Shown here: positions 1 to 64,000 of the stretch, in pieces
Layout: each line of letters opens with the position of its first letter
How positions within the stretch are numbered: the stretch's first letter is position 1
Source: a virus
Taxonomy: Duplodnaviria; Caudoviricetes
IMG/VR virus record: IMGVR_UViG_2784746770_000001
Span: 32,001 to 96,000 of that record
DNA: 64,000 bases
Reading direction: 5' to 3' (one strand)
Position numbers and translations under genes: made by a program
The notes under the pieces: generated by a model
Databases searched by the model: none
Seen by the model: the letters and a program-made list of their open reading frames with translations, nothing else
What the model was told of the DNA's origin: nothing

Positions 1-2049
1 ACCTCCTACAAGGTCGTCGCCATCGCCGAGCTGCCCGACGGCATGCGGTACTTGACGCTGGAAGACGGCGACGGAATCCGGGTCCGACGGACCCTCGCCG
101 CTTCCGACCCGCTGTGGCAGGTCCCCGACCCCTCCATCCCGGCATCGGACCTGGACGAAGAGCAGCGCGACCCCAACCCGGCGCCGGACCCGGACCGCAT
201 CACCAGCGACTACCGCGACTCCGTCGTCCGCGCCGTCGTCGAGGCGGCTCTGGGAGGCACCAACGAGCCCGGCAGCATCCACAAGCTGCGCCAGGACGTC
301 GCCGAACGCCTCACGCCGCAGGCCCTCACGCAGCCGATGAAGCACGCCCGCGAGGACGCCAAGCAGGCCATCGACGGCGCCGGCATCACCGGCGATGAGC
401 GGGTCGCGCTGCTGCGCAGCCTTCGCCCGGAAGCGGCCCGGGCCCGCCAGGACGCCATCAAGGCCGCCCTGCGCACGCTCAACGACCTGGAACCGCTGGA
501 CGGGGAGAGCGAGCAGGACACCGCGCGGCGTGCCGCCGACCTGCTCCGCCTCATCCCGGCCGCCCTGCGCGACCAGTACTCCCAGCAGGACACCGACACG
601 GACACCAGCCCCGAGGTCGACGCCGCGGTCACCGAGCACGTCGACAGCGCCGTCGGTGAAGCCCTCGCGCAGGCCGCCGACGGCCAGCCCCTCACCGAGG
701 AGCGCCGCGCGCAGATCGTCGCTCAGCTCGCTGAGCAGATGGCCGCGAACCGGGATGAGACCGCACAGCGGATCGCCGCCGCTCTGCCGCCCGGACAGCG
801 CGCCGGCGTACTGCCGCACATCCTCGCCGCCCTTGTCTTCATCGCCCGGAAGATCGTCGCGATCGTGGCCGCTTTCCTGCGGGGTATCGCACGGGCCTGG
901 CGGGGGAGCCGGGAAGCCCTGAGCAAGCTGAGGGAGAAGGCCGCCCGGTTCCGCCGTAGCCTCGCCGAGCGGGTGCGTTCCTGGCCCGAGAACCGGCGCC
1001 TTCGCCGCCTGGCTGCCAACGCGCTGCCGCAGCCCGACGACGGCGCCGACCTTGCCGACCGCATCGCGCACTGGACGCGGCTCCTGCCCGCGCCCGGCCG
1101 CTTCGGGCAGGTCTCCCGCCGCGCCCGCTGGTACAAGCCCGCCCGCCGGGCAACCCTGGAAGCCGGGCAGCTCCCGGAGATCCAGGACGGTCTGCGATGG
1201 CTCCCGGACCGGGCCGCCGACCGCGGCCCCGGCCGTGAAGCCCTGCGCCACCTGGCCGCGCTGCGGGCCGCCGGCGCGGATGTGGACGGCGACCTGACCG
1301 CCCGCCTTGCAGCCGCTCACCCGGAACTCGGCGCCGCCCCGCACAGCTCCGTCCGGGACGCGATGGACTACGCCGCCATCGCCGAGCGGCGCCTGCGGGA
1401 CCTCACCGCGGCCACCGCTGCAGGCACCGACACCGACGGCGAGCTCGAAGCCGCCCGGGTCGAAGCCGCGGGCGCCCGCCGGGACGCGGCGCGGCTCCGC
1501 GACCTGTACGCCGCCGCCCTGCCGGACGCAGTCCGCGACGTCCTGTCGCAGGTTCGGGAGATGGGACCCGGCGGCGCGTCCGCGCTCGTCGTCACCGACG
1601 ACAGCGACCGGGACGCCGCACGGATCCTCACGGACATCCAGCAGTTCATCCCCCGAGACTGGCTCACCCCCGCGAGCAGCCGCATGATCACAGCCCGGGA
1701 CGGCCAGGCCGGCGGGTACGACGCACACAGCCGGACGGCAACGATCGCCGACCTCGGCGATGACGGCCGAGTTACCGCCATCCACGCGCTGGTGACCCAC
1801 CTCCAGCGCGGCAACCCCGACATCCAGGCCGCCCAGGAGATGTACCACTTCACCCGGACCCACCGCGGGCGCGTGGGAGCGCGCCGCTCCTCGATCGACA
1901 TGCTCCTCGCCCGGCTCTTCCGGGACCAGGCCAGCACCGGGGACGCTGACGCCCTCGTGGCGCAGGGCGTGGCGACGCTGTTCTCCGGCGAGTGGTACCT
2001 CTCGGACGACCTGCGGGCCTTCCTCCTCGGCCTGCTCGCGACGCGGTAG
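1..2049 (+). CDS. C-terminal part of a large phage head-region protein, possibly with a degenerate zincin-like C-terminal domain (5' truncated)
   Basis: Frame is open from position 1 (TSYKVVAIAELPDGMRY...). C-terminus has AIHALVTHL...YHFTRT...QGVATLFSG...D.RAFLLGLLATR, reminiscent of phage HExxH metallopeptidase domains without the Glu (inference). Lies upstream of protease and capsid genes. Confidence 0.6.
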   Translation, partial: TSYKVVAIAELPDGMRYLTLEDGDGIRVRRTLAASDPLWQVPDPSIPASDLDEEQRDPNPAPDPDRITSDYRDSVVRAVVEAALGGTNEPGSIHKLRQDVAERLTPQALTQPMKHAREDAKQAIDGAGITGDERVALLRSLRPEAARARQDAIKAALRTLNDLEPLDGESEQDTARRAADLLRLIPAALRDQYSQQDTDTDTSPEVDAAVTEHVDSAVGEALAQAADGQPLTEERRAQIVAQLAEQMAANRDETAQRIAAALPPGQRAGVLPHILAALVFIARKIVAIVAAFLRGIARAWRGSREALSKLREKAARFRRSLAERVRSWPENRRLRRLAANALPQPDDGADLADRIAHWTRLLPAPGRFGQVSRRARWYKPARRATLEAGQLPEIQDGLRWLPDRAADRGPGREALRHLAALRAAGADVDGDLTARLAAAHPELGAAPHSSVRDAMDYAAIAERRLRDLTAATAAGTDTDGELEAARVEAAGARRDAARLRDLYAAALPDAVRDVLSQVREMGPGGASALVVTDDSDRDAARILTDIQQFIPRDWLTPASSRMITARDGQAGGYDAHSRTATIADLGDDGRVTAIHALVTHLQRGNPDIQAAQEMYHFTRTHRGRVGARRSSIDMLLARLFRDQASTGDADALVAQGVATLFSGEWYLSDDLRAFLLGLLATR

Positions 2050-2052
2050 GAG

Positions 2053-2301
2053 ATGAGCATGAGGGTGACGGGCACGTTCGAGGACGGGGCGGCCTACGAG
2101 GTAGAGATCACCGGCCGGTCCGACCGGCCGGTGATCGGCTCCCGCCGCATCGCGGCCCTCGTGGAGCAACGCACAGGCACCCCCATGGTGATGGCGCTGC
2201 TCGGGCCGGTCCGCGGCCTCGACCCGGCAGATGAAGAGGCGGTGCTCGCGCTGCTGCGTCAGGAGACGTACGTCGTGGAGACAGAACGCCGCCGAACCTA
2301 G
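2053..2301 (+). CDS. small hypothetical protein
   Basis: AGGAG just upstream, 3 nt after the stop of the previous gene, high-GC3 codon usage. Confidence 0.65.
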   Translation: MSMRVTGTFEDGAAYEVEITGRSDRPVIGSRRIAALVEQRTGTPMVMALLGPVRGLDPADEEAVLALLRQETYVVETERRRT

Positions 2302-2335
2302 ACCGCTCGGCGTGAACGGCCCCTACGCTGACGGC

Positions 2336-2545
2336 ATGACGATGAAGCGGACTCCCGGCAAGACGACAACGACCGTCAACCTGCGCGCACTGCTCGGTGC
2401 GCGCGGGCACCAGGTGACGCTCGTCGACCTGGATTCGTCCGTCTCGATCCCGTCTCCGGTGGCCGCCGACGAGGTGGAGGAGCGCCCCGAGGTCCCGCTT
2501 CCGGGCCCGATGGTGTGGTCCCCGGACGGGTACCGCTCCATCTGA
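2336..2545 (+). pseudogene. ParA/Soj N-terminal fragment (mini-ParA or remnant)
   Basis: PGKTTTTVNLRALLGARGHQVTLVDLDS matches the Walker A to A' region of ParA/MinD ATPases but lacks the KGG signature and stops after 69 aa. Confidence 0.5.
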
Positions 2546-2558
2546 GAGGCGGGGAGGG

Positions 2559-2586
2559 GACACAAGGGCTGTCAGCCCTTCAACCT
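2559..2586 (+). promoter_or_regulatory. late promoter motif copy (leaderless)
   Basis: GACACAA-N15-CAACCT, 6 nt before GTG 2593. Confidence 0.65.
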
Positions 2587-2592
2587 CCCCGC

Positions 2593-3162
2593 GTGGACTA
2601 CGCATACGCAGTGAAGGCCCTGCCCTCGGAAGGCAGCGAGGCGCCCGAGCCCGATACCGGCCAGCCCTCGGCCCCCGAACCGCAGGAGCGCACGGACGAC
2701 AGTCGGCCGTGGGCGGGAGACCCCTACGACGAGGGGGACGAAACCGACCCGACCGCAGCTCTGTTCGGCTTCGGCGGGCAGAACGGTGAGGAAGCCTGGC
2801 TCGACAAGGCGCCGGACGGCACCCTCACCGGGTGGGTCCGGGACGGCACCGGCCAGGTGTGGCGGTACTCGGACCCGGATGCCTGGGCGATCGACGTCGA
2901 CGACGCGGGCATGACCCAGACGCACGGCCCCGACGGCGGCACCGCGCCGGCCGCGCCCGGTGATGGCGACGCAGAGCAGGCCCCGGCGCCGGGTGCCCCG
3001 GACGCGTCTTCGGCCGATCAGGCCGACCCGTTCTCCATGGAGGTCGCCGCCGCGGGCGAGACCCCAGCCCCTGCTGACGAGGATGCCCCGGTCTCCGAGA
3101 CGGACGAGGACCTGGACGACGAGGACGACGAGGACGACGGAGCGAAGAAGCCGTGGGACTGA
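2593..3162 (+). CDS. acidic hypothetical phage protein
   Basis: ORF 2515..3162; start moved to GTG 2593 behind the promoter motif; Trp-rich core with acidic tails. Confidence 0.7.
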   Translation: MDYAYAVKALPSEGSEAPEPDTGQPSAPEPQERTDDSRPWAGDPYDEGDETDPTAALFGFGGQNGEEAWLDKAPDGTLTGWVRDGTGQVWRYSDPDAWAIDVDDAGMTQTHGPDGGTAPAAPGDGDAEQAPAPGAPDASSADQADPFSMEVAAAGETPAPADEDAPVSETDEDLDDEDDEDDGAKKPWD

Positions 3163-3174
3163 TGAGCAGCGCGC

Positions 3175-3202
3175 GACGGTAGCCCCTGGCCGGGGGCACG
3201 GT
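3175..3202 (+). promoter_or_regulatory. late promoter motif copy (variant)
   Basis: GACGGTA-N15-CACGGT upstream of the protease RBS. Confidence 0.5.
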
Positions 3203-3236
3203 GCGGCGATCACACCGCCGCCAGGAGGAACCCGCC

Positions 3237-5123
3237 GTGCCGAGCCCCCCGCCGCCCCGCAACCTGATACTGCCGCGCGGCGCTGCCCGCGCCATCTTCG
3301 CCGTGACCGGCGTCGTCGACGACGTCCAAGACCTGATCATTCCCGGCGCCTTCACCCGCACCCTGCAAAGCCGCAAGGTCAAAAGCGTCTGGCACCACGA
3401 ATGGAAGGACCCCATCGGTCGCGTCCTTGCCATCGAGGAGTGGATGCCCGGCGACCCGCGGTTCGCGACGATCCCCGGCGGCGCCGCCTGGCCCCGCGAG
3501 GCCGGCGCCCTCGTCGCCGTCGTGAAGTTCAACCTCCGCACCGTCCGCGGCCGCGACGCCTACGAGCAGGTGCGCGACTGGCACGACGCCAACGAGGCCC
3601 AGTTCTCCATCGGCTACAAGGTCCCGCCCGGTGGGGCCTCCAAGCGCCACGACGGCGTCAGGATCATCCACGACCTCGACCTGTACGAGGTCAGCCCGGT
3701 ACTGCACGGCGCGCATCCCCTGACCCGCAGTATCGAGGTCAAGTCCGGCCGCGCCGACGACCTGGAGCGCAAGGCCACCTGGTCCTCCATCGAGCTGGAG
3801 CAGAAAGCCGCCGAGACCCAGACGGGCAAGGGCGTAATGGTCGCCCTGTACCCGCCGCTGGACGTCGCGGAGCGGATCGCCCAGCCCAACGGCACCCCGG
3901 CCGAAGAACTCCACGTCACCCTCGCCTACCTCGGCGACGCCGCCGACCTCGGCGACGCTGCCGAGGATCTGCGCACCGTCGTCTCCGACGCGGTACGGGC
4001 CGCGACCCCGCTCAAGGGGACGATCGGCGGCATCGGGACTTTCCCCGACAGCGGCGACGGCGCTCCCACATGGGTGCCCGTGGACGTGCCGGGCCTCACC
4101 GAACTTCGCCAGGCCATCGCCACCGCACTCGCCACCTCCCCGTACGCCGAGGCCGTGCGCACGAACCACGGCTTCACCCCGCACCTCACCCTCGGCTACG
4201 ACATGCCCCCCATCGAGCCGGTGCCGGCCACCCCCGTCACCTTCGACCAGGTGTACGTCGTCTTCGGAGCCGACCGGATCCCGGTGCCGCTCGCCGGCCG
4301 CACTCCCGAGGTCTCCGCCCCGGAGCCCGTCGAGACCAAGACCGCGCGCACCGCCGTCATGGAGGCCAAGGCCGCCCGCCCGCGCATCGCCAAACCGGCC
4401 CACGCCGCCGTCCTCGAAGCCAAGTCCGCCCTGTCCTACCCGGAGGCTCCCGTGAGTGCGCCCATGCCCTACTCCTTCGAACAGCTCCGCACCCGCCTCG
4501 GCGACGCGGCCCGCGCCCTCCTCAACAGCGACGGCGACGGCTGCTTTGTGATGGTCGAGGCGACCTACCCGGACCGCGTCATCGTCTCCCACCACCAGGA
4601 CGGCGAGACGCGGACGTACGCCATCCCGTACACCGCCACCGGCCGGGACATCGACCTCGGCACCCCCCAGCCGGTCGAGCTGGCCACGATCGCCCTGCCC
4701 GCCGAGGGAACCCAGCGGCCTGTTGACGGCGACGAAGAGATCGACGCCCGCTACCTCCAGCCCGCTGTGGGCGCCATCGAAGACGCCACCGCCTCCGTGT
4801 ACCTGGCGCCCGCCACGCCGGCCTCCGTCGAACGGCTCCGCCCGACCGTGCGCAAGCTGCTCCACGCGATGTCGCAGAAGGGCGCCCCCATCGAGCCGGA
4901 TCTCTCCGCCACCTCGCCGGAGGGCGCCGGGGTTGAGCTGAACCTGTGGGACGACGGGTACGAGGTCACCGACGGCTGGGACGACGAGGACGAAGACGAG
5001 GAGAACGACACCCCTGCGCCCGCCGCCGCCCCGGACGACTCCCCGCCTCCGGCCGAAGACGACGACCAGGTCCTCCTCGACCCCGCCGAGGTGAAGGCCG
5101 CCCTCGCCGCCCTGACCTCCTGA
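3237..5123 (+). CDS. HK97-family prohead protease fused to a 2H phosphoesterase domain
   Basis: AGGAGG RBS then GTG. Protease motifs DLIIPGAF, WHHEWKDPIG, FSIGY, LYEVSPVLHGA. Two 2H motifs, LHVTLAY (about 3912) and PHLTLGY (about 4182). Acidic scaffold-like tail. Directly upstream of the capsid gene. Confidence 0.9.
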   Translation: MPSPPPPRNLILPRGAARAIFAVTGVVDDVQDLIIPGAFTRTLQSRKVKSVWHHEWKDPIGRVLAIEEWMPGDPRFATIPGGAAWPREAGALVAVVKFNLRTVRGRDAYEQVRDWHDANEAQFSIGYKVPPGGASKRHDGVRIIHDLDLYEVSPVLHGAHPLTRSIEVKSGRADDLERKATWSSIELEQKAAETQTGKGVMVALYPPLDVAERIAQPNGTPAEELHVTLAYLGDAADLGDAAEDLRTVVSDAVRAATPLKGTIGGIGTFPDSGDGAPTWVPVDVPGLTELRQAIATALATSPYAEAVRTNHGFTPHLTLGYDMPPIEPVPATPVTFDQVYVVFGADRIPVPLAGRTPEVSAPEPVETKTARTAVMEAKAARPRIAKPAHAAVLEAKSALSYPEAPVSAPMPYSFEQLRTRLGDAARALLNSDGDGCFVMVEATYPDRVIVSHHQDGETRTYAIPYTATGRDIDLGTPQPVELATIALPAEGTQRPVDGDEEIDARYLQPAVGAIEDATASVYLAPATPASVERLRPTVRKLLHAMSQKGAPIEPDLSATSPEGAGVELNLWDDGYEVTDGWDDEDEDEENDTPAPAAAPDDSPPPAEDDDQVLLDPAEVKAALAALTS

Positions 5124-5140
5124 TCCAGCCTTCACGCCCC

Positions 5141-5180
5141 GTGCTCCCGGCCCCGCGAAGCTCCGCGGAACCGGGAGCAC
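5141..5180 (+). terminator. GC hairpin between protease and capsid genes
   Basis: Inverted arms GTGCTCCCGG ... CCGGGAGCAC. A variant promoter element GACGTTA follows at 5183. Confidence 0.5.
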
Positions 5181-5295
5181 GCGACGTTAACCACTTCGGT
5201 CCTCTCCAATGCGCCTCGCGTTGAGGCGTCCCGGTGCTGGCCGGGCGAGCGACGCACGCCATCGCCCAGCCCAGCACAGGGAGAAGACCCGCACC

Positions 5296-6603
5296 ATGGC
5301 CACCGCCACCGCCGACAAGAGCCTCCTCAAGTCGCTCAACGCACAGCTCGCGGAGAAGTCCGCCGAGGCCGAGCGCATCGCCGGCACCTTCAAGGAGGAG
5401 AACGGCGCCTTCGTCATCAGCACCGATCAGCGCAACGCCTACGTCAAGGCCGTACGCGACGCCCAGGAGATCAAGGGCCTGATCGACGCCGCCTCCGGTG
5501 CAGCCTCCATCGGCACCTACCTCGACGCCCCCGAGGGCGGCGCCCCGGCGGCCGCGCAGCACTACGGCAGCCCGCAGCCGGACGCCGAGTTCAAGTCCCT
5601 CGGCGACATGTTCGTCGAGTCCGACGCCTACAAGCGGGCCGCGGCCGCCGAGTTCAAGGACCGGCCGTTCATCCGTGCGGAGATGGAGGGCAAGAGCATC
5701 TTCTCGCTCTCCGCCGGCACCCAGACCCACCAGGCCCTCGGTACCGGCCAGGAGCTCCCGCTCACCGAGCTCCGGCGCCGGAAGATGCACATTCGGGACC
5801 TGTTCCCGAAGGCCCGCACCAAGGCCGCCTTCCTGATGGGTGTCCGCGAGACCGGCTGGGTGAACAACGCCGCGCAGGTCAAGGAACGTTACGCCGCCGA
5901 CGGCGTCTCCCCGGCCACCGGTGCCGACAGCGACGTCTTCGGCCGGGCCCCGCGCTCGAAGCTCACCCTTGAGCCCGTGATGTACCCGGTCGCAGAGATT
6001 GCCCACCTGATCGACTCCCACAAGTCGATCCTGTCGGACGACTCGCGGCTCAAGTCCTTCATCAACGGCCGCATGATCGAGGGCGTCAAGTTCGCGGAGG
6101 ACTACGATCTCCTCCACTCCGTCGGTGACGGCCAGAAGCTGACCGGCCTCTTCAACGTGCCGGGAGTTCAGCAGTACACCGGCGACGCCAAGGACAAGTA
6201 CTCCGTCCAGATCCGACGGGCGATCACCAAGTCCCTGCTCGCCGAGTACGAGCCCACCGGCATCGTGCTCAGCCCCACCATGTGGGAGCACGTCGAGGTC
6301 GAGGAGGACGACACCGGCGCCTTCCGCGTTGCCCTCCAGGTCGCCGTCGGCGCGACCAAGCAGGTCTGGCGGATCAACGTCGTCGAGACCACCGCCATGC
6401 CGGACGGCAAGTACCTCCTCGGAGCCTTCGGCATGGGCGCCCAGCTCTACGACCGCGAGAACGTCTCCGTCACCGTCTCCTCCGAGAACAGCGACAACTT
6501 CGAGCGGGGCGTCATCACGTTCCGCGCGGACGAAAGGCTGAGCCTCGAAGTACCGCGACCTGAGTCCTTCGTCCTGGGGACCTGGACCACGCCGGCCCCG
6601 TAA
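5296..6603 (+). CDS. major capsid protein (HK97 fold)
   Basis: Coiled-coil N-terminal delta domain, then IRDLFP, EDYDLLHSVGDGQKLTGL, NFERGVITFRADERLSLEVPRPESFV, typical of HK97 capsids. Confidence 0.93.
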   Translation: MATATADKSLLKSLNAQLAEKSAEAERIAGTFKEENGAFVISTDQRNAYVKAVRDAQEIKGLIDAASGAASIGTYLDAPEGGAPAAAQHYGSPQPDAEFKSLGDMFVESDAYKRAAAAEFKDRPFIRAEMEGKSIFSLSAGTQTHQALGTGQELPLTELRRRKMHIRDLFPKARTKAAFLMGVRETGWVNNAAQVKERYAADGVSPATGADSDVFGRAPRSKLTLEPVMYPVAEIAHLIDSHKSILSDDSRLKSFINGRMIEGVKFAEDYDLLHSVGDGQKLTGLFNVPGVQQYTGDAKDKYSVQIRRAITKSLLAEYEPTGIVLSPTMWEHVEVEEDDTGAFRVALQVAVGATKQVWRINVVETTAMPDGKYLLGAFGMGAQLYDRENVSVTVSSENSDNFERGVITFRADERLSLEVPRPESFVLGTWTTPAP

Positions 6604-6644
6604 CAGGGCGAAGGCCCCCGCGCCTTCGACTCGGATTTTCCCAG

Positions 6645-6672
6645 CAGGGCCGGGCGACCACGCCCGGCCCTG
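6645..6672 (+). terminator. hairpin after the capsid gene
   Basis: CAGGGCCGGGCG-ACCA-CGCCCGGCCCTG, perfect 12-bp stem. Confidence 0.6.
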
Positions 6673-6698
6673 CGTCCGACCACCAGAACGAGGACCCC

Positions 6699-6968
6699 TT
6701 GCCGGACACCAACAGCGGGCTCATCAACGATCTCGACGCCCTCGCCGCCGCGGCCCCGGTGCGCAAGGGCCCCCGGTGCACACTCGCCCTGATCCTGGAC
6801 GCCCTCGACGAGCCGGCCGCCGCCAAGCTCCGCGAAGTCCTCGACTCCCCGACCTCAGCCCCCCAGGTTGCCGACGCCCTGACCCGCAACGGCCACCCCG
6901 TCCAGGCCCCGGCCGTCGCACGACACCGCCGGCGCGGCACCAGCAGCGGATGCAGGTGCCCGCGATGA
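6699..6968 (+). CDS. small Cys/His HTH-like protein
   Basis: GAGGA RBS and TTG start; GPRC...ARHRR...CRC; ATGA overlap with the next gene. Confidence 0.7.
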   Translation: MPDTNSGLINDLDALAAAAPVRKGPRCTLALILDALDEPAAAKLREVLDSPTSAPQVADALTRNGHPVQAPAVARHRRRGTSSGCRCPR

Positions 6969-8212
6969 GCCTCGAAGACCACCTCGACGCTCTCCTGCGC
7001 CCCGCGGCCGACACACAGTCCGAACCGCCCCAGACCATTCGCCCCGCCGCCATGGCACCCAAGGGGTGGGAGCCCGGCGTCCGCTACGAGCCCGGCGGCT
7101 CGATGCTCGTCACGGCCCCGGCCGCCGAAGCGCCCCCTCAGGACGAGACCGGGTGGCGCGAACGCGTCGAAGCGCTCGGGCTCGCCGTCCCCGACGGCTA
7201 CCGCGTCCGCCTTGTCGAAGCCCGGCACGATCCGGCCGCCTGGCACCGCGACGCCCAAGGCGAGGACGCCGTCACCCGGCCCGTATGGCGCTGCCGGTAC
7301 CTCGTTGAGCCCGCCACCCCCGGCTGGGCTTCCACCGACGACCTGAACAGCCTGGTCCGCGACGCCATGCGCCGTCGCCGCAAGGCGCGCCCCGCCCCCG
7401 AGACCACCGCCCGCGCGCTGGGAGTGGTGTACGCCGACCCCCAGGCCGGGAAGGTCGGACGCGACGGCGGCACGAAGGAACTCGTCGGCCGCATCGCCGA
7501 CCGCTTCGACCGCCTCCAGGACCACCTCCGGGATCTCGGCAAGGTCGGCCGCGCCCCCGACTCCGCGTACTGGCTCGATGGCGGCGACTGCATCGAAGGA
7601 TTCGAGAACGTCACCAGCCAGGCGTTCACGAACGACCTGACCATGACGCAGATGGTCCGGATCCACCGTCGGCTCACCTTCGAGGGCCTGGACCGGCTGG
7701 CCGCCGCCTTCCCCCGCGTCGTCGCCGCGACCGTCGGCTCGAACCACGCCCGCGTCAGACGCGGCAAAGACCCGGTGGGACCGCCCGAGGACGACTGGGG
7801 CATTGAGGTCATGAGCCAGATCGCCGACGCCTACAGCCGGAATCCCAACACCTACGGCCACGTCAGCTTCGTCACCCCCGAACCCTGGCGCGACACGATC
7901 TCCCTCGACATGGCCGGCACCATCGTCGGCCTCGCGCACGGCCACCAATACCCCCGGCCCGAGAAGGCCGTGGACTGGTGGCGAGCCCAGACCTTCGGCC
8001 GCCAGCCGATCGCCGACGCCCGCGTGCTTCTCACCGCCCACTACCACCATTTCCGCGCCCAACAGCTCGGCAACGGACGGCTCTGGCTTCAGGCCCCCAC
8101 CCTCGACAACGGGAGCGACTGGTACGCGATGCGCTCCGGCGAGGTCTCCCAGCCCGGCCTCATGGTCTTCTCCACCACCGCCGACGGCTGGGACGACCTC
8201 CGCATTCTCTGA
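6965..8212 (+). CDS. calcineurin-like metallophosphoesterase (Mre11-like, actinophage type)
   Basis: Motifs ADPQAGK, GDCIEG, GSNH, HGHQ and AHYHH in the canonical order. Confidence 0.85.
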   Translation: MSLEDHLDALLRPAADTQSEPPQTIRPAAMAPKGWEPGVRYEPGGSMLVTAPAAEAPPQDETGWRERVEALGLAVPDGYRVRLVEARHDPAAWHRDAQGEDAVTRPVWRCRYLVEPATPGWASTDDLNSLVRDAMRRRRKARPAPETTARALGVVYADPQAGKVGRDGGTKELVGRIADRFDRLQDHLRDLGKVGRAPDSAYWLDGGDCIEGFENVTSQAFTNDLTMTQMVRIHRRLTFEGLDRLAAAFPRVVAATVGSNHARVRRGKDPVGPPEDDWGIEVMSQIADAYSRNPNTYGHVSFVTPEPWRDTISLDMAGTIVGLAHGHQYPRPEKAVDWWRAQTFGRQPIADARVLLTAHYHHFRAQQLGNGRLWLQAPTLDNGSDWYAMRSGEVSQPGLMVFSTTADGWDDLRIL

Positions 8213-8224
8213 CTGCCAGGGGGC

Positions 8225-8252
8225 GACCCAAGGCATCACGGTCCTGCACCCT
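8225..8252 (+). promoter_or_regulatory. late promoter motif copy
   Basis: GACCCAA-N15-CACCCT. Confidence 0.6.
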
Positions 8253-8287
8253 TCGCCCGCCACACCGACGAGAGAAGGGACACCACC

Positions 8288-8770
8288 ATGGGTCTCTACA
8301 CGGAAGACAACACCCGGATCACCCGGGCCGCGTTCCCCGCGGTCAACACCACCGACCCGGAGATGACCGTCACCGCCGACGTCTACTCCACGAAGCCGTT
8401 CGACCTCGGCAGCCGCCCCTCCGACAGTCGCGACAGCGTCCCGCAGGGCTCCATCCGCACCCTCCTGTTCAAGGCCGGGGCCGTAGTGCGGAAGTCGCAG
8501 GTCGACAAGCTGTTCCCCGCCGCCACCATCAAGAGCATCACCCCGGCCACGGGCCCGGCCGCCGGCGGCACCGTCGTCACCATCACCGGCACGAACCTCG
8601 ACGGCATCGCCGACGTGAAGTTCGGCAACGCCACCGGCACCAACCTCAAGATCCTCTCCTCCGAGAAGATCCAGGTCACCAGTCCGGCAAACGCGGCAGG
8701 CGCCGTGAGCATCGTCCTCAACGACGACGCCGGCGCCCTCACCAAGACCACGGCCTTCACCTACGCCTGA
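8288..8770 (+). CDS. IPT/TIG (Ig-like) domain virion protein
   Basis: ITPATGPAAGGTVVTITGTNL...VKFG...FTY is the IPT/TIG signature. Confidence 0.85.
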   Translation: MGLYTEDNTRITRAAFPAVNTTDPEMTVTADVYSTKPFDLGSRPSDSRDSVPQGSIRTLLFKAGAVVRKSQVDKLFPAATIKSITPATGPAAGGTVVTITGTNLDGIADVKFGNATGTNLKILSSEKIQVTSPANAAGAVSIVLNDDAGALTKTTAFTYA

Positions 8771-8784
8771 CCTCCCAACCCCAC

Positions 8785-8812
8785 GACGTAAGCCGCTGCG
8801 GCCCACCACAGT
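8785..8812 (+). promoter_or_regulatory. late promoter motif copy
   Basis: GACGTAA-N15-CACAGT. Confidence 0.65.
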
Positions 8813-8833
8813 GCCGCGGCAACGCCCCCGAGC

Positions 8834-9361
<528 letters not shown>

Positions 9362-9375
9362 TAGGAGCAGCAGAG

Positions 9376-10245
9376 ATGACGGTGTACGACTACCGGCCCG
9401 TGTGGGCCGGAGCCCTGTGCGACCCGGCAACCGCGGGCGGCAGCGTCGACCGCATCGACCTGTACGCCGGGCCCGAGCGGACCGGCACGCCCGTGGCGAC
9501 CGCCGGGCCGGCCACCCGCCTCCGAGACTCCGTCTACCGCTTCGAGATCCCCGACTCGCTGCCGGACGGCCGGTACTGGTGCACCGTCACTCTCGCCCCC
9601 GCTAAGGACCAGAACGTCTCCACCGACCGCACAGTCCGCCTCGACCTCCCACGCGGAGGGGACCTGATCGCCTCTGCCGAACAGGTCGCCGACGCGCTGA
9701 ACATCCCCCTCCCGCTCACCGCCACCCAGCGCGAGCGGTACTGGCAGAAGATCCGCGAGGCCCAGGCCGACGTCCTCACCTACATCGGCCGCCCGCTCAT
9801 CCCCACACCGCAGCGCCTCCTGGCCGTGATGCCGATGTTCGGCTACTCCCTGGACGACCCGCAGGCATGGCCCATCCAGCAGTACGACGACGTGGTCACC
9901 GTCGTCTCCTACATCAGCAACCTGGACGGCACCTACGAGGTGCAGCTCCTCGTCGGCCTCGACGGCAGCACGGAAGAGCCCATCGTCCGGTACGTCGTCG
10001 CGCACGCCGCCGAGTCGCTGCGTAACGACCCCTCCTCGAACGCCGACGGCACGAGGCGCGTCTCCTCCGTCTCCGCCGAAGGACAGTCGATCTCGTACGA
10101 CACCGCCCCCGGCCCGGGCCAGCCCGGAGCCCTCCCCACCATCGACTCTCTCTCCGGCTACAAGCGCCGCATCTACCGCCCGCTGAACACCGCCCCCACC
10201 GCCCCCTGGCCGTACGGCGGCGGACGCCGCTACCGCCGCTGGTAG
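9376..10245 (+). CDS. putative head-tail adaptor
   Basis: AGGAG RBS; VSSVSAEGQSISY motif typical of gp6/gp15-like adaptors; synteny. Confidence 0.65.
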   Translation: MTVYDYRPVWAGALCDPATAGGSVDRIDLYAGPERTGTPVATAGPATRLRDSVYRFEIPDSLPDGRYWCTVTLAPAKDQNVSTDRTVRLDLPRGGDLIASAEQVADALNIPLPLTATQRERYWQKIREAQADVLTYIGRPLIPTPQRLLAVMPMFGYSLDDPQAWPIQQYDDVVTVVSYISNLDGTYEVQLLVGLDGSTEEPIVRYVVAHAAESLRNDPSSNADGTRRVSSVSAEGQSISYDTAPGPGQPGALPTIDSLSGYKRRIYRPLNTAPTAPWPYGGGRRYRRW

Positions 10246-10258
10246 ACCGGAGCACCAC

Positions 10259-10588
10259 ATGGCCGTCCTCCTGCCCGACCGAAACCTCACCGCCTACGTC
10301 CTGTCCCACCCATGGGCCCGAGACGCCCACGGCACGCCCGTCCCGCCGCCGCCGGGCACCACGCCAGCACCACGCGGCACCTGGCCGGGCGCGGCCGTCG
10401 AGCAGACCGACGGATCATGGACCCTGCGCGTCGCCCCGGAAGCCTGGCCTCTGCGCGCCGGCGACGTCCTCGGCGACGGCACCCGTACCTGGACCGTCAC
10501 CACCGCACTCCTCAAGAAGGTCCCCGGCTACGGAGCAGCCGACTACATCGCCGTCGTCGCAGCGCTCAACCCCCCCGAGACACCCTGA
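10259..10588 (+). CDS. putative head-tail stopper
   Basis: 109 aa beta-rich protein (RDAHG...LRAGD....TWTV); synteny. Confidence 0.6.
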   Translation: MAVLLPDRNLTAYVLSHPWARDAHGTPVPPPPGTTPAPRGTWPGAAVEQTDGSWTLRVAPEAWPLRAGDVLGDGTRTWTVTTALLKKVPGYGAADYIAVVAALNPPETP

Positions 10589-11118
10589 TGGCGAAGTTCC
10601 GAGCCGCCCCCGGCCTGGAGCGGCAGCTCGCCGTGATGATCGCCCCCCACATCCACGAGATCGCGCGCGAGGTCGAGCGCGAGGCCAAGCGGCTGGCCCC
10701 GCCCACCAAGAAGTGGGTCACGGTCGCCGACGACCGCGTGCGCCCCACCCATGCGGCCGCGCACAACCAGGAGAAGCCCGCGAACCTCCGCTTCGAGATC
10801 AACTCGATGGACTGGGACCGCCGGCACCGCGGTGTCGGCCCCGTCACCTACATGAAGGCCCCCCGCGACGGGTCCTCCCGAGCCGTGGCCAACATCAAGA
10901 ACTGCCGCTGTATCGCCCGCACCATCCCCGACGGCATCGCACGGAACATCCGCACGCTCCCGCCCGTCATCACCGGCAGCACGGTCACCGCCAAGGTCGT
11001 CGCCAGTGGCGAGTTCGTCGTCGAGGCCGAGGTCGGCACCGTCTACCCCGGGAATATCGAAGCGGCCGGCACCTACTTCATGGCCCGGGCCGCCGCTGCG
11101 GTCGCTGCCCGCCGCTGA
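10588..11118 (+). CDS. HK97 gp10-like neck protein with an inserted MuF-type motif
   Basis: AKRLAP...IARNI...EVGT...FMARA scaffold with KKWVTVADDRVRPTH...NCRC insert; TGATG coupling. Confidence 0.6.
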   Translation: MAKFRAAPGLERQLAVMIAPHIHEIAREVEREAKRLAPPTKKWVTVADDRVRPTHAAAHNQEKPANLRFEINSMDWDRRHRGVGPVTYMKAPRDGSSRAVANIKNCRCIARTIPDGIARNIRTLPPVITGSTVTAKVVASGEFVVEAEVGTVYPGNIEAAGTYFMARAAAAVAARR

Positions 11119-11128
11119 CGGACCCCGC

Positions 11129-11156
11129 GACACAAAGCCCCGCCGGTCTGCACCCT
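11129..11156 (+). promoter_or_regulatory. late promoter motif copy (leaderless)
   Basis: GACACAA-N15-CACCCT, 7 nt before ATG 11164. Confidence 0.7.
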
Positions 11157-11163
11157 GCGCGGC

Positions 11164-11400
11164 ATGACCACGAACATCAAGAAGACCCCGGCCGCCGCCA
11201 GCATCAGCGAGGAACCGACCGACGGCGTCGCGATCGTCGGCCCGCCGCTGCGCCCGGGGCAGACGGCTGAGAAGGTCACCTTCGCCCACCACCTGCGCGT
11301 CGGCGGGAAGGAGGTCCGGCCCGGCGACACCGCCCACGTCTCACCGGACTACGCCCGCCAGCTCCGCAGCAGCGGATACATCGCCCGCACCCGCGGCTGA
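11164..11400 (+). CDS. small virion-associated protein
   Basis: RPGDTAHVSPDYARQLRSSGY resembles small capsid-adjacent phage proteins. Confidence 0.65.
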   Translation: MTTNIKKTPAAASISEEPTDGVAIVGPPLRPGQTAEKVTFAHHLRVGGKEVRPGDTAHVSPDYARQLRSSGYIARTRG

Positions 11401-11404
11401 CCTC

Positions 11405-11848
11405 GTGGACACCGCCTACTCGGTCGCCGACGCCGATCCGGTCGCCGCCGTCCTGTCCTGGCTCACCAAGCACCCCAAGGTCCACGAAGCACTCGGCGGG
11501 CCGGGCCACGTCTCCGGCATCCGCGAGGCCCCCTGGCCCCACCTGCGCGTCACCTCCGGCCCCGGCGGCGACATGCGCACGCTGGAGTGGGCCACCGAGC
11601 CCGAGGTCACCCTGGAGGTCTACGGCGACCCAGGCGGCTGGCCCGGGCAGGCCGCCCTCCGCCGCATCGCCCTCATCGCCGCGCTCGCCGCGAAGGAACT
11701 CCCCGATGCCCCGGCAGAGCCCGGCCGGCCGGTCGTCAGCTCCGTCCGCCCCTCTGGCGCACTCATCGACTCGCCTCTCGCGGACGGCCAGCCCCGCCAT
11801 CTCTTCGGCCTGCTCGTGACCGTGCACCCGCCACTCACCCCCGCCTGA
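11405..11848 (+). CDS. putative tail terminator
   Basis: Size, position before the tail tube gene, and PWPHLRV...LEVYG pattern. Confidence 0.65.
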   Translation: MDTAYSVADADPVAAVLSWLTKHPKVHEALGGPGHVSGIREAPWPHLRVTSGPGGDMRTLEWATEPEVTLEVYGDPGGWPGQAALRRIALIAALAAKELPDAPAEPGRPVVSSVRPSGALIDSPLADGQPRHLFGLLVTVHPPLTPA

Positions 11849-11868
11849 CCCCGAGGCCCCGACCACGC

Positions 11869-11896
11869 GACGTAAGCCCCACGGGCTCTCCATCGT
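11869..11896 (+). promoter_or_regulatory. late promoter motif copy
   Basis: GACGTAA-N15-CATCGT. Confidence 0.65.
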
Positions 11897-11937
11897 GACC
11901 CGGCCCTAAGAACCCGGCCGCAAGGAGCAGCCCGCCC

Positions 11938-12531
11938 ATGACCGTCGAGATCACCAACGCCACACAGATCGTCACCCCCGCCCGCACCCGCGTCTGGCTC
12001 GCGCCGGTCGGCACCGCGGCCCCCGCCGATGCCCTCGTCGCGATGCCCACCGGCTGGTACAGCGTCGGCCTCACCACCCCCGACAGCCTCAAGTTCTCCG
12101 AGGAGCCCCAGTTCGAGGAGGTCCGATCCGCCCAGACCGACTTCCCCAGCCGGACCATCCAGACCTCGGACTCCGCCACCATCGAGGTCGACCTCCAGCA
12201 GTGGTCCGGCCGCAACTTCAAGGCCGTGTTCGGCGGCGGCAACATCGTCGAGATCACCCCGTCCGGTGGCACCGGCACGCCCAAGCACTACAAGTTCACC
12301 CCGCCCCGCATCGGCGGCCGCAGCGAGGTCGCCGCCGTCATCGAGGTCATCGACGGCGAGAAGGCGTACCGCTACGTCGCGCCCCGCGCCATGCAGATGG
12401 AGGGCGTCAGCACCGAGCTCCAGAAGGCGAAGGAGGCCGTGCTGCCCCTCCGACTCGCCATCCAGGGCGGCGACGACACCGACCCGTGGTACCTGCTCAC
12501 CAACGACCCGGCCTTCGCCCCGTCGGCCTGA
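11938..12531 (+). CDS. major tail (tube) protein
   Basis: AAGGAG RBS; VWLAPVGTAAP...W.SVGLTT.D...DGEKAYRYVAPR resembles actinophage tail tube proteins. Confidence 0.85.
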   Translation: MTVEITNATQIVTPARTRVWLAPVGTAAPADALVAMPTGWYSVGLTTPDSLKFSEEPQFEEVRSAQTDFPSRTIQTSDSATIEVDLQQWSGRNFKAVFGGGNIVEITPSGGTGTPKHYKFTPPRIGGRSEVAAVIEVIDGEKAYRYVAPRAMQMEGVSTELQKAKEAVLPLRLAIQGGDDTDPWYLLTNDPAFAPSA

Positions 12532-12537
12532 CGGCCG

Positions 12538-12563
12538 CCCGTGTCTCACATGTGAGACACGGG
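12538..12563. repeat. parS-like palindrome 1
   Basis: Perfect 26-bp palindrome with core GTGTCTCACATGTGAGACAC. Confidence 0.75.
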
Positions 12564-12567
12564 TCGA

Positions 12568-12613
12568 AGCGCCGTCTGGCGTGTCTCACATGTGAGACAC
12601 GCCAGACGGCGCT
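12568..12613. repeat. parS-like palindrome 2
   Basis: Perfect 46-bp palindrome with the same 20-bp core. Confidence 0.75.
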
Positions 12614-12717
12614 CTTCCTTCTCGGAGGTCTCTGCCCACTCATAATCGTCGGGCTGGCAGAATGCGAGCGAATTGTTCGCCGTGCCTTCGGAGGGCGCTG
12701 TTGTGGCCATCATCCCT

Positions 12718-13599
12718 ATGTCGGCTGTAGATATCGGCATCGACTACTCGCGGTTCACCCCTGTCTTCGCCTTCGCCAGCGGCAAGGGCGGCGTCGGAAA
12801 GACGACCCTGACCGGCAACAACGCCACCAAGACCGCGAGCAAGGGCATCCCGACGCTCGCGATCGACGCCAATGGGCAGGGCAACCTCCGCCGCGAGTTC
12901 GGGATAGGAGAAGGCGACGGGGGCAAGGCGTTCGTTCAGGCGCTGCGCGACGGCACCCCCCTCGTGCCCGTCAAGAACGTTCGGCCGAACCTGGACGTCG
13001 TGCTCGGCGGCAAGGAGCTGCGAGCGATCAACACCGTGTTCATGGAGATTGCGCAGGAGTCGGGGCCGATCGCGGCCTTCTGCCGCCTCGCACAGTGCTT
13101 GCAGCCGCTCCTGAACCAGTACGGCGTCGTCTGGATCGACGCGCCCCCGGAGAACCCCAACGTCCTCACTCTCTGCCTGTGCGCGAGCAGGTGGCTGGTG
13201 ACCCCCGTCAAGATGGACGTCTGCTCGCTGGAAGACGCCCTGAAAGACATCTCCGACACCTTCAAGGCCGCCAGGAGCGTAAACCCGCTCCTCCAACTCC
13301 TCGGAGTTGTCCACTTCGGCTCTCCCAGCGGTGCCACCAGCATCCACAGGGAAGTCGTTGCCGAGGCCCGAAAGCTCCTCGGCAAGAGCACCCACGTCTT
13401 CGAGGAGTCGATCCACGCCTCGCCCAAGACGGCGAAGCTGGCCCGCGAGCTCGGGCTCTCCGTGTGGGAGCTGGAGGCGAAGAGCCGCGAGGAAGACAAG
13501 CGCATGGCTGAGCAGATCAGCAACCTCGCCGGCGCTCACGACAAGCTGACGACCGCCCTCTTGCGCCAGATGCGCGCCCGAATGGAGATCACTGCATGA
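12718..13599 (+). CDS. parA: ParA family partition ATPase
   Basis: Deviant Walker A SGKGGVGKTT, IDANGQGN, Walker B WIDAPP. Start is uncertain (12673-12718). Confidence 0.92.
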   Translation: MSAVDIGIDYSRFTPVFAFASGKGGVGKTTLTGNNATKTASKGIPTLAIDANGQGNLRREFGIGEGDGGKAFVQALRDGTPLVPVKNVRPNLDVVLGGKELRAINTVFMEIAQESGPIAAFCRLAQCLQPLLNQYGVVWIDAPPENPNVLTLCLCASRWLVTPVKMDVCSLEDALKDISDTFKAARSVNPLLQLLGVVHFGSPSGATSIHREVVAEARKLLGKSTHVFEESIHASPKTAKLARELGLSVWELEAKSREEDKRMAEQISNLAGAHDKLTTALLRQMRARMEITA

Positions 13600-14558
13600 C
13601 CGCCCCCACTCCGGAGACGGACAGTGTCGAAGAGGAGAGGGGCGAGCTCGAAGACGCATTCGGCGGCTCAGCCAGCCCTGATGACGCCTTCGACATCCTG
13701 CGCAACCTGAACCTTCCGCCGGGCGCCCAGGCCCTGCTGCCGGGGCCCCAGAAGGGGGAGGATGCCCAACCCGGGGCGGATGCTGGAGCGCCCGAAGCCG
13801 ATACCGGAGCATCCGAAGCCGAGCTGGAGATCCGCACGCTCCAGATGCCGGCCGCGACCGCGTCGCGAGCGGAGCAGCTGGCGTACTGGGAGCGCATCGT
13901 CGAAGAGGAGCGAGCCCTCTACCGCGACACGGTCGCGGCCGCCGACAAGCGCTTCGTTGAGAAGGCGAACCTGCCTCTCTACGTCATCCATCAGAACGGC
14001 CTGTACCTCGACATGGTCTCGCCGAGCACCGGGGCCCCCTACAAGACCTTCAAGGCGTACCTCCAGGAGCGATGGGGCATCTCCAGGGCGCACGGATACC
14101 GGGTTGTGAATGAGCACACAGTCCGCAGGGCACTGGGGGACTTGGCGCCGGAATCGCTGAGCGCGCGGCAGGTCCCGGTGCTCCTGGCCCTGCACCGCCT
14201 GGTCAGCAAGGAGCTCGCCGATAGCGATCTTGAGGCCGCGCAGAAGGCCGGCGATGAGGCCGTGCGGAAGGCGTGGGAGGAGTCCGAAGAGAAGACTCCG
14301 AACGCACTCCAGGCCACGATCAAGCGCCTGGGATGGTCTGTTCGTGCGGTCGAGGCTACAGACGACCTGAGCGACTCCGGAGAGGCTGCCCCGAGCCAGC
14401 TGGACCGCTGGGGCAAGGCGGCGAAGGCATTCGATCCTTCCAAGGCCACAGAACTCAGCGCGGCAGCCGCCCGCGAGCTGTACGAACAGCTCAAGCCATT
14501 CGTCGACGCTTTGGAGAGCGTGGCTCTTCCCAGCGGGAAGAAGACCAAGTCGTCCTGA
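13596..14558 (+). CDS. putative centromere-binding partner of ParA (non-canonical ParB)
   Basis: ATGA coupling to parA; HTH-like YKTFKAYLQERWGISRAHGYRVV; no GxxRxxA CTPase motif. Confidence 0.7.
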   Translation: MTAPTPETDSVEEERGELEDAFGGSASPDDAFDILRNLNLPPGAQALLPGPQKGEDAQPGADAGAPEADTGASEAELEIRTLQMPAATASRAEQLAYWERIVEEERALYRDTVAAADKRFVEKANLPLYVIHQNGLYLDMVSPSTGAPYKTFKAYLQERWGISRAHGYRVVNEHTVRRALGDLAPESLSARQVPVLLALHRLVSKELADSDLEAAQKAGDEAVRKAWEESEEKTPNALQATIKRLGWSVRAVEATDDLSDSGEAAPSQLDRWGKAAKAFDPSKATELSAAAARELYEQLKPFVDALESVALPSGKKTKSS

Positions 14559-14568
14559 CCTTCGAACC

Positions 14569-14612
14569 GTACGAGGGCCCGTGTCTCACATGTGAGACAC
14601 GGGCCCTCGTAC
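14569..14612. repeat. parS-like palindrome 3
   Basis: Perfect 44-bp palindrome GTACGAGGGCCC-core-GGGCCCTCGTAC. Confidence 0.75.
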
Positions 14613-14631
14613 ATGCGCAAGCGCAGCACGA

Positions 14632-14659
14632 GACGTAAGCGCGCGGCGTTCTCTACCTT
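14632..14659 (+). promoter_or_regulatory. late promoter motif copy
   Basis: GACGTAA-N15-TACCTT; would restart tail transcription after the par cassette. Confidence 0.65.
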
Positions 14660-14697
14660 CCGCGGGTCCGACACCGCCCCGGGAGGGAACCCGCACC

Positions 14698-15228
14698 ATG
14701 TCGTCCTACGCCATCGACCTCGACGCCCAGCGCCGCGAGGTCAAGCACCCCCACGGCATCCCCGTGAAGTTCTCCAGGAACCTCGACCTGCTCTTTCCGG
14801 CCGAGCTGCCGGCCGACGCCCTGGACCCGCTCCTCAGCGACGAGCTCGACCTCGTCGGCCTCCTCGCCGACATCATGCGCACGGACAGCGGCTCCGCCGT
14901 CGGCGAGGTCATCGAGGTCCTGTTCAAGCGCCCCCGCCTCCCGAAGCAGTTCCTCGCCGCGATCAGGGAGACGTACGCGCTGCTCCTCGACGAGGACCAG
15001 TACGCCCAGTTCATCGCCGCCCGCCCGTCGCTGTCCGACTACGTCCGGCTCAGCACCGCCCTGATCCGCCTGTACGGGGTGGACCTGGGAAAGCTTTTCG
15101 GGTCGGCCGACTCCTCCGCTCCCGATGGGGCGACGTCGAGTCCGACCTCCTCCGGTACTACGGACTCGACGCCCGAGGCATCTGGCTCCGCCCAGGACAG
15201 CCCGGCTTCCTCGGACTCCGCCGGCTGA
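14698..15228 (+). CDS. tail assembly chaperone (gpG-like)
   Basis: GGAGG RBS; upstream of the tape measure gene; contains the slippery site. Confidence 0.85.
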   Translation: MSSYAIDLDAQRREVKHPHGIPVKFSRNLDLLFPAELPADALDPLLSDELDLVGLLADIMRTDSGSAVGEVIEVLFKRPRLPKQFLAAIRETYALLLDEDQYAQFIAARPSLSDYVRLSTALIRLYGVDLGKLFGSADSSAPDGATSSPTSSGTTDSTPEASGSAQDSPASSDSAG

Positions 15229-15491
15229 TCGCGCTCCTCGACGGCCTGCCCGAGGAGTCCCGCGTCAGCTCGTCGCCCATCGGCGGCTGGACTGTCCGTA
15301 CCGAACTCCTGGCGCAGCTCGTGGAGGAAATCTCCCTGCTCGCCTCCGACCACCGCCGCAAGAAGCCGCGGACGATCAACCGTCCGTACGACACGACGGG
15401 CCCGGAGGCGCAGCAGTCCACCAAGCCGATGAACGGCCACCAGGCGATGCTGGCGGCCGCAGCCAGGAGAGGGATGGTCCGCAGTGTCTGA
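15087..15491 (+). CDS. -1 frameshift extension of the tail chaperone (gpGT-like)
   Basis: G GGA AAG at 15087-15093 in X XXY YYZ register; the -1 frame reads VESDLLRYYGLD...LRRLIALLDGLPEES up to the tape measure start. Confidence 0.85.
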   Translation, partial: GKAFRVGRLLRSRWGDVESDLLRYYGLDARGIWLRPGQPGFLGLRRLIALLDGLPEESRVSSSPIGGWTVRTELLAQLVEEISLLASDHRRKKPRTINRPYDTTGPEAQQSTKPMNGHQAMLAAAARRGMVRSV

Positions 15492-18400
15492 GGGCATGCA
15501 GGCCGGCCGCCTTGAAGTGCCGGTGGTTGCCTCCCTCGCAGGGTTCGCCGAAGAGCTGCGGACCAAGGTGGAGGCAGCAGCCGAGGGCCTGGCCGTCAAG
15601 GTCAAGGTCAAGGTCGATACCACGGGTCTGCGCGAGCGGATCGAGAAGGCCGCCGAGGAGGCGTCCCGTGGTGTCACCGCCAAGGTCCGGGTCCGGGTCG
15701 ACCGCCGCGGCCTGCGCGGCGAGCTCAACGACGTGGCGCGAGAAGCCGCCGACAGCGACGTCCGTGTACCGGTCGACATCGACGAGGGGAGGCGTCGCGG
15801 CGGCAGCCTGATGGACCGGATCAGGTCCCTCCTGGGCGGCGCCCAGCGCGAGGTCGACCGGACACCCGTCGATGTCCCCTTCCAGTTCAAGATGCCGGGA
15901 GGCGGCCGGCGCTCCCTGCGGATGCTCGCGATCGGCGGCATCATCTCGATCTTGCAGCCCGCCATCGCTGCACTCACCCAGTACGGCGGTGCGGTCGTCG
16001 CCCTCGCCTCCTCGATGGCCCCGGCCGTCGGTGTTCTTGGCGCGGTCCCGGGGCTCATCGCGGCGGCCGGCACCGCGGCCATCGGCACGAAGGTTGCGTT
16101 CTCCGGCTTCGGCGAAGCGCTGAAGCAGAACCTGCGGATGTACGAGCAGACGGCCGCAGGTATGAAGCGGACCAAGGCCCAGGAGCAGCAACTCGCCTCC
16201 GCGATGGGCAAGCTGTCGGAGTCCGCACAAAAGGCTGTCGTTACGGTTGCTGACCTGGGTGACGAATGGCGCAAGATGCGCCAGTCTGTACAGGAGCGCT
16301 TCTTCTCGAATGTTGCGGACGACATCCAGCCGCTGTCGGACTCGGTGCTGCCGCTGCTGCAGGACTCCCTCGGGGACTCGGCCGCCCAGATGGGTGTGCT
16401 CGCCCAGCGCGGCGCCCGGTTCATGCAGACCGGGATCTTCAAGAGCGACTTCAAGAAGATCGCCGGGACCAACTCGAAGGTCATCGGCAACCTGACCGAT
16501 GGCCTGGGGAACCTCGGCCGGGCCTCCCTCGACTTCCTGGTGGCCTCTGGCCCCTTCGTCGAGAGGATCGGTGCGGCAGGCGAGCGCTTCACCCAGTGGG
16601 TGCGGGCATCGGCCGCCGCTGGACGCTCCACCGGCTCGCTCGGCAAGTTCCTGGACCACGCTGCCGAGAAGGCCAAGCAACTCGGTCGTACCACCCTGTA
16701 CCTCGGCCGTGGCCTCGCCGGCGTCGGCCGCGCCGGCATGGACGCGGGCAACGCGCTCTTCGACGGCCTCGAAGCCGCCATGCTCCGCTTCGACCGGTGG
16801 GCCAACAGCGCCAAGGGCAAGAAGTCGATGGAGAAGTTCTTCTCCGACGCCGCGCCCACGTTCCACGAGCTGAACGCACTCGTCGGCGACCTCGTCCGCG
16901 GACTCGGCCGGATGGCCAAGGACAACGGGATCACGGATCTCGTCCGGCAGATCCGCACCGAGCTGATGCCCGGCATCGGCGCCTTCCTCAACTCGATCGG
17001 CCGCAGCGTCGGACCCGCCGTCATCGGCATCATCTCCAACATCGCGCAAGCCATCGCCACCCTCTCCTCCGCGGGAACCGGGCTCGGCGTGCTCCTGACG
17101 TCCTTCAACGGCCTGCTGAACGTCTTCAACAAGCTGACGGACGTGATTCCTGGCCTCGGCACCGGCCTCGGGATCCTCCTCGGCACGATGCTCGCCTTCA
17201 AGGTCGTGCGCGGCATCTCCAGCGCCCTGAGCGGGATGGTCACCTCCGTCCGCAACCTCGGAACGGCAACCAGCGTTGCCAACGGCGCCATGGGCCCTCA
17301 GATCAGCGTGTGGCAGCGCATGCAGGGCGCCTACGCGGGGGCGGCCTCCGGCGCGGGCCGGGTGACTGGGGCGCTGCGGGCTGCAGGCGCGGCGGCCGGC
17401 GGGATGCGCGTCGGCATGACCGGGCTCCTCGGTGCGCTCGGCGGCCCATGGGGCGCGGCCATCGCCGCCGTCACCATCGGCATCGGCCTCCTCGCCAACC
17501 AGCACGAGAAAGCCGCCCGTGCTGCCGAAGCACAAGAGCAGCGGATCAGCTCCCTCACACAGGCGTTCCGTGACTCCAACGGCGCCATCGACGCCAACGT
17601 GAGGGCCCAGGCCGTACAGCTCTTGCAAGACGCCAAGCTGCACGACGGCAAGACCAAGCTCGTCGACAAGCTGCGCGACGTGGGAGTCAACCTCACCCAA
17701 CTCACCGACGCCTACCTGGACCAGGGCGACGGCCTGGACAAGCTCGAATCGAAGTTCCGGAACCTCGCCGACGCGAACCAGGAGTACATCGAGAAGGGGC
17801 GTGACGTCTGGGTCAAGGGCGACGGTGCCGAGTCCAAGCGGTATCGGTCGGCAGCCGATGCCCTGAGAAGCCTGAACGGCGAGCTGTCGGAGAGCATGCG
17901 CACAGCCCGTGAAGGCGCGGATGCGATGAACGGCGCCGGCAATGCAGGCACGGACTCGTTCAGCCGCCTCAAGACCGCTGTCGACGGCATGTCGAACTCC
18001 ACCGCCTCGGCAGACGACCGGGTCAACAGCCTCAAGCGGGCCCTCGACGCGCTCACCGGTGGAACGCAGTCGTTCCACGACGCCCAGACCCGCGTCAACT
18101 CGGCGATCATCTCCGTGAACGACGCGATGGAGGCCAACACCAGCAAGCTCAAGAACGCCTCCAAGGAGCTCATCCAGTACGACGGATCGGTCAACACCGC
18201 CACCAAGAGCGGCCAGCAGTTCAACAGCCACCTCACCGAACTACGGGACTCCGCTTCCGCGGCTGCGGTGGCTGCATTCGACATGGCGAAGAACAACGGC
18301 ACCCCGCTCGCTGACGCGCTCCGCACCGGGCAGAGCGAGATGACGAAGGCCCGCGAGGCGGCCATCGCGTACGGCCGAGACCTGGGGCTGACGAAGGAAC

Positions 18401-19509
18401 AGGCCGCAGGTCTCGCGGACAAGATGGGACTGATGCCCTCCACGGTGAGCATCCTGCTCAGTGCGAAGGGGATACCCGAGGCGAACGCACAGATCCTCGG
18501 GCTTCAGACACAGCTCGCGTCCCTGCCGCCCGGCAAGTCGGTCTCCGTCAAGGCCCCCAACGCCGAGGCCATCGCCGCGCTGCGCGCCGTCGGCTTCCAG
18601 GTCGCCACCCTCCCCGACGGGAAGAACGTGTCGATCACTGCACCGACCGGCGGCGCCCGCGGCCAGCTCGCCATGCTGATCGACTCGCTTGCCGCGACGC
18701 CGGCGAACAAGAACGTCTCGGTCAAGGCCCTGATCAAGACGGCCGCGGACGACCTCACTGCCGTCCGCGACAAGGTCGCGGCCCTGCCCGCCGGCAAGAC
18801 GCTCAAGATGGATGCCCCGACCAAGCTCGCGCAGGCAGAGCTTAAGGCCCTGGGCTTCAAGATCAAGGAAGTCCCTGGCACTAAGAAGGTCGAGATCATG
18901 GCCCCCACGGCGCCAGTGATCCAGAACGTCCGCGACATCCAGAGCCGCATCAACGCTCTGACCGGCAGGACGGTCCACGTGACCGTCCAGTACCACTCGG
19001 TCGGCAAGCCGACTGTCGTCAACCAGCAGGCGGACGGCGGGATCGTCCGGTTCGCCCAAGGCGGGATCCACCGAGTACGGAACCGTGTCCGGGCCTTCGC
19101 GAACGGCGTCGAGAAGCACATCGCCCAAATCGCGCGACCGGGCGAGTGGCGCCTGTGGGCTGAGCCGGAGACCGGCGGCGAGGCATACATTCCCCTCGCC
19201 CCGTCCAAGCGCAGGCGGTCCGCCGCGATCCTCGACGAGGTGGCCCAGATGTTCGGCGGCCGGGTCGTGTACTTCGCCAACGGGGCCTTGCGCCAGTACG
19301 CGGACGGTGCCACCCGACTACACCAGAGCACTGCCTCTTCTGCTGCACCGCGTCCCGCCGTTTCTCTGGGAAACGCCCGGGCCGCTCTCGTCGGCGGCGA
19401 CTTCAACCTGACGATGACGAGCCGTCCTATGTCACCGGGTGAAGCCGTCAGCGACGCGATGTTCGAGCTTCGACGGATCAAATTGGGAGGTTCCTATGCC
19501 GCCGGCTGA
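15484..19509 (+). CDS. tape measure protein
   Basis: 1341 aa, Ala/Gly-rich and helical, ALGGPWG motif, C-terminal ADGG...WAEPETGGEAYIPL. Confidence 0.95.
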   Translation: MSEGMQAGRLEVPVVASLAGFAEELRTKVEAAAEGLAVKVKVKVDTTGLRERIEKAAEEASRGVTAKVRVRVDRRGLRGELNDVAREAADSDVRVPVDIDEGRRRGGSLMDRIRSLLGGAQREVDRTPVDVPFQFKMPGGGRRSLRMLAIGGIISILQPAIAALTQYGGAVVALASSMAPAVGVLGAVPGLIAAAGTAAIGTKVAFSGFGEALKQNLRMYEQTAAGMKRTKAQEQQLASAMGKLSESAQKAVVTVADLGDEWRKMRQSVQERFFSNVADDIQPLSDSVLPLLQDSLGDSAAQMGVLAQRGARFMQTGIFKSDFKKIAGTNSKVIGNLTDGLGNLGRASLDFLVASGPFVERIGAAGERFTQWVRASAAAGRSTGSLGKFLDHAAEKAKQLGRTTLYLGRGLAGVGRAGMDAGNALFDGLEAAMLRFDRWANSAKGKKSMEKFFSDAAPTFHELNALVGDLVRGLGRMAKDNGITDLVRQIRTELMPGIGAFLNSIGRSVGPAVIGIISNIAQAIATLSSAGTGLGVLLTSFNGLLNVFNKLTDVIPGLGTGLGILLGTMLAFKVVRGISSALSGMVTSVRNLGTATSVANGAMGPQISVWQRMQGAYAGAASGAGRVTGALRAAGAAAGGMRVGMTGLLGALGGPWGAAIAAVTIGIGLLANQHEKAARAAEAQEQRISSLTQAFRDSNGAIDANVRAQAVQLLQDAKLHDGKTKLVDKLRDVGVNLTQLTDAYLDQGDGLDKLESKFRNLADANQEYIEKGRDVWVKGDGAESKRYRSAADALRSLNGELSESMRTAREGADAMNGAGNAGTDSFSRLKTAVDGMSNSTASADDRVNSLKRALDALTGGTQSFHDAQTRVNSAIISVNDAMEANTSKLKNASKELIQYDGSVNTATKSGQQFNSHLTELRDSASAAAVAAFDMAKNNGTPLADALRTGQSEMTKAREAAIAYGRDLGLTKEQAAGLADKMGLMPSTVSILLSAKGIPEANAQILGLQTQLASLPPGKSVSVKAPNAEAIAALRAVGFQVATLPDGKNVSITAPTGGARGQLAMLIDSLAATPANKNVSVKALIKTAADDLTAVRDKVAALPAGKTLKMDAPTKLAQAELKALGFKIKEVPGTKKVEIMAPTAPVIQNVRDIQSRINALTGRTVHVTVQYHSVGKPTVVNQQADGGIVRFAQGGIHRVRNRVRAFANGVEKHIAQIARPGEWRLWAEPETGGEAYIPLAPSKRRRSAAILDEVAQMFGGRVVYFANGALRQYADGATRLHQSTASSAAPRPAVSLGNARAALVGGDFNLTMTSRPMSPGEAVSDAMFELRRIKLGGSYAAG

Positions 19510-20476
19510 GGGCGAGTGGCGCCTGTGGTACTCCGCTTACAGGATGTACGCGGGGGCCGACTACACCTTCGGTACGCTCCACACAGGGTGCTACCTGACC
19601 GCGCCGTACGAGATCACCCTCGGGGACTCCGATGTGGGCGACTTCGAGCTGCCGCGCAACGACGGGATCCGCTTCGGCAGGGATCGGAGGGCGGCCAACA
19701 AGATCACCTTCGAGTTGGGCGTCGATGCGATTGGCGCCGCGACCACACGCCTGGGCCGCCATGGGGCCGGGCTCTCGAAGCTGTCTCAGTTCGCGCAGGC
19801 ATGGGATGCCGAGGCGCTGCGACTTCAGTACGGGCATTCGGCGGTGCTGTCGACCACCCAGGGCGGCCGAAGCCGCCGCTTCTACGGCCGCCCCCGCAAG
19901 TGGGCGGCGGCTGGCTCACGGCTGACCCGGCAGGGCTACACCCCGGTCGTCGCGGAATTTCAGTGTGTGGACGACACTGCGTACGACGACGTCGAGCAGG
20001 TCGAACGCGTGCCGCTGCGCTGGGTCCAGGCACCGCGCGGCATCAGCGGCCCGATCGCTCGCCGAATCTGGACACCTGGCACACCGAATCCGGACCGCTG
20101 GCACCCGGCGCCTCCCGCCCCCGGGCCGCCGGAGCCGCCCCCAGGGGATGTGGTCAACCGGGGCACGAAGCCAACGTGGCCAGTGATCACCATCTACGGG
20201 CAGATCACCAACCCCGTGGTCAAGCTGCAAGGCCGCTGGACGGTGAACCTCGACCTCTCCCTCAAGGCCGGCGAGAAGGTGACGATCGACACCAGGCCCT
20301 GGATCGCGACCGTCACCAGGGGCAGTGCGTCAGTGGCCGGCCTGATCCGCCGTGGCTCGCCCCGCCTGGACCAGATGCGCATGCCGCCCGGACGCTGCAT
20401 CTTCGACATCGACGGCAAGGGCGCACCAGACGCGTACATGACGGTGGCCTGGCGAGACGCCTACTCGTACTTGTAG
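19496..20476 (+). CDS. distal tail (Dit-like) protein
   Basis: GGGAGG RBS; follows the tape measure gene; VVNRGTKPTWPVITIYG...VTIDTRPW...WRDAY. Confidence 0.8.
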   Translation: MPPAEGEWRLWYSAYRMYAGADYTFGTLHTGCYLTAPYEITLGDSDVGDFELPRNDGIRFGRDRRAANKITFELGVDAIGAATTRLGRHGAGLSKLSQFAQAWDAEALRLQYGHSAVLSTTQGGRSRRFYGRPRKWAAAGSRLTRQGYTPVVAEFQCVDDTAYDDVEQVERVPLRWVQAPRGISGPIARRIWTPGTPNPDRWHPAPPAPGPPEPPPGDVVNRGTKPTWPVITIYGQITNPVVKLQGRWTVNLDLSLKAGEKVTIDTRPWIATVTRGSASVAGLIRRGSPRLDQMRMPPGRCIFDIDGKGAPDAYMTVAWRDAYSYL

Positions 20477-20498
20477 CCGCCGAGGCCCAGCACGCCGA

Positions 20499-20526
20499 GA
20501 CACAAAGCGTTTCTCTGGGAAACGCT
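20499..20526 (+). promoter_or_regulatory. late promoter motif copy
   Basis: GACACAA-N15-AACGCT. Confidence 0.55.
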
Positions 20527-20564
20527 GCGCCCTTCCATCAGGTTGATCAACGAAGGGGCGCAGG

Positions 20565-21545
20565 ATGTGGGACGGGGTTCCCTGGTACATCGAGGGCGGA
20601 GCGCTGCATTCCGAGGCCACGCTGCGGCTGCTGGCGTTCGCTGCCTTCGGGGGCAACGAGGGAGTGGTCGGGGCGAAGGACCTGGCCGTGCGGGCGCTGA
20701 CGCAGCCCGACGCGAGCGTGCAGGCGCTCCCGGGGGCGTGCGCGGTCCTGAACCGGGCCGAGGGCTCCTCGTACCAGGCGTACGCCGGGCGGCTGCCGGT
20801 CGCAGACACGATCCCGATTGCGTCAACCGGGAGTCAGCCGCGCAGCGACCTGATCATCGCCCGCGTGGAGAACCCCTACTCGCCCGGAGAGGCATGGCCG
20901 CTGCCCGAGGACATCGAGGCAGGCCCGTACGTCTTCACCCGGGTCATCCCCGGGGTGCAGCCGACAACGGTCGCCCGTGACCTCGCGACGCTGGCGCCCC
21001 GGGACTCGGCGATCGCCCTGGCCCGCATCGACCTCCCCCCGAACACCACCAGCATCACCCAGGACATGATCACGGACCTCCGGTCGATCGCGAACCCGCG
21101 GCACGAGCGGATCCAGCGGAACGCGCAACTCAGCGCGGCCACGGTGCTGGGCTACCTAGACGGCTCCTGGCAGAACTGGCCGGGGGAGGTGACGAGCTGG
21201 AACCTGAACATCCCGCTGTGGGCCACGCACGCCAAGGTGAAGCTGACCTTGTCCGGCCTCCGGATGTCTGGCGGCGTCGTGGCCGGCTCCATGCGGCTGC
21301 TCCTGGGCGAAGGGCTCGGAGCGGAGGTTCCCATCGGCGACGAGCAGGCATCCGCCATCCGGCGCCGCGCGGTGTTGCTCTCGACCGAGTTCCCCATCGC
21401 CGACGACCTGCGGGCCACCACCCAGGCCCTGACCGTGCAGACCAAGATCAGTGCGGCAGGCGGGGACGTGCAGGTCGACGCCTCCACATGGATCACGCTC
21501 GACGTGGAGTTCTCCGAGGCCCCCGACGAGGTCGAGGCGGTGTGA
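20565..21545 (+). CDS. minor tail protein
   Basis: RSDLIIARVENP...LARIDLPPNTTSITQDMITDLR resembles actinophage minor tail proteins. Confidence 0.8.
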   Translation: MWDGVPWYIEGGALHSEATLRLLAFAAFGGNEGVVGAKDLAVRALTQPDASVQALPGACAVLNRAEGSSYQAYAGRLPVADTIPIASTGSQPRSDLIIARVENPYSPGEAWPLPEDIEAGPYVFTRVIPGVQPTTVARDLATLAPRDSAIALARIDLPPNTTSITQDMITDLRSIANPRHERIQRNAQLSAATVLGYLDGSWQNWPGEVTSWNLNIPLWATHAKVKLTLSGLRMSGGVVAGSMRLLLGEGLGAEVPIGDEQASAIRRRAVLLSTEFPIADDLRATTQALTVQTKISAAGGDVQVDASTWITLDVEFSEAPDEVEAV

Positions 21546-21546
21546 C

Positions 21547-22746
21547 GTGCAGGACTGGCGATTCATCGCTCAGAGGGCTCTGCCGGAGACGATCCTCGAC
21601 TGGGAAGTCCCCCTCTCCCTGACGTCCAACCCCCGCCGAGAGCTGTCCGGGCCTGGGTCGATGACGGGGGTGATCGAGCCGGAGTACCAGCGCATGATCG
21701 GCTCCGACGGCAAGCCGATCATCCAGGAGTGGGGCACCAAGCTCTACCTGGAGGTCAACGGGGCGATCAGGTGGGGAGGGATCGTCACCAAGACCTCCTA
21801 CGACAGCGGGAAGGCGACCATCCAGTGCGAGGGCTTCTCCTCGTACGCGCACGGCATCCCGTACGAGGACTACCGGATCTCCGGCCAGCTGATCACCCCG
21901 AAAGACCCGTACGCCGGCAAGGACAAAAACCACGATGGGTGGGTGGACGGGAAGAAGGGCAAACAGCGCATCCCCAAGCCCCCCAAGCCGTACGGCGGGC
22001 CGCGCTTTGACGTCTTCGACGCCTACCGGGAGATCTGGCGCCACATCCAGACCCGCTCGTACGGCAACATCGGGCTGGTCGTCGACCCACACGACCTCGG
22101 CGAGCCCCTGGGCGCAAAGGACGGATCAGACCCCTGGGAGCTCGCGTGGTGGGACAACCCCGACTGCGGACAGGTCCTCGACACCCTGACCCGGACCACC
22201 CCCTTTGACTGGCGCGAAGAGCACACCTGGGCCTCCCGCATCGGAAACAAGATCTCCCACCGGATCCGGCTCGGGAGGCCGCGCCTGGGCCGGCGTCGTA
22301 CCGATCTGCGTTTCGCCGACGGCGAGAACATCATCGCCATCGCGCGCCCCGAGGGGATGGGCGACGAGTACGCCAACGACATCGTCGTCCTGGGCAAGGG
22401 CGAGGGCCGCAAGATGGCGAGGGCGCAGGTCCACGCCTACGACGGCCGACTGCGCCGCGTCGCGACGGTGACGGACAAGACGCTCTCCTCCGCCTCCGCG
22501 CTCGCCACCCGCGGCCGCGCCGAACTTGCCGGACGCACACGCCAGCTCCAGATTCCGCAGATCCAGATCATCGACCACCCCAACGCGAGGTTCGGGTCGT
22601 GGGCGCTCGGCGACGACATCCGCGTCCAGGTCGAAGTCCCGTGGGTCGGAGTCGTCGACGTCTGGCACCGGATCATCGCCGACGAGGTCAGCGCCGACGG
22701 CATCCTGACCCTCTATCTGCGCCGCTCCGACAGCTTCCACTACTGA
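21547..22746 (+). CDS. minor tail / hub protein
   Basis: RELSGPG, IRWGGI, YANDIVVLGKGEG, LGDDIRV; synteny. Confidence 0.8.
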   Translation: MQDWRFIAQRALPETILDWEVPLSLTSNPRRELSGPGSMTGVIEPEYQRMIGSDGKPIIQEWGTKLYLEVNGAIRWGGIVTKTSYDSGKATIQCEGFSSYAHGIPYEDYRISGQLITPKDPYAGKDKNHDGWVDGKKGKQRIPKPPKPYGGPRFDVFDAYREIWRHIQTRSYGNIGLVVDPHDLGEPLGAKDGSDPWELAWWDNPDCGQVLDTLTRTTPFDWREEHTWASRIGNKISHRIRLGRPRLGRRRTDLRFADGENIIAIARPEGMGDEYANDIVVLGKGEGRKMARAQVHAYDGRLRRVATVTDKTLSSASALATRGRAELAGRTRQLQIPQIQIIDHPNARFGSWALGDDIRVQVEVPWVGVVDVWHRIIADEVSADGILTLYLRRSDSFHY

Positions 22747-22765
22747 CCGGCCCCGGCCAGCGGGC

Positions 22766-22792
22766 GACACTAACCCCAGCGATCCTCACCAT
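22766..22792 (+). promoter_or_regulatory. late promoter motif copy (variant, near-leaderless)
   Basis: GACACTA-N14-CACCAT, 8 nt before ATG 22801. Confidence 0.5.
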
Positions 22793-22800
22793 GCCCGGCC

Positions 22801-25347
22801 ATGGTGAGGATTCTGGAGACGGCCACAGGGGCGCAGGGGCTCGCCCGCGCCCTGCACGACTTCGAGCTGCGGCTGCGGGCCGTCGAGCGCAGCACGCAGG
22901 CTTCGCACACGTCCATCGAGGGCGGTGCGATGGACATCTACGACGAGCAGGGCCAGCTCAAGGGCAGCGTGGGCGTGCAGCCCGACGGCGGCGTCGCCCT
23001 GGTCCCGGTCAACACCGACCCGCCGCCGACCCCCATGCCGCCGACCGTCGAACCGGTCCTCGCCGGGCTGGTCATCGGCTGGGACGGCACCTGGGACGAC
23101 GCCTACTCCAGTCCCAGCGACTTCTCCCTCGTCCAGGTCCACGTCGGCCCCACCGCCGACTTCACCCCCGACCTGTCCACGCACGTCGCCACGATCACCG
23201 CGCAGCTCGGCGGGACCGTCACCGTCGCGATCGAGGGCTACAGCCCGGTGTGGGCGCGGCTCGTCGCGCAGAACACCGCGCAGGTCACCGGGGTGCCGTC
23301 CGGCGCCACGCAGGGCACGCCCCGGCAGGCCGTAGGCCAGGACCTCATCGACGGGATCATCTCCGAGGTCAAGCTCGCCACCGACGCGGTCACCGCGGCG
23401 AAGATCGCCCTCGGCGCCGTCACCGAGGGCGCCATCGCCAACAACGCGGTCACCGCCGGGAAGATCCTCGCCGGGTCGGTCACCACCGCCCACCTGACCG
23501 CCCTCGCCGTGACCGCGGAGAAGATCGCCGCGCTCGCCATCACCACCGAGAAGATCGCCGCCCTGGCGATCACCGCGGACAAGCTCGCCGTGAACGCGGT
23601 GACGGCGACGAAGATTGCCGCCGGAACCATCGACGCCACCCACATCAAGACCGGCTCGCTCACCGCCGAGAAACTCGCCCTCGGCGTCGACGGCAACGTC
23701 ATCCCCGACCCCTCCTTCGAGGGCGCCATCTCCGCCCAGCGCGTGGCGGGCCTGCCCGACTGGACGATCGCCACCACCGGCAACGGCACCCCCCGCTCCC
23801 TGCGCACCGACCTCAGCGTGGACCCCAACCCGGGCAAGACGTTGCTCCTCGCCGAGCTGCCCGCGGTCCCCGGACAGAAGTTCTGGTTCGCTGCCGACTA
23901 CATGGTCCCCACGGACAGCACCGTCGAGAGCATCACCATGTGGGTCGAGTGGCGCGACCAGAACGGCAACTATGTCGAGGACTCCAGGATCCAGCTCACC
24001 GGCACCGCGGTTGTGAAGGGCGGGTGGAAACGGATCTCCGGGGTCCCGGACAAGGCCGCGGCCGCGAACACGACCACGGCCCGCATCTTCATCGGCGGGG
24101 TCGTACGGGCGGGCGCCCTGTACTTCGACAACGCGGCCGCCCGGGTGGTGCTTGCCTCCGGCTTCGCTGGGGCTCGCGCCGAGCTGAGCCCCCGCGGCTT
24201 GCAGCTCTTCGACGACGACGGCGAGGAGGCCGTCGCACTGGTCACCGGCCGCCCCAACTATCTGACTCTCTCGGACAACGGGCAGCCCGTCGCCACCATC
24301 GACCAGGGCGGGAACGCCGCCTTCGGCAACCTCGCCGTTGCCGGGACCCTCGAAGTCGGCGGCGACCCGCTGGAGAAGATCCTCGCCCAGTACCCCCGCG
24401 GCCTCGTCGCCCTCGACTACATGGCCACCGCGGTCCAGGCCGGGACCACCGAGTACGGATACGTGGAGCTCGCGTTCGACGCGGACCCCACCCGCATGTA
24501 CCGGATCGTCTTCGACGCCTACGCGGACCCGTCCGTAGGAGGAGGAGAGGTCGCGGTCGTCCTGCGCGACGGAGGCGCCTCCACCCCCTCGATCAACTCC
24601 ACCCAGATCCAGTCGATCACTCAGCCCCTGGTGTGGGCCGGATGGAACCGGGTCCACCTGGAGACCATCCGGTCCGGGGCTGCGTTCGGCGCAGGCCTCC
24701 ACCGCCTCCTGATCTCCTTCTGGGCTCAGGCGGGTCCGGCCGGCCAGACCGTCCGGCTCCTCGGCGCGGCCGGCTACCCCGGCATCTTCTACGTCGAGGA
24801 CGTCGGCCCCTACCTGGGGGAGACCGGCGTTTATAACTCCGGAGGCGGCACTGTCACCCAGCCGGTGAAGACCTACACCAAGACGTACGCCGCCTCATGG
24901 TCCGGCTCGTACTCCAACCGCTCCGCCTACAACTCCTTCTGGGGGAACTCCTGCTACCAGGGCTACTACAGCTCCACCAACGGCATGCAGGCGTCCCTGA
25001 TCGGATTCCCCGCCCAGCTCTCCACCGACCTCTCCGGCGCCAGTATCCAGAAGGCCGAGGTCTACCTCTACTTCGACCACTGGTACTCCAACTCGGGCGG
25101 CACCGCGGTCATCAAGGCCCACAAGCACGCCTCCCGGCCCGCGACCTTCTCCTGCGACGCCGAGTCCAAGGCCGTCACCTGGGCCCGCAATCAGGGTAAA
25201 TGGGTCGATATTACGTCGGTGTTCGATTCCACCTCGTGGCGCGGTATCGCGCTCGACCCGAATAGCTCCTCGCTCACCTACTACGGCCGCGCCCGTGGCG
25301 TCGGCCAGAGCTACCCCCCGCAGCTCAAAGTCACCTACACCAAGTAA
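22801..25347 (+). CDS. tail fibre / receptor-binding protein
   Basis: 848 aa; 10-aa AVTA(E/D)KIA repeats near 23380-23680; beta-rich, aromatic C-terminal domains. Confidence 0.85.
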   Translation: MVRILETATGAQGLARALHDFELRLRAVERSTQASHTSIEGGAMDIYDEQGQLKGSVGVQPDGGVALVPVNTDPPPTPMPPTVEPVLAGLVIGWDGTWDDAYSSPSDFSLVQVHVGPTADFTPDLSTHVATITAQLGGTVTVAIEGYSPVWARLVAQNTAQVTGVPSGATQGTPRQAVGQDLIDGIISEVKLATDAVTAAKIALGAVTEGAIANNAVTAGKILAGSVTTAHLTALAVTAEKIAALAITTEKIAALAITADKLAVNAVTATKIAAGTIDATHIKTGSLTAEKLALGVDGNVIPDPSFEGAISAQRVAGLPDWTIATTGNGTPRSLRTDLSVDPNPGKTLLLAELPAVPGQKFWFAADYMVPTDSTVESITMWVEWRDQNGNYVEDSRIQLTGTAVVKGGWKRISGVPDKAAAANTTTARIFIGGVVRAGALYFDNAAARVVLASGFAGARAELSPRGLQLFDDDGEEAVALVTGRPNYLTLSDNGQPVATIDQGGNAAFGNLAVAGTLEVGGDPLEKILAQYPRGLVALDYMATAVQAGTTEYGYVELAFDADPTRMYRIVFDAYADPSVGGGEVAVVLRDGGASTPSINSTQIQSITQPLVWAGWNRVHLETIRSGAAFGAGLHRLLISFWAQAGPAGQTVRLLGAAGYPGIFYVEDVGPYLGETGVYNSGGGTVTQPVKTYTKTYAASWSGSYSNRSAYNSFWGNSCYQGYYSSTNGMQASLIGFPAQLSTDLSGASIQKAEVYLYFDHWYSNSGGTAVIKAHKHASRPATFSCDAESKAVTWARNQGKWVDITSVFDSTSWRGIALDPNSSSLTYYGRARGVGQSYPPQLKVTYTK

Positions 25348-25359
25348 CCGGAGGACCCC

Positions 25360-25710
25360 ATGCCCGTATCCACCCTCGTTGACGAGCACGCCCTCATGTC
25401 CAGCATCACCTTCGCCGCCCGCGTCCGCGCCGGGTACGCCCGCATCGCCCGCGAAGTCCTCGCCGAAGACCCCAGCACCGTCGGCCACCCCCTGCGCTCC
25501 GCGCTCGCCCGCGGCACCCTCAACCCCTCCGACCTCACCGGCCCCGGCTACGCCCCTGTCATCGCCACCGACCCCGTCATCTCCGCCGCGGCCGCCGCCG
25601 GCCACGTCGACGGCCAGCCCGACAGCGCCCAGGCCGCGGTCACCGACGAGATGATCCTCGACGCCGTCCGCCGCGCGTGGAACCTGAACGCCGGCGTCAC
25701 CGGAACGTAG
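25360..25710 (+). CDS. small tail-fibre-associated protein
   Basis: GGAGG RBS; VTDEMILDAVRRAWN; position after the fibre gene. Confidence 0.7.
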   Translation: MPVSTLVDEHALMSSITFAARVRAGYARIAREVLAEDPSTVGHPLRSALARGTLNPSDLTGPGYAPVIATDPVISAAAAAGHVDGQPDSAQAAVTDEMILDAVRRAWNLNAGVTGT

Positions 25711-25723
25711 GCGCGCACGCCGC

Positions 25724-25750
25724 GACACAAGCCGACCGGTCGTGCACCGT
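25724..25750 (+). promoter_or_regulatory. late promoter motif copy
   Basis: GACACAA-N14-CACCGT. Confidence 0.6.
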
Positions 25751-25826
25751 ACGGCAATGCGGGGAGCCGCGGGCCTCCAGGCCCCGGCTCCCGCGCACCC
25801 ATATCCACTTTCGAGGAGGGGCGCCC

Positions 25827-26327
25827 GTGGACTGGCTCACTTCCCTGGCGCCCGTCATCGGCCCCCTGGCAGGCGCGGGTGGCGTTGTCGCAGGAGCCTG
25901 GTTCAGCTACCGCCAGGTCAAGCGCCGAGGCGACGCCGACGAGCGGGTCGCCTCCGTGCAGGCCGCTACCTCGGCGCAGGCCGCCGAGGGGCAGACCTAC
26001 GTCGAGGCCATGAAGACGGTGACCGCCGGGTTCTCCTCCCTGCTCGACCAGCAGCGAGGGATGCTCGATCAGCAGAAGGTCGTCCTGGAGCAGGAGCGCG
26101 CGGTGCACGCCCAGACCATCGAGCGCGTCACCGTCCTGGAGGCCGGACAGCTCGAACTCCAGCGGGAGGTCCGGCACATGCGTGAGGAGCAGCGCAAGGA
26201 CCGTCGGTGGAAGGCCGCCGCGCTCGACTACATCCGCGTCCTGCTCGACAGCCTCCGCTCGCTGGGCCGCACCGCTCCCGCGCCACCCGACGAGATCGCC
26301 GAGGACATCAACCGGCCCGCCGAGTAG
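25827..26327 (+). CDS. membrane-anchored coiled-coil protein (lysis module)
   Basis: GAGGAG RBS and GTG start; N-terminal TM helix followed by a coiled coil. Confidence 0.7.
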   Translation: MDWLTSLAPVIGPLAGAGGVVAGAWFSYRQVKRRGDADERVASVQAATSAQAAEGQTYVEAMKTVTAGFSSLLDQQRGMLDQQKVVLEQERAVHAQTIERVTVLEAGQLELQREVRHMREEQRKDRRWKAAALDYIRVLLDSLRSLGRTAPAPPDEIAEDINRPAE

Positions 26328-26336
26328 CCACCGCGC

Positions 26337-26364
26337 GACGCAAGACCCCTGTGCCGTGCAGGGT
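26337..26364 (+). promoter_or_regulatory. late promoter motif copy
   Basis: GACGCAA-N15-CAGGGT. Confidence 0.6.
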
Positions 26365-26400
26365 CCAGTCCTCTCGTCCCCGACAGACAAGGACCCCACC

Positions 26401-26718
26401 ATGAACACCCTCAACACCCTCGCCTTTGCCTCGGGAGTTGGCGCCTTCCTGCCGCTCCTGACCGCGGTCGTGCAGCAGCCCTTCTGGTCGGCCCGGGCCA
26501 AGCGGATCGTGGCCGTCGTCGTCGCTCTGCTCGCCGGCGTCGTCACCGTCGCCAGCACGGGTGGCATCGAGCAGTTCACCCACGGCCTGCCCACGCTCGG
26601 CACGATCGCGGCGGTCCTGGCCGCCTCGCAGGCCGCGCACGACCTCGTCTGGAAGCCGAGCACGATTACGGCCAAGATCGAGTCCGTGACGAGCCCGAAG
26701 CCGGGCACAACGGCCTAA
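26401..26718 (+). CDS. putative holin
   Basis: 105 aa, about 3 hydrophobic segments, LPLLTAVVQQPFWS...WKPS; end of the tail operon. Confidence 0.75.
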   Translation: MNTLNTLAFASGVGAFLPLLTAVVQQPFWSARAKRIVAVVVALLAGVVTVASTGGIEQFTHGLPTLGTIAAVLAASQAAHDLVWKPSTITAKIESVTSPKPGTTA

Positions 26719-26765
26719 TCGGTCCGCTGAGGCCCGCGCCCGGTCTCGGGCGCGGGTATCATCCC

Positions 26766-26981
26766 CGCGAAGGTGAAGTGGCCTCGCTGCCGCCGATCCC
26801 GCCGTTGAAGACAGCGCCTCGTACCTTTCTGGGGGCCCTCCGGGGGCCCTGGCCGACGCGAGGAAGAGCGAATCGAGTCCACTCCGCGCCTAACCGGCGC
26901 CGAGGGCCGGGGAGCCAATCGCTCTGGCGATGAGCCGGCACACGGAGGGGTCGGTCGCAGCGGGGCCACTTCACCTTCGCG
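26766..26981 (+). ncRNA. candidate structured RNA with a closing stem of about 40 bp
   Basis: 26766-26805 pairs with 26942-26981; two of the differences are G-U wobbles on the + strand; TATCAT -10-like hexamer at 26757-26762. Confidence 0.6.
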
Positions 26982-27028
26982 CACCGGCGTCCCGCCGGCA
27001 CACGCATGACTCAGGAGGACGCGCCGGA

Positions 27029-27655
27029 ATGGTGGCATCGCAAAAGGCCCTCCCCGCAGGCGAGGCGAGGCCGGACCACGGCGAGCGCCCGAAGCCCCGA
27101 CGGTGGAAAGACCCAGAGCCGGAGGCCGTTGCCGCCCGGACTGCCGAGCTGGTGCAGATCAGCAAGCACAAGGACCGTCTCAAGCAGGTCGAGCGCCTAG
27201 CGCCCCACCTTGTCCAGTTCCTCACTGTCACCGCCCTCCCGTGGGAGAAGCGGCCCGCCGACTATGAGGTTCAGGCCCTGGCCTTCCGCTCGCCCGAGCT
27301 TGCCCGGACGGTTCGTCCGACTCTCGCAGCCATCGCCCGAGAGCCGGAAAAGTACCTGCCGCAGGGGCCGGAGGAGCCCAGCAAGCGTCACCGCAACCGG
27401 ATCACCGAGCTGCGCAGTCGCGCCCTGGTGGAAGACCGGCTGGTGTACCGAGTGCAGGCTGCCGAAGCGGCCAAGCGCGGCGTCTTCTTGCCGGAGTTCA
27501 ACCCCCGAGGGCGCGCTCGCCAGCGACTCGCGGCCGAGCACCCGGAGCGCTTCCTCGAACTCGTCCGGGAAGAGGAAGCCGCCCAGGCGAAGAAGAACGA
27601 AGTCGAGCGCCGCGAGCGTGCGGCAGCTCGGCGGGTCGACCGAACGCCGTCCTGA
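27029..27655 (+). CDS. basic helical orphan protein
   Basis: AGGAGG RBS; Arg/Lys/Glu-rich 208 aa; lies between the RNA candidate and the repeat array. Confidence 0.75.
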   Translation: MVASQKALPAGEARPDHGERPKPRRWKDPEPEAVAARTAELVQISKHKDRLKQVERLAPHLVQFLTVTALPWEKRPADYEVQALAFRSPELARTVRPTLAAIAREPEKYLPQGPEEPSKRHRNRITELRSRALVEDRLVYRVQAAEAAKRGVFLPEFNPRGRARQRLAAEHPERFLELVREEEAAQAKKNEVERRERAAARRVDRTPS

Positions 27656-27672
27656 TCGACCCGCACCCTCAT

Positions 27673-28352
27673 GAAGGCGTACCCCCTACCGCGGGGGTAC
27701 GCCTTCGTCGTTCACGTACGGCTTCGCTTCTGGGTACGGCTTCGCTTCTGGGTACGGCTTCGCCTTCGGGTACGCCTTCGCCTCTGGGTACGGCTTCGCC
27801 CGCTGGTACCCCTTCGCCTTCGGGTACGGCTTCGCCTTCGGGTACGGCTTCGCCTTCGGGTACGGCTTCGCCTTCGGGTACGGCTTCGCCTTCGGGTACG
27901 GCTTCGCCCTCGGGTACGCCTTCGGCCTCGGTACGTCTTCGTCGTTCACGTACGCCTTCGCCTCCGGTCCGGGTACGGCTTCGCATATTCGCAGGTCAGA
28001 TGGGGCGTACCTCGATGTACGCCTTCGAAGCTATCTCCAGACGTACGCCCCGTACGGATGACTGCGGAGCCTGCCATGTACGCCGGCCTTCCCCCGTGAA
28101 GGCGTACCCGCACGGACAGCAAGGCGTACCCCTACGTCTGGCCTGCACCGGCGCCCCGTACGCCTTCACGTGCACGGGTACGCCTTGGGCTCGGGGCCAA
28201 GGCGTACCCGTACGTCTTCGGGGCGTACCTTCCGGGAGGGCATGTACGCCTTGAGGGCGCACCGAGTCGTACCTTGGCGGAGAGAGATGGGCGTACATAC
28301 GCCGGAGGTTCAGGGCGTACGTACGCCTTCCCGGCAGGCGTACGTACGCCCT
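27673..28352. repeat. GTAC-core repeat array (18-bp tandem units, then dispersed copies in both orientations)
   Basis: Unit GTACGGCTTCGCCTTCGG at an exact 18-bp period from 27716 to 27931; 16 copies to about 27985; then about 20 more GGCGTAC/GTACGCC-type cores. Opens with the inverted repeat GAAGGCGTACCCCC-N6-GGGGGTACGCCTTC. Confidence 0.9.
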
Positions 28353-28453
28353 GAGCTCTCCGACGGGCGACGTGACGTGACGTGACGGGGCCGGATCATC
28401 ACGTCCCCCGGCCGCCCCGGAGGGACGGTTGCCGGAGCGCGAGGTGCGTCACG

Positions 28454-29857
28454 TCATGAGGTGGTCGGGCTTGGCACGATGGCGGCCTCGATCGCCTCGA
28501 TGTTGCGCGCCGGGACGTACATGCCGACGCTGCCGTACAGCTCCGCGGCCGCTGTCTGCCCTCTGGTAGTCATCGCGTCGAGGGTGGCCTGGCGGTGCTC
28601 CGCGATCAGTTTCTGCAGCCTGACCTGAGAGGTGATCTGCTTCAGGTCGGTCACCCCCTTCGGCAGGACCGAAGCGAGGTGTTCGTGGATCTCCTTGCCG
28701 AGCATGTCGGCCTGGAGCCGCGCCTCGATGAGCATCCTCGCCCGCGCCCTGTCCTGGGGGGTTTCCCGTTTCGGCGGAGCCTTCGGCGTCTTGGCCTTGC
28801 CGATGTCTTCCAGGGCCAGGGCGACGGCGGAGTTGGCGTTGACCTGGCCCCACGGGGAGGTGACGACGATGCGCTCCAGGGCCGCCGCGCCGAACCGGTC
28901 GCGGATGCCGGTCAGGGCCTCCTTGTCGGTCCGGGCGTCGTCGAGGAGCTTCTGGACTAGGGCGGGATCGGGCAGAGACGGCTCCTCCGCCTCATCCTCG
29001 GCGTCCGGGCGATCGCCGGCGGGTTCCTCCTCGCCGAGGTCGTCCTCCGCGGGCTCTTCCTCGCTGAGGTCGCTCTCGGAGGGGTGCAGCGTCGGCGGTA
29101 CGGCCCACGGGTCGTTCTCCGGGTCCGGGGTCCGGTTCTCCAGAGTCATCTGCGCCAGGAAGGCTTCGTGTGCGTCCGCGCGTGCCTGCTCGCGTTCGGC
29201 GATCTCGTCGGCCAGTTCGCGGCCGCGCCGGAGGACGTACTTCTCCAGCGTGATCTCGGGCTCGTCGGGGATGCGCGCCTGGAGCATTCCGTTGTCGGCC
29301 GCGACGTTGAGCACTTCGTGCAGCGCCTCGCGGCTGTACCAGACGTCGGGCCGACGAAGCCTGGCGAGGTAGGTGTCGATCGGGGAGCTCACGGCCGTCG
29401 GGTGGTCGCGGTCTCCGTCGTCCAGGTCGCCGGGCCGGACCTCGATCTTGAACGCCTGGAGCAAGGCGTACTTCTCAGCAGCGGTCATCGCCTTGTTCGA
29501 CGCCTTGTCGGAGACGTCGAACGCCTCGCCCACCGTGACGATTCCGGTGTCCATGACGTCGCCGGACGGGCCGCGGACGGCCCATCGGACCTGGATGATC
29601 GTCACGTTCATCTTGCCGCGGCTCTGGTGCTCTCTGCTGATGATCTCGGCGGGGAAGATCCGCAGGCCGTACTTCCGCATCGGGCCGGAGCAGGCCCGGA
29701 TCACGTCCTCCGCTTGGCGGAAGTTGTACTTCTGGTCCTGGTTGGTGCCGTCCTTGCCGATCGGCGCGATCTCTCGCTGAGCGGCGATGAACGCCTTGTC
29801 GACCGACCACGACGTCAGCTCGTCGAGGTCCGGCATGTCGAGAGTGGATTCGGCCAC
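28454..29857 (-). CDS. ERF-family single-strand annealing recombinase with long C-terminal extension
   Basis: IGKDGTNQDQKYNF...DKASNKAMTAAEKYALLQAF...DDGD are ERF motifs. Confidence 0.85.
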   Translation of the reverse strand: MAESTLDMPDLDELTSWSVDKAFIAAQREIAPIGKDGTNQDQKYNFRQAEDVIRACSGPMRKYGLRIFPAEIISREHQSRGKMNVTIIQVRWAVRGPSGDVMDTGIVTVGEAFDVSDKASNKAMTAAEKYALLQAFKIEVRPGDLDDGDRDHPTAVSSPIDTYLARLRRPDVWYSREALHEVLNVAADNGMLQARIPDEPEITLEKYVLRRGRELADEIAEREQARADAHEAFLAQMTLENRTPDPENDPWAVPPTLHPSESDLSEEEPAEDDLGEEEPAGDRPDAEDEAEEPSLPDPALVQKLLDDARTDKEALTGIRDRFGAAALERIVVTSPWGQVNANSAVALALEDIGKAKTPKAPPKRETPQDRARARMLIEARLQADMLGKEIHEHLASVLPKGVTDLKQITSQVRLQKLIAEHRQATLDAMTTRGQTAAAELYGSVGMYVPARNIEAIEAAIVPSPTTS

Positions 29858-29948
29858 GGGTGACCGCCTTCCTGGTTCTGGGGACCGAGCGTCCCGGCTC
29901 GCTCTTGCCGGGGCATGGTGCGCTGGGCGGACCCCTAAGATCGCGCCC

Positions 29949-29962
29949 TAACTCGGTGTACA
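29949..29962. promoter_or_regulatory. operator copy TAACTCGGTGTACA
   Basis: Matches the motif at 34788, 56313, 62993 and 63083; abuts a minus-strand TAAACT -10-like hexamer upstream of the ERF gene. Confidence 0.55.
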
Positions 29963-29973
29963 GTTTACCACTC

Positions 29974-30405
29974 TTAACGGCTGTGAGGTGGGGTGAACAG
30001 GCCGCTGACGGGGGCTTCCTGCGCCGGGTCCAGCAGCTCCTCGGCGTGCCGCCGGTACCAGGCGTCCAGTGCGCCGGCCGCGTCCGCCTCGTCTTCGGCG
30101 GACTCCGGAAGGGCCTCTGCCCACTGGAGCGTTCCGGCCTCGTACTGGCGGCGCAGCGTCTCCGCGTCACGCTGCGTGTGGTCCGCCAGCTCCTCCCACG
30201 ACGTTCCGTTCAAGAACTCGGCCCGGATCGTCCAGTCGAGCGCTTCCATGGAGAGCACCCGCAGACGACGGGCTGCGCGGAGCCGATCCTTGGCGGACGC
30301 CGGCGATGAGGTCTCGCCGACCATGGCGCGGGCGAGATCTGCTGTGGCGCGGGCGGCCTGGGCTGCGGCGAGACGGGCTGCGGCAACCTGGCGGCTGGGG
30401 TTCAT
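29974..30405 (-). CDS. hypothetical protein (HTH-like GTSWEELA)
   Basis: ORF in the leftward operon with suitable codon bias. Confidence 0.65.
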   Translation of the reverse strand: MNPSRQVAAARLAAAQAARATADLARAMVGETSSPASAKDRLRAARRLRVLSMEALDWTIRAEFLNGTSWEELADHTQRDAETLRRQYEAGTLQWAEALPESAEDEADAAGALDAWYRRHAEELLDPAQEAPVSGLFTPPHSR

Positions 30406-30438
30406 CGGTAGTGATCCGATCCGTGAGGAGAACGAAGC

Positions 30439-30470
30439 GGCGGGCGCCCCGAGGATACGGGGCGCCCGCC
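30439..30470 (-). terminator. hairpin terminator
   Basis: GGCGGGCGCCCCG-N6-CGGGGCGCCCGCC downstream of the DUF2637-like gene. Confidence 0.6.
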
Positions 30471-30492
30471 TTAGTGAATGGGAAGCCGCAGG

Positions 30493-31614
30493 TCAGCCGA
30501 CGCTTGCGAGCATCTTCTCGTCAGCGCCTTCGGCCGCCTGGCCCTCCTGTTGCTCTCGCGCGAAGCGCGCTTCGAACTCGGGCCGGATGTAGTTCCGGCC
30601 GCTCGCCGGGTTCTTGCCCAGGCGCAGGCCGAGCTTGGTGCCGTTGAGGTCGCCGCCCTGTCGGAAGCGGTGCTCCTCGCCCGCCAGCATGGCTTCGCGC
30701 CACTCCTTGTACAGGAGCTCCTTGCGCTCCTCGATGGGCAGGTCCGGACGCAGCTCCACTGTGCTGCCTTCCTTCGGCGCGGGCGGCTGCTGCGCGGGCA
30801 CAGGAACCGCGGCAGGAACACCCGTCGGCACAGGCCCCTCGGCAGGCGTGGCCTCCGCAGTCGACTGCTGCTCGGGAGACTGAGCGGGGGGAGGGGTGGG
30901 CGCCTTGGCCGGGACAGCCTCCAGGTTCGGCTGCTGCGCGGGAACTCCGCCCTGCCCGACCCACAGCGGCGTCCGCTTCCGGGGGGCGTCGGGCTTCCGG
31001 CGCCGGGCGGCCTCCTTGGTCTCGACCGGCACGGAGGGGACCACCGTGGCGCCCGAGGATACGACGGCGGCCGTGCCGGTGGAGTCGGACCAGTCGGATC
31101 CGGCGCCGTTCTTCCGGACGAAGCCGCTGATGTGGAGCCCGAAGGAGCCGCCGAGCGGGACCATGGCCGCCACGGCGCTGCCGACGCCGTACACCCACAT
31201 CTTGTGCTGGACCATCACGGCCGGCGCCTTGCCGGAGGCGAACCACTCGGAGAGCGCCACGACCGCGTGCCCGACGTTGGCGGCCACCGAGATGCACAGC
31301 AGGAACCCGAAGATCGCCCACAGGCTCCAGTAGTACCCGGCCTCCTGGCCGTCGGGGGTGCGCTTGCGGATCGAGGTGACGGCCCCGGCGTTGAAGGCGA
31401 GCAGTATCTCCAGCGACCCGGCCATCGCGGCGGCCGCGAACGAGGGGAAGCCGATCAGGGTTCCGGCCCAGTGGAGCTGGTACAGGGAGGCGAGCATCAT
31501 GCCGAAGCTCGCACCGGCCGCGCCGAGTCGGAGGTTGCGGTGCCAGTCACGCAGTTCGCGCTCGCCTTGCGTGATCTCCCGCAGAACGGTCTTCGGGTTC
31601 CTGGATGCGGCCAC
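30493..31614 (-). CDS. DUF2637/Spd-like membrane protein with C-terminal HTH-like segment
   Basis: Four TM helices with S..AN..H motif (ISVAANVGHA), Pro-rich linker, terminal LNGTKLGLRLG; AGGAAGGA RBS. Confidence 0.7.
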   Translation of the reverse strand: MAASRNPKTVLREITQGERELRDWHRNLRLGAAGASFGMMLASLYQLHWAGTLIGFPSFAAAAMAGSLEILLAFNAGAVTSIRKRTPDGQEAGYYWSLWAIFGFLLCISVAANVGHAVVALSEWFASGKAPAVMVQHKMWVYGVGSAVAAMVPLGGSFGLHISGFVRKNGAGSDWSDSTGTAAVVSSGATVVPSVPVETKEAARRRKPDAPRKRTPLWVGQGGVPAQQPNLEAVPAKAPTPPPAQSPEQQSTAEATPAEGPVPTGVPAAVPVPAQQPPAPKEGSTVELRPDLPIEERKELLYKEWREAMLAGEEHRFRQGGDLNGTKLGLRLGKNPASGRNYIRPEFEARFAREQQEGQAAEGADEKMLASVG

Positions 31615-31771
31615 GGCGCAGAGTCCTTCCTGAGCGACTGCCAGAGCCCTCGCTCTTGAGCGTCTGGTCGCGCGCAGTCTAGATCAGATTGCCGGGTCTC
31701 TGCCGGAACACGGCATGCCGAACCGGGGCCCGGCGGCGAACTGCCCGCCGAGCCCCGTTCCGTTGCCGTCG

Positions 31772-32605
31772 TCACCAGCGGATCGGCTGCCGCCGGTCCT
31801 CTCCGACCATCTTGAAGTGGGCCGCCTGGCTGCCCATCCGGGACGCGAACCGTTCACCCAGGACCTCGGCAACCTGATCGAAGGACAGGTTCGTGGTGAA
31901 CAGGGTCGCCCGGCCGCTGTGCAGGCGGGCGTTCAGCAGCTCCGCCGTCTCGGTCCGCACGAAGGTCGTGGCGTACTCGTCCAGCTCGTTGCACAGGTCG
32001 TCGAAGATGAGCAGGTCGCACCGCTCGTAGTACTCCCGGACCTGGAGCGGGGTGAGCCCGGACGGGGCCGAGTTCGGCCGCAGCCACGACAGATACCGTG
32101 AGTGTCCGACGAAGCGCACCATCAGCCCCTCCTCGACCCCGTACGCACCGGCCGCAGCCGCAGCGACGGTCTTCCCGGCGCCGATATTGCCCGACATGAT
32201 CCCGTTCAGCCGGGGCGCGCGCTTGAACTGCCGCTGGTGCTCCGGCAGCCACATCTGCGCCCGGTTGTGGCGGCGCACCGTGGCCAGAGAGTTGACGAAC
32301 TTCCGCAGCCGATCGGGATGCTGCGCTTCCTCCAGCCGGTCCAGGCTGTACCGCTTGTAGTCCGCGTGCCCAGCCAGCGTCAGGCTGTTGACCCACGCCT
32401 GACGGTTCACCTGGATCTGGTAGGCGTCCGTGCCGTCGGGGCGATCTTCGAACACCTGCACGGCCGCGGGATCCACGCCCCGGGACTGCAAGATCCGCAT
32501 GACGTTCGCGACCGCCGCGTTGACGGCGGGTACGACGGACTTCTCCACCTCGGGGACGGCCAGGGTCATGGCCATGTCGGCGCTCCTCTCGTCAGCGTCA
32601 GACAT
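31772..32605 (-). CDS. DnaC/IstB-like AAA+ helicase loader
   Basis: GNIGAGKT, LLIFDDL, TLFTTNL, ERFASRM, GEDRR. Confidence 0.88.
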   Translation of the reverse strand: MSDADERSADMAMTLAVPEVEKSVVPAVNAAVANVMRILQSRGVDPAAVQVFEDRPDGTDAYQIQVNRQAWVNSLTLAGHADYKRYSLDRLEEAQHPDRLRKFVNSLATVRRHNRAQMWLPEHQRQFKRAPRLNGIMSGNIGAGKTVAAAAAGAYGVEEGLMVRFVGHSRYLSWLRPNSAPSGLTPLQVREYYERCDLLIFDDLCNELDEYATTFVRTETAELLNARLHSGRATLFTTNLSFDQVAEVLGERFASRMGSQAAHFKMVGEDRRQPIRW

Positions 32606-33686
32606 CGTCGAGAACGGCGAACTCGTCCTCGGGCGGCACAGGCGGCTGCGCCGGGACGGTTGCCGGGTCGGTCGTCTTGTCCTCGGTCCACTGGTTGTCG
32701 CGGTACAGACGCGGCCGCTCGGCGCCGGACGGCACGGGCTGCACGCCGCTGACCTTCCGCAGCGCCCGCTCGAACACGCTGCGGTGCGGAAGCCACTGGG
32801 CGCCAAGTACGAGCGCGGCCATGACCTGGCGGGGCTCGTACGGGTGCGGCTGCGCTGTCAGGGCCTGGCGAATCAGGGTCCGCACCCCGAGGAAGCCTCT
32901 CTGGGCCTCGCCCATGAAGCTGGTCATCTTCTTGGCCTCAACGAGCTTGGGCGCTTCCACGTCCCACCAGCGGTGCGCGCCCTCGTCGGCGAGCTTGTCC
33001 AAGCGGATGTCCTCGGGCGTCTTCTCCTTCTTACGGCTCGGGGCCTTGGGCTTCGGCGCCGGCTCCGGGGCGGGGGCGTTGCTCGGTTCGGCCGGGGGCT
33101 GCGGGGCGGCCTTCTTCGCGCGGGCCGGAGCCGCCTTCTTCGCCGCCGGGCGTGCCGCAGCATCGACAGCAGCCGGCTCGGAAGGAGAGGTGGCCGTGGT
33201 GGATGCGGCCTTCTTCGCGGCCTTCTTCGCCGCCTTGGCCTCCTTCATCTCCTGGACCTTCACGCGGTACCAGGCGTAGAACTCCGCCAGGTTCTTCGGG
33301 CCGGTGTAGTCCTCCGGCGGCGTCTCGTGGACGAAATAGATCTTCTTGACGCTGCCGTCCGGGCGCCGGTTGAGGCTGCCGTCCGGGCGCCGGTCCTCGT
33401 CGATGGTGATGGCCCCGACCTTCGAGAGCTGCCGGAGGTAGGGGTCGACGGACTGCTCGCGGGTCCAGCCGAGCATCATCGAGAGGGCGAGGCGGGTCGG
33501 CCACACCTTGCCGTCGCTCCGGCTGACGTTGACGTGGGCCGCGAGCGCGTCGTACAGAGCCTTCGCCTGCGGATCGAGGTCCGGGCAGACGGTGACCCAC
33601 TCGGGCACCATCGTGAACGGCGCCGCGCGGCGGCCGGCGGCGATCCTCAGCTGCTCGTCGACGTCGGCGAGGTCCTGGTCGCTCAC
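32598..33686 (-). CDS. phage replication initiator (N-terminal wHTH)
   Basis: FTMVPEWV...AKALYDAL...VWPTRLALS...YLRQL; coupled to the DnaC-like gene. Confidence 0.8.
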   Translation of the reverse strand: MSDQDLADVDEQLRIAAGRRAAPFTMVPEWVTVCPDLDPQAKALYDALAAHVNVSRSDGKVWPTRLALSMMLGWTREQSVDPYLRQLSKVGAITIDEDRRPDGSLNRRPDGSVKKIYFVHETPPEDYTGPKNLAEFYAWYRVKVQEMKEAKAAKKAAKKAASTTATSPSEPAAVDAAARPAAKKAAPARAKKAAPQPPAEPSNAPAPEPAPKPKAPSRKKEKTPEDIRLDKLADEGAHRWWDVEAPKLVEAKKMTSFMGEAQRGFLGVRTLIRQALTAQPHPYEPRQVMAALVLGAQWLPHRSVFERALRKVSGVQPVPSGAERPRLYRDNQWTEDKTTDPATVPAQPPVPPEDEFAVLDDV

Positions 33687-33991
33687 TTCGCGGCCTCCGC
33701 GGTCTCGACGGGCGTACGCAGGCGGTAGGTGACGACGCGTCGGTCCGAGCCGTCCACACGGCGCGGCTCGAAGGAGCGGTCCAGCAGCCCCTCAGCGACG
33801 AGCGCGGCCAGCGTGGGGCGGGCCTGGTGGTGCTCGATCCTCAGCTGCTGTGCGAGCTGTCCGCACGTGTACCAGGTGTCCACCTCGACGTCGCGCGTCA
33901 GTCGGTAGAGGCGCCGGAAGGCGGTGTCGTTGATTTCCGGGGTGTCGGCGAGGTCGAGCAGGGCGAGGCGGGTGTTCCTCGACGGTCTCAC
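33683..33991 (-). CDS. small winged-helix protein
   Basis: QLAQQL...TLAALVAEGLL...YRL; GTGA overlap with the next gene. Confidence 0.65.
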   Translation of the reverse strand: MRPSRNTRLALLDLADTPEINDTAFRRLYRLTRDVEVDTWYTCGQLAQQLRIEHHQARPTLAALVAEGLLDRSFEPRRVDGSDRRVVTYRLRTPVETAEAAK

Positions 33992-34067
33992 GGTGGTTCC
34001 TTGCGGCAGAGCCCAGCCCCGGCAGGGGCTGGGAAGGGAGCGGATCAGGCTGCGGAGGCGGAGCGGA

Positions 34068-34628
34068 TCACCGCTCGCGCTCCGGAACCGGGTCGCTCTG
34101 CTGCTCGTCGTCGGCCGGGGCGATCATCGGCAGCGCCTTCGTAGTGGGCCCGAAGAGCTGTTCCACCACGGCTCGCACCGCGGCTCGTCCGCCCTCGGTC
34201 CAGGAGGGGCTGACGGAGATGGTGTCGCCACCCGGGTCGTAGCCGACGCCCGGGATCGGCTCGCCGGTGCGCTTGTCGAAGGCGGTCTCGGTCGCGGCGT
34301 CCCAGACCGCGTTCCTGAGCGTGGCCTTCTCGAAGGCGGGGTTGACGACGAACCGGGCCTCGCCCTTCTCGTCGGCGAACTCCAGGAAGGCTTCCGTGTC
34401 CTCGACGAAGAAGGACGGCTTCCTGTGGGACTCCGTGAACGTGACGGCGAGCTGTCCGTCCAGGGCCGCGGTCGTGCTGCGCAGGCTCGGCGTGTTCTTG
34501 ATGTACTCCTGGTTCGCCATGATGTGGGGGTCGCAAAGGTTGTTGAAGAACTCCTTGACGCCGTAGGCGACCATCGCGCGCTGCGCCAGCTCCGCCGCCG
34601 TGGGGGGCGTGGTCTCGTTGGTGCTCAT
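34068..34628 (-). CDS. hypothetical phage protein
   Basis: AAAGG upstream; DKRTGEPIPGV motif common in actinophage Gam-like or recombination-region proteins (inference). Confidence 0.7.
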   Translation of the reverse strand: MSTNETTPPTAAELAQRAMVAYGVKEFFNNLCDPHIMANQEYIKNTPSLRSTTAALDGQLAVTFTESHRKPSFFVEDTEAFLEFADEKGEARFVVNPAFEKATLRNAVWDAATETAFDKRTGEPIPGVGYDPGGDTISVSPSWTEGGRAAVRAVVEQLFGPTTKALPMIAPADDEQQSDPVPERER

Positions 34629-34787
34629 GGGGTGTTCTGCCTTTCTGGGAAGCCGGTTCGCTCTTGCCGGCTGGGGGTGCGGATCCTGTGTCCCGGTCGC
34701 CTGCACGCCTATGGACGGAGTGGCACGCGATTCCGTTACACCAGACCCTGCGCACCTGCCCGCTCAGGACAGTTGCACGATCGTAAC

Positions 34788-34801
34788 TGTACACCAACTT
34801 A
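34788..34801 (-). promoter_or_regulatory. operator overlapping the -10 (TACAGT) of the leftward replication promoter
   Basis: TGTACACCAACTTA, identical to 56313-56326. Confidence 0.65.
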
Positions 34802-34834
34802 CGATGCGTGTGGAGAGTCGACCAGCCGCCCCAA

Positions 34835-34862
34835 GACACAAGCGCCCCTACCCATCTACGTT
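34835..34862 (+). promoter_or_regulatory. late promoter motif copy
   Basis: GACACAA-N15-TACGTT, divergent from the replication operon. Confidence 0.7.
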
Positions 34863-34867
34863 CCACT

Positions 34868-35047
34868 GGCCTGCGAGAAGCCCGACCGCGGAACGCGCAC
34901 CCGCGAACGGGCCTCCAGGCCCGCCGCGCTCTGTCCGGACACACCCAGGGGCGCGGCGGCACGGGGCAGGCGGCCCGGCCCGGCCATGACGGCACGTCCC
35001 GGTAGCGAGACGGGACGCCGCGGTTGAAGTCCGCGGGCTCGCTGGCC
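34868..35047 (+). ncRNA. candidate structured RNA or leader with a T-arm-like hairpin
   Basis: The ends pair (GGCC-T-GCGAG with CTCGC-T-GGCC); several internal hairpins including CCGCGG-TTGAAGT-CCGCGG. Confidence 0.4.
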
Positions 35048-35091
35048 GGCCGCCGCCCCTCACCCCCGCCGGTGCGCCGAACGGACCCGCG

Positions 35092-35715
35092 ATGACCCTC
35101 ACAGCCCCCCGCTACATCACCTACGTCCCGCTCACCGACCTCCCCGTCGACCCGGCCAACCCGAAGAGCCACGAGATCGAGCGCGTCATCGCCTCCATCA
35201 CCGACCACGGCTTCGTGGAGACCGTCGTCGCCGACGAGCGCACCAGCATGCTCATCGCCGGCCACGGCCGCCGCGAGGCCCTGATCGAGATGCAGATACG
35301 CGGCCTGCCGCTGCCCGACGGCCTCCTCCTGGACGACGACGGCGGATGGCTCGTCCCCGTCACCCGCGGCTGGGCCTCCAGGAACGACCGCCAGGCCCGC
35401 GCCCTCCTCATTCTCCTCAACCGCCTCCCCGAGGCCGGCGGGTGGCTGCCCGGCCCGCTCGCCACCATCCTCGAAGACCTTGCCACCGCAGACCCCGACC
35501 TCCTCGACTCGCTGTGCTTCACCGACGACGAGATGGAGAACCTCCTCCGACAGGTCGACCCCGAGACCCTGCCCCAGGGCCCCGACGGCACCGCATCGCC
35601 CGAGCACGACGACCTGTACAGCGGCGGCGACGGCCTCGCCGACAGCGGCGACAACGACCGCGCCACCACCACGTGCTGCCCGGCCTGCGGACACATCTTC
35701 TCGCCGGGACGCTAG
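35092..35715 (+). CDS. ParB/Srx N-terminal domain protein with C-terminal CxxC
   Basis: NPKSH...SITDHGF...LIAGHGRREAL; terminal CPACGH. Confidence 0.8.
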   Translation: MTLTAPRYITYVPLTDLPVDPANPKSHEIERVIASITDHGFVETVVADERTSMLIAGHGRREALIEMQIRGLPLPDGLLLDDDGGWLVPVTRGWASRNDRQARALLILLNRLPEAGGWLPGPLATILEDLATADPDLLDSLCFTDDEMENLLRQVDPETLPQGPDGTASPEHDDLYSGGDGLADSGDNDRATTTCCPACGHIFSPGR

Positions 35716-35742
35716 ACCCTCCGCTGATCTAGGTTCCGGCCC

Positions 35743-36333
35743 ATGCCTCGACGTAAAGACCGGCGCCGTGCCAGACCGCGCGCCCAGCTCCTCACCACCG
35801 AGGTCGAGGCGCGGCTCATCGAGGCCACCCGCATGGGCCTGTCGGTTGACCTGGCCGCGGTCAACGCCGGCATCTCCCGCTCGACCTTCCTGCGCTGGCG
35901 CCGCATCGGCCACCACGAGCTCCAGGACCGCGAGAACGGCGCCGAGCCCAACCCCGAGAACGACCAACTCGTCGACTTCTTCCAGAAGATCGAGCAGGCC
36001 CGCGCCAACGCCGCCTTCCAGGCCGCCCTCGACATCCGCCGCGCGGCCCGAGGCGGCCTCGTCACCACGCACAGGAAGTTCGACCCGCACACGGGCAAGG
36101 TCATCGAGGAGACCATCACCACGCCCCCCGACTGGAGGGCCGCCGCCTGGTACCTCGAACGCCAGCACCGCAAGCAGTACGGCAAGGAAGACCACCTGGA
36201 GATCGAGCTCACCGGCGCCGCCGGTGGCCCGGTCACCGTCCACAACCAGGGGGCCGACGACCTCGCCAGCCGCCTGTCCGAGACCCTGTTCGCCCTCCAG
36301 TACCCCGACGCCGAAGACGAGCCGGAGACCTGA
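35743..36333 (+). CDS. terminase small subunit-like HTH protein
   Basis: AAVNAGISRSTFLRW, DWRAAAWYLER...YG, ELTGAAGGPV pattern. Confidence 0.7.
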   Translation: MPRRKDRRRARPRAQLLTTEVEARLIEATRMGLSVDLAAVNAGISRSTFLRWRRIGHHELQDRENGAEPNPENDQLVDFFQKIEQARANAAFQAALDIRRAARGGLVTTHRKFDPHTGKVIEETITTPPDWRAAAWYLERQHRKQYGKEDHLEIELTGAAGGPVTVHNQGADDLASRLSETLFALQYPDAEDEPET

Positions 36334-36339
36334 GCCCGC

Positions 36340-36367
36340 GACACAAGCACCCCAGGCCCCCCATGGT
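36340..36367 (+). promoter_or_regulatory. late promoter motif copy
   Basis: GACACAA-N15-CATGGT upstream of the endolysin gene. Confidence 0.7.
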
Positions 36368-36407
36368 GCTCCCTCCCAGCTCACCCACGACGGAGGAAGC
36401 CACACCC

Positions 36408-37457
36408 ATGAAGATCATCTCCCGTGACACCTGGGGCGCGAAGCCCTGGGCGGGCACCCCGGACACCGTCTCCCCCGCCCAGCGCACGGAGTTCTACGTC
36501 CACTACGACGGCGGCACCCCGGTCACCCGCACCGGCTACGCCATCATGCGAGCCATCGAGGCCGAACACCTCAGCAACGGCTGGTCGGGCGTCGGCTACC
36601 ACTTCGTCGTCGACCAGGCGGGCAACGTCTACGAGGGCCGCGGCTGGGGCCTCCAGGGCGCACACTGCCCCGGCCACAACATCTCCGCCATCGGCGTGCA
36701 GATCGCCATCGGCGGCGACCAGGAGCCCAGCCCGGCCGCGCTCTCCGCCTGCCGCGCCCTGTACGAGGAGGCGAACCGGCGCTTCGGCCGCACCCTGGCC
36801 AAGCACGGTCACCGCGACGGCTTCGCCACCGACTGCCCCGGCACGAAGCTCTACGCCTGGGTCCAGGCGGGCATGCCCGCCGGCGCCTACAAGCCCGCCC
36901 CGGACCCGGGCGGCGCCCTCCCCGGCGGCACCAGCCCCGACATCGCCCGCTACCAGGTCACGATCAACGGGCTCCGCTACGGCTACGGCGCGAAGGGGGA
37001 CCACGTCACTCGCGTCGGCCAGGCCCTCGTCAAGAAGGGCTTCGGCACCCACTACACCAGCGGCCCCGGCCCCGTCTGGACCGATGCCGACACGAAGGCG
37101 TACTCCGCCTTCCAGCGCTCCCTCGGCCTCAAGGGCCAGGCCGCTGACGGTGTCCCCGGCGAGGACTCCCTCAAGAAGCTCCTCGGCGCTCTGCCCGGGA
37201 AGGTCACCGCCAAGCCGGCCCCGCCGTTCCCCGGCGCCCAGAACTTCGGCCCCGGCTGCACCAACGGCCACATCACCCTGCTCGGTCAGCAGCTCGTCAA
37301 GAAGGGCTTCGGCAAGCACTACACGAGCGGTCCGGGCCCGAAGTGGTCCGACGCTGACCGCGAGAACACCCGCGACTTCCAGCTCTCCCGCCCCGAGCTG
37401 CGCGGCGACGCCGACGGCCTCCCCGGCCCGCAGACGTGGAAGGCGCTTTTCTCCTGA
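36408..37457 (+). CDS. endolysin: N-acetylmuramoyl-L-alanine amidase with two peptidoglycan-binding domains
   Basis: ISRDTWGA, GWSGVGYHFVV, YEGRG, GAHC, GHRD...T.CPG; duplicated LVKKGFG.HYTSGPGP.W domains. Confidence 0.92.
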   Translation: MKIISRDTWGAKPWAGTPDTVSPAQRTEFYVHYDGGTPVTRTGYAIMRAIEAEHLSNGWSGVGYHFVVDQAGNVYEGRGWGLQGAHCPGHNISAIGVQIAIGGDQEPSPAALSACRALYEEANRRFGRTLAKHGHRDGFATDCPGTKLYAWVQAGMPAGAYKPAPDPGGALPGGTSPDIARYQVTINGLRYGYGAKGDHVTRVGQALVKKGFGTHYTSGPGPVWTDADTKAYSAFQRSLGLKGQAADGVPGEDSLKKLLGALPGKVTAKPAPPFPGAQNFGPGCTNGHITLLGQQLVKKGFGKHYTSGPGPKWSDADRENTRDFQLSRPELRGDADGLPGPQTWKALFS

Positions 37458-37553
37458 CCCCTTGGGGCCGTGCCGGTCAGGCACGGCCCTCCCTCCCCAC
37501 GGGGCCGGCCCGCGCGAGCAGGCCGGCCCTCATCCACTCCCTGAAAGGCCCTC

Positions 37554-37991
37554 ATGGCAGGCGAGACCGTCATCACCGTCGTCGGAAACCTGGTCGACGA
37601 CCCCGAGCTCCGCTTCACCCCGTCCGGCACCGCGGTCGCGAAGTTCCGCGTCGCGTCCACCCCCCGCACCTTCGACCGTCAGACCAACGAGTGGAAGGAT
37701 GGCGAAGCGCTGTTCCTCTCCTGCTCCGTCTGGCGCCAGGCCGCGGAGAACGTTGCCGAATCCCTCCAGCGCGGGACGCGCGTGATCGCGCAGGGTCGAC
37801 TGAAGCAGCGGTCCTACGAGGACAACCAGGGCGTCAAGCGCACGGTCTACGAGCTGGACGTCGAAGCCGTGGGGCCGGACTTGAACCGCGCTACCGCGAA
37901 GGTCACGAAGATACCGGGGTCGCGCGCACCCGGGCCGGCGCCTTCCAGCGGCACCGACCCCTGGTCGAGAGACCAGGGGCCGCCCTTCTAG
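37554..37991 (+). CDS. ssb: single-stranded DNA-binding protein
   Basis: [25 protein letters not shown]...; C-terminal PPF. Confidence 0.95.
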
Positions 37992-39592
37992 CGCTGGCTG
38001 ACCTGCACGACTCCGACTTCCTCTGGCCGCCCAGCAGCCTCGGGGGGTGGCCCAGCCGGGGTGTTGCCGGAAGGCTCGTCATCAGCAGGAACCTCCGGCG
38101 CAGGCTCATCGGACGGCTCTCCCGGAGAGGGCGTTGGCTCCGGAACTGGATCGACCGTAGCTATCGGCGTGGGCGTCGGAGTCGGTGTAGGGATCGGCTC
38201 GGACGTCGGGGTCGGTTCCAGGGACGGCTCCGGATCCGGATCCTGAGTCGGCGTGGGCGTCAAGACCGGGGCCGACGTGGGCGTCGGCGTCGGCGTGGGC
38301 GTCGGAGTCGGCGTGGGCGTCGGAGTCGGCGTCGGCTCGGGCGTCGGCGTGGGCGTCGGCGTGGGCGTCGGAGTCGGAGTCGGCTCGGGCGTCGGCGTGG
38401 GAGTCGGCGTGGGCGTCGGAGTCGGAGTCGGCGTGGGGGGCGGGACCGGTTCAAGAGACGGTGCGACGGTCTCCCGGGTCTCCTCCGGCTCCTCTGCCTC
38501 GCCGGTATGACCATCAGGAGAAGCCTTCGTGTCCTCGCCTGGCTCGTCCGGTGCGTCGACCACGATGGCGACTGCATCGTCCGCGCCAGCCTTCGCCTTG
38601 CCCGTGGTCGGCTCGGCGGTCCCAAGGACCAACTGCACCGCACGCAGAAGCTGCTCACTGGAGCCGCTGTTGTCGCCCAGGCCGTACGCGAACGTCCGCT
38701 CGGTCACGCCCAGGGTGCCGAACGCCAACGCTGCCAGAGAAGCAGGCAGCGGGGCCCCCAGAGCCTGCGGATTGACCTTGGAACTGTTGTCCTTCTCCAG
38801 CGCAGCACGCCACTGCCTCAGCCGAATCGGGTCGGTTCCCCACAGCACGACTCGGCCATGCCGCCATACGTTTTGATAGACCTCGCGGTTGGAGTCCTCG
38901 GCCACCCATGCCTGTGCCGCATTGTCGTCAGGGAAGACCCTGAACCCGATCTTCTCGTCCCGGTAGGAGAACGTGAAGACGGTGGACGTGCCGATGGACG
39001 CCTCAGAGGTCATGATCTCCCCGTCGGCGTCCACGCACTTCGCCTCGAACTCGCCGATCGGGTCACACACGATCTGGCCGTCCCTGACGATCTTTTTGAA
39101 CAGCGGCAGGCCGTAGGTCTGGGCGGCTTCCGCATCCGCGTTGCTCAGGTAGGGGGCGTTCCTGGCGGGGCTATCCCCGGTCACAGGGGAGAGGAAGTGC
39201 GCGGCGGCCGCGCCAAGGAGAACCGCCGGAGCAGCGACCGCGGCGAACCGGGCCCACCGCGAGGCTCGGAAGTGTCGAGGGGGCTCCGGTGCGAGTGGTT
39301 CGGCCGCGGCGCTGTCGGGTGCGGCCTCGAAGCGGGGGATGGAGCTGGTGTCGATGCCCAGTCGCTCGTTCATCTCGCGGATCTCGGGGCAGTGCGTACG
39401 GATCAAGTGCTGTGCACGGTCCAGAGACAGGCCGGGCACGGCTTTCGTCAGCTTGCCGACGGCCGAGCCGAAGGACTGCGCCGGCGAGACGAAGACGTAG
39501 GTCACGCCTTCCTCGTCCTCGTAGGCGATGCAGTCCCTTCCCAGGTTCTTGCAGACGACGTTGAGACGAGACCCGGTGTCGCCAGGTATCAC
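37988..39592 (-). CDS. single-pass membrane protein with extracytoplasmic domain and Pro/Thr-repeat tail
   Basis: TM segment [19 protein letters not shown]; (PT)n tract; GTGA-coupled to the upstream gene of the sigma operon. Confidence 0.75.
38253..38440 (-). repeat. coding 6-bp (Pro-Thr) tandem repeat
   Basis: GGCGTC/GGCGTG/GGAGTC units. Confidence 0.85.
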
Positions 39593-39963
39593 GTACGGTC
39601 TCGGCTTTCCTGGCGCATTTCTGCCGCGACCCGGGCGGCGATGTCCTCGACGCTCGCGTCGTCGACCGGCTCGATGTCGACGACGCGCAGGCGGCCGCGT
39701 TCGCCGGTCTTGGCGGTGCGTACGTGCACCACGGGGGTGGTGAGGTCTTCCTGGGCGGTGCCGGCGACGGGGTGGGCGCGGCGGTCGGCTCGGCGCATCA
39801 TCGCCTCGAAGGCGCGGGCGCGGCCGCTCTCGCTGATGGGACGGCGCGGCACCATGGCGGAGGCGAGTGCGGCCAGCTCTTCCGTCTCGCGATCTGCGGC
39901 CTTCTCGCCGGACAGGCAGCGGTCCAGCTTCTCCGCTCCGCTATCCCGACGCCCCAGCCACAT
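39589..39963 (-). CDS. putative anti-sigma factor (RsbN N-terminal-like)
   Basis: GGGAG RBS; overlaps the sigma 3' end; LDRCL...[11 protein letters not shown].....RARAFEAM helix pattern. Confidence 0.55.
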
Positions 39964-40711
39964 CGTCTTTCTCCCTCAGCTCCATGTGTGATGCGTGCAT
40001 TACATCGTCTTCCCCGGCATCTGGGGAAGCGGACAGCAAGTACAGCGCCGCTGTGGCGCTGTCCGGCAGCTCCTTGCGGAGTGCCTTGAGCGCGCGGTAC
40101 TGCAAGACTCGAATGGTACCTACCTTCCGGCGCATGATCTCCGCCGTCTGGGTTGGGGTGAGACCGACCTTCAAGCGCAGGCGGAGGACCTCGCGGTAGT
40201 CCGGACGGAGCCGGTTGATCCGCTGGTTCAGTGCGCGGCCGAGCTCGCTCCACTCCACCGCTTCCGCGGGGCCGAGGTCGTGGCTGGGCTGGTCGAAGCG
40301 CCAGGTTTCGGAGGGCTGCTCGTACCCGCGGTTGCGCATGGGCCGGTAGTGGTCGGTGCACGCGTTGTCGGCGATGCGGAAGACCCAGGCCCAGACGCCG
40401 GCGCCGGTGTAGGTCTCGATCCGCTCGACCACGCGGGCGAAGGTGTCCTGGGCCAAGTCCTCTGCTGTAGCAGGGTCTTTGACCTTTGTTTCGAGGTAGC
40501 GCACGACGGGTTCGTACATGTGCTGGAAGAGCGTGGCGAGGTTGTCTCGGTCCTCGACGTCCTGCGCGGCGGCCAGGGCGACGGCGTTGAGGTCCAGCCC
40601 AGGGTCGCAGCTGTGCGACTGCGTGCTGCTCGGGCTGGGCGTCTCACGCATCGGCTCCACTCCAGATGTCGGCTCTGTCGGAACGTCATCTTCCGACAGA
40701 GCCAGCGGCAT
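39941..40711 (-). CDS. ECF sigma factor, BldN-like
   Basis: Region 2 AEDLAQDTF...AWVFRIADN...DHYR; region 4 VLRLR...GLT...TAEIM...GTIRVLQYRALKAL. Start is uncertain. Confidence 0.9.
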   Translation of the reverse strand: MPLALSEDDVPTEPTSGVEPMRETPSPSSTQSHSCDPGLDLNAVALAAAQDVEDRDNLATLFQHMYEPVVRYLETKVKDPATAEDLAQDTFARVVERIETYTGAGVWAWVFRIADNACTDHYRPMRNRGYEQPSETWRFDQPSHDLGPAEAVEWSELGRALNQRINRLRPDYREVLRLRLKVGLTPTQTAEIMRRKVGTIRVLQYRALKALRKELPDSATAALYLLSASPDAGEDDVMHASHMELREKDDVAGASG

Positions 40712-41038
40712 GTGCCAGCGTCGATTAGAACGTAGAACCGAAAACCGCCGCTTCACCCCAAAATGGTCAAAAGGTCATCATGGGTCGTTCGCCCGTATTT
40801 GGGAGATAGTGAATCCCGCATGAACAGGGGCAAACACGACGTGAGCACCGTCGGTTCACAGATGAGCAGTTACGGAACTGTTACCGGGGGATTGTCACGT
40901 CGGCGCTGCCCGTCTACCCGCGATCCGCGGATTCACTCTGGCGCGCTGGCGCGAATCGGAACCGCGCTATCTTGGTGTGCACTATCGTGTGCGCAACGCG
41001 CCGGGAAGAGCGACCCGGGCACCGGAAAGGAGCGGCGC

Positions 41039-41239
41039 ATGGACAGCGCCTCGTGGAGGAAGGCTCTCGACCGCCTTCCGTTCAAGGAGTGGCTGCCGGC
41101 TGAAGAAGTGCCGGCGCACACCGGGATCAACCCCGACGACGCCCTCACCGTGCTGCGCCGTGCGCGGCGGGCGGGCTCCCTCTGCACGACCGGCCGCGGC
41201 AGTGAGATGCAGGTCATGCGCGTCCGGCGGATCGTGTGA
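41039..41239 (+). CDS. small winged-helix-like protein
   Basis: GAAAGGAG RBS; 66 aa. Confidence 0.55.
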   Translation: MDSASWRKALDRLPFKEWLPAEEVPAHTGINPDDALTVLRRARRAGSLCTTGRGSEMQVMRVRRIV

Positions 41240-41446
41240 TCCCACTCGATAACCGGCCCCAGGCCCCCCTGCGTAGCTGGCGTCTTTTCACGCGCCAGGC
41301 CCGGGCCGCGCTTCCGCGCGGGCACCAAGGACGAGAGGGCCTGGGGCCGGTTATCGACTCGACCAGATGAGGGCGTCTGCTGGCACGATGCACGCAGCCC
41401 CGCCTGCCCCGGACTTTCCCGCCCGCTGACCCACAGGACGCCTGCC

Positions 41447-42004
41447 GTGTCGAACTCCTTCACCGACTGGAGCCGCAGCACCCTCCGCCGCCTCTCCCTC
41501 GCGCGCGCCACCGGCGACCGCGCCGAGGCTGAGACGATCGTCGCCGAGCTGAGCGCGGCCTACCTGCGGCTCGGGGCCCGAGAGGTGGGCACCGAGGAGG
41601 AGCAGAACACCTACCTCCTCGCTCGCTACACCCACACCCCCGTAGCGGAGCTCAGCGCGGTAGGAATCGATTCCAACTCCTGGCCCCTGTCCGAACGTCG
41701 GAAAGCTGCTGACGTCCCGCTGGTCTCCGAGACCGAGGCGTCCCCCGAGACCTCCCGGCGCATCAGCGACCTGTTCGCCGCAGCCGGCCCGCTGCGCGCC
41801 CCCTCCACCGCCAAGACGACGGCCGCGTACATCGTCAAGCACCGGCCCGAAGACCACCAGGTCCACCAGGGCACCCCGCTGCCCTGGGCAATCGTCGCCA
41901 CGGCCCTGGACATCGCCGTGGCGTACCACGCCGACAAGGACCTGGCCGAGTACCAGGCCGAGAGGGCGAACGCGGCGTACGAGGCGAAGCGCGGCCAGAA
42001 GTGA
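41447..42004 (+). CDS. hypothetical protein
   Basis: AGGA RBS, GTG start, codon bias. Confidence 0.65.
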   Translation: MSNSFTDWSRSTLRRLSLARATGDRAEAETIVAELSAAYLRLGAREVGTEEEQNTYLLARYTHTPVAELSAVGIDSNSWPLSERRKAADVPLVSETEASPETSRRISDLFAAAGPLRAPSTAKTTAAYIVKHRPEDHQVHQGTPLPWAIVATALDIAVAYHADKDLAEYQAERANAAYEAKRGQK

Positions 42005-42150
42005 CGGCCCGCCACCGACTCGGGGGACGCGCGGTGACGGATGCGCCCGTCAGCGTGAGCCGACGGTCTAGGCTGACCCCCGGGACCCCTGCGTCCGCCT
42101 CCCACCGGCTGGCGGACGACCGTCCCGACAAGACCACACCGAGAGACCAG

Positions 42151-42222
42151 AAAAGCCCCGCCGGGCTCAGCTGCGAGGAAAAAGGCGGCGAAACCTTTGG
42201 CAGCGAGCCCATTCGGCGGGGC
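42151..42222. promoter_or_regulatory. long hairpin upstream of rep (candidate antisense copy-control RNA terminator)
   Basis: GCCCCGCCG-GGCTC-GCTGC...GCAGC-GAGCC-CGGCGGGGC, with AAAA on its 5' side (a U-tract on the minus strand). Confidence 0.5.
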
Positions 42223-42647
42223 ATCTGGGAGACCAAGCAGGAGTACCAGGTCTCGATGAGCACCAATGTACCCGTCAGACGGCGGGGACACGCAACGGAA
42301 AGGCCCACCGGGTGGCGCGTCGTGCGCCGGCGTCCGGTGGGCCGTTGTGCGTTCGTGCTCTCGGTGTTCCCCGCTGCCTGTTCGTCGCTCCCCCTTGGGG
42401 TGGTCATGACCTAGCTTCCCCGGCGGCCGCCGGGCACCGGACCTTCCTACGGGTCCACCGCCCTCGTACCGCCTAGACCGCGGTCGTCACGATCGGGCTC
42501 CTACCCCCGAGCGCTGCCACGGCCCATTGCGCCGGACTCACCCGTCCGACGCGGAGATCCGGTCCGAGAACCGAATCTCCGAATTTCACACCAGCCCCGC
42601 CGAGGCGGGCTCTGTTGTGCCCGCACAAGGTGGCCGAGCACGGAGCC

Positions 42648-44921
42648 ATGATGCCGTATGCCCGCGCGCGCTTCCAGCCCTCCCAGGCGGCGCGCCGCAC
42701 AACAAGCCCTCCAGAAGGCGACAAATCGACCCATGGAGAGGCGCAGCTCACCCTTTTCGCGCTCCCCCATCCGGGTGCTCCGGAAGCGCGTCCGATTCCC
42801 CTCCAGCACCAGCTCGGCCTTCCCGGGGTGATGCTCGACCTGTCGCCGCGCGCCGAGCTGCGCGTGGACACCCGCGACGAACTCGGACGCTGGCAGCACG
42901 AGTACAAGGAGGTCCCGCTCGCCGGATTCACCCCGAGCGGACCGTACGCACTGCACCTCACGGACGATCAACACCGCTTCCGGTGGCTCGTGTTCGACCT
43001 CGACACCGCACAGGGCGCGGTCGGCCTCGACCTGGCCAGACTGCTCCGCCACCTCACCGAGGCCGGCCTGAGCTTCGTCACGGTTGCCTCCGGCCCGACC
43101 GGCGGACGCCACGTGTGGGTCGCGGCGACCACTCCCCTGCCGCACCGACTCGTCCGGCTCATCAACACCGCGGCGAAGAAGGTCCTGCCCACCCTCGACA
43201 CCTCCGTGCTCAGCAACCCCGCCACCGGGGCCGTACGGCCGATCGGGTCACCACACCGCGACGGCGGCCGCGCCACGCTGATCTCCCCGGACACCGAGGT
43301 CGAAGCCGCTCGCCGCCTCACGCCGGCGTCGTGCGGCAATCCCGTCGAAGCGTTCGAGCGCCTGGCGGTCCTTCTCGGCGCCGACCCCCGAGACGCCACG
43401 CCTGCCCCGCTCCAACGTCGATCCACAGTCGTCCACGACCGACTGGGCCCCCGCCTCGCCGGCACCCCTTCCACGCTCCTGGACACCGACACCGCCGCCA
43501 CCCTGCGAGCCGTCCCCGACGACGCGAGCCGCGCCCTGGCCTCCCTCCTCGTCCGCCTGGCCGTCCGCCGCTGGACGTGGCCGATGGTCCAGGCCCTGCT
43601 GAGGCAACAGGAGTACCGCCGCGGCGCGCTGCTGCACGCCTGCACCCGCCGCCGCGCCGGGTACCGCGTACAGGTGTCCGACGAGGCCGCCGAACGGCGC
43701 CTGGCCCGACAGTGGAGCCGGTGCGTCGAGTTCGCCTCGCGGATGCCCGCGCGGGATCTCCACGACGACGATGTCCCCTGGAACGATCGCCTGCGCGATG
43801 TTGTCGCTCTGGTCGTCGCGCTCCAGACAGCTGCCGACGCCACTCCTGACCGCTGGGCCATCGAGTCGGGCCCTGCAGACCGCGCGGTGCTCGACCTGCT
43901 GTGCCTGTACGCCCTCAAGGCGGGCACGCTCATTCTCGACCTCGATATCCGTCGGGCCGCCCTCGGCACCGGACACGGCCGGTCCACGATGGCGAGGGCC
44001 ACCGGCCGGCTCGCTCTCGACGGGTTCGTCGTCGCCCGGGTGAGCGCAGGAAAGGCGGGAACCTGGGAACTGCTCCCCCTCGATGACGACCACCCTCTCG
44101 CCCACGCCGCCTTCCAGATCGACATCAATGCCTGGGGTGGGACACAAGGACCCCGCCCATGGGTCGAGGCCGCCCGCACCAACATGGTGGAGAAGCTCCA
44201 GGAGCGTCTGGAGCACATCAGGGCGGACGTCTTCTCTTACGGCCGACTCGGCCACGGACCCACACGACGGCCAGGAGGAATCGGTCACCACACGGGCCGG
44301 CTGTACGCGGCACTTGCTGAGCACCGGGCGGGCCCGCTGAGCGTTGCCGCGCTCATGGCCGCCACCGGATACGAACGCCGCTGCGTGAAGCGGAAGCTGG
44401 TCCGGATGCAGGAGCTCATGGTCGTGGCCAGGGCCTCTCTCGTACCCCACCATGAATGCCCGACCTGCCACGCGGCTCCGGGAAGTGCTTGTCGTACGCC
44501 CAGCGGGAGCGCCCTGCCGAAGGGTGAGAGGCACGCTCAGAGGACGGCGCTGGCCCGGGCCCGAGCGAAGGCCGGGTACTGGAGGGCGCGTGAAGGGGCC
44601 TGTCTGGTCCAGGCGGCCCAGACGATCGCCGTGCACGGGACGGTCGCCCGTCGGGCCCGGTTCTACGCGGCCGAGATCGAGCTGTGGAACTGGTGGCAGG
44701 ACGAAGAGGACTGGATGCGCAGCCCGAAGAAGGGCGTCCGCCGGGGGCCGAGCACGCACGAGGACCAGACGGAAGTCGTCTTGACGACGCTGGGGCCGTG
44801 GAAGCAGCGTCGTCGGTATCCGCGGCATGTGGTCACCTCGGCCGATGGTGGGCGGAGGCCCGGTCGGGCAGACCACAAAGCCGCTTGGGAGCGGGTCCTG
44901 CGTCGGATGCCGATGGTGTAG
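42648..44921 (+). CDS. plasmid-type replication protein (AEP primase-like N-terminus, HTH, Zn finger)
   Basis: LVFDLD, SGPTGGRHVWV, VRPIGSPHR motifs; C-terminal CPTCHAAPGSAC...H. Start is uncertain. Confidence 0.75.
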   Translation: MMPYARARFQPSQAARRTTSPPEGDKSTHGEAQLTLFALPHPGAPEARPIPLQHQLGLPGVMLDLSPRAELRVDTRDELGRWQHEYKEVPLAGFTPSGPYALHLTDDQHRFRWLVFDLDTAQGAVGLDLARLLRHLTEAGLSFVTVASGPTGGRHVWVAATTPLPHRLVRLINTAAKKVLPTLDTSVLSNPATGAVRPIGSPHRDGGRATLISPDTEVEAARRLTPASCGNPVEAFERLAVLLGADPRDATPAPLQRRSTVVHDRLGPRLAGTPSTLLDTDTAATLRAVPDDASRALASLLVRLAVRRWTWPMVQALLRQQEYRRGALLHACTRRRAGYRVQVSDEAAERRLARQWSRCVEFASRMPARDLHDDDVPWNDRLRDVVALVVALQTAADATPDRWAIESGPADRAVLDLLCLYALKAGTLILDLDIRRAALGTGHGRSTMARATGRLALDGFVVARVSAGKAGTWELLPLDDDHPLAHAAFQIDINAWGGTQGPRPWVEAARTNMVEKLQERLEHIRADVFSYGRLGHGPTRRPGGIGHHTGRLYAALAEHRAGPLSVAALMAATGYERRCVKRKLVRMQELMVVARASLVPHHECPTCHAAPGSACRTPSGSALPKGERHAQRTALARARAKAGYWRAREGACLVQAAQTIAVHGTVARRARFYAAEIELWNWWQDEEDWMRSPKKGVRRGPSTHEDQTEVVLTTLGPWKQRRRYPRHVVTSADGGRRPGRADHKAAWERVLRRMPMV

Positions 44922-44939
44922 GTGGCAGGACCCGCTATC

Positions 44940-45431
44940 TCAGCGTCGACCGTTGCCCGAAGACGGGGAGGAGCCGCGGCGCCAGCTGGACGGCGCGCGG
45001 CTGCGGAAAGTCTCCCCCGACAGGACGGCTTGCCGGTTGCGCTCGAACGCGCTGTCCGCCCCGGAGCCCGAGCGGGTCTTGGGAGGGAAGACGCAGTCAC
45101 TATGGGCCCACCCAGCGAAGATCTTCGTCACCAGGGTCTTGGCTGGGTACGACTCTTCGCACATCGGGCACCTTCCCGGGTAGCGCGAAGGCGTGCCAGG
45201 GCCCTTTCGCTGCGGCTGGGGCTTTGAGGGCGTCCGGTCGGGGGGAGCCGGTGGTCCCGCCTGGCGCTGGCCTGCCAAGGTGGCTCGTTCCAGGCAAGAG
45301 GAATGGCAGGGTTTGCGTGACTTGCTCAGCTTGCGCTGGGCGCTACCGATCGGTCGACGGCAGATGGCACACAGATCGCCCGGCCGTCCTGGTGGTCCGT
45401 CGCGGCCCGCCCGGGGCCTAGGGGTCTTCAC
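44940..45431 (-). CDS. Cys/His-rich hypothetical protein
   Basis: Two CxxC...HxxC clusters. Confidence 0.5.
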   Translation of the reverse strand: MKTPRPRAGRDGPPGRPGDLCAICRRPIGSAQRKLSKSRKPCHSSCLERATLAGQRQAGPPAPPDRTPSKPQPQRKGPGTPSRYPGRCPMCEESYPAKTLVTKIFAGWAHSDCVFPPKTRSGSGADSAFERNRQAVLSGETFRSRAPSSWRRGSSPSSGNGRR

Positions 45432-45525
45432 GCAGCGGATCGTAGTGGCGGCATGGCGCGGGAGGCCGGAAGTTTGTCAGGTTGCTCAGGCCGAGGCCGT
45501 TTATCGGCCACGAGGAGACGTCTTT

Positions 45526-46062
45526 TCAGGCAAGGCGGCGGACGGCTGCCCAGGTCTGGAAACCGTCGGGAAGCGTGGTCGAGCCGCACTCCTCGGTGAA
45601 CACGTGGGCAGCGTGGAGCATGCGGTCCGGGGCCGTGAAGAACGGGCCGGTGTCCTCCTCGACAGCGACGAAGACGTGCTCGTCGTCCATCCAGATCTGG
45701 CACCACAGGGTGGTCCCCCAGGGCTGCCGGGCCGCCGCCGACCCCGCCAGTTCGGCAAGGCAGACCAGAGCCCGATGGGTCGTGACCTCGGCCCTGGGGT
45801 CGGTTGAACCCCGGAAGAAGAGCGTGTTCAGGAGCATGCCGCCCGTCTGCCGGGCGTCGGCGGCGCTGTCGGCGCCCGCGGTGAGGCAGAAGCGGCTGGA
45901 GCGCGCGGCGAGGAGCCGCGCGGCGTCGGTGGCGGCGTGATCAGGCCGGAGGGCCACTTGCTGTGTCGGTATGCCGCGGCGCTCGCCAGCGCTGGCCAGG
46001 ACATTCGTGCGGGTGGTCATGGCGCGGCGGAAGCCCGCGGGCGAGTCCGGCGTCTCGGTCAC
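45526..46062 (-). CDS. degenerate HATPase_c (RsbW-like) regulatory protein
   Basis: ARQT...CLAELAGSA...VAVEED...G....GFQTWA follows the fold pattern but lacks the N-box Asn and the GRG motif; divergent from the XRE gene. Confidence 0.6.
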   Translation of the reverse strand: MTETPDSPAGFRRAMTTRTNVLASAGERRGIPTQQVALRPDHAATDAARLLAARSSRFCLTAGADSAADARQTGGMLLNTLFFRGSTDPRAEVTTHRALVCLAELAGSAAARQPWGTTLWCQIWMDDEHVFVAVEEDTGPFFTAPDRMLHAAHVFTEECGSTTLPDGFQTWAAVRRLA

Positions 46063-46132
46063 TCTGTCTCGTCCCCGGTCGGTGGCGGATGGCTGGCTGC
46101 GATGGGCCGGGGCGCTTCACCCCCTGACCTCC

Positions 46133-46200
46133 CTAAACAATAGTTGCCTAGCATCGACCGACCGTCACATATGCCTGTGGCATAGTCAACTATTGTTTAG
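46133..46200. promoter_or_regulatory. inverted operator pair in a divergent promoter
   Basis: CTAAACAATAGTTG (46133-46146) and CAACTATTGTTTAG (46187-46200): perfect 14-bp AT-rich inverted repeat, 40 bp apart. Confidence 0.7.
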
Positions 46201-46230
46201 AGCCCCTCCAGCGAGAGCAGCAACCCGCCC

Positions 46231-46746
46231 ATGCCCCACACACGCAGGCAGTCGTCCGAGAGCGACAGAAAGCCCGTGCCGGCCCCCGGCCCCGGCTCGT
46301 CGTTCGCCGATCGACTGAACTACCTGTTCGACAACCTGCGGCCGAGCGCCAGCGACGAGGACTACCGGAAGAAGGCCACCGCGACCGGGGAGTTCTCGAA
46401 CGCCTACGTTGCCGACGCTGCCTCCGCCCTCGGTCCCATGAGCATCACGGCGTCCTACATCGGTCAGCTACGGAACCCGGCCGAATCGAAGAACCCTAGC
46501 GGCAAGGTCATACAGACCCTGGCGAATTTCTTCGAAGTGAAGGCCGGCTACTTCCTCGACGACGAGGTCACACAGTCGATCGTCGGCCAGTTCGACCTGG
46601 TGAGGAAGCTGAACGACCAGGGCGTCACGAACATCGCCCTCCGGGTCGCCGACCTGTCTCCAACGAGCCGAGAGGCTGTGCTCGCCCTGGTCAATCAGGT
46701 GCGGCAGTTGGAGGGGCTACCCCCCGAGCCAGAAGAGCTGAAGTAA
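46231..46746 (+). CDS. XRE-family regulator (EspR-like)
   Basis: FADRLNYLF...SYIGQLR...NPS...LANFFEVKAGYF.D...GVTNIALR...LS. Confidence 0.85.
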   Translation: MPHTRRQSSESDRKPVPAPGPGSSFADRLNYLFDNLRPSASDEDYRKKATATGEFSNAYVADAASALGPMSITASYIGQLRNPAESKNPSGKVIQTLANFFEVKAGYFLDDEVTQSIVGQFDLVRKLNDQGVTNIALRVADLSPTSREAVLALVNQVRQLEGLPPEPEELK

Positions 46747-46800
46747 CTTGAACATGTTCAAACGACGATGAAGAACCGCACAGCCACGGAGGGGAGAACC

Positions 46801-47385
46801 ATGTGGAAGAGACGGCGTCGAGCGCGCCCCTCCCACCTGGAGCCGGACGAAGGGCACCAGCTCGCCCGGGAGTTCGTGACCGGCCTCAGCCTTCCGCCGG
46901 CACGCAGCGTCCGCGACCTCATCCCGTTCGTCGAGGACTACACCGGCCGGCCGATCCGGCTTGTCCCGGTCACCGAACGGGACGCCTTGCCGGACATGGG
47001 AGAGAGCTCGTCCCCATGCGGCGCGTGGCTTGCCACCGAAACGACGGACCACATCTTCTACGACGCCATGACCAGCGTCGCCCACCAGGACCTCATCATC
47101 GGCCACGAGCTCGCGCACATCCTCCGCGAGCATCGGAGGCTCGACGACGAGAGGAAAGCTGACAAACTCAGCGGCCTCGGTGACCTCGGCGGTCTGCTTC
47201 CCGACATGACGCCGAACATGATCAAGATGCTGCTCGGCCGCACCCGATACTCCGTACCGAAGGAGGCGGACGCCGAGCACATCGGTTCGATGCTCCAGGA
47301 GCACGTCAACTCCACCTCGCACCTAGTCGCCGCCCACCGCGACGACCCGATATCCCGCACGCTCCTGCGAAGGCCGCCTCGTTGA
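46801..47385 (+). CDS. IrrE/ImmA-like zinc metallopeptidase domain protein
   Basis: CGAW...HIFY...HQDLIIGHELAHIL...R..Y....EADAE. Confidence 0.8.
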   Translation: MWKRRRRARPSHLEPDEGHQLAREFVTGLSLPPARSVRDLIPFVEDYTGRPIRLVPVTERDALPDMGESSSPCGAWLATETTDHIFYDAMTSVAHQDLIIGHELAHILREHRRLDDERKADKLSGLGDLGGLLPDMTPNMIKMLLGRTRYSVPKEADAEHIGSMLQEHVNSTSHLVAAHRDDPISRTLLRRPPR

Positions 47386-48605
47386 AAGACCTCCTGCACC
47401 CCCTGTGCTTGATCCTCGCCGGCACCGGGTTCCTCGTCCTGCTCCGCGACCTGACCCGTGACCGACGAGGGGATCCGGCCCTCGGCGCTCTTGCCTGGGC
47501 CTTCCTCGCCTCCGCCCTCAGCTACGCCGTCTCCATGACCTGGGTCTGGATCCGGGTCGACGACTTCTTCGGTGTGACGAACATCGTCGTCCCGATCGCC
47601 CAGGGCCTGGTGATCCTCGTCCTGACGCTCCAGAGCATTGTCCTGGCCTACTGGTCCCGGCCGGCCGAACAGGCACGGCGCCGGGCCAGGCACCTGCTGA
47701 TCGCGGGGGTGACGGTGATCGCGGGGATGGCGGCACTCTTCGTGCTGCTCACCCCAGCCACGCAGCGGCCGGTGGACTTCTCGCTGTACTACGCCCACGA
47801 CCCCTTCTACCAGGCGTACGTGCTGCTGTACTTCGGCACGTACTCGGCCGCCGAGATCTACCTCGCCCGGTCCTGCTGGAAGTACGCGCGCACGGCTGCC
47901 CCCTCGGTCGCATTCGGCCTGCGTCTGGTCGCTGTCGGCGCCACCATCACCCTCGGCTACAGCGGCATCCGCATCGCCGGCATCATCGGCGCCGAGGCCG
48001 GATTCAGCGTCAGCCACCTCAACAACTTCGCCTGGGCCTGCGGCGACATCGGTGCCGCCATGACCCAGGTCGGCTACTTCATCCCGGTCATCGCCGCCCG
48101 GCTCGGCCCCTTCCTCGCTCTCGCCCGCGAGCACTACGCCTACGCCCGGCTCGACAACCTGTGGACCACCCTGGTTCGCAGCGACCCCAGCGTCGTCCTC
48201 CAGCCGCCGGTCTCCCAGCGGCAGTACCTGCGCGAGCGCAAGGGCCTCCACTACGAGCTCATCCGGCGCCGTGCCGAGATCCGCGACGCCATGATCACGC
48301 TGCGCCCGTACCTCAGCGCCGAGGACCGCCGCGCCATCGAGGAGCGCCGGCGCCGCCCGTGGAGGTTCGGCCGCTGGCTCACAGCCGCCGTCACCGCCGA
48401 CCAGGTCCAGCGCGCCCTCGTCCTCCACGCGCAGGGCGCGCCGGTCGACGACCCCACCGAGTACGCCGACCGCGCGCTAGCGCTCGACACTGCCCGCGCT
48501 GAGGAACTACACCTCCTGCGTGTCGCCGCCTTCTTCTACGCGCCGCCGCAGCTCGCCCCCTCTGCTTCTTCCACCAGTACGACCTCTTCAGGAGCACGCA
48601 CTTGA
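47382..48605 (+). CDS. multi-pass (about 7 TM) membrane protein with cytoplasmic C-terminal domain (MAB_1171c/DUF6545-like)
   Basis: Seven hydrophobic segments, then LW..L...P...RRRAEIRDA...LRPY...EELHLLRVA. Confidence 0.8.
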   Translation: MKDLLHPLCLILAGTGFLVLLRDLTRDRRGDPALGALAWAFLASALSYAVSMTWVWIRVDDFFGVTNIVVPIAQGLVILVLTLQSIVLAYWSRPAEQARRRARHLLIAGVTVIAGMAALFVLLTPATQRPVDFSLYYAHDPFYQAYVLLYFGTYSAAEIYLARSCWKYARTAAPSVAFGLRLVAVGATITLGYSGIRIAGIIGAEAGFSVSHLNNFAWACGDIGAAMTQVGYFIPVIAARLGPFLALAREHYAYARLDNLWTTLVRSDPSVVLQPPVSQRQYLRERKGLHYELIRRRAEIRDAMITLRPYLSAEDRRAIEERRRRPWRFGRWLTAAVTADQVQRALVLHAQGAPVDDPTEYADRALALDTARAEELHLLRVAAFFYAPPQLAPSASSTSTTSSGART

Positions 48606-50170
48606 TGTCCCGCCGCACTCTCCTCGCCGCGTCCGCGGCCGTCGCCGGCGCCCTCGGCATAGCCCGCCCTGCCGCCGCCGAGGAGGGCAGCGCCGCCCGC
48701 GCCGCCACCCCGCTCTACCTCGCCCCCGCCCGCCAGCAGCTCACCGCGCTCCGCAACGGCTACATCTCCAGCCGGGACCTGCTCGAACAGCTCCTCGCGC
48801 ACCACGCCAAGCACAACCCGAGCCTGAACGCCGTCGCCACCCTCGACGCGGCTGCCGCCCGTGCCGCCGCCGACAAGGCCGACCAGTACCTCGCCAGCAC
48901 CGGCTGGACCCTCGGCCCGCTCCACGGCCTGCCGATCACTGTCAAGGACGCTCTGGAGACGAAGGGGATGCGCACCACCTGCGGCTCCCCCGACCTCACC
49001 GGCCACATCCCCACCACCGACGCCGACGCCGTCGCCCTCCTGCGCGCCGCCGGCGCCATCATCATCGGCAAGACCAACGTGCCGGTCATGTGCCAGGACA
49101 TCCAAACGAGCAACCCGCTGTTCGGCACCACGAAGAACCCCTTCGCTGCCGACCGCACCGCCGGCGGCTCCTCCGGCGGCCCCGCGGCCGCCGTCGCCGC
49201 GGGCCTGTCCTCCCTCGAAGTCGGCTCCGACCTCGCCGGATCGCTTCGCCTCCCGGCCGCGTACTGCGGCGTCTACGCCCTGCGGACCAGCCGCGGCACC
49301 TCCCCCATCGTGCCCACGCGCGGTCACATCCCGCGCCCGCCCGGCTGGCTCACCAGCAGCGACATGCTCTCCCTCGGACCGATCGCCCGCACGCCCGCCG
49401 ACCTCGACCTCCTCCTGGACGTGCTCGCCGCCCCGGCCCCGGCCGACGCGTCCGCCTGGCAGATCAACCTCCCGGCCCCCACGAAGACGTGCCTGAGCCA
49501 GTACCGGATCGGTATCTGGGCCGATGACGCGTACTGCCGCGTCGGCGCCGATGTCCGCGGCCTGCTCGCCACGGTCGCCCAGGCCGTCCGCACCGCCGGC
49601 GCGCGCGTCGACGACACCACGAAGCCCGTCGACTTCGCGGCCAGCGACAAGTTGTTCCAGCGCCTGATGTACGCGACGTCCGCCGCCAGCTCCACCGACG
49701 CCGCGTTCGCCGGCGAGGTCGCGGCCGCCGACGCCCTCGCCGACGACGACCCGAGCGCCCTCTACCTCAAGAGCCGCACCATGCGACACCGCGACTGGGC
49801 GCGCGCCGACGAGGACCGGCAGAAGCTCCGCGCCACCTGGGCCTCCTACTTCGAGACCCACGACATCCTCATCACCCCCGCGGCCCCGACCGCCGCCGTC
49901 CTCGACCAGACCTCCGTCCCGGTCCCCCAGCGGTACATCACCGTCGACGGCCAGAAGCGCTCGTACTACGACCAGACCGCGTGGATCAACCTCGCCGGAC
50001 CGGTCGGCCTCCCCTCGCTCGTCGTCCCGGCCGGCCAGACCGCCGACGGCCTCCCGCTCGCCATCCAGCTCATCGGCCCGCACCTGACCGACCGCACCCT
50101 CATCTCCGTCGCCCAGCTCCTCGCGAACGTCCTTCCGACCGCCCCGAAGGCCCCGGCGCTCGCCGGATAG
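48605..50170 (+). CDS. Tat-exported amidase-signature family hydrolase
   Basis: MSRRTLL twin-arginine signal with AxA site; GPLHGLPITVKD, GKTNVP, GGSSGG, GSDLAGSLRLPA; TGATG coupling. Confidence 0.92.
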   Translation: MSRRTLLAASAAVAGALGIARPAAAEEGSAARAATPLYLAPARQQLTALRNGYISSRDLLEQLLAHHAKHNPSLNAVATLDAAAARAAADKADQYLASTGWTLGPLHGLPITVKDALETKGMRTTCGSPDLTGHIPTTDADAVALLRAAGAIIIGKTNVPVMCQDIQTSNPLFGTTKNPFAADRTAGGSSGGPAAAVAAGLSSLEVGSDLAGSLRLPAAYCGVYALRTSRGTSPIVPTRGHIPRPPGWLTSSDMLSLGPIARTPADLDLLLDVLAAPAPADASAWQINLPAPTKTCLSQYRIGIWADDAYCRVGADVRGLLATVAQAVRTAGARVDDTTKPVDFAASDKLFQRLMYATSAASSTDAAFAGEVAAADALADDDPSALYLKSRTMRHRDWARADEDRQKLRATWASYFETHDILITPAAPTAAVLDQTSVPVPQRYITVDGQKRSYYDQTAWINLAGPVGLPSLVVPAGQTADGLPLAIQLIGPHLTDRTLISVAQLLANVLPTAPKAPALAG

Positions 50171-50236
50171 CCCAGCGGCAGCAAGTTCCGGTGGTCCGGC
50201 CCTCGCGGGGGTGGGGCGGGGCCGCCGAGCAAGACA

Positions 50237-50268
50237 AGGGGCCAGGGTTCGTGTGAACCCTGGCCCCT
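50237..50268. terminator. bidirectional terminator hairpin
   Basis: AGGGGCCAGGGTTC-GTGT-GAACCCTGGCCCCT between convergent genes. Confidence 0.7.
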
Positions 50269-50302
50269 CGTTTATGCCGGACGACTTGGCAGCATCGGCA
50301 CG

Positions 50303-51586
50303 TCAGATCGTACGCAGCCCCGCCCGAGGCGCGGTCACGCCCACCCGCCACCGAGACGGCTGCGCCGCACCCTTCCAGCGCGGCACACCGCTCGGGCGCG
50401 GCACGGCCCGCTCCGGCCGCTCACCCGGCAGGTCCCACCCGCTGATCACGACCTCGGGATCGATCAGCGCCTCCACCGCTGGCCAGACCATGAACGGCGA
50501 CAGGCGGACCAGCTCGGCCAACTGCTCGCGCTCCTCTTCGGACTGCCCCAGCCCGGCCGCGGGCTGCGACACCTGCTCACGGGCGGAGGCCAGCAAGGTG
50601 GGCCGGTCAAGGTGGATCGGCACGCCGTGCAGGCCGTCCCACGTGCCGTCGCTGTCGATCAGGAGGCGCAGCTCGGGCCGCCCCGTGTTGGAGTCGTGCT
50701 CCAGGTGCACGAAGACTCCCCGGACCTGCGGGAGCGTCCCGGCCTCCGCCAGCGGAGTCGACGGCCAGGCGATGTAGACGCAGTGCTGCGGCAGTCCTTC
50801 GAGGATGCGCTCGCGCGGCAGCGGCTTCTCGGCGGGGACATCGGGCTGGGCCCACGCTGCTGCCACGTGCTTGGCCGCCGCCTCGTCGTCGACCCAGTAC
50901 ACGCCCTTGGTCAGCCACCAGGCCGAGAGCGCCGCCACCCGCGCGATGTCGCCCGCGCGCGGGTCGCCCGGGAACCCGCCCCCGTGGGGGTACACGACAC
51001 CGGCCGCCGCTCCCATCGGCACCCAACACCAGTCCGGCCACGCGCCGACCTCCTGGGTCCCCTTGCGGTCCGCGTGCTGGGCCATCTCGGCGAGGACACC
51101 GGGGTACCGCTTGCGCATCTCGCGGACCAGGCCCATGCAGCGGTCGGCCGCCTCCGCGGTCACCTTCTCCGGATCGGACGGCGCGGTCTCGTACGACTCC
51201 GCCGCCGGGGCCGGGACGGTGAACAGCGGCGTCGCCGGGACCTCCTCCACGCCGTCGCCGTACTCGTCGTCCGCCTCGTCCGTGATCAGACCCAGGGTGA
51301 GGTCATAGGGCAGCTTGCAGACGACGAAGCCGTCCACCATCCGCCACCCGGCCCGCTCGACCGACTTCACCGGCGCGGGCACCAAGTTGTCCAGCAGCGT
51401 CTTCCGGGCCGGGGCGTCGCCGAGCTCGCCCAGGTCGAGAACCACGAGGATGCTGTGCCCGCCGTCCAGCGTGTAGCAGTGCCAGGGGGCCAGGTCCTCG
51501 GGCAGCTTCCGCCCGTAGGTGCGTCCCGGCATGGTCATGCCGGCCAGTACGGTCGCGATGACCATGCCCGGGTCTACGGTGCTCAC
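50303..51586 (-). CDS. hypothetical protein
   Basis: GAGGAG RBS; two-domain Trp-rich protein. Confidence 0.75.
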   Translation of the reverse strand: MSTVDPGMVIATVLAGMTMPGRTYGRKLPEDLAPWHCYTLDGGHSILVVLDLGELGDAPARKTLLDNLVPAPVKSVERAGWRMVDGFVVCKLPYDLTLGLITDEADDEYGDGVEEVPATPLFTVPAPAAESYETAPSDPEKVTAEAADRCMGLVREMRKRYPGVLAEMAQHADRKGTQEVGAWPDWCWVPMGAAAGVVYPHGGGFPGDPRAGDIARVAALSAWWLTKGVYWVDDEAAAKHVAAAWAQPDVPAEKPLPRERILEGLPQHCVYIAWPSTPLAEAGTLPQVRGVFVHLEHDSNTGRPELRLLIDSDGTWDGLHGVPIHLDRPTLLASAREQVSQPAAGLGQSEEEREQLAELVRLSPFMVWPAVEALIDPEVVISGWDLPGERPERAVPRPSGVPRWKGAAQPSRWRVGVTAPRAGLRTI

Positions 51587-51841
51587 AGGTACCTCTCCTC
51601 AGGGGTGAAGCGGGTAGGGGCGGTAGCGCGGTAGACCGGCTCCGCCCGTTCTTTCCGCGCCTACGGGCGCGGTCGCGTCGGTACGCAGCCCCGCGGAGGC
51701 GGGGAGAAAGGGCTTCGGCCCTTCGTGGTGCCTCACGTGAGTGAGGAGCAGGGCCGCGAGTCGACTCGGGCCGAGAAGCTCACCCTAGCGGGGTGAGGGG
51801 ACGCCGCTCAGGCCAACAGTCCGGCCGGGCGACGCAGGTGG

Positions 51842-52570
51842 TCAGCGCAAGATGCGGGCCATCGGGCAGCGCGAGAGCCCAAAGGTCTCGGTGCACGCGT
51901 GCGGTGTCTCGGGGTGGGCGGCCTTCACGGCGGCCTTCACATCGTCGTCCAGGCGCCGGATGTGCTGGGGGCCTTGGATGCGGGGGTCCCCTTCCGCCGT
52001 CCACCCGCAGGAGCACACGGCGGCGGTGACCCGGATGGGCATGGGCCCATTTTTCGCCCGGCGGGGGAGTTCCACGAGTACCGGGACCAGGGTGTGAGGT
52101 CCGAGGCCCGCGCCCTGGAGGACGTCCAGGCGCCCGAGCGCGTCCGCGACCTCGTGGCCCGCGTCCCCCGCCATGGCCAGCAGCAGACTGCCCCGGTTGT
52201 CGATCCACCAGGACGCAGAGGCGTTCTTCAACGCCTTGTCCACGATGACCTCGCCGAGGTCCTTCCGCGCCTCAGGGAACGCCTTCCGCCAGCTGTCCGC
52301 CATACCTCGCACGGTGCCGATCGCGTCCGCTCGGAGCGTCTGCGCCCACGCCACCTGCCGCTCGGTCCCCGTCAGGTCCGGCCAGCCGGCGGCCGCGGCC
52401 GCCGCAGCGTTCACGGTGCTCTCCTCGCGCCGCTGGGCCTCGACACAGGAGGAACAGTCGCTCTTCTCCATCCACTCCATGGTTTCCCCGCGCCTCTTGT
52501 GCGGGCCGATCAGGTCCACCCGCTCCTCGTGCCCGCAGGCTCGGGTGATGTCGTACTTGGCCATACTCAT
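51842..52570 (-). CDS. hypothetical protein (LTGTERQVAWA motif)
   Basis: CGH...C..C Zn-like motif plus LTGTERQVAWA...ASWWID, a pattern common in phage proteins. Confidence 0.75.
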   Translation of the reverse strand: MSMAKYDITRACGHEERVDLIGPHKRRGETMEWMEKSDCSSCVEAQRREESTVNAAAAAAAGWPDLTGTERQVAWAQTLRADAIGTVRGMADSWRKAFPEARKDLGEVIVDKALKNASASWWIDNRGSLLLAMAGDAGHEVADALGRLDVLQGAGLGPHTLVPVLVELPRRAKNGPMPIRVTAAVCSCGWTAEGDPRIQGPQHIRRLDDDVKAAVKAAHPETPHACTETFGLSRCPMARILR

Positions 52571-52625
52571 CCTCTCGGTGATGGTGCCGGACAGGATGCC
52601 GGGCGCCGCTGACAGCGCCCGGCAG

Positions 52626-52838
52626 TTACGCGGATTCAGCGAAGCACTCCGGGCACGTCGAGGCGGGCTCCTCAGGGTGCTCGGAGCACACCTCCATGAC
52701 CGTGTAGGGGGTGTCTCCGTCGTCTTCGGCTATGAGTTGGGCGGCCACGGCCAGGGCCTCCGCGCGGCCGGCATCGCCGTAGAACGGGCCGTCGACCATG
52801 GCGGCGCCGTCCTCGAAGACGCCGTACTCGGCGCTCAC
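52626..52838 (-). CDS. small hypothetical protein
   Basis: GTGA overlap with the upstream gene; C..H......C..C. Confidence 0.55.
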   Translation of the reverse strand: MSAEYGVFEDGAAMVDGPFYGDAGRAEALAVAAQLIAEDDGDTPYTVMEVCSEHPEEPASTCPECFAESA

Positions 52839-54286
52839 TTCGCGGCTCCGGCCGGGCGCCGGTAGCGGTTGCACTCCTGGTCGTGCGGCCGGCCATGGCC
52901 CTCCTGGGCGTAGCAGTCGCAGTGACGTGAGACAGGAGCGGTGATCCAGTCGGCGACGGCGGCGGCCAGGACGGTGGAGTCCGCGAGGCAGTCGAGCACG
53001 GCAGAGTCGCCCCCGTTGATGTACACCGGGTCGCCGACGGCGTTGCCGTACTCGTCGTGCAGGAACATCGACCACCCGGTGTGCTCGTCGGCCGGATGGT
53101 CGACCGAGCCGTCACGATCGGCGATCGACAGGAAGCCGACAGCACCCCGGGTGAACGGGACCGGCACCCGGTACTGGGCGCTGCTGCTGTCGTAGACGCA
53201 CGACAGCTCCCGGCCGGGGGTAATCCCGTACTCGCCGAGCACGGCCAGCAACCGGGCCCCGGCCGCGGGCACCGGCGCGGCGGCGGGAGGCTGCTCGTAG
53301 AGCGCCGCCGCGGCCTCCCACCACGTCTGGCGCAGGGCAGCGTCCTCCCGAGCCTGGGCGCACTGCCGGCGCTGTGTCCCCATGCCGCCGGCCAGCGGGG
53401 CGTACAGGTGCGGGATCGAGGGGCGCAGCAGGTCCGCGTACTCCTTCCCGCCGAGGAAGATGACGTCGGCGTCGTCCAGCCCGAGGCCGGCCGCGTGCTG
53501 GCCCATCCTCTCCGCCGTGACGGCGTTCTCGTCGCCGATCCTGACGTTGTACGGGTGGAGGGGGCGGGTAATGGGGACGAGCCCGTGGAGCGCGGAGGCT
53601 ATGAAGATCAGAGACGGGTCGGTCAGGGCGTCGGCCACGCTGCGCAGGGATCGGTGGTAGTCGCCGATGTACAGCTCTCCGGCCGGGTAGCCCGGCAGGG
53701 AGCCGCCGTACTCGTTGAAGCCCGGGTGCGGCCGCTTCTTCTCCCCGCAGGCAATGATGACGACCCGTCGCCGCCGGACTCGGATGCCGCCGCGCTGCCG
53801 GGCGTACTCGCGGCCGAGCTCGGTGAGGTAGAGCGACCGGCCGGTGTCCTCCCACGTTGCCGGCGTCCTGTCCCACGACGCGGGCCGGATGTCGGCGTAG
53901 CCCTTCGCGTTGACCTGCCGGAGGGTGGGCCCGCGGAACCACGGCTCGTGCCGGTTCTCCCCATGCGCGTCGTCGCGCCCGGCCACAAGCTGGTCGGGCC
54001 GACGGGCGGCAGTGATCACAGCTTCGTGCTGCCGTTCGGGCAGCTTCGGCAGAACGCCCACGCTGGCCGGAAGGGACTGGAGGGACTGAGGGGACGGGTT
54101 CGCTTCACGCCATGCGTCCAGGGCCGCACGGCCGGCGTCGGTCACCCGGCGCGTGCCGTCGACCTGCCTGACGATCAGGTGGTCGGCTTCGAGCTTGGCC
54201 ATGGCCGCCGGATGTCCGGTGACGAGCCCGTTGTCGTTGCTGTCGAGGATCTTCGCGCCTGTGGGGCTGAGCAGAGAGGTGGACAT
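52835..54286 (-). CDS. multidomain protein with a DUF6884-like domain
   Basis: IIACGEKK...PAGELYIG...IASALHGLV...PYN pattern; AAGGAA RBS. Confidence 0.7.
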   Translation of the reverse strand: MSTSLLSPTGAKILDSNDNGLVTGHPAAMAKLEADHLIVRQVDGTRRVTDAGRAALDAWREANPSPQSLQSLPASVGVLPKLPERQHEAVITAARRPDQLVAGRDDAHGENRHEPWFRGPTLRQVNAKGYADIRPASWDRTPATWEDTGRSLYLTELGREYARQRGGIRVRRRRVVIIACGEKKRPHPGFNEYGGSLPGYPAGELYIGDYHRSLRSVADALTDPSLIFIASALHGLVPITRPLHPYNVRIGDENAVTAERMGQHAAGLGLDDADVIFLGGKEYADLLRPSIPHLYAPLAGGMGTQRRQCAQAREDAALRQTWWEAAAALYEQPPAAAPVPAAGARLLAVLGEYGITPGRELSCVYDSSSAQYRVPVPFTRGAVGFLSIADRDGSVDHPADEHTGWSMFLHDEYGNAVGDPVYINGGDSAVLDCLADSTVLAAAVADWITAPVSRHCDCYAQEGHGRPHDQECNRYRRPAGAAK

Positions 54287-54329
54287 GGGGTTCCTTCGGG
54301 GTACGAGGCGACCGAGGGGCCGCGGTGGG

Positions 54330-55313
54330 TCAGGAGTCGGTGCGGGAGAGCCAGGCGGCGACGGCCCGGGCGCACGTGGCGCTCTGCTCGGCACATCCCA
54401 TCTCGGCGGAGGCGGCGTAGACCTGGTCGACGTACTCGCCGGTCTCGTCGTGCACGTGGACGGACCACGGCTCGTCGTGCTCCCGAACGGGCCGGGTGGC
54501 CAGCTCGCCGGCGTACAGCAGCAGGTGCGGCCGGGTGTAGACGTTCTCCTCGGCGGTCCCCGGCTCGGTCGCCATCACTCGGTAGGTGACTCCGTCGACG
54601 CCGTCCAGGTAGGAGGTGAGGCCGTACGCGTTCAGCGCAGCGTCGAGCACGTCGCCTTCGGTGGGGGCGGTACGGACGGGGGAGAGTTCGATGACGCGAT
54701 CCGGGGTGGCGATGAACACGGTCCCGGCGCCGTCGCTGAGGATCCATGCTCCGTCGGCCTTCGCCCAGTTGTAGACGACCTTCTCTGCGAACTCGCGGCT
54801 CCAGGGCCCGGGCGCGGCCGTGGCCCAGCCGCCGGCCGTGTGCCTGTCCCGGCGGCGATCCACAGCCGTGAACTCGAACGCGGCGAGCGCGGTGGGGTAG
54901 GCGGCGCGGCTGATCGGTTCGGCCCGCATGCCTGCCGGGAGCGGCTGGGTGGACGCGAGGTCGGCGGCGGTGGCATTCCACAGGGCGATCTCGGCGGCCC
55001 GAAGAACGGCCCCGGTCGCGGCGCACAGCGCTTCGGCGGACTTCTTGGCCTGGGTCGCCTCCTGCCGGTACGCGGTGCGGCTGCGGATTCCTGCCACGCG
55101 GCGCTGGCTGGGCGGCAGGTACTCGTCGGCCCGCAGGAGCATCGCCAGTGTGCTTTCGGTCCGGCTGCTGTGTCTCCGGGCCATGTGCAGGGCGTGCTTC
55201 GCGGCGGTGTGCTTCTCGTCGGCGGCCTGTCGCTCGGCCGTCAGTTTCCGGACCAGGTGGGCGCGGCGGGTGGTGACGGCGGACGCGATGTCGCCGGGGG
55301 TCGGTACGGACAT
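54330..55313 (-). CDS. hypothetical protein
   Basis: CCTGGAG RBS; C-terminal domain resembles that of the next gene. Confidence 0.7.
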   Translation of the reverse strand: MSVPTPGDIASAVTTRRAHLVRKLTAERQAADEKHTAAKHALHMARRHSSRTESTLAMLLRADEYLPPSQRRVAGIRSRTAYRQEATQAKKSAEALCAATGAVLRAAEIALWNATAADLASTQPLPAGMRAEPISRAAYPTALAAFEFTAVDRRRDRHTAGGWATAAPGPWSREFAEKVVYNWAKADGAWILSDGAGTVFIATPDRVIELSPVRTAPTEGDVLDAALNAYGLTSYLDGVDGVTYRVMATEPGTAEENVYTRPHLLLYAGELATRPVREHDEPWSVHVHDETGEYVDQVYAASAEMGCAEQSATCARAVAAWLSRTDS

Positions 55314-55420
55314 GGTGGAGCTCCAGGAAGGCGTGGGCAGCCGTACGCGGACGCGTGCGGGCCGTGGAAGGGGTTCGGGGCCGCCGCGCCCGGGCCGGTG
55401 CCGGGCGCGGCGGGGCGCGG

Positions 55421-56245
55421 TCAGAGCGCGCGGACGGCCGCGAGCACGTTGTCGGCGCCGTCGACCGTGACGTCGCAACAGGGCTCGTCGCCAGCGCCGC
55501 GGATCAAGACGTGGACGCGGTTGTCCACGGAGAGGGAGACCGTGTGCCGACCGCCGAGAGTCGGCCAGTTGAAGACGTCGTGCCCCCGCAGGAACGGGAA
55601 GGCGGCGTGGAGGCGGCGCGCGGGCAGGCCGCACACCGGCACGAACCGGCGCTTGTCGTTGTTGGCGAGGTCGAGCACGGACAGGACGGCCACGGTCTGC
55701 TCGAACGGCAGGCGGGTGAAGTACGCGGTGACGTCGAGGGCGGGCCCGCGCTCCGTGCCCTCCTCCGGGGAGTTGTCGACCCACGCGCGGCGGGCTTCCA
55801 GGCGCGCGCTGCCGCCGGCGGGCAGGTCCCAGGACGTGTGGGCGGTGCCGAACTCGAAGAAGCTGGTGCGCTTCCGGTCGCCGAGGGCGGTGTTCATGGC
55901 GGCCTGGAAGCACGCGACGGGGCACAGCGCGTCGTGGAGCGGGACGAGGGTGCCGGTGACCAGCCGCGTGAAGGTGGCGGCGTACGCCTCGGGGGTGTTC
56001 TTGTCGGCGACGATGGTGAACGGGCTGCGCTCCCGGTTGGGGAGGTGCGCTGTCGCGTAGACCACGTGGTCGTGCGCGCCGAGGAGTTCGATGTGGTGGC
56101 CGCGCGCCGAGCGGAGGACCGCGCGCAGGGGGTGGCGGGGGGAGTGGTCGGGGCGCAGCGTCCAGCCGGGGCCGAGCGCGGTGCGGACGGCGTCGAAGAA
56201 GACGTTGGCGGTGTCGACGCTGATCGGGCTCGCGGAAGGAGACAC
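55421..56245 (-). CDS. hypothetical protein
   Basis: GAAAGG RBS and GTG start behind the repeated leader. Confidence 0.7.
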   Translation of the reverse strand: MSPSASPISVDTANVFFDAVRTALGPGWTLRPDHSPRHPLRAVLRSARGHHIELLGAHDHVVYATAHLPNRERSPFTIVADKNTPEAYAATFTRLVTGTLVPLHDALCPVACFQAAMNTALGDRKRTSFFEFGTAHTSWDLPAGGSARLEARRAWVDNSPEEGTERGPALDVTAYFTRLPFEQTVAVLSVLDLANNDKRRFVPVCGLPARRLHAAFPFLRGHDVFNWPTLGGRHTVSLSVDNRVHVLIRGAGDEPCCDVTVDGADNVLAAVRAL

Positions 56246-56272
56246 AAGGGTGCCTTTCTGGAGGTCAAAGCG

Positions 56273-56326
56273 TTGGCCGGCCCCCTCGCTCTTGGGGGCC
56301 AATGAAGATGACTGTACACCAACTTA
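56273..56326 (-). promoter_or_regulatory. early promoter/operator plus 30-bp hairpin leader (copy 1)
   Basis: TTGGCCGGCCCCCTCGCTCTTGGGGGCCAA is identical to 62953-62982; the operator at 56313-56326 overlaps the minus-strand -10 TACAGT. Confidence 0.7.
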
Positions 56327-56379
56327 TTGAGTGGGGGGAGGGGTACGCGACCATCAACCCCTCCCCCGCCCCGGCCGGC

Positions 56380-58437
56380 CTACTTCTCCGGTGGCCGCAC
56401 GGACAGCGTCCCGCCGGTCTCGTCCCGGCGCCCGAGCAGCCGCACCGTCCAGCCCGCCCCCCGGAAGATCTCGGCGTACCGCACGTGGGTGTCCCACTGC
56501 TTCGCCACGACCTCCTTCGCCCACAAGTCGCCGTTCGGGGCCTTGTCCCGCGGCGCCGTGACGATGATCGCGCCGTCGCTGGTCGGGAACAGGTGGAAGC
56601 CCGCGCCCGGCATGACCGTCGGGTTGGCGACGTCGTTGTTGTAGATGCCGCCGAAGTTGCCGTTGCCCTCCAGCGCCAGCAGGGCGGCGCGCACGAGGGG
56701 CTGCTCATGGTCGACCATGTTGCAGCCGATCCCGGCGGGCACCGCCCACGCCTCCGGAGACACCTCCACCCGCAGGTGGACCGGCGACAAGAACTCCGGC
56801 TCGCCGCCGGCCTCCGCCAGGTCCTCGCGAATCTGGGCCGCGCGCCTCTGCCGCTTCTCGGGGTCCTCGCCCCAGACCTTGAGCACGACCGATCCCGTGT
56901 ACCAGTGATTCCGGACCCGCAGCCCCTCCAGGTGCAGCGACTCCATGTCGTGGCCCCGCTCGTTCAGCACCTCCCAAACCGTGCGCACGTCCGCGAGTTC
57001 CTGGCCCACCATCCGGCGCGCGGAGATCTGGAAGTACCCGTCCATGTACGCGCCGAGGAACCCGCCAGCCGTCAGCGCGCGCCGGTACGCGTGCAGCTCC
57101 GCGTCCGTCGTCTTCCCGACCCGGTACTCCCCATCGATCAGGAACTGCACGTTCACGTGCGCCTCCTGCCCGGTCGATTGAACGAGGAACCCGTTCGCCA
57201 GACCGTCGTACTCCACGGCAGTCCCGTGGGGGGTGTCGACCTCCCGGGAGTTCCGGGTCTCAGCCGGGTTGAAGCCGCAGGAGAGCAGGAGAGCCACAGC
57301 GGCCTGAACGTGCTCGTTGCCCGCATCCATGGGGTAGTGGCCCAGCGTCGTCCCGGCCCGGCGCGGCTCAACCGTACCGGCGGGCGGGAAGGCTTCGTGG
57401 ATCCCCTCGTAGTCGAACCCGGAGGGGTTCACCGTCCACCCTGCCTTGCGCAGCACCTCGACGGCGCGGGCGTGCTCGGCGAGCGCGATGCCGCGCCCGC
57501 ACAGCGACACCCACACGCGCGGCGAATCCCGCTGAGCCAGCGGCGCCACGCCGACCTTGAAGCCCTCCTGCTCGACCATGAACCCGCCGTCACCCACCGG
57601 CTCGCCGAAGCGCGCTGGCGTCAGGCCCGCGTCCGTCAGGAGCCGGATCGCCGCGTGTACCGACGGCGTCAACCGGTCCGCGTACCCGCGCCCGGGAAAG
57701 TAGCCGACCGCCGGCGTGCTGCTCTTCGGGCACCACGCCACGTCGAACTCGCCCGACGGCACCTCGTACGCCACTCGCCGCCCGGTCTGCTCAATGTCGA
57801 CCCCGCGGCGTACGGCGTTGGCGACGTTGACCAGGACGTCAACGCGCTCGTGCACGGTCGGCGGCCGAACGTCGGTGCTGCTGTGTTCCTCGGTGCGCAG
57901 CCACCAGTACCCGTCCCCAAGAAGTTCGTCCGCCCGGCGAAGGTGCGGCTCCATGCCGCGCGCCGAGTTGATGATCGCGTCGGCCAGGGCCTGGCCCCGC
58001 TCCAGCTCAGCGCACCGCTCTTCCGCCCGCTCCCGGTCGGGGGAGGCCGCCATGTCGACGTTGGTGTAGGTGTCCAGGACGACGTGGGGACCGCCGAACA
58101 GTCGGCCGAGCACGGTGTCCGACTCCGTCACCACCTTGTACCGGGGCCCGGAGGCGTCGTGGGGCCGGTCGTCGAAGAAGACCATGTAGTACGCGGTGGG
58201 CAGGCTGACGGCGTACCCGGCGGCCGCCAGCGCGTTCGCGAGCTCCAGCCGCTTCGGGGCCTGCACCTCCTCGTCCTTCCCGCTGGCGAGGTCCCACACG
58301 GCGGCCCACCGGCCGTTACGGGGAACGATCAGCCAGCCGTCGCGCTGGCCGGGAACGTGCTGGGGGAACTTGGCGCCGAGGACGGCGGCGACCCGGTCGG
58401 GCAGGGGGAGGGACGGGTCAACGGCGGTACGGGACAT
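56380..58437 (-). CDS. large hypothetical protein with internally repeated domain
   Basis: CTGGAG RBS; recurring A..LL...G....GF.V.....L..AGW pattern. Confidence 0.75.
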   Translation of the reverse strand: MSRTAVDPSLPLPDRVAAVLGAKFPQHVPGQRDGWLIVPRNGRWAAVWDLASGKDEEVQAPKRLELANALAAAGYAVSLPTAYYMVFFDDRPHDASGPRYKVVTESDTVLGRLFGGPHVVLDTYTNVDMAASPDRERAEERCAELERGQALADAIINSARGMEPHLRRADELLGDGYWWLRTEEHSSTDVRPPTVHERVDVLVNVANAVRRGVDIEQTGRRVAYEVPSGEFDVAWCPKSSTPAVGYFPGRGYADRLTPSVHAAIRLLTDAGLTPARFGEPVGDGGFMVEQEGFKVGVAPLAQRDSPRVWVSLCGRGIALAEHARAVEVLRKAGWTVNPSGFDYEGIHEAFPPAGTVEPRRAGTTLGHYPMDAGNEHVQAAVALLLSCGFNPAETRNSREVDTPHGTAVEYDGLANGFLVQSTGQEAHVNVQFLIDGEYRVGKTTDAELHAYRRALTAGGFLGAYMDGYFQISARRMVGQELADVRTVWEVLNERGHDMESLHLEGLRVRNHWYTGSVVLKVWGEDPEKRQRRAAQIREDLAEAGGEPEFLSPVHLRVEVSPEAWAVPAGIGCNMVDHEQPLVRAALLALEGNGNFGGIYNNDVANPTVMPGAGFHLFPTSDGAIIVTAPRDKAPNGDLWAKEVVAKQWDTHVRYAEIFRGAGWTVRLLGRRDETGGTLSVRPPEK

Positions 58438-58484
58438 GACGGGGCTCCAGTTCGGTGCGGGAAGGGGCGGGCGGTCGCGGCGCG

Positions 58485-58802
58485 TCACGGCGCCGGTGGG
58501 GTGTTGTGCACGACGTCGTGCAAGGTTGGGTCAGTGGGCTGGATCGCGCGCCACTTCCGGATGTCGCGGTACTCCGCGTCCAGGGACTCGCGGCTGATCT
58601 CCAGGTTGACGATCTTGGCGACCTCCAGCAGGCGCCGGATGACCGTGTCGAGGCCCCACAGGGCGCTGGAGGCGGGCCAGCGCATGGGGTTGGTTGTCGC
58701 CCAGGTCTCACCCCGGTCGGCGAGGATGTCGGCGAAGTACTTCCACTCCTGCTGGAGCATCGCGGCGATGGCGTCGCGCTCGGTCTTGTTCGACACGGTC
58801 AC
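58485..58802 (-). CDS. hypothetical protein
   Basis: GTGA overlaps at both ends. Confidence 0.6.
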   Translation of the reverse strand: MTVSNKTERDAIAAMLQQEWKYFADILADRGETWATTNPMRWPASSALWGLDTVIRRLLEVAKIVNLEISRESLDAEYRDIRKWRAIQPTDPTLHDVVHNTPPAP

Positions 58803-59437
58803 GCACTCTCGGCGACGTCGGCGGCCGACGAGACGAACACGTGCAGGCACTTCACCGTGGGCGGCAGTCCCGGGCCCTCCCAGTCCATGTCGTGGCGCTC
58901 GTACCGGGCGTACAGGCGCCCCGTGGCGGCGTCGTAGGACACCTCGGGCCGGGCCTGTTCGGCGAGCACCATGACCAGGAGATACGCCGCGTCCGGGAAC
59001 GCGATGCTCCGGGGGACGTCGTACGCGAAGTCCTCGTTGCGCTCGGCGATCAGATCCCGCAGCGGTACCAGGTCACCGGTCCGGACGGAACTCACGTACT
59101 GGGCGAAGGACTGGAAGTCGCCCAGAGGGAGGCGGGCCAAGTCGATGCTGCTGCGCATCGCCGTGCCGGGCAGGGTCTCCCCCGGGGGCACCGGGATGAA
59201 GCGGCGCCGCACGTCCCAGTGCACGATCGCCCGGTGAAGGGAGGCGCGCACCTCGGCGTCGGTGAGGTAGCCGCTCCCGTCGTCCGGGGTCGGCTTCCAC
59301 TCACCGTCGGCGCGGGTCCACGTGTCGCCGGTCTCGGGCCACTGGTAGCGGTCGCCGTCGGCGAAGAGCATCGGGGCGGACGGCGGGGGGAACATGGCCG
59401 GCCGTGCGGCCGGGGCGGACATCGTGGTCATGGTCAC
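58799..59437 (-). CDS. hypothetical protein
   Basis: CCTGGAG RBS; codon bias. Confidence 0.7.
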   Translation of the reverse strand: MTMTTMSAPAARPAMFPPPSAPMLFADGDRYQWPETGDTWTRADGEWKPTPDDGSGYLTDAEVRASLHRAIVHWDVRRRFIPVPPGETLPGTAMRSSIDLARLPLGDFQSFAQYVSSVRTGDLVPLRDLIAERNEDFAYDVPRSIAFPDAAYLLVMVLAEQARPEVSYDAATGRLYARYERHDMDWEGPGLPPTVKCLHVFVSSAADVAESA

Positions 59438-59570
59438 GGCAGATCTCCAGGAAGGTGGTGTTCATCGGGGCACGGTGCGCCCTGCTCACGGCCGTAACGG
59501 GTACGGCCGAGGGGAGGAAGCGCCGGGCGGCCCCCGGGGCGCGACGTGCACGCCCCGGGCCGGATGGGGG

Positions 59571-60617
59571 TCAGAGACGGTTCACGGCCGTGCGGACAGC
59601 GGCGCGGCGCTCCTTGTCGGGCCCAAGGGGGTAGAAGCGGTACTCCTCGTGCGTCCCGTCCTCGGCAATCCGACGGACCCGGACCGCGCCGTACGGGCAT
59701 CCGGCCACGAACGGCGGGGTGATCTCGAACATGTACGTCGCGCTGCCGATGCGGCGGGTGAAGTCCGCCCACGATTCCTCGGACGCCGGCTGACGCATCC
59801 CGATCACGAACAGGCCGTAGGCGCGCGCGGCATCGGCCAGGGCCTCACGGACCTTGCACAGGGCCCGGCACACGATGGCGCGCTCCACAGACGAGATGAA
59901 CGCCATCCCGGCCGTGTACACCACCCGGGGGTCCTCCGAGCTGAGGATCACCTCGCCGAGCCTCCGCAGCAGGTTCAACCCGTCGAAGTAGCCCTGGCCC
60001 CAGCGGGAGCGGTCGACGTCCTGTATCTCGGACCGGGATCCGCACTGGGCGGCGAGCTGCACCACGGCGCGCACGGCGGGATGCCCCATCGTGACGCCTC
60101 CCCGCTCGGCGACGACCTCGGCGACCTCGCAGCGCACGGTGTCGAGCTGCGCCCACTCATCGGCGGCCTCGGCGAGCGACACGGCCCGGATCGCGTCGTG
60201 AAGGGAGATCTCGGCGGCGTCGTCCATCGCGTTCACCGGCATGTCGCACAGGGCCGCGTCCAGCGCCGCGAGGGTGTCGCGGGCGGGACGCTCCTCGGCG
60301 GCCCGCACGGCTGCCTGCACGGCGGTCACGTACGGGCGCAGCGGCTCGACCTCGGCCCGGGAGGCGTTGCGGCCGGCGATGTACTCCCAGGGGGACACTC
60401 GCCGCCACCCGTTGGCGTGGAGCAGCCGGTCATTGGCGAAGTGCTCCTTCGGGTCGTAGGGGGCGGTGAGGCGCGCGACGGGGTCCGAACTCTCCTTCGG
60501 TGCGGTGACCGTCACCCAGTCCTCGCGGCGCGCGCCCTCCGCACGGCGGGTGACCTGGACGCCGGCCCAGTGCTCGGCGAAGTAGCGGATGGGCGGGGTG
60601 GGCAGGGCGGTGGTCAT
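59571..60617 (-). CDS. hypothetical protein
   Basis: CCTGGAGG RBS; codon bias. Confidence 0.75.
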   Translation of the reverse strand: MTTALPTPPIRYFAEHWAGVQVTRRAEGARREDWVTVTAPKESSDPVARLTAPYDPKEHFANDRLLHANGWRRVSPWEYIAGRNASRAEVEPLRPYVTAVQAAVRAAEERPARDTLAALDAALCDMPVNAMDDAAEISLHDAIRAVSLAEAADEWAQLDTVRCEVAEVVAERGGVTMGHPAVRAVVQLAAQCGSRSEIQDVDRSRWGQGYFDGLNLLRRLGEVILSSEDPRVVYTAGMAFISSVERAIVCRALCKVREALADAARAYGLFVIGMRQPASEESWADFTRRIGSATYMFEITPPFVAGCPYGAVRVRRIAEDGTHEEYRFYPLGPDKERRAAVRTAVNRL

Positions 60618-60707
60618 GGTCGAGTCCTCCAGGGGCTCACGGCGAAGGCAGGGGAAGGGAGCGGCCGGGGCGCGGCACGTGCGGGCGCGCCCCGTGCCGG
60701 GAAGGGG

Positions 60708-61304
60708 TCAGTACAGGGCGTCAACGGCGGCGAGGACGGCGTACTCGACGAGGGCGTCAGCCTCCGCCTCCGTGGGGCCCTCGGCGGGCACGTAGGCGAG
60801 CGTCAGGGCAAGGGCGGGCTGCCGGACGAACACGGTGCCGGTCTCGGTGAGCGAGATCTCGCGGGCCGCCATCAGCGTCTCGTCGGCCGGGCCGCTCCCG
60901 TTCACCGTGACCGCAACCTGCGCAGGTCCCCAGACCGACGTCTTGCGGTTGACCACGGCCGAGATGAAGCCGCCCTGACGGGTCGAGCACACCAGGTAGG
61001 ACCGGTTCCGCTCGAACGGGTTCTGTCCCGCGACGATCGGGCGGCCGGGAAGCGGCTCGTCCACGTAGACGTGGGCAGGGGTGAACCGGGGCACCCCGAA
61101 CGCGTGCAGGAGCGACGGGTCGGTGAAGCGGTGCCGGACCATGGCGTCCGTGATCGTCACGGTGGGGTTGTCGCAGTTCGTGCACGCCCACTGACCAGAC
61201 ACCAGCCGTTCCAGGGTGCAGGTAGCGTCGGTGGCCAAGTCTCCTTCCGCGAACGTCGACGGGATCAGGGGCAGGACGGAGGGAGACAGGCGGGTCACGG
61301 ACAC
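60708..61304 (-). CDS. hypothetical protein
   Basis: CCTGGAG RBS; CxxC. Confidence 0.7.
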   Translation of the reverse strand: MSVTRLSPSVLPLIPSTFAEGDLATDATCTLERLVSGQWACTNCDNPTVTITDAMVRHRFTDPSLLHAFGVPRFTPAHVYVDEPLPGRPIVAGQNPFERNRSYLVCSTRQGGFISAVVNRKTSVWGPAQVAVTVNGSGPADETLMAAREISLTETGTVFVRQPALALTLAYVPAEGPTEAEADALVEYAVLAAVDALY

Positions 61305-61479
61305 AGTGGCTCTCCAGGGGTGTTCGGGAAGGGCGGGCGCATGGTGGCCCGGCAGACGCGGTTACGGCGCGCCCTGCACACAGCCGCGGTGACGGCGGAC
61401 GCGGGCATGTGCGGGAGGCGACGGAACGGGGGCGGGGACCCCGGGGCGCGAGAGGGCGCACCCCGGGCCGGCGCGCGGG

Positions 61480-61950
61480 TCAGGCTTCGGTGAAGTCGTT
61501 GCAGGCGACGGTGTAGCGGCGCCCGTGGTGAAGGAGCGGCTGGCGGCAGCCGGAACACCGGCGGTGCACGAAGTCCTCGGGCGGGTGGACCACGAAGACG
61601 TCGCACGCCGTGCCGTTGGGGTTCGCGTGCTCGCTCTCCCACTGTCCGCACGCCGTGCACTCCGGGAGCTGCGGATCGGGGTCGGGGTGCGCTACGAAGA
61701 CGTCCGAGAGGTCCGGGTACCGGTACGCGAGCGCGCTCGACACCTCGTCTCGGCTCATGGCCCCGCCGTTGTCGACGGTGACGTTGATCAGAACGGCGCG
61801 CATCAGCGCCCGGGACATGACCTGGCCCTTCTGCCCGGACAGGACGTGAGGTCCGTACACGAACAGGCGGTAGGCGGGGAACGTTGCGTCGGCCGGATCG
61901 GCGAAGGGGACGTACCCCTCGACGGCAGACGGAACTTCGTTGAACTCCAC
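61480..61950 (-). CDS. Cys/His-rich hypothetical protein
   Basis: GGGAG RBS and GTG start; two C..CG....H....C..F modules. Confidence 0.65.
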   Translation of the reverse strand: MEFNEVPSAVEGYVPFADPADATFPAYRLFVYGPHVLSGQKGQVMSRALMRAVLINVTVDNGGAMSRDEVSSALAYRYPDLSDVFVAHPDPDPQLPECTACGQWESEHANPNGTACDVFVVHPPEDFVHRRCSGCRQPLLHHGRRYTVACNDFTEA

Positions 61951-62163
61951 GGTGGAACTCCCGTAGGGCGAAAGCGGGTGAAAGAGGGGCAGGACGGGCG
62001 CGCGGCGGGGAACTTCACCGCCAACGGCGCAAGCCTCTGACCTGCGAAAAGAACATCTCGTTGAACTTCGTGGAACCGTTCTACGCGCGCGCGTGTCACG
62101 AGAGCGGCTGTGGGCCGGCCCGGGGCGCACCGGCGGGTGCGGTGCGCCCCGGGCGGCCGGGGG

Positions 62164-62919
62164 TCAGCTGTCGCGGTCGATGCGGACGGTGACCCGGTGG
62201 CGGTACTGGGAGTAGGTGAGGCGGGCCCGGTGCTTGAGGTTGCGCCAGTGGGGCGTCAGGCGCCACACGCCGATGCGGGTGCGCAGCCGCGCCAGGGGTC
62301 GAAGCTCATCGGGGGTGACGTCGCCCCAGTCGGCGAGCTGGATGAGGATCGCGGCAGCGACGCGGGCCGGCGAGGCGTTGGCGGGGGCGATCGGGGCGCC
62401 CCGGTGGAACCACCCCTCCATGTCGAGGAGATCGCGGGTGGCGAACTCCCATGCGCCGTCGGTGTTGCGGAACGCCCAGTGCTCATCGTTGCCGACGAGG
62501 GTGAGGCCGTAGCCCTGGCATCGGACGATGCCCGTGTAGCCGTCGGGGAACCCGGCGAGGATGAGGCGCGCTTCGACGGCCCGGAGGAATGCTCGCTCGT
62601 CGGTGTGGTCGTTGTAGAACGCCCTCGCGTGCTGCTCGCCCTTGCTCCACTCGGCGCCGTTCTCGTTGCGGTAGTCGACGGAGTGGGTGAGGTCGAGCAC
62701 CTTCACCGCGTGGGCGGGGTCGCCTTCGTACTCGGGGAGGGGGGTCTGCCACACGGTGGAGCGGCCGTTTTCCCTGAACACGGAGTCGTTCCACGGGGGG
62801 CAGTCGGTCAGTTCGACGGCGGTGACGCGCCCGTCGGGCTCGGCGCGCACGGTGATGTACAGCGGCTCGTCGGCGTCATCGGGGGTGCGGTCGGTGACCT
62901 TGACCATGGTGATGGACAT
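62164..62919 (-). CDS. hypothetical protein
   Basis: GAGAGG RBS behind the repeated leader. Confidence 0.7.
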   Translation of the reverse strand: MSITMVKVTDRTPDDADEPLYITVRAEPDGRVTAVELTDCPPWNDSVFRENGRSTVWQTPLPEYEGDPAHAVKVLDLTHSVDYRNENGAEWSKGEQHARAFYNDHTDERAFLRAVEARLILAGFPDGYTGIVRCQGYGLTLVGNDEHWAFRNTDGAWEFATRDLLDMEGWFHRGAPIAPANASPARVAAAILIQLADWGDVTPDELRPLARLRTRIGVWRLTPHWRNLKHRARLTYSQYRHRVTVRIDRDS

Positions 62920-62952
62920 GGGCGTATGGCCTCTCTGGGGGCACGGAAGTGC

Positions 62953-63021
62953 TTGGCCGGCCCCCTCGCTCTTGGGGGCCAACGAGAAAGAATGTACACC
63001 GTCTTATGAGAACGGTGTCAA
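62953..63021 (-). promoter_or_regulatory. early promoter (TTGACA-N19-TACATT) with operator and 30-bp leader (copy 2)
   Basis: Consensus-like hexamers on the minus strand; operator TGTACACCGTCTTA at 62993-63006. Confidence 0.7.
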
Positions 63022-63082
63022 GCCCCGCCCTTCAATGGCTCCCTCTTCGGCCCGCATGGAGGGGTATCTCGGGTCTCTTTCA

Positions 63083-63120
63083 TAAGTGGGTGTACAAATG
63101 GCATTGCTTGCCTCTATGAT
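63083..63120 (+). promoter_or_regulatory. divergent promoter with operator over the -35 region
   Basis: TAAGTGGGTGTACA, then N18, then TATGAT. Confidence 0.6.
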
Positions 63121-63195
63121 GGTGGAGCACCAACCGGCACGGAGCGGCAAGAGCGAGCCGCACCCGTCGCCCGGCCACACCAGAAAGGGACCCCT

Positions 63196-63555
63196 GTGTC
63201 TGTTGCCGCCCGCCGCCGTACCGCCGCCGCCGTCCTGCGAGACCGCCGCCGCGCCACCCGCGAGCACCGCGACATGACCGAACGCGTCAAGGTGAGCGAG
63301 TACCTGACGATCCTCGGCATGGAGGAAGAGGAGATCGACCGCTACGGCTCGTGGGCGGGCCGGTACGTCGCCTCCGAGTACCGGGCCGCGCACCACGGTC
63401 ACCGGCCGCGTCAGACCCGTAAGCGCACCAAGCCGTGCAAGGGCTACCCCAAGGGCCGCTGGATCAAGGTCTTCGTCTACCGCCTGACCGACCCGGCGCT
63501 CCCCGTCGGCTGTGGCAAGTACAAGCGGACCGCCGAGTACGTCCCCGCCGCGTAG
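63196..63555 (+). CDS. basic hypothetical protein
   Basis: GAAAGGGA RBS and GTG start. Confidence 0.7.
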   Translation: MSVAARRRTAAAVLRDRRRATREHRDMTERVKVSEYLTILGMEEEEIDRYGSWAGRYVASEYRAAHHGHRPRQTRKRTKPCKGYPKGRWIKVFVYRLTDPALPVGCGKYKRTAEYVPAA

Positions 63556-63657
63556 CGCCACCGCGCACCGCAGACCGCCGGGCGGCCGGCCCTCCCCCTC
63601 CGCCGCCGCCCGGCCCCTCTCCTTCACCCCGAACGCCCGTCCCCGGAGGACACCGTC

Positions 63658-64000
63658 ATGACCACGTTCCTCGACGCGCCCGCGCGCTCCGTCACCACCC
63701 CGATCTTCTGCGGCCAGTGCGGCGTGCACCCCTTCTCCATCGAATCGGACGGCGCCGCGCACTGCCCGTGCGGCCACACGATCACGACCGCCGACCTCGT
63801 CCTCGACCCCGGGGAGGAGTGGTGCGTCCTGCCCGATCAGACGCTCGCCTACATCACCGCCCCCGAGACCGCGCTCACCCGCTACCGGGCCGCGCTCGCC
63901 ATGCTCAACAACCACGGCGTGTACGGCGAGGAGCGGGCCCGGGCGAACGACGAGTTCACTGCCGCGCTCGCGGACCTGACGACCGCCCGCTACATGGGCG
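63658..64000 (+). CDS. hypothetical Zn-ribbon protein (3' truncated)
   Basis: GGAGGA RBS; MTTFLDAPARSVTTPIFCGQCG...CPCGH; open to the window end. Confidence 0.65.
   Translation, partial: MTTFLDAPARSVTTPIFCGQCGVHPFSIESDGAAHCPCGHTITTADLVLDPGEEWCVLPDQTLAYITAPETALTRYRAALAMLNNHGVYGEERARANDEFTAALADLTTARYMG

Follow-up and report, generated by a model that had tools for sequence, protein, structure and literature searches.

A co-inherited RNA, protein and repeat-array unit of large Streptomyces phages and phage-plasmids, a possible replication origin or control region

In one family of large Streptomyces phages and phage-plasmids, a unit is inherited that consists of a structured leader RNA, a small, basic, helical protein and a repeat block of about 650 bp. 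The unit was analysed in a 64,000-nucleotide stretch (the window, to which coordinates refer unless genome positions are given) of a 129-kb virus record with 70% GC, whose kin are the Streptomyces phage Gilgamesh and Streptomyces plasmids of 125–138 kb. Tentatively, we read the region from 26.73 to 28.46 kb as the replication origin, or a replication-control region, of a temperate Streptomyces phage able to live as a plasmid. Every feature that an earlier note, made from the sequence, had described here is present where it was placed, and among the functions suggested in that note a novel replicon is the most plausible. Its interpretation stands as regards a conserved unit, a plus-strand RNA and the lack of a known family, finds no support as regards partition, a 6S/Ms1-type decoy and an RNA antitoxin, and is wrong as regards an orphan protein. 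No description of the unit or of phage Gilgamesh was found in the literature searched (main texts).

Conservation and genomic setting

Thirty-nine loci were gathered by three independent routes: homology to the ORF and its protein, an RNA-pattern search (119 pattern matches, 13 of them true) and an HMM search of genomes, in which the protein family was present in 13 of 401 Streptomyces genomes. The RNA, located with nhmmer, lies directly beside the ORF in all 39 loci. An array, counted as present when 760 bp contain the commonest 7-mer 10 times or more, lies 3′ of the ORF in 35 of the 39; of the rest, two are truncated by the end of a contig and two represent deletion or remnant variants, with the 3′ half of the ORF and the entire array gone from locus L168 and the array absent from L161. 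Co-occurrence of the three parts was the test that the earlier note itself had proposed, and by these counts they are one co-inherited unit.

The unit is single-copy in the 129-kb genome, and its syntenic place is identical in 39 of 39 loci. The relatives are Streptomyces plasmids or plasmid-sized contigs of 129–138 kb; five deposited plasmids carry the unit, four of them circular in their records, and it is also found at chromosomal sites, at 3.98 Mb in G014:C1 and at 2.32 Mb in G245:C1. A megablast comparison with the phage collection at the DNA level gave no match. Identification of the region as a MITE or another small inverted-repeat transposon was rejected on the grounds of the single copy per genome, the constant syntenic place and the compensatory changes in the RNA.

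The right-hand neighbour of the unit, convergent with it, is a gene for an Erf-family single-strand annealing protein (28454..29857, minus strand; Pfam ERF, E = 6.3e-13; Erf-like in PHROG), the last gene of a leftward recombination/replication operon; in L006, L008 and L019 an AAA_24 ATPase takes the place of the Erf gene. A DnaC-like loader and an HTH protein are encoded 4–6 kb to the right of the unit, and the HTH gene contains two 24-bp tandem duplications (33102-33149 and 33346-33394). The annotation of Gilgamesh, a phage that plates on S. lividans, includes a DnaC-like AAA ATPase and HTH proteins and, within the 100 kb covered, no DNA polymerase. The gene for ParA (12646-13599) is preceded by a perfect 22-bp palindrome that occurs twice just upstream (12540-12601) and followed by a related one downstream (14550-14631). 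The small-terminase gene (35728-36333) lies 7.4 kb from the array, and the gene for an FtsK/TraB-like translocase lies at 118.9-120.8 kb of the genome, where the array occupies 59.7-60.4 kb. GC skew tracks gene orientation and is uninformative on an origin or terminus.

The structured RNA and its promoter-like element

At the left edge of the region a GC-rich hairpin with 10-bp arms and the loop GTCT (26733..26756, plus strand), read from the sequence, abuts the −10-like element and would mark the end of the rightward late/lysis operon, presumably as its terminator. A GC-rich hairpin precedes GGTAT[C/G]AT at the same place in the relatives whose sequences were compared here. The −10-like element, GGTATCAT (26755..26762, plus strand), is the putative promoter of the unit; GGTAT[C/G]AT is found in 16 of 18 aligned loci and GGTACCAT in the remaining two. 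The TATCAT that the earlier note had pointed out within it (26757-26762) is thus present and conserved, but it lacks a −35 consensus and a simple scan of 26500-28600 with sigma-70 (E. coli-type) and terminator consensus sequences called nothing, so that it is the conservation of GGTAT[C/G]AT that suggests a promoter. A search for RNA runs containing the sequence found none.

The 216-nt structured RNA element (26766..26981, plus strand) consists of a long closing helix with a branched interior. In the window about 38 pairs make up the closing helix, which two single-base bulges divide into three runs, and two differences between its arms are U·G or G·U on the plus strand. The plus-strand fold of 26760-26990 has a minimum free energy of −138 kcal/mol (z = −5.33; none of 200 shuffled sequences was as stable), whereas the minus strand of the segment gives −130.8 kcal/mol (z = −3.73). 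Across 18 sequences, 95.0% of 716 cells are paired, against 35–47% in slid controls; changes on both sides were seen in 21 of 42 pairs, and the observed values were reached by 0 of 500 shuffles. G·U combinations account for 72 cells and A·C for 7, and the element is therefore a plus-strand RNA; selection on the stem as RNA of this strand, proposed in the earlier note, is borne out by the covariation and by this excess. In the consensus of the 18 RNAs, a closing helix of 27 pairs surrounds a branched interior that contains three or more additional helices, and the RNA is conserved in sequence as well as in pairing. It also belongs to no described family, as had been supposed: a cmscan comparison of 25500-29500, both strands, with Rfam gave 0 matches at E <= 1.

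The RNA precedes the ribosome-binding site of the ORF by some 45–90 nt in every locus and is on the same strand. Between the long helix and the ribosome-binding site there is a small GC hairpin, CCGGCG-TCC-CGCCGG (26984..26998, plus strand), read from the sequence; by inspection, a short GC hairpin of different sequence occupies the same place in most aligned relatives. Because the RNA and the ORF would share one transcription unit, the RNA is most simply, and most likely, a structured 5′ leader of the ORF mRNA and not a free-standing RNA. Its strong structure and its conservation in sequence and pairing would suit a free-standing regulatory RNA as well, whether a 6S/Ms1 decoy, an RNA antitoxin or a retron-like element, with the ORF and the array as mere neighbours. 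We consider this very improbable in view of the constant placement before the ribosome-binding site and of the Rfam result. The branched interior, unlike a rod with a central bubble, also disagrees with the 6S/Ms1-type decoy raised earlier, and no reverse transcriptase or toxin-like gene accompanies the RNA. The ORF has no PADLOC match and the RNA contains no repeat structure, which gives no support to the RNA-antitoxin system likewise suggested at that stage.

The basic protein

The gene (27029..27655, plus strand), preceded by AGGAGG at 27013-27018, has a GC content by codon position of 0.78, 0.49 and 0.81 and encodes a basic, all-helical protein of 208 amino acids (32 Arg, pI 10.3) of an uncharacterised family. 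The earlier description of the ORF as an orphan is incorrect. Twelve homologues were found at E <= 1e-9, with an invariant C-terminal motif, and the family comprises 91 cluster representatives at E <= 0.001, besides its occurrence in the 13 Streptomyces genomes. A scan of IMG/VR proteins with the single 208-aa sequence gave no match, whereas the same collection scanned with an alignment of the family did. The longer family members carry no extra Pfam domain.

The absence of a described family for the protein, by contrast, is upheld. The sequence had no match in Pfam, PHROG, NCBIfam, PADLOC or PDB, and the best hit of a profile search against PDB sequences (E = 0.046) is not meaningful. An AF2 model with 8 helices (mean pLDDT 83.9) had no match in PDB at E <= 0.001 with Foldseek and no usable match in the ESM Atlas; the best VIA-align wide result (Z 7.2) was a generic helical hairpin over residues 88-152, the search being otherwise uninformative. 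No winged-helix or other known DNA-binding fold was matched in the fold searches. The two most conserved basic segments of the protein are identical in the GTACG and GTTCG clades, which are named after their array motifs.

The repeat array and its core

A terminator-like hairpin of the ORF (27673..27705, plus strand), starting 18 nt past the stop, is formed by two inverted copies of the array motif, GAAGGCGTACCCC and GGGGTACGCCTTC; a hairpin stands at the same place in the other loci compared, and the copy in L014 has a U·G pair on the plus strand. The left arm of the array (27693..27983) consists of 15.1 copies of an 18-bp unit, GGGTACGGCTTCGCCTTC (tandem repeats 27695-27967, score 335), in which the motif is forward 14 times and reverse twice. 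The conserved core (27984..28003, plus strand), defined by the conservation of GCAGGTCA, is an A/T-richer patch of only about 4–8 bp followed by TTCGCAGGTCAGA. The right arm (28004..28352) contains dispersed GGCGTAC and GTACGCC copies, mostly in inverse orientation (1 forward, 6 reverse). Of the 39 loci, 25 have exact GCAGGTCA on the strand of the ORF and none has it on the opposite strand, with a chance expectation of about 0.04 per locus; it lies 239–335 nt past the stop in 19 of the 25 and 96–188 nt in the other six. Two further conserved intergenic sites also carry the core motif TCGCAGGTCAGR.

Beyond the right arm lies a boundary element (28366..28457), made up of direct repeats, (GACGT)x3.8, and, some 60 nt from them, an inverted copy, CGTCACGTCA; the element overlaps the stop codon of the convergent gene. 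GTGA[C/G]GTGA[C/G] is present 3′ of the array in 28 of 39 loci. In loci with the GTGA[C/G] boundary repeat the array ends about 570–720 nt past the stop, and in L158-L160 at about 475 nt. The FtsK/TraB-like gene is immediately preceded by a second GTGAC inverted repeat (genome positions 120860-120910).

The interval 27656-28372, which spans the array, contains 36 GTAC, compared with 4.25 per kb in the rest of the 129-kb genome, an approximately tenfold enrichment; these are 36 of 582 GTAC in that genome, where the array is the sole cluster of its motif. In plasmid W02 the array holds 31 of 49 GGGTTCGSS, the others being singletons. The motif differs by clade (GTACG, GTTCG, GTGCG or GCGCG, with single-base differences) around a conserved GCAGGTCA core, and every copy within one array carries the variant of its clade. 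Such clade-wide switches fit a co-evolving sequence-specific binder, as at incompatibility determinants. From one side of the core to the other, the motif inverts its orientation in two clades alone, GTACG and GTTCG, and not in the GTGCG and GCGCGCC clades; in the window's genome the motif has no strand skew outside the array.

Several other interpretations of the array were weighed. Arms forming G-quadruplexes or R-loops would fit only arrays of the GGGGTACG type, not the 18-bp unit of the window or the palindromic GGCGCGCC type, and are retained as no more than a secondary possibility. A telomere-resolution site was dropped because the core is not palindromic and four of the five plasmids were deposited as circular. 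The array motif was also sought at the translocase promoter, but the connection fails in the GCGCGC and GCGTGC elements, and a small GGTACG cluster at that promoter in the window's genome is within chance.

Comparison with known origins

The origin of the Streptomyces chromosome, oriC, contains many short DnaA boxes in two clusters, and the array resembles it in having its sites in two groups; the RNA of the unit may be likened to RNA II of ColE1, a structured primer RNA made beside the origin. No homology in sequence or protein was found to Streptomyces oriC, ColE1 RNA II or phage P1 pac.

Most extrachromosomal mycobacteriophage prophages are described as replicating from a small, transcribed non-coding region situated centrally, behind the virion genes (PMC7157519). 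The RNA origins of Cluster A mycobacteriophages (Wetzel et al., mBio 2020, PMC7157519) also belong to temperate actinobacteriophages maintained as plasmids with parABS, and have in common with the present unit a small transcribed region, without a Rep protein, in that central position. In the account given there, the Cluster A origin is immediately beside parA, requires no ORF and has no repeated motifs reported for it (PMC7157519). Here the RNA is 14 kb from parA, an ORF follows it in 39 of 39 loci and there is a 650-bp array; the likeness is one of description.

The Rep-plus-iteron theta origins of Streptomyces plasmids (pWTY27, pFP1/pFP11 and SCP2; PMC3583192) are likewise non-coding DNA by replication genes with repeats of 7–8 bp. 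The origin of pWTY27 is reported to contain five copies of an 8-bp repeat together with five 7-bp copies of the inverse motif, the motif and its inverse copies forming a long inverted repeat with A/T-richer patches (PMC3583192). The array shares the iteron-type character of a short-repeat cluster in non-coding DNA. However, theta plasmid origins as described extend over about 300 bp and have an identified Rep, encoded alongside, as their binding protein (PMC3583192), whereas the present array is twice as long, has 30–50 copies and no recognisable Rep, and goes together with a structured RNA.

Possible functions of the unit

If the region is a replication origin or replication-control region, a constitutive-type promoter at GGTATCAT would give rise to an mRNA, of which the first ~216 nt would fold as the conserved long-helix leader; the mRNA would then code for the small, very basic helical protein and end at the hairpin made of two array motifs. 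Behind this hairpin, a single-copy DNA site of about 650 bp would present two arms packed with a clade-specific motif of 7–8 bp (here GGGTACG/GGCGTAC), which flank the A/T-richer GCAGGTCA core, with the GTGAC inverted repeat closing the site. In the manner of iterons, the arms could be bound by a DNA-binding protein co-evolving with the lineage, for which the product of the adjacent gene is the simplest candidate, and the core could be the place where a conserved factor acts or the DNA opens. The leader RNA might set the amount of the protein or might itself join in initiation, as in the RNA-based prophage origins.

A role in replication is supported by the retention of the unit as a block, by the nature of the host elements, which are plasmid-sized and need an origin and in which ParA with its palindromes is present, and by the position of the unit directly beside the 3′ end of the recombination/replication operon (Erf or AAA_24, followed by the DnaC-like loader). 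The uniqueness of the motif cluster in the genome, the uniformity of the motif within each array, the conserved geometry of the core and of the array end, and the published mycobacteriophage and pWTY27 origins as precedents are further support. Counting against it, a recognised Rep-family protein is absent from the unit, and its own protein matched no known DNA-binding fold; the identity of the basic segments in the GTACG and GTTCG clades is a misfit with those segments reading the variable bases; and a role limited to plasmid maintenance cannot be general, since chromosomal copies of the unit exist. The array is lost in L168 and absent in L161, the inversion of orientation across the core is restricted to two clades, and the A/T-richer patch is short. 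Moreover, the recurrence of TCGCAGGTCAGR at two other intergenic sites makes it look like a promoter or operator element and not a unique initiation point, and the 24-bp tandem duplications in the HTH gene offer an alternative place for a lambda-type origin. A more specific and more speculative version, which we think doubtful, is a new replicon core in which the RNA would act together with a small helical protein whose fold family is new and with iterons arranged in two arms; incompatibility would be re-programmed by single-base motif switches that sweep through 30–50 copies.

The array could also be a regulatory sink or control region, where the small protein or another phage regulator, acting as a transcription factor, would be titrated or nucleated so as to set the lysis-lysogeny or copy-number state, as with incA-type iterons or clustered operators, without the array being the origin itself. 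TCGCAGGTCAGR recurs at sites that are promoter-like, one of them preceded by repeated CAGCGCATGAGG palindromes; the GTGAC inverted repeat directly upstream of the ribosome-binding site of the FtsK/TraB-like gene (both arms in 3 genomes, one arm in 2) is operator-like; and the unit persists in chromosomal copies. We nonetheless regard a sink as unlikely: the array motif forms no second cluster in the window's genome or in W02, so no regulon is visible, and thirty to fifty sites at one locus far exceed the need of an operator; such a sink would, besides, be hard to tell from origin control. Somewhat less likely still is a pac-type site for the initiation of packaging, at which the small terminase would bind both arms and cut the core. 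In phage P1, pac has hexamer repeats on both sides of a cleavage region, and the present array also places two short-repeat arms around a conserved asymmetric core, with several motif cores being short palindromes of the methyltransferase-target kind (GTAC, GCGC, GGCGCGCC). The Gilgamesh record begins at the terminase large subunit gene, which by SEA-PHAGES practice we take to suggest a circularly permuted, headful-packaged genome in need of a pac site. Yet 7.4 kb separate the array from the small-terminase gene, one of the motifs, GTTCG, is no palindrome, and the RNA and the protein would be left without a role. Short, low-depth DNA contigs from one sample bridge the core (X1 record 5, 27931-28168) without joints, ends or loose ends; some molecules are thus continuous there, as expected whether or not the site is used for packaging.

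With about the same low probability as packaging, the array may be a clt-like or KOPS-like loading or guide site for the FtsK/TraB-like translocase, serving mycelial spread, transfer or spore segregation. An FtsK/SpoIIIE-family protein with a C-terminal helical domain is encoded in the window's genome and in all five relatives searched, and the array end and the translocase promoter have the GTGAC repeat in common. On both sides of the core, the motif of the GTACG and GTTCG clades is oriented with its G-rich form running 5′ to 3′ toward the core (16/0 versus 0/18 in L015), a polarity that matches the logic of KOPS; this polarity is absent in the GTGCG and GCGCGCC clades, and beyond the array the motif shows no strand skew. 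The TraB protein of Streptomyces recognises repeats of 8 bp at clt, and the described clt loci and TraB repeats are likewise clusters of 7–9 bp repeats on elements that encode an FtsK-like translocase (PMC4170104, PMC3583192). These loci, however, span 54–175 bp and adjoin tra or kor (PMC3583192), whereas the present array of about 650 bp lies some 60 kb from the translocase gene, and two elements of different motif class, GTTCG in L027 and GTACG in L031, have almost identical C-terminal domains in their translocases. A partition centromere, proposed in the earlier note, is the least probable of all: two clusters of short repeats around a central site do resemble some centromeres, and the elements have the size of low-copy plasmids, but ParA has its own flanking 22-bp palindromes in the usual parS layout, 14 kb from the array, which argues against the array in that role.

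Significance

Large Streptomyces phage-plasmids are common in genome assemblies, and their replication and its control have not been described. The unit provides a defined 1.7-kb candidate for the origin or control region of these elements. With it come a family of structured RNAs whose covariation is unusually clear and a family of proteins without a known fold relative, and the motif switches among GTACG, GTTCG, GTGCG and GCGCG could serve as a natural series for following a DNA-binding specificity as it changes along with dozens of its sites. If the unit does support replication, it may yield compatible low-copy vectors for Streptomyces, as mycobacteriophage origins have done for mycobacteria.

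Co-inheritance of the three parts

The three parts that an earlier note had described from the sequence alone, a long-helix RNA, an ORF for a basic protein and a repeat array reaching to about position 28352, are all present in the window, and they were followed through related elements by three routes: ORF homology, a DNA pattern of the RNA helix arms, and a protein HMM. Of the 17 loci that ORF homology yielded, one is in Gilgamesh, five are on genome contigs, six on IMG/VR contigs and five on plasmids. The pattern built from the two helix arms matched 119 IMG/VR stretches, of which 13 were confirmed against the RNA alignment (nhmmer, E <= 4e-19), four on contigs already in the set and nine new; an ORF homologue lies directly downstream in all 13, and the array is present in all nine new ones. 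The protein HMM matched 13 of 401 Streptomyces genomes, and in each of them the RNA precedes the ORF on its strand. In the resulting 39 loci, which include the window and two loci identical over the unit (L060 and L167), the RNA adjoins the ORF in every case and the array is present in 35, on the criterion that the commonest 7-mer occurs at least 10 times within 760 bp after the stop. In L013 and L164 the contig ends inside the array, after 222 and 150 bp respectively; L161 (contig G245:C1), a chromosomal copy, lacks the array and runs into unrelated, A/T-richer sequence from ~130 bp on; and L168 (contig G349:C12) carries a deletion from mid-ORF to the array end that spares both the RNA and the boundary GTGAG repeat. 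Since homologues of the ORF are accompanied by the RNA and the array, which is the check that the earlier note had proposed, the three-part unit is real.

The window covers bases 32001-96000 of a virus record of 129,292 bp with a G+C content of 70%. Within the phage collection the element has a single relative, the 129,136-bp Streptomyces phage Gilgamesh, whose gp76 shares 38% identity with the ORF product over residues 76-181. Gene order around gp76 matches that of the window: tail and lysis genes come first, and gp76 is separated by a gap of 740 bp from the leftward genes that follow. The Gilgamesh annotation includes two tyrosine integrases, an FtsK-like translocase, ParA, a ParB-like protein, a DnaC-like AAA ATPase and HTH proteins, and over the 100 kb of genome covered it lists no DNA polymerase. 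Further ORF homologues reside on Streptomyces contigs of 125-138 kb, one record being titled 'plasmid unnamed1, complete sequence', and on five PLSDB plasmids of 129.7-132.6 kb (deposited as four circular and one linear); the unit also has chromosomal copies, two of which lie at 3.98 Mb and 2.32 Mb of first contigs. From the homologues on 125-138 kb contigs and deposited plasmids, it follows that the element belongs to a family of large temperate phages able to live as plasmids. A literature search found no paper describing the unit or phage Gilgamesh.

The structured RNA

As read from the sequence, the late/lysis operon ends in a GC hairpin (26733-26756, +), which is directly followed by a -10-like TATCAT (26757-26762, +). 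The RNA, with its ends paired on folding, occupies positions 26766-26981 (+), and its plus-strand fold has a minimum free energy of -138 kcal/mol (z = -5.33, with none of 200 shuffles as stable), the opposite strand folding less strongly (-130.8 kcal/mol, z = -3.73); where the helix arms differ, the plus strand still pairs as U·G or G·U. In the consensus of an 18-sequence alignment, a closing helix of 27 pairs encloses three interior helices, and standard pairs make up 95.0% of 716 cells, against 35-47% when the partners are slid by 1-3 columns; no observed pairing measure is equalled in any of 500 column shuffles. The earlier note's proposal of selection on plus-strand RNA structure is borne out by changes on both sides in 21 of 42 pairs (3-10 in the slid controls) and by 72 G·U cells versus only 7 A·C, a bias from which the pairing is read as RNA on that strand; one G·U pair recurs in 15 of the 18 sequences. 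Much of the helix sequence is conserved as well, GGUGGCC...GGCCACC being nearly invariant, which suggests that the RNA may have a protein partner. A search of the region against Rfam gave no match at E <= 1. Ahead of the helix, GGTAT[C/G]AT is found at 16 of 18 loci and GGTACCAT at the other two, and a promoter scan with an E. coli-type consensus did not call the TATCAT site. Because the RNA constantly lies ~45-90 nt before the ribosome-binding site of the ORF, it is best read as a structured leader, proximal to a putative promoter.

The protein family

The ORF (27029-27655, +) is preceded by AGGAGG 10 nt upstream, has codon-position GC typical of coding sequence and encodes 208 residues, 32 of them Arg (pI 10.3). 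At E <= 0.001 the family counts 91 members among 1.84 billion cluster representatives, and two of its segments are conserved: NPRxRARRRLAxExPERFLELVREE at the C-terminal end, which hardly varies, and one of the RSPELARKARR type. In a form of 270-300 residues (family members P0015 and P0018, and Gilgamesh gp76) the family profile matches in two stretches, so the N-terminal half is duplicated; this form (Gilgamesh gp76; L158-L167) accompanies arrays of the GGCGCGCC type. The AlphaFold model is confident and all-helical (mean pLDDT 83.9), and fold searches with it gave no informative match, nor did the protein match anything in Pfam, PHROGs, NCBIfam, PADLOC, PDB sequences or the ESM Atlas.

The repeat array

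The array opens 18 nt after the ORF stop with two motif copies in inverted orientation that form a hairpin, continues as 15.1 tandem copies of an 18-bp unit (27695-27967) with dispersed copies beyond, and holds 36 GTAC within 27656-28372, against 4.25 per kb in the rest of the genome. One plan is common to all loci: the ORF terminator hairpin comes first, then a left arm, a patch richer in A/T with GCAGGTCA after it, and a right arm. GTGA[C/G] pentamer repeats follow, and 60-95 nt beyond them an inverted copy adjoins the stop codon of the convergent gene. An exact copy of GCAGGTCA occurs on the ORF strand at 25 of 39 loci and on the other strand at none (chance expectation ~0.04 per locus), at 239-335 nt from the ORF stop in 19 of the 25 and at 96-188 nt in the other six; the GTGA[C/G] boundary repeat is found at 28 of 39. 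DNA contigs from one sample, short and of low depth, include one that bridges the array core.

The arm motif varies by clade, only through single central bases, and each clade's variant is carried by every copy within an array. It is GGGTACG or GGCGTAC in ten of the first 18 loci, the window included, GGTTCG in L013, L015, L018 and L156, GCGTGC or GTGCAC in L019, L064, L136 and L142, GCGCGCG in L020 and L021, and, for the Gilgamesh clade, GGCGCGCC. Motif orientation flips at the core in the GTACG and GTTCG clades (forward/reverse copies in the left and right arms: window 14/2 and 1/6, L015 16/0 and 0/18, L018 13/0 and 0/19), which is not so in the GTGCG and GCGCGCC clades. The right arm of L007-L011 and L014-L018 contains, some 80-110 bp from the core, a palindrome of the form GTGTTCCCCnGGGGAACAC that is absent from the window and the Gilgamesh clade. 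In the related Streptomyces plasmid W02, 31 of 49 GGGTTCGSS copies fall inside the array and the remainder are singletons, with no second cluster; in the window's own whole genome the array is likewise the sole cluster of its motif.

Neighbourhood and related sites

The right-hand neighbour of the unit is a recombinase of one of two kinds: an Erf-family protein in the window (28454-29857) and L018, or an AAA_24 ATPase, presumably Sak4-like, in L006 (6151-7836), L008 (5121-6911) and L019 (5175-6857). One recombination protein seems to have been replaced by a non-orthologous one at a constant place, the unit being kept while the neighbouring gene changes. Beyond this gene, on the right, are a DnaC-like loader and an HTH protein; the leftward HTH gene, which adjoins the loader gene, contains two 24-bp tandem duplications (33102-33149 and 33346-33394), which could encode peptide repeats or form a lambda-type origin inside an initiator gene. 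A 12/36/48-bp tandem repeat with 13.5 copies of CGTGGGCGTCGG spans 38247-38437, with overlapping open frames on both strands.

Elements of the array recur at a distance. A gene for a 654-aa FtsK/SpoIIIE-family (TraB-like) protein, 60 kb from the array, has a second inverted repeat, GTGACGTGAC...GTCACGTCAC, directly upstream of its ribosome-binding site, with both arms in three of five genomes compared and one arm in the other two; this repeat (GTGACGTGACGT...ACGTCACGTCAC) lies at 120860-120910 of the whole genome, outside the window, and at 2810-2860 of L025. As the same repeat element closes the array, a single regulator may link the two loci. The core motif TCGCAGGTCAGR occurs at two other intergenic sites, window 62036-62047 (-) and whole-genome 108730-108741 (-, outside the window), both conserved in W02 with the same 14.7-kb spacing (L153-L155); several CAGCGCATGAGG palindromes precede the latter, which looks like a heavily regulated promoter, perhaps of an immunity region. 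Given this recurrence, the core and the boundary repeat belong to small, regulatory-looking site sets, the arm motif being unique to the array.

Possible functions of the unit

We tentatively favour the unit as a candidate replication origin or replication-control region, a reading that is possible rather than probable. In its favour, the field of short sites is single-copy, geometrically conserved and two-armed; the array sequence co-evolves by clade; and the unit adjoins a recombination/replication operon, the elements that carry it having to replicate as plasmids and lacking an identifiable Rep protein. Two papers offer precedents, RNA-based origins in mycobacteriophage plasmid prophages (PMC7157519) and 7-8 bp direct and inverse repeats at Streptomyces theta-plasmid origins (PMC3583192). 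On the other hand, the unit is kept in chromosomal copies, the array is missing from two natural variants, the conserved basic segments of the protein are unchanged between the GTACG and GTTCG clades, the core resembles a promoter or operator element, and the duplications in the HTH gene could instead mark a lambda-type origin.

Among the rival readings, a regulatory or titration array is one that we consider rather unlikely; slightly less likely again, and equal to each other, are a pac site and a clt-like or translocase guide site. Systems drawn on for comparison with the unit are P1 pac, KOPS, Streptomyces oriC and ColE1. A partition role, suggested in the earlier note, fares worst: two copies of a perfect 22-bp palindrome, CGTGTCTCACATGTGAGACACG, lie just upstream of the ParA-family gene (12646-13599), at 12540-12601, and a related form lies downstream (14550-14631), a layout resembling the parS-left/parS-right arrangement of a plasmid prophage. 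The partition system thus has its own sites, and a centromere in the array is highly improbable. Scarcely better is a free-standing decoy or antitoxin RNA, and the remaining probability goes to something else.

The RNA and the protein represent undescribed families, and as far as our searches reach the same holds for the array and the single-base switches of its motif. Rather than being unprecedented, the origin or control region proposed here most likely falls within the range of known architectures, and a 1.7-kb fragment makes the replication of these common large Streptomyces phage-plasmids directly testable.
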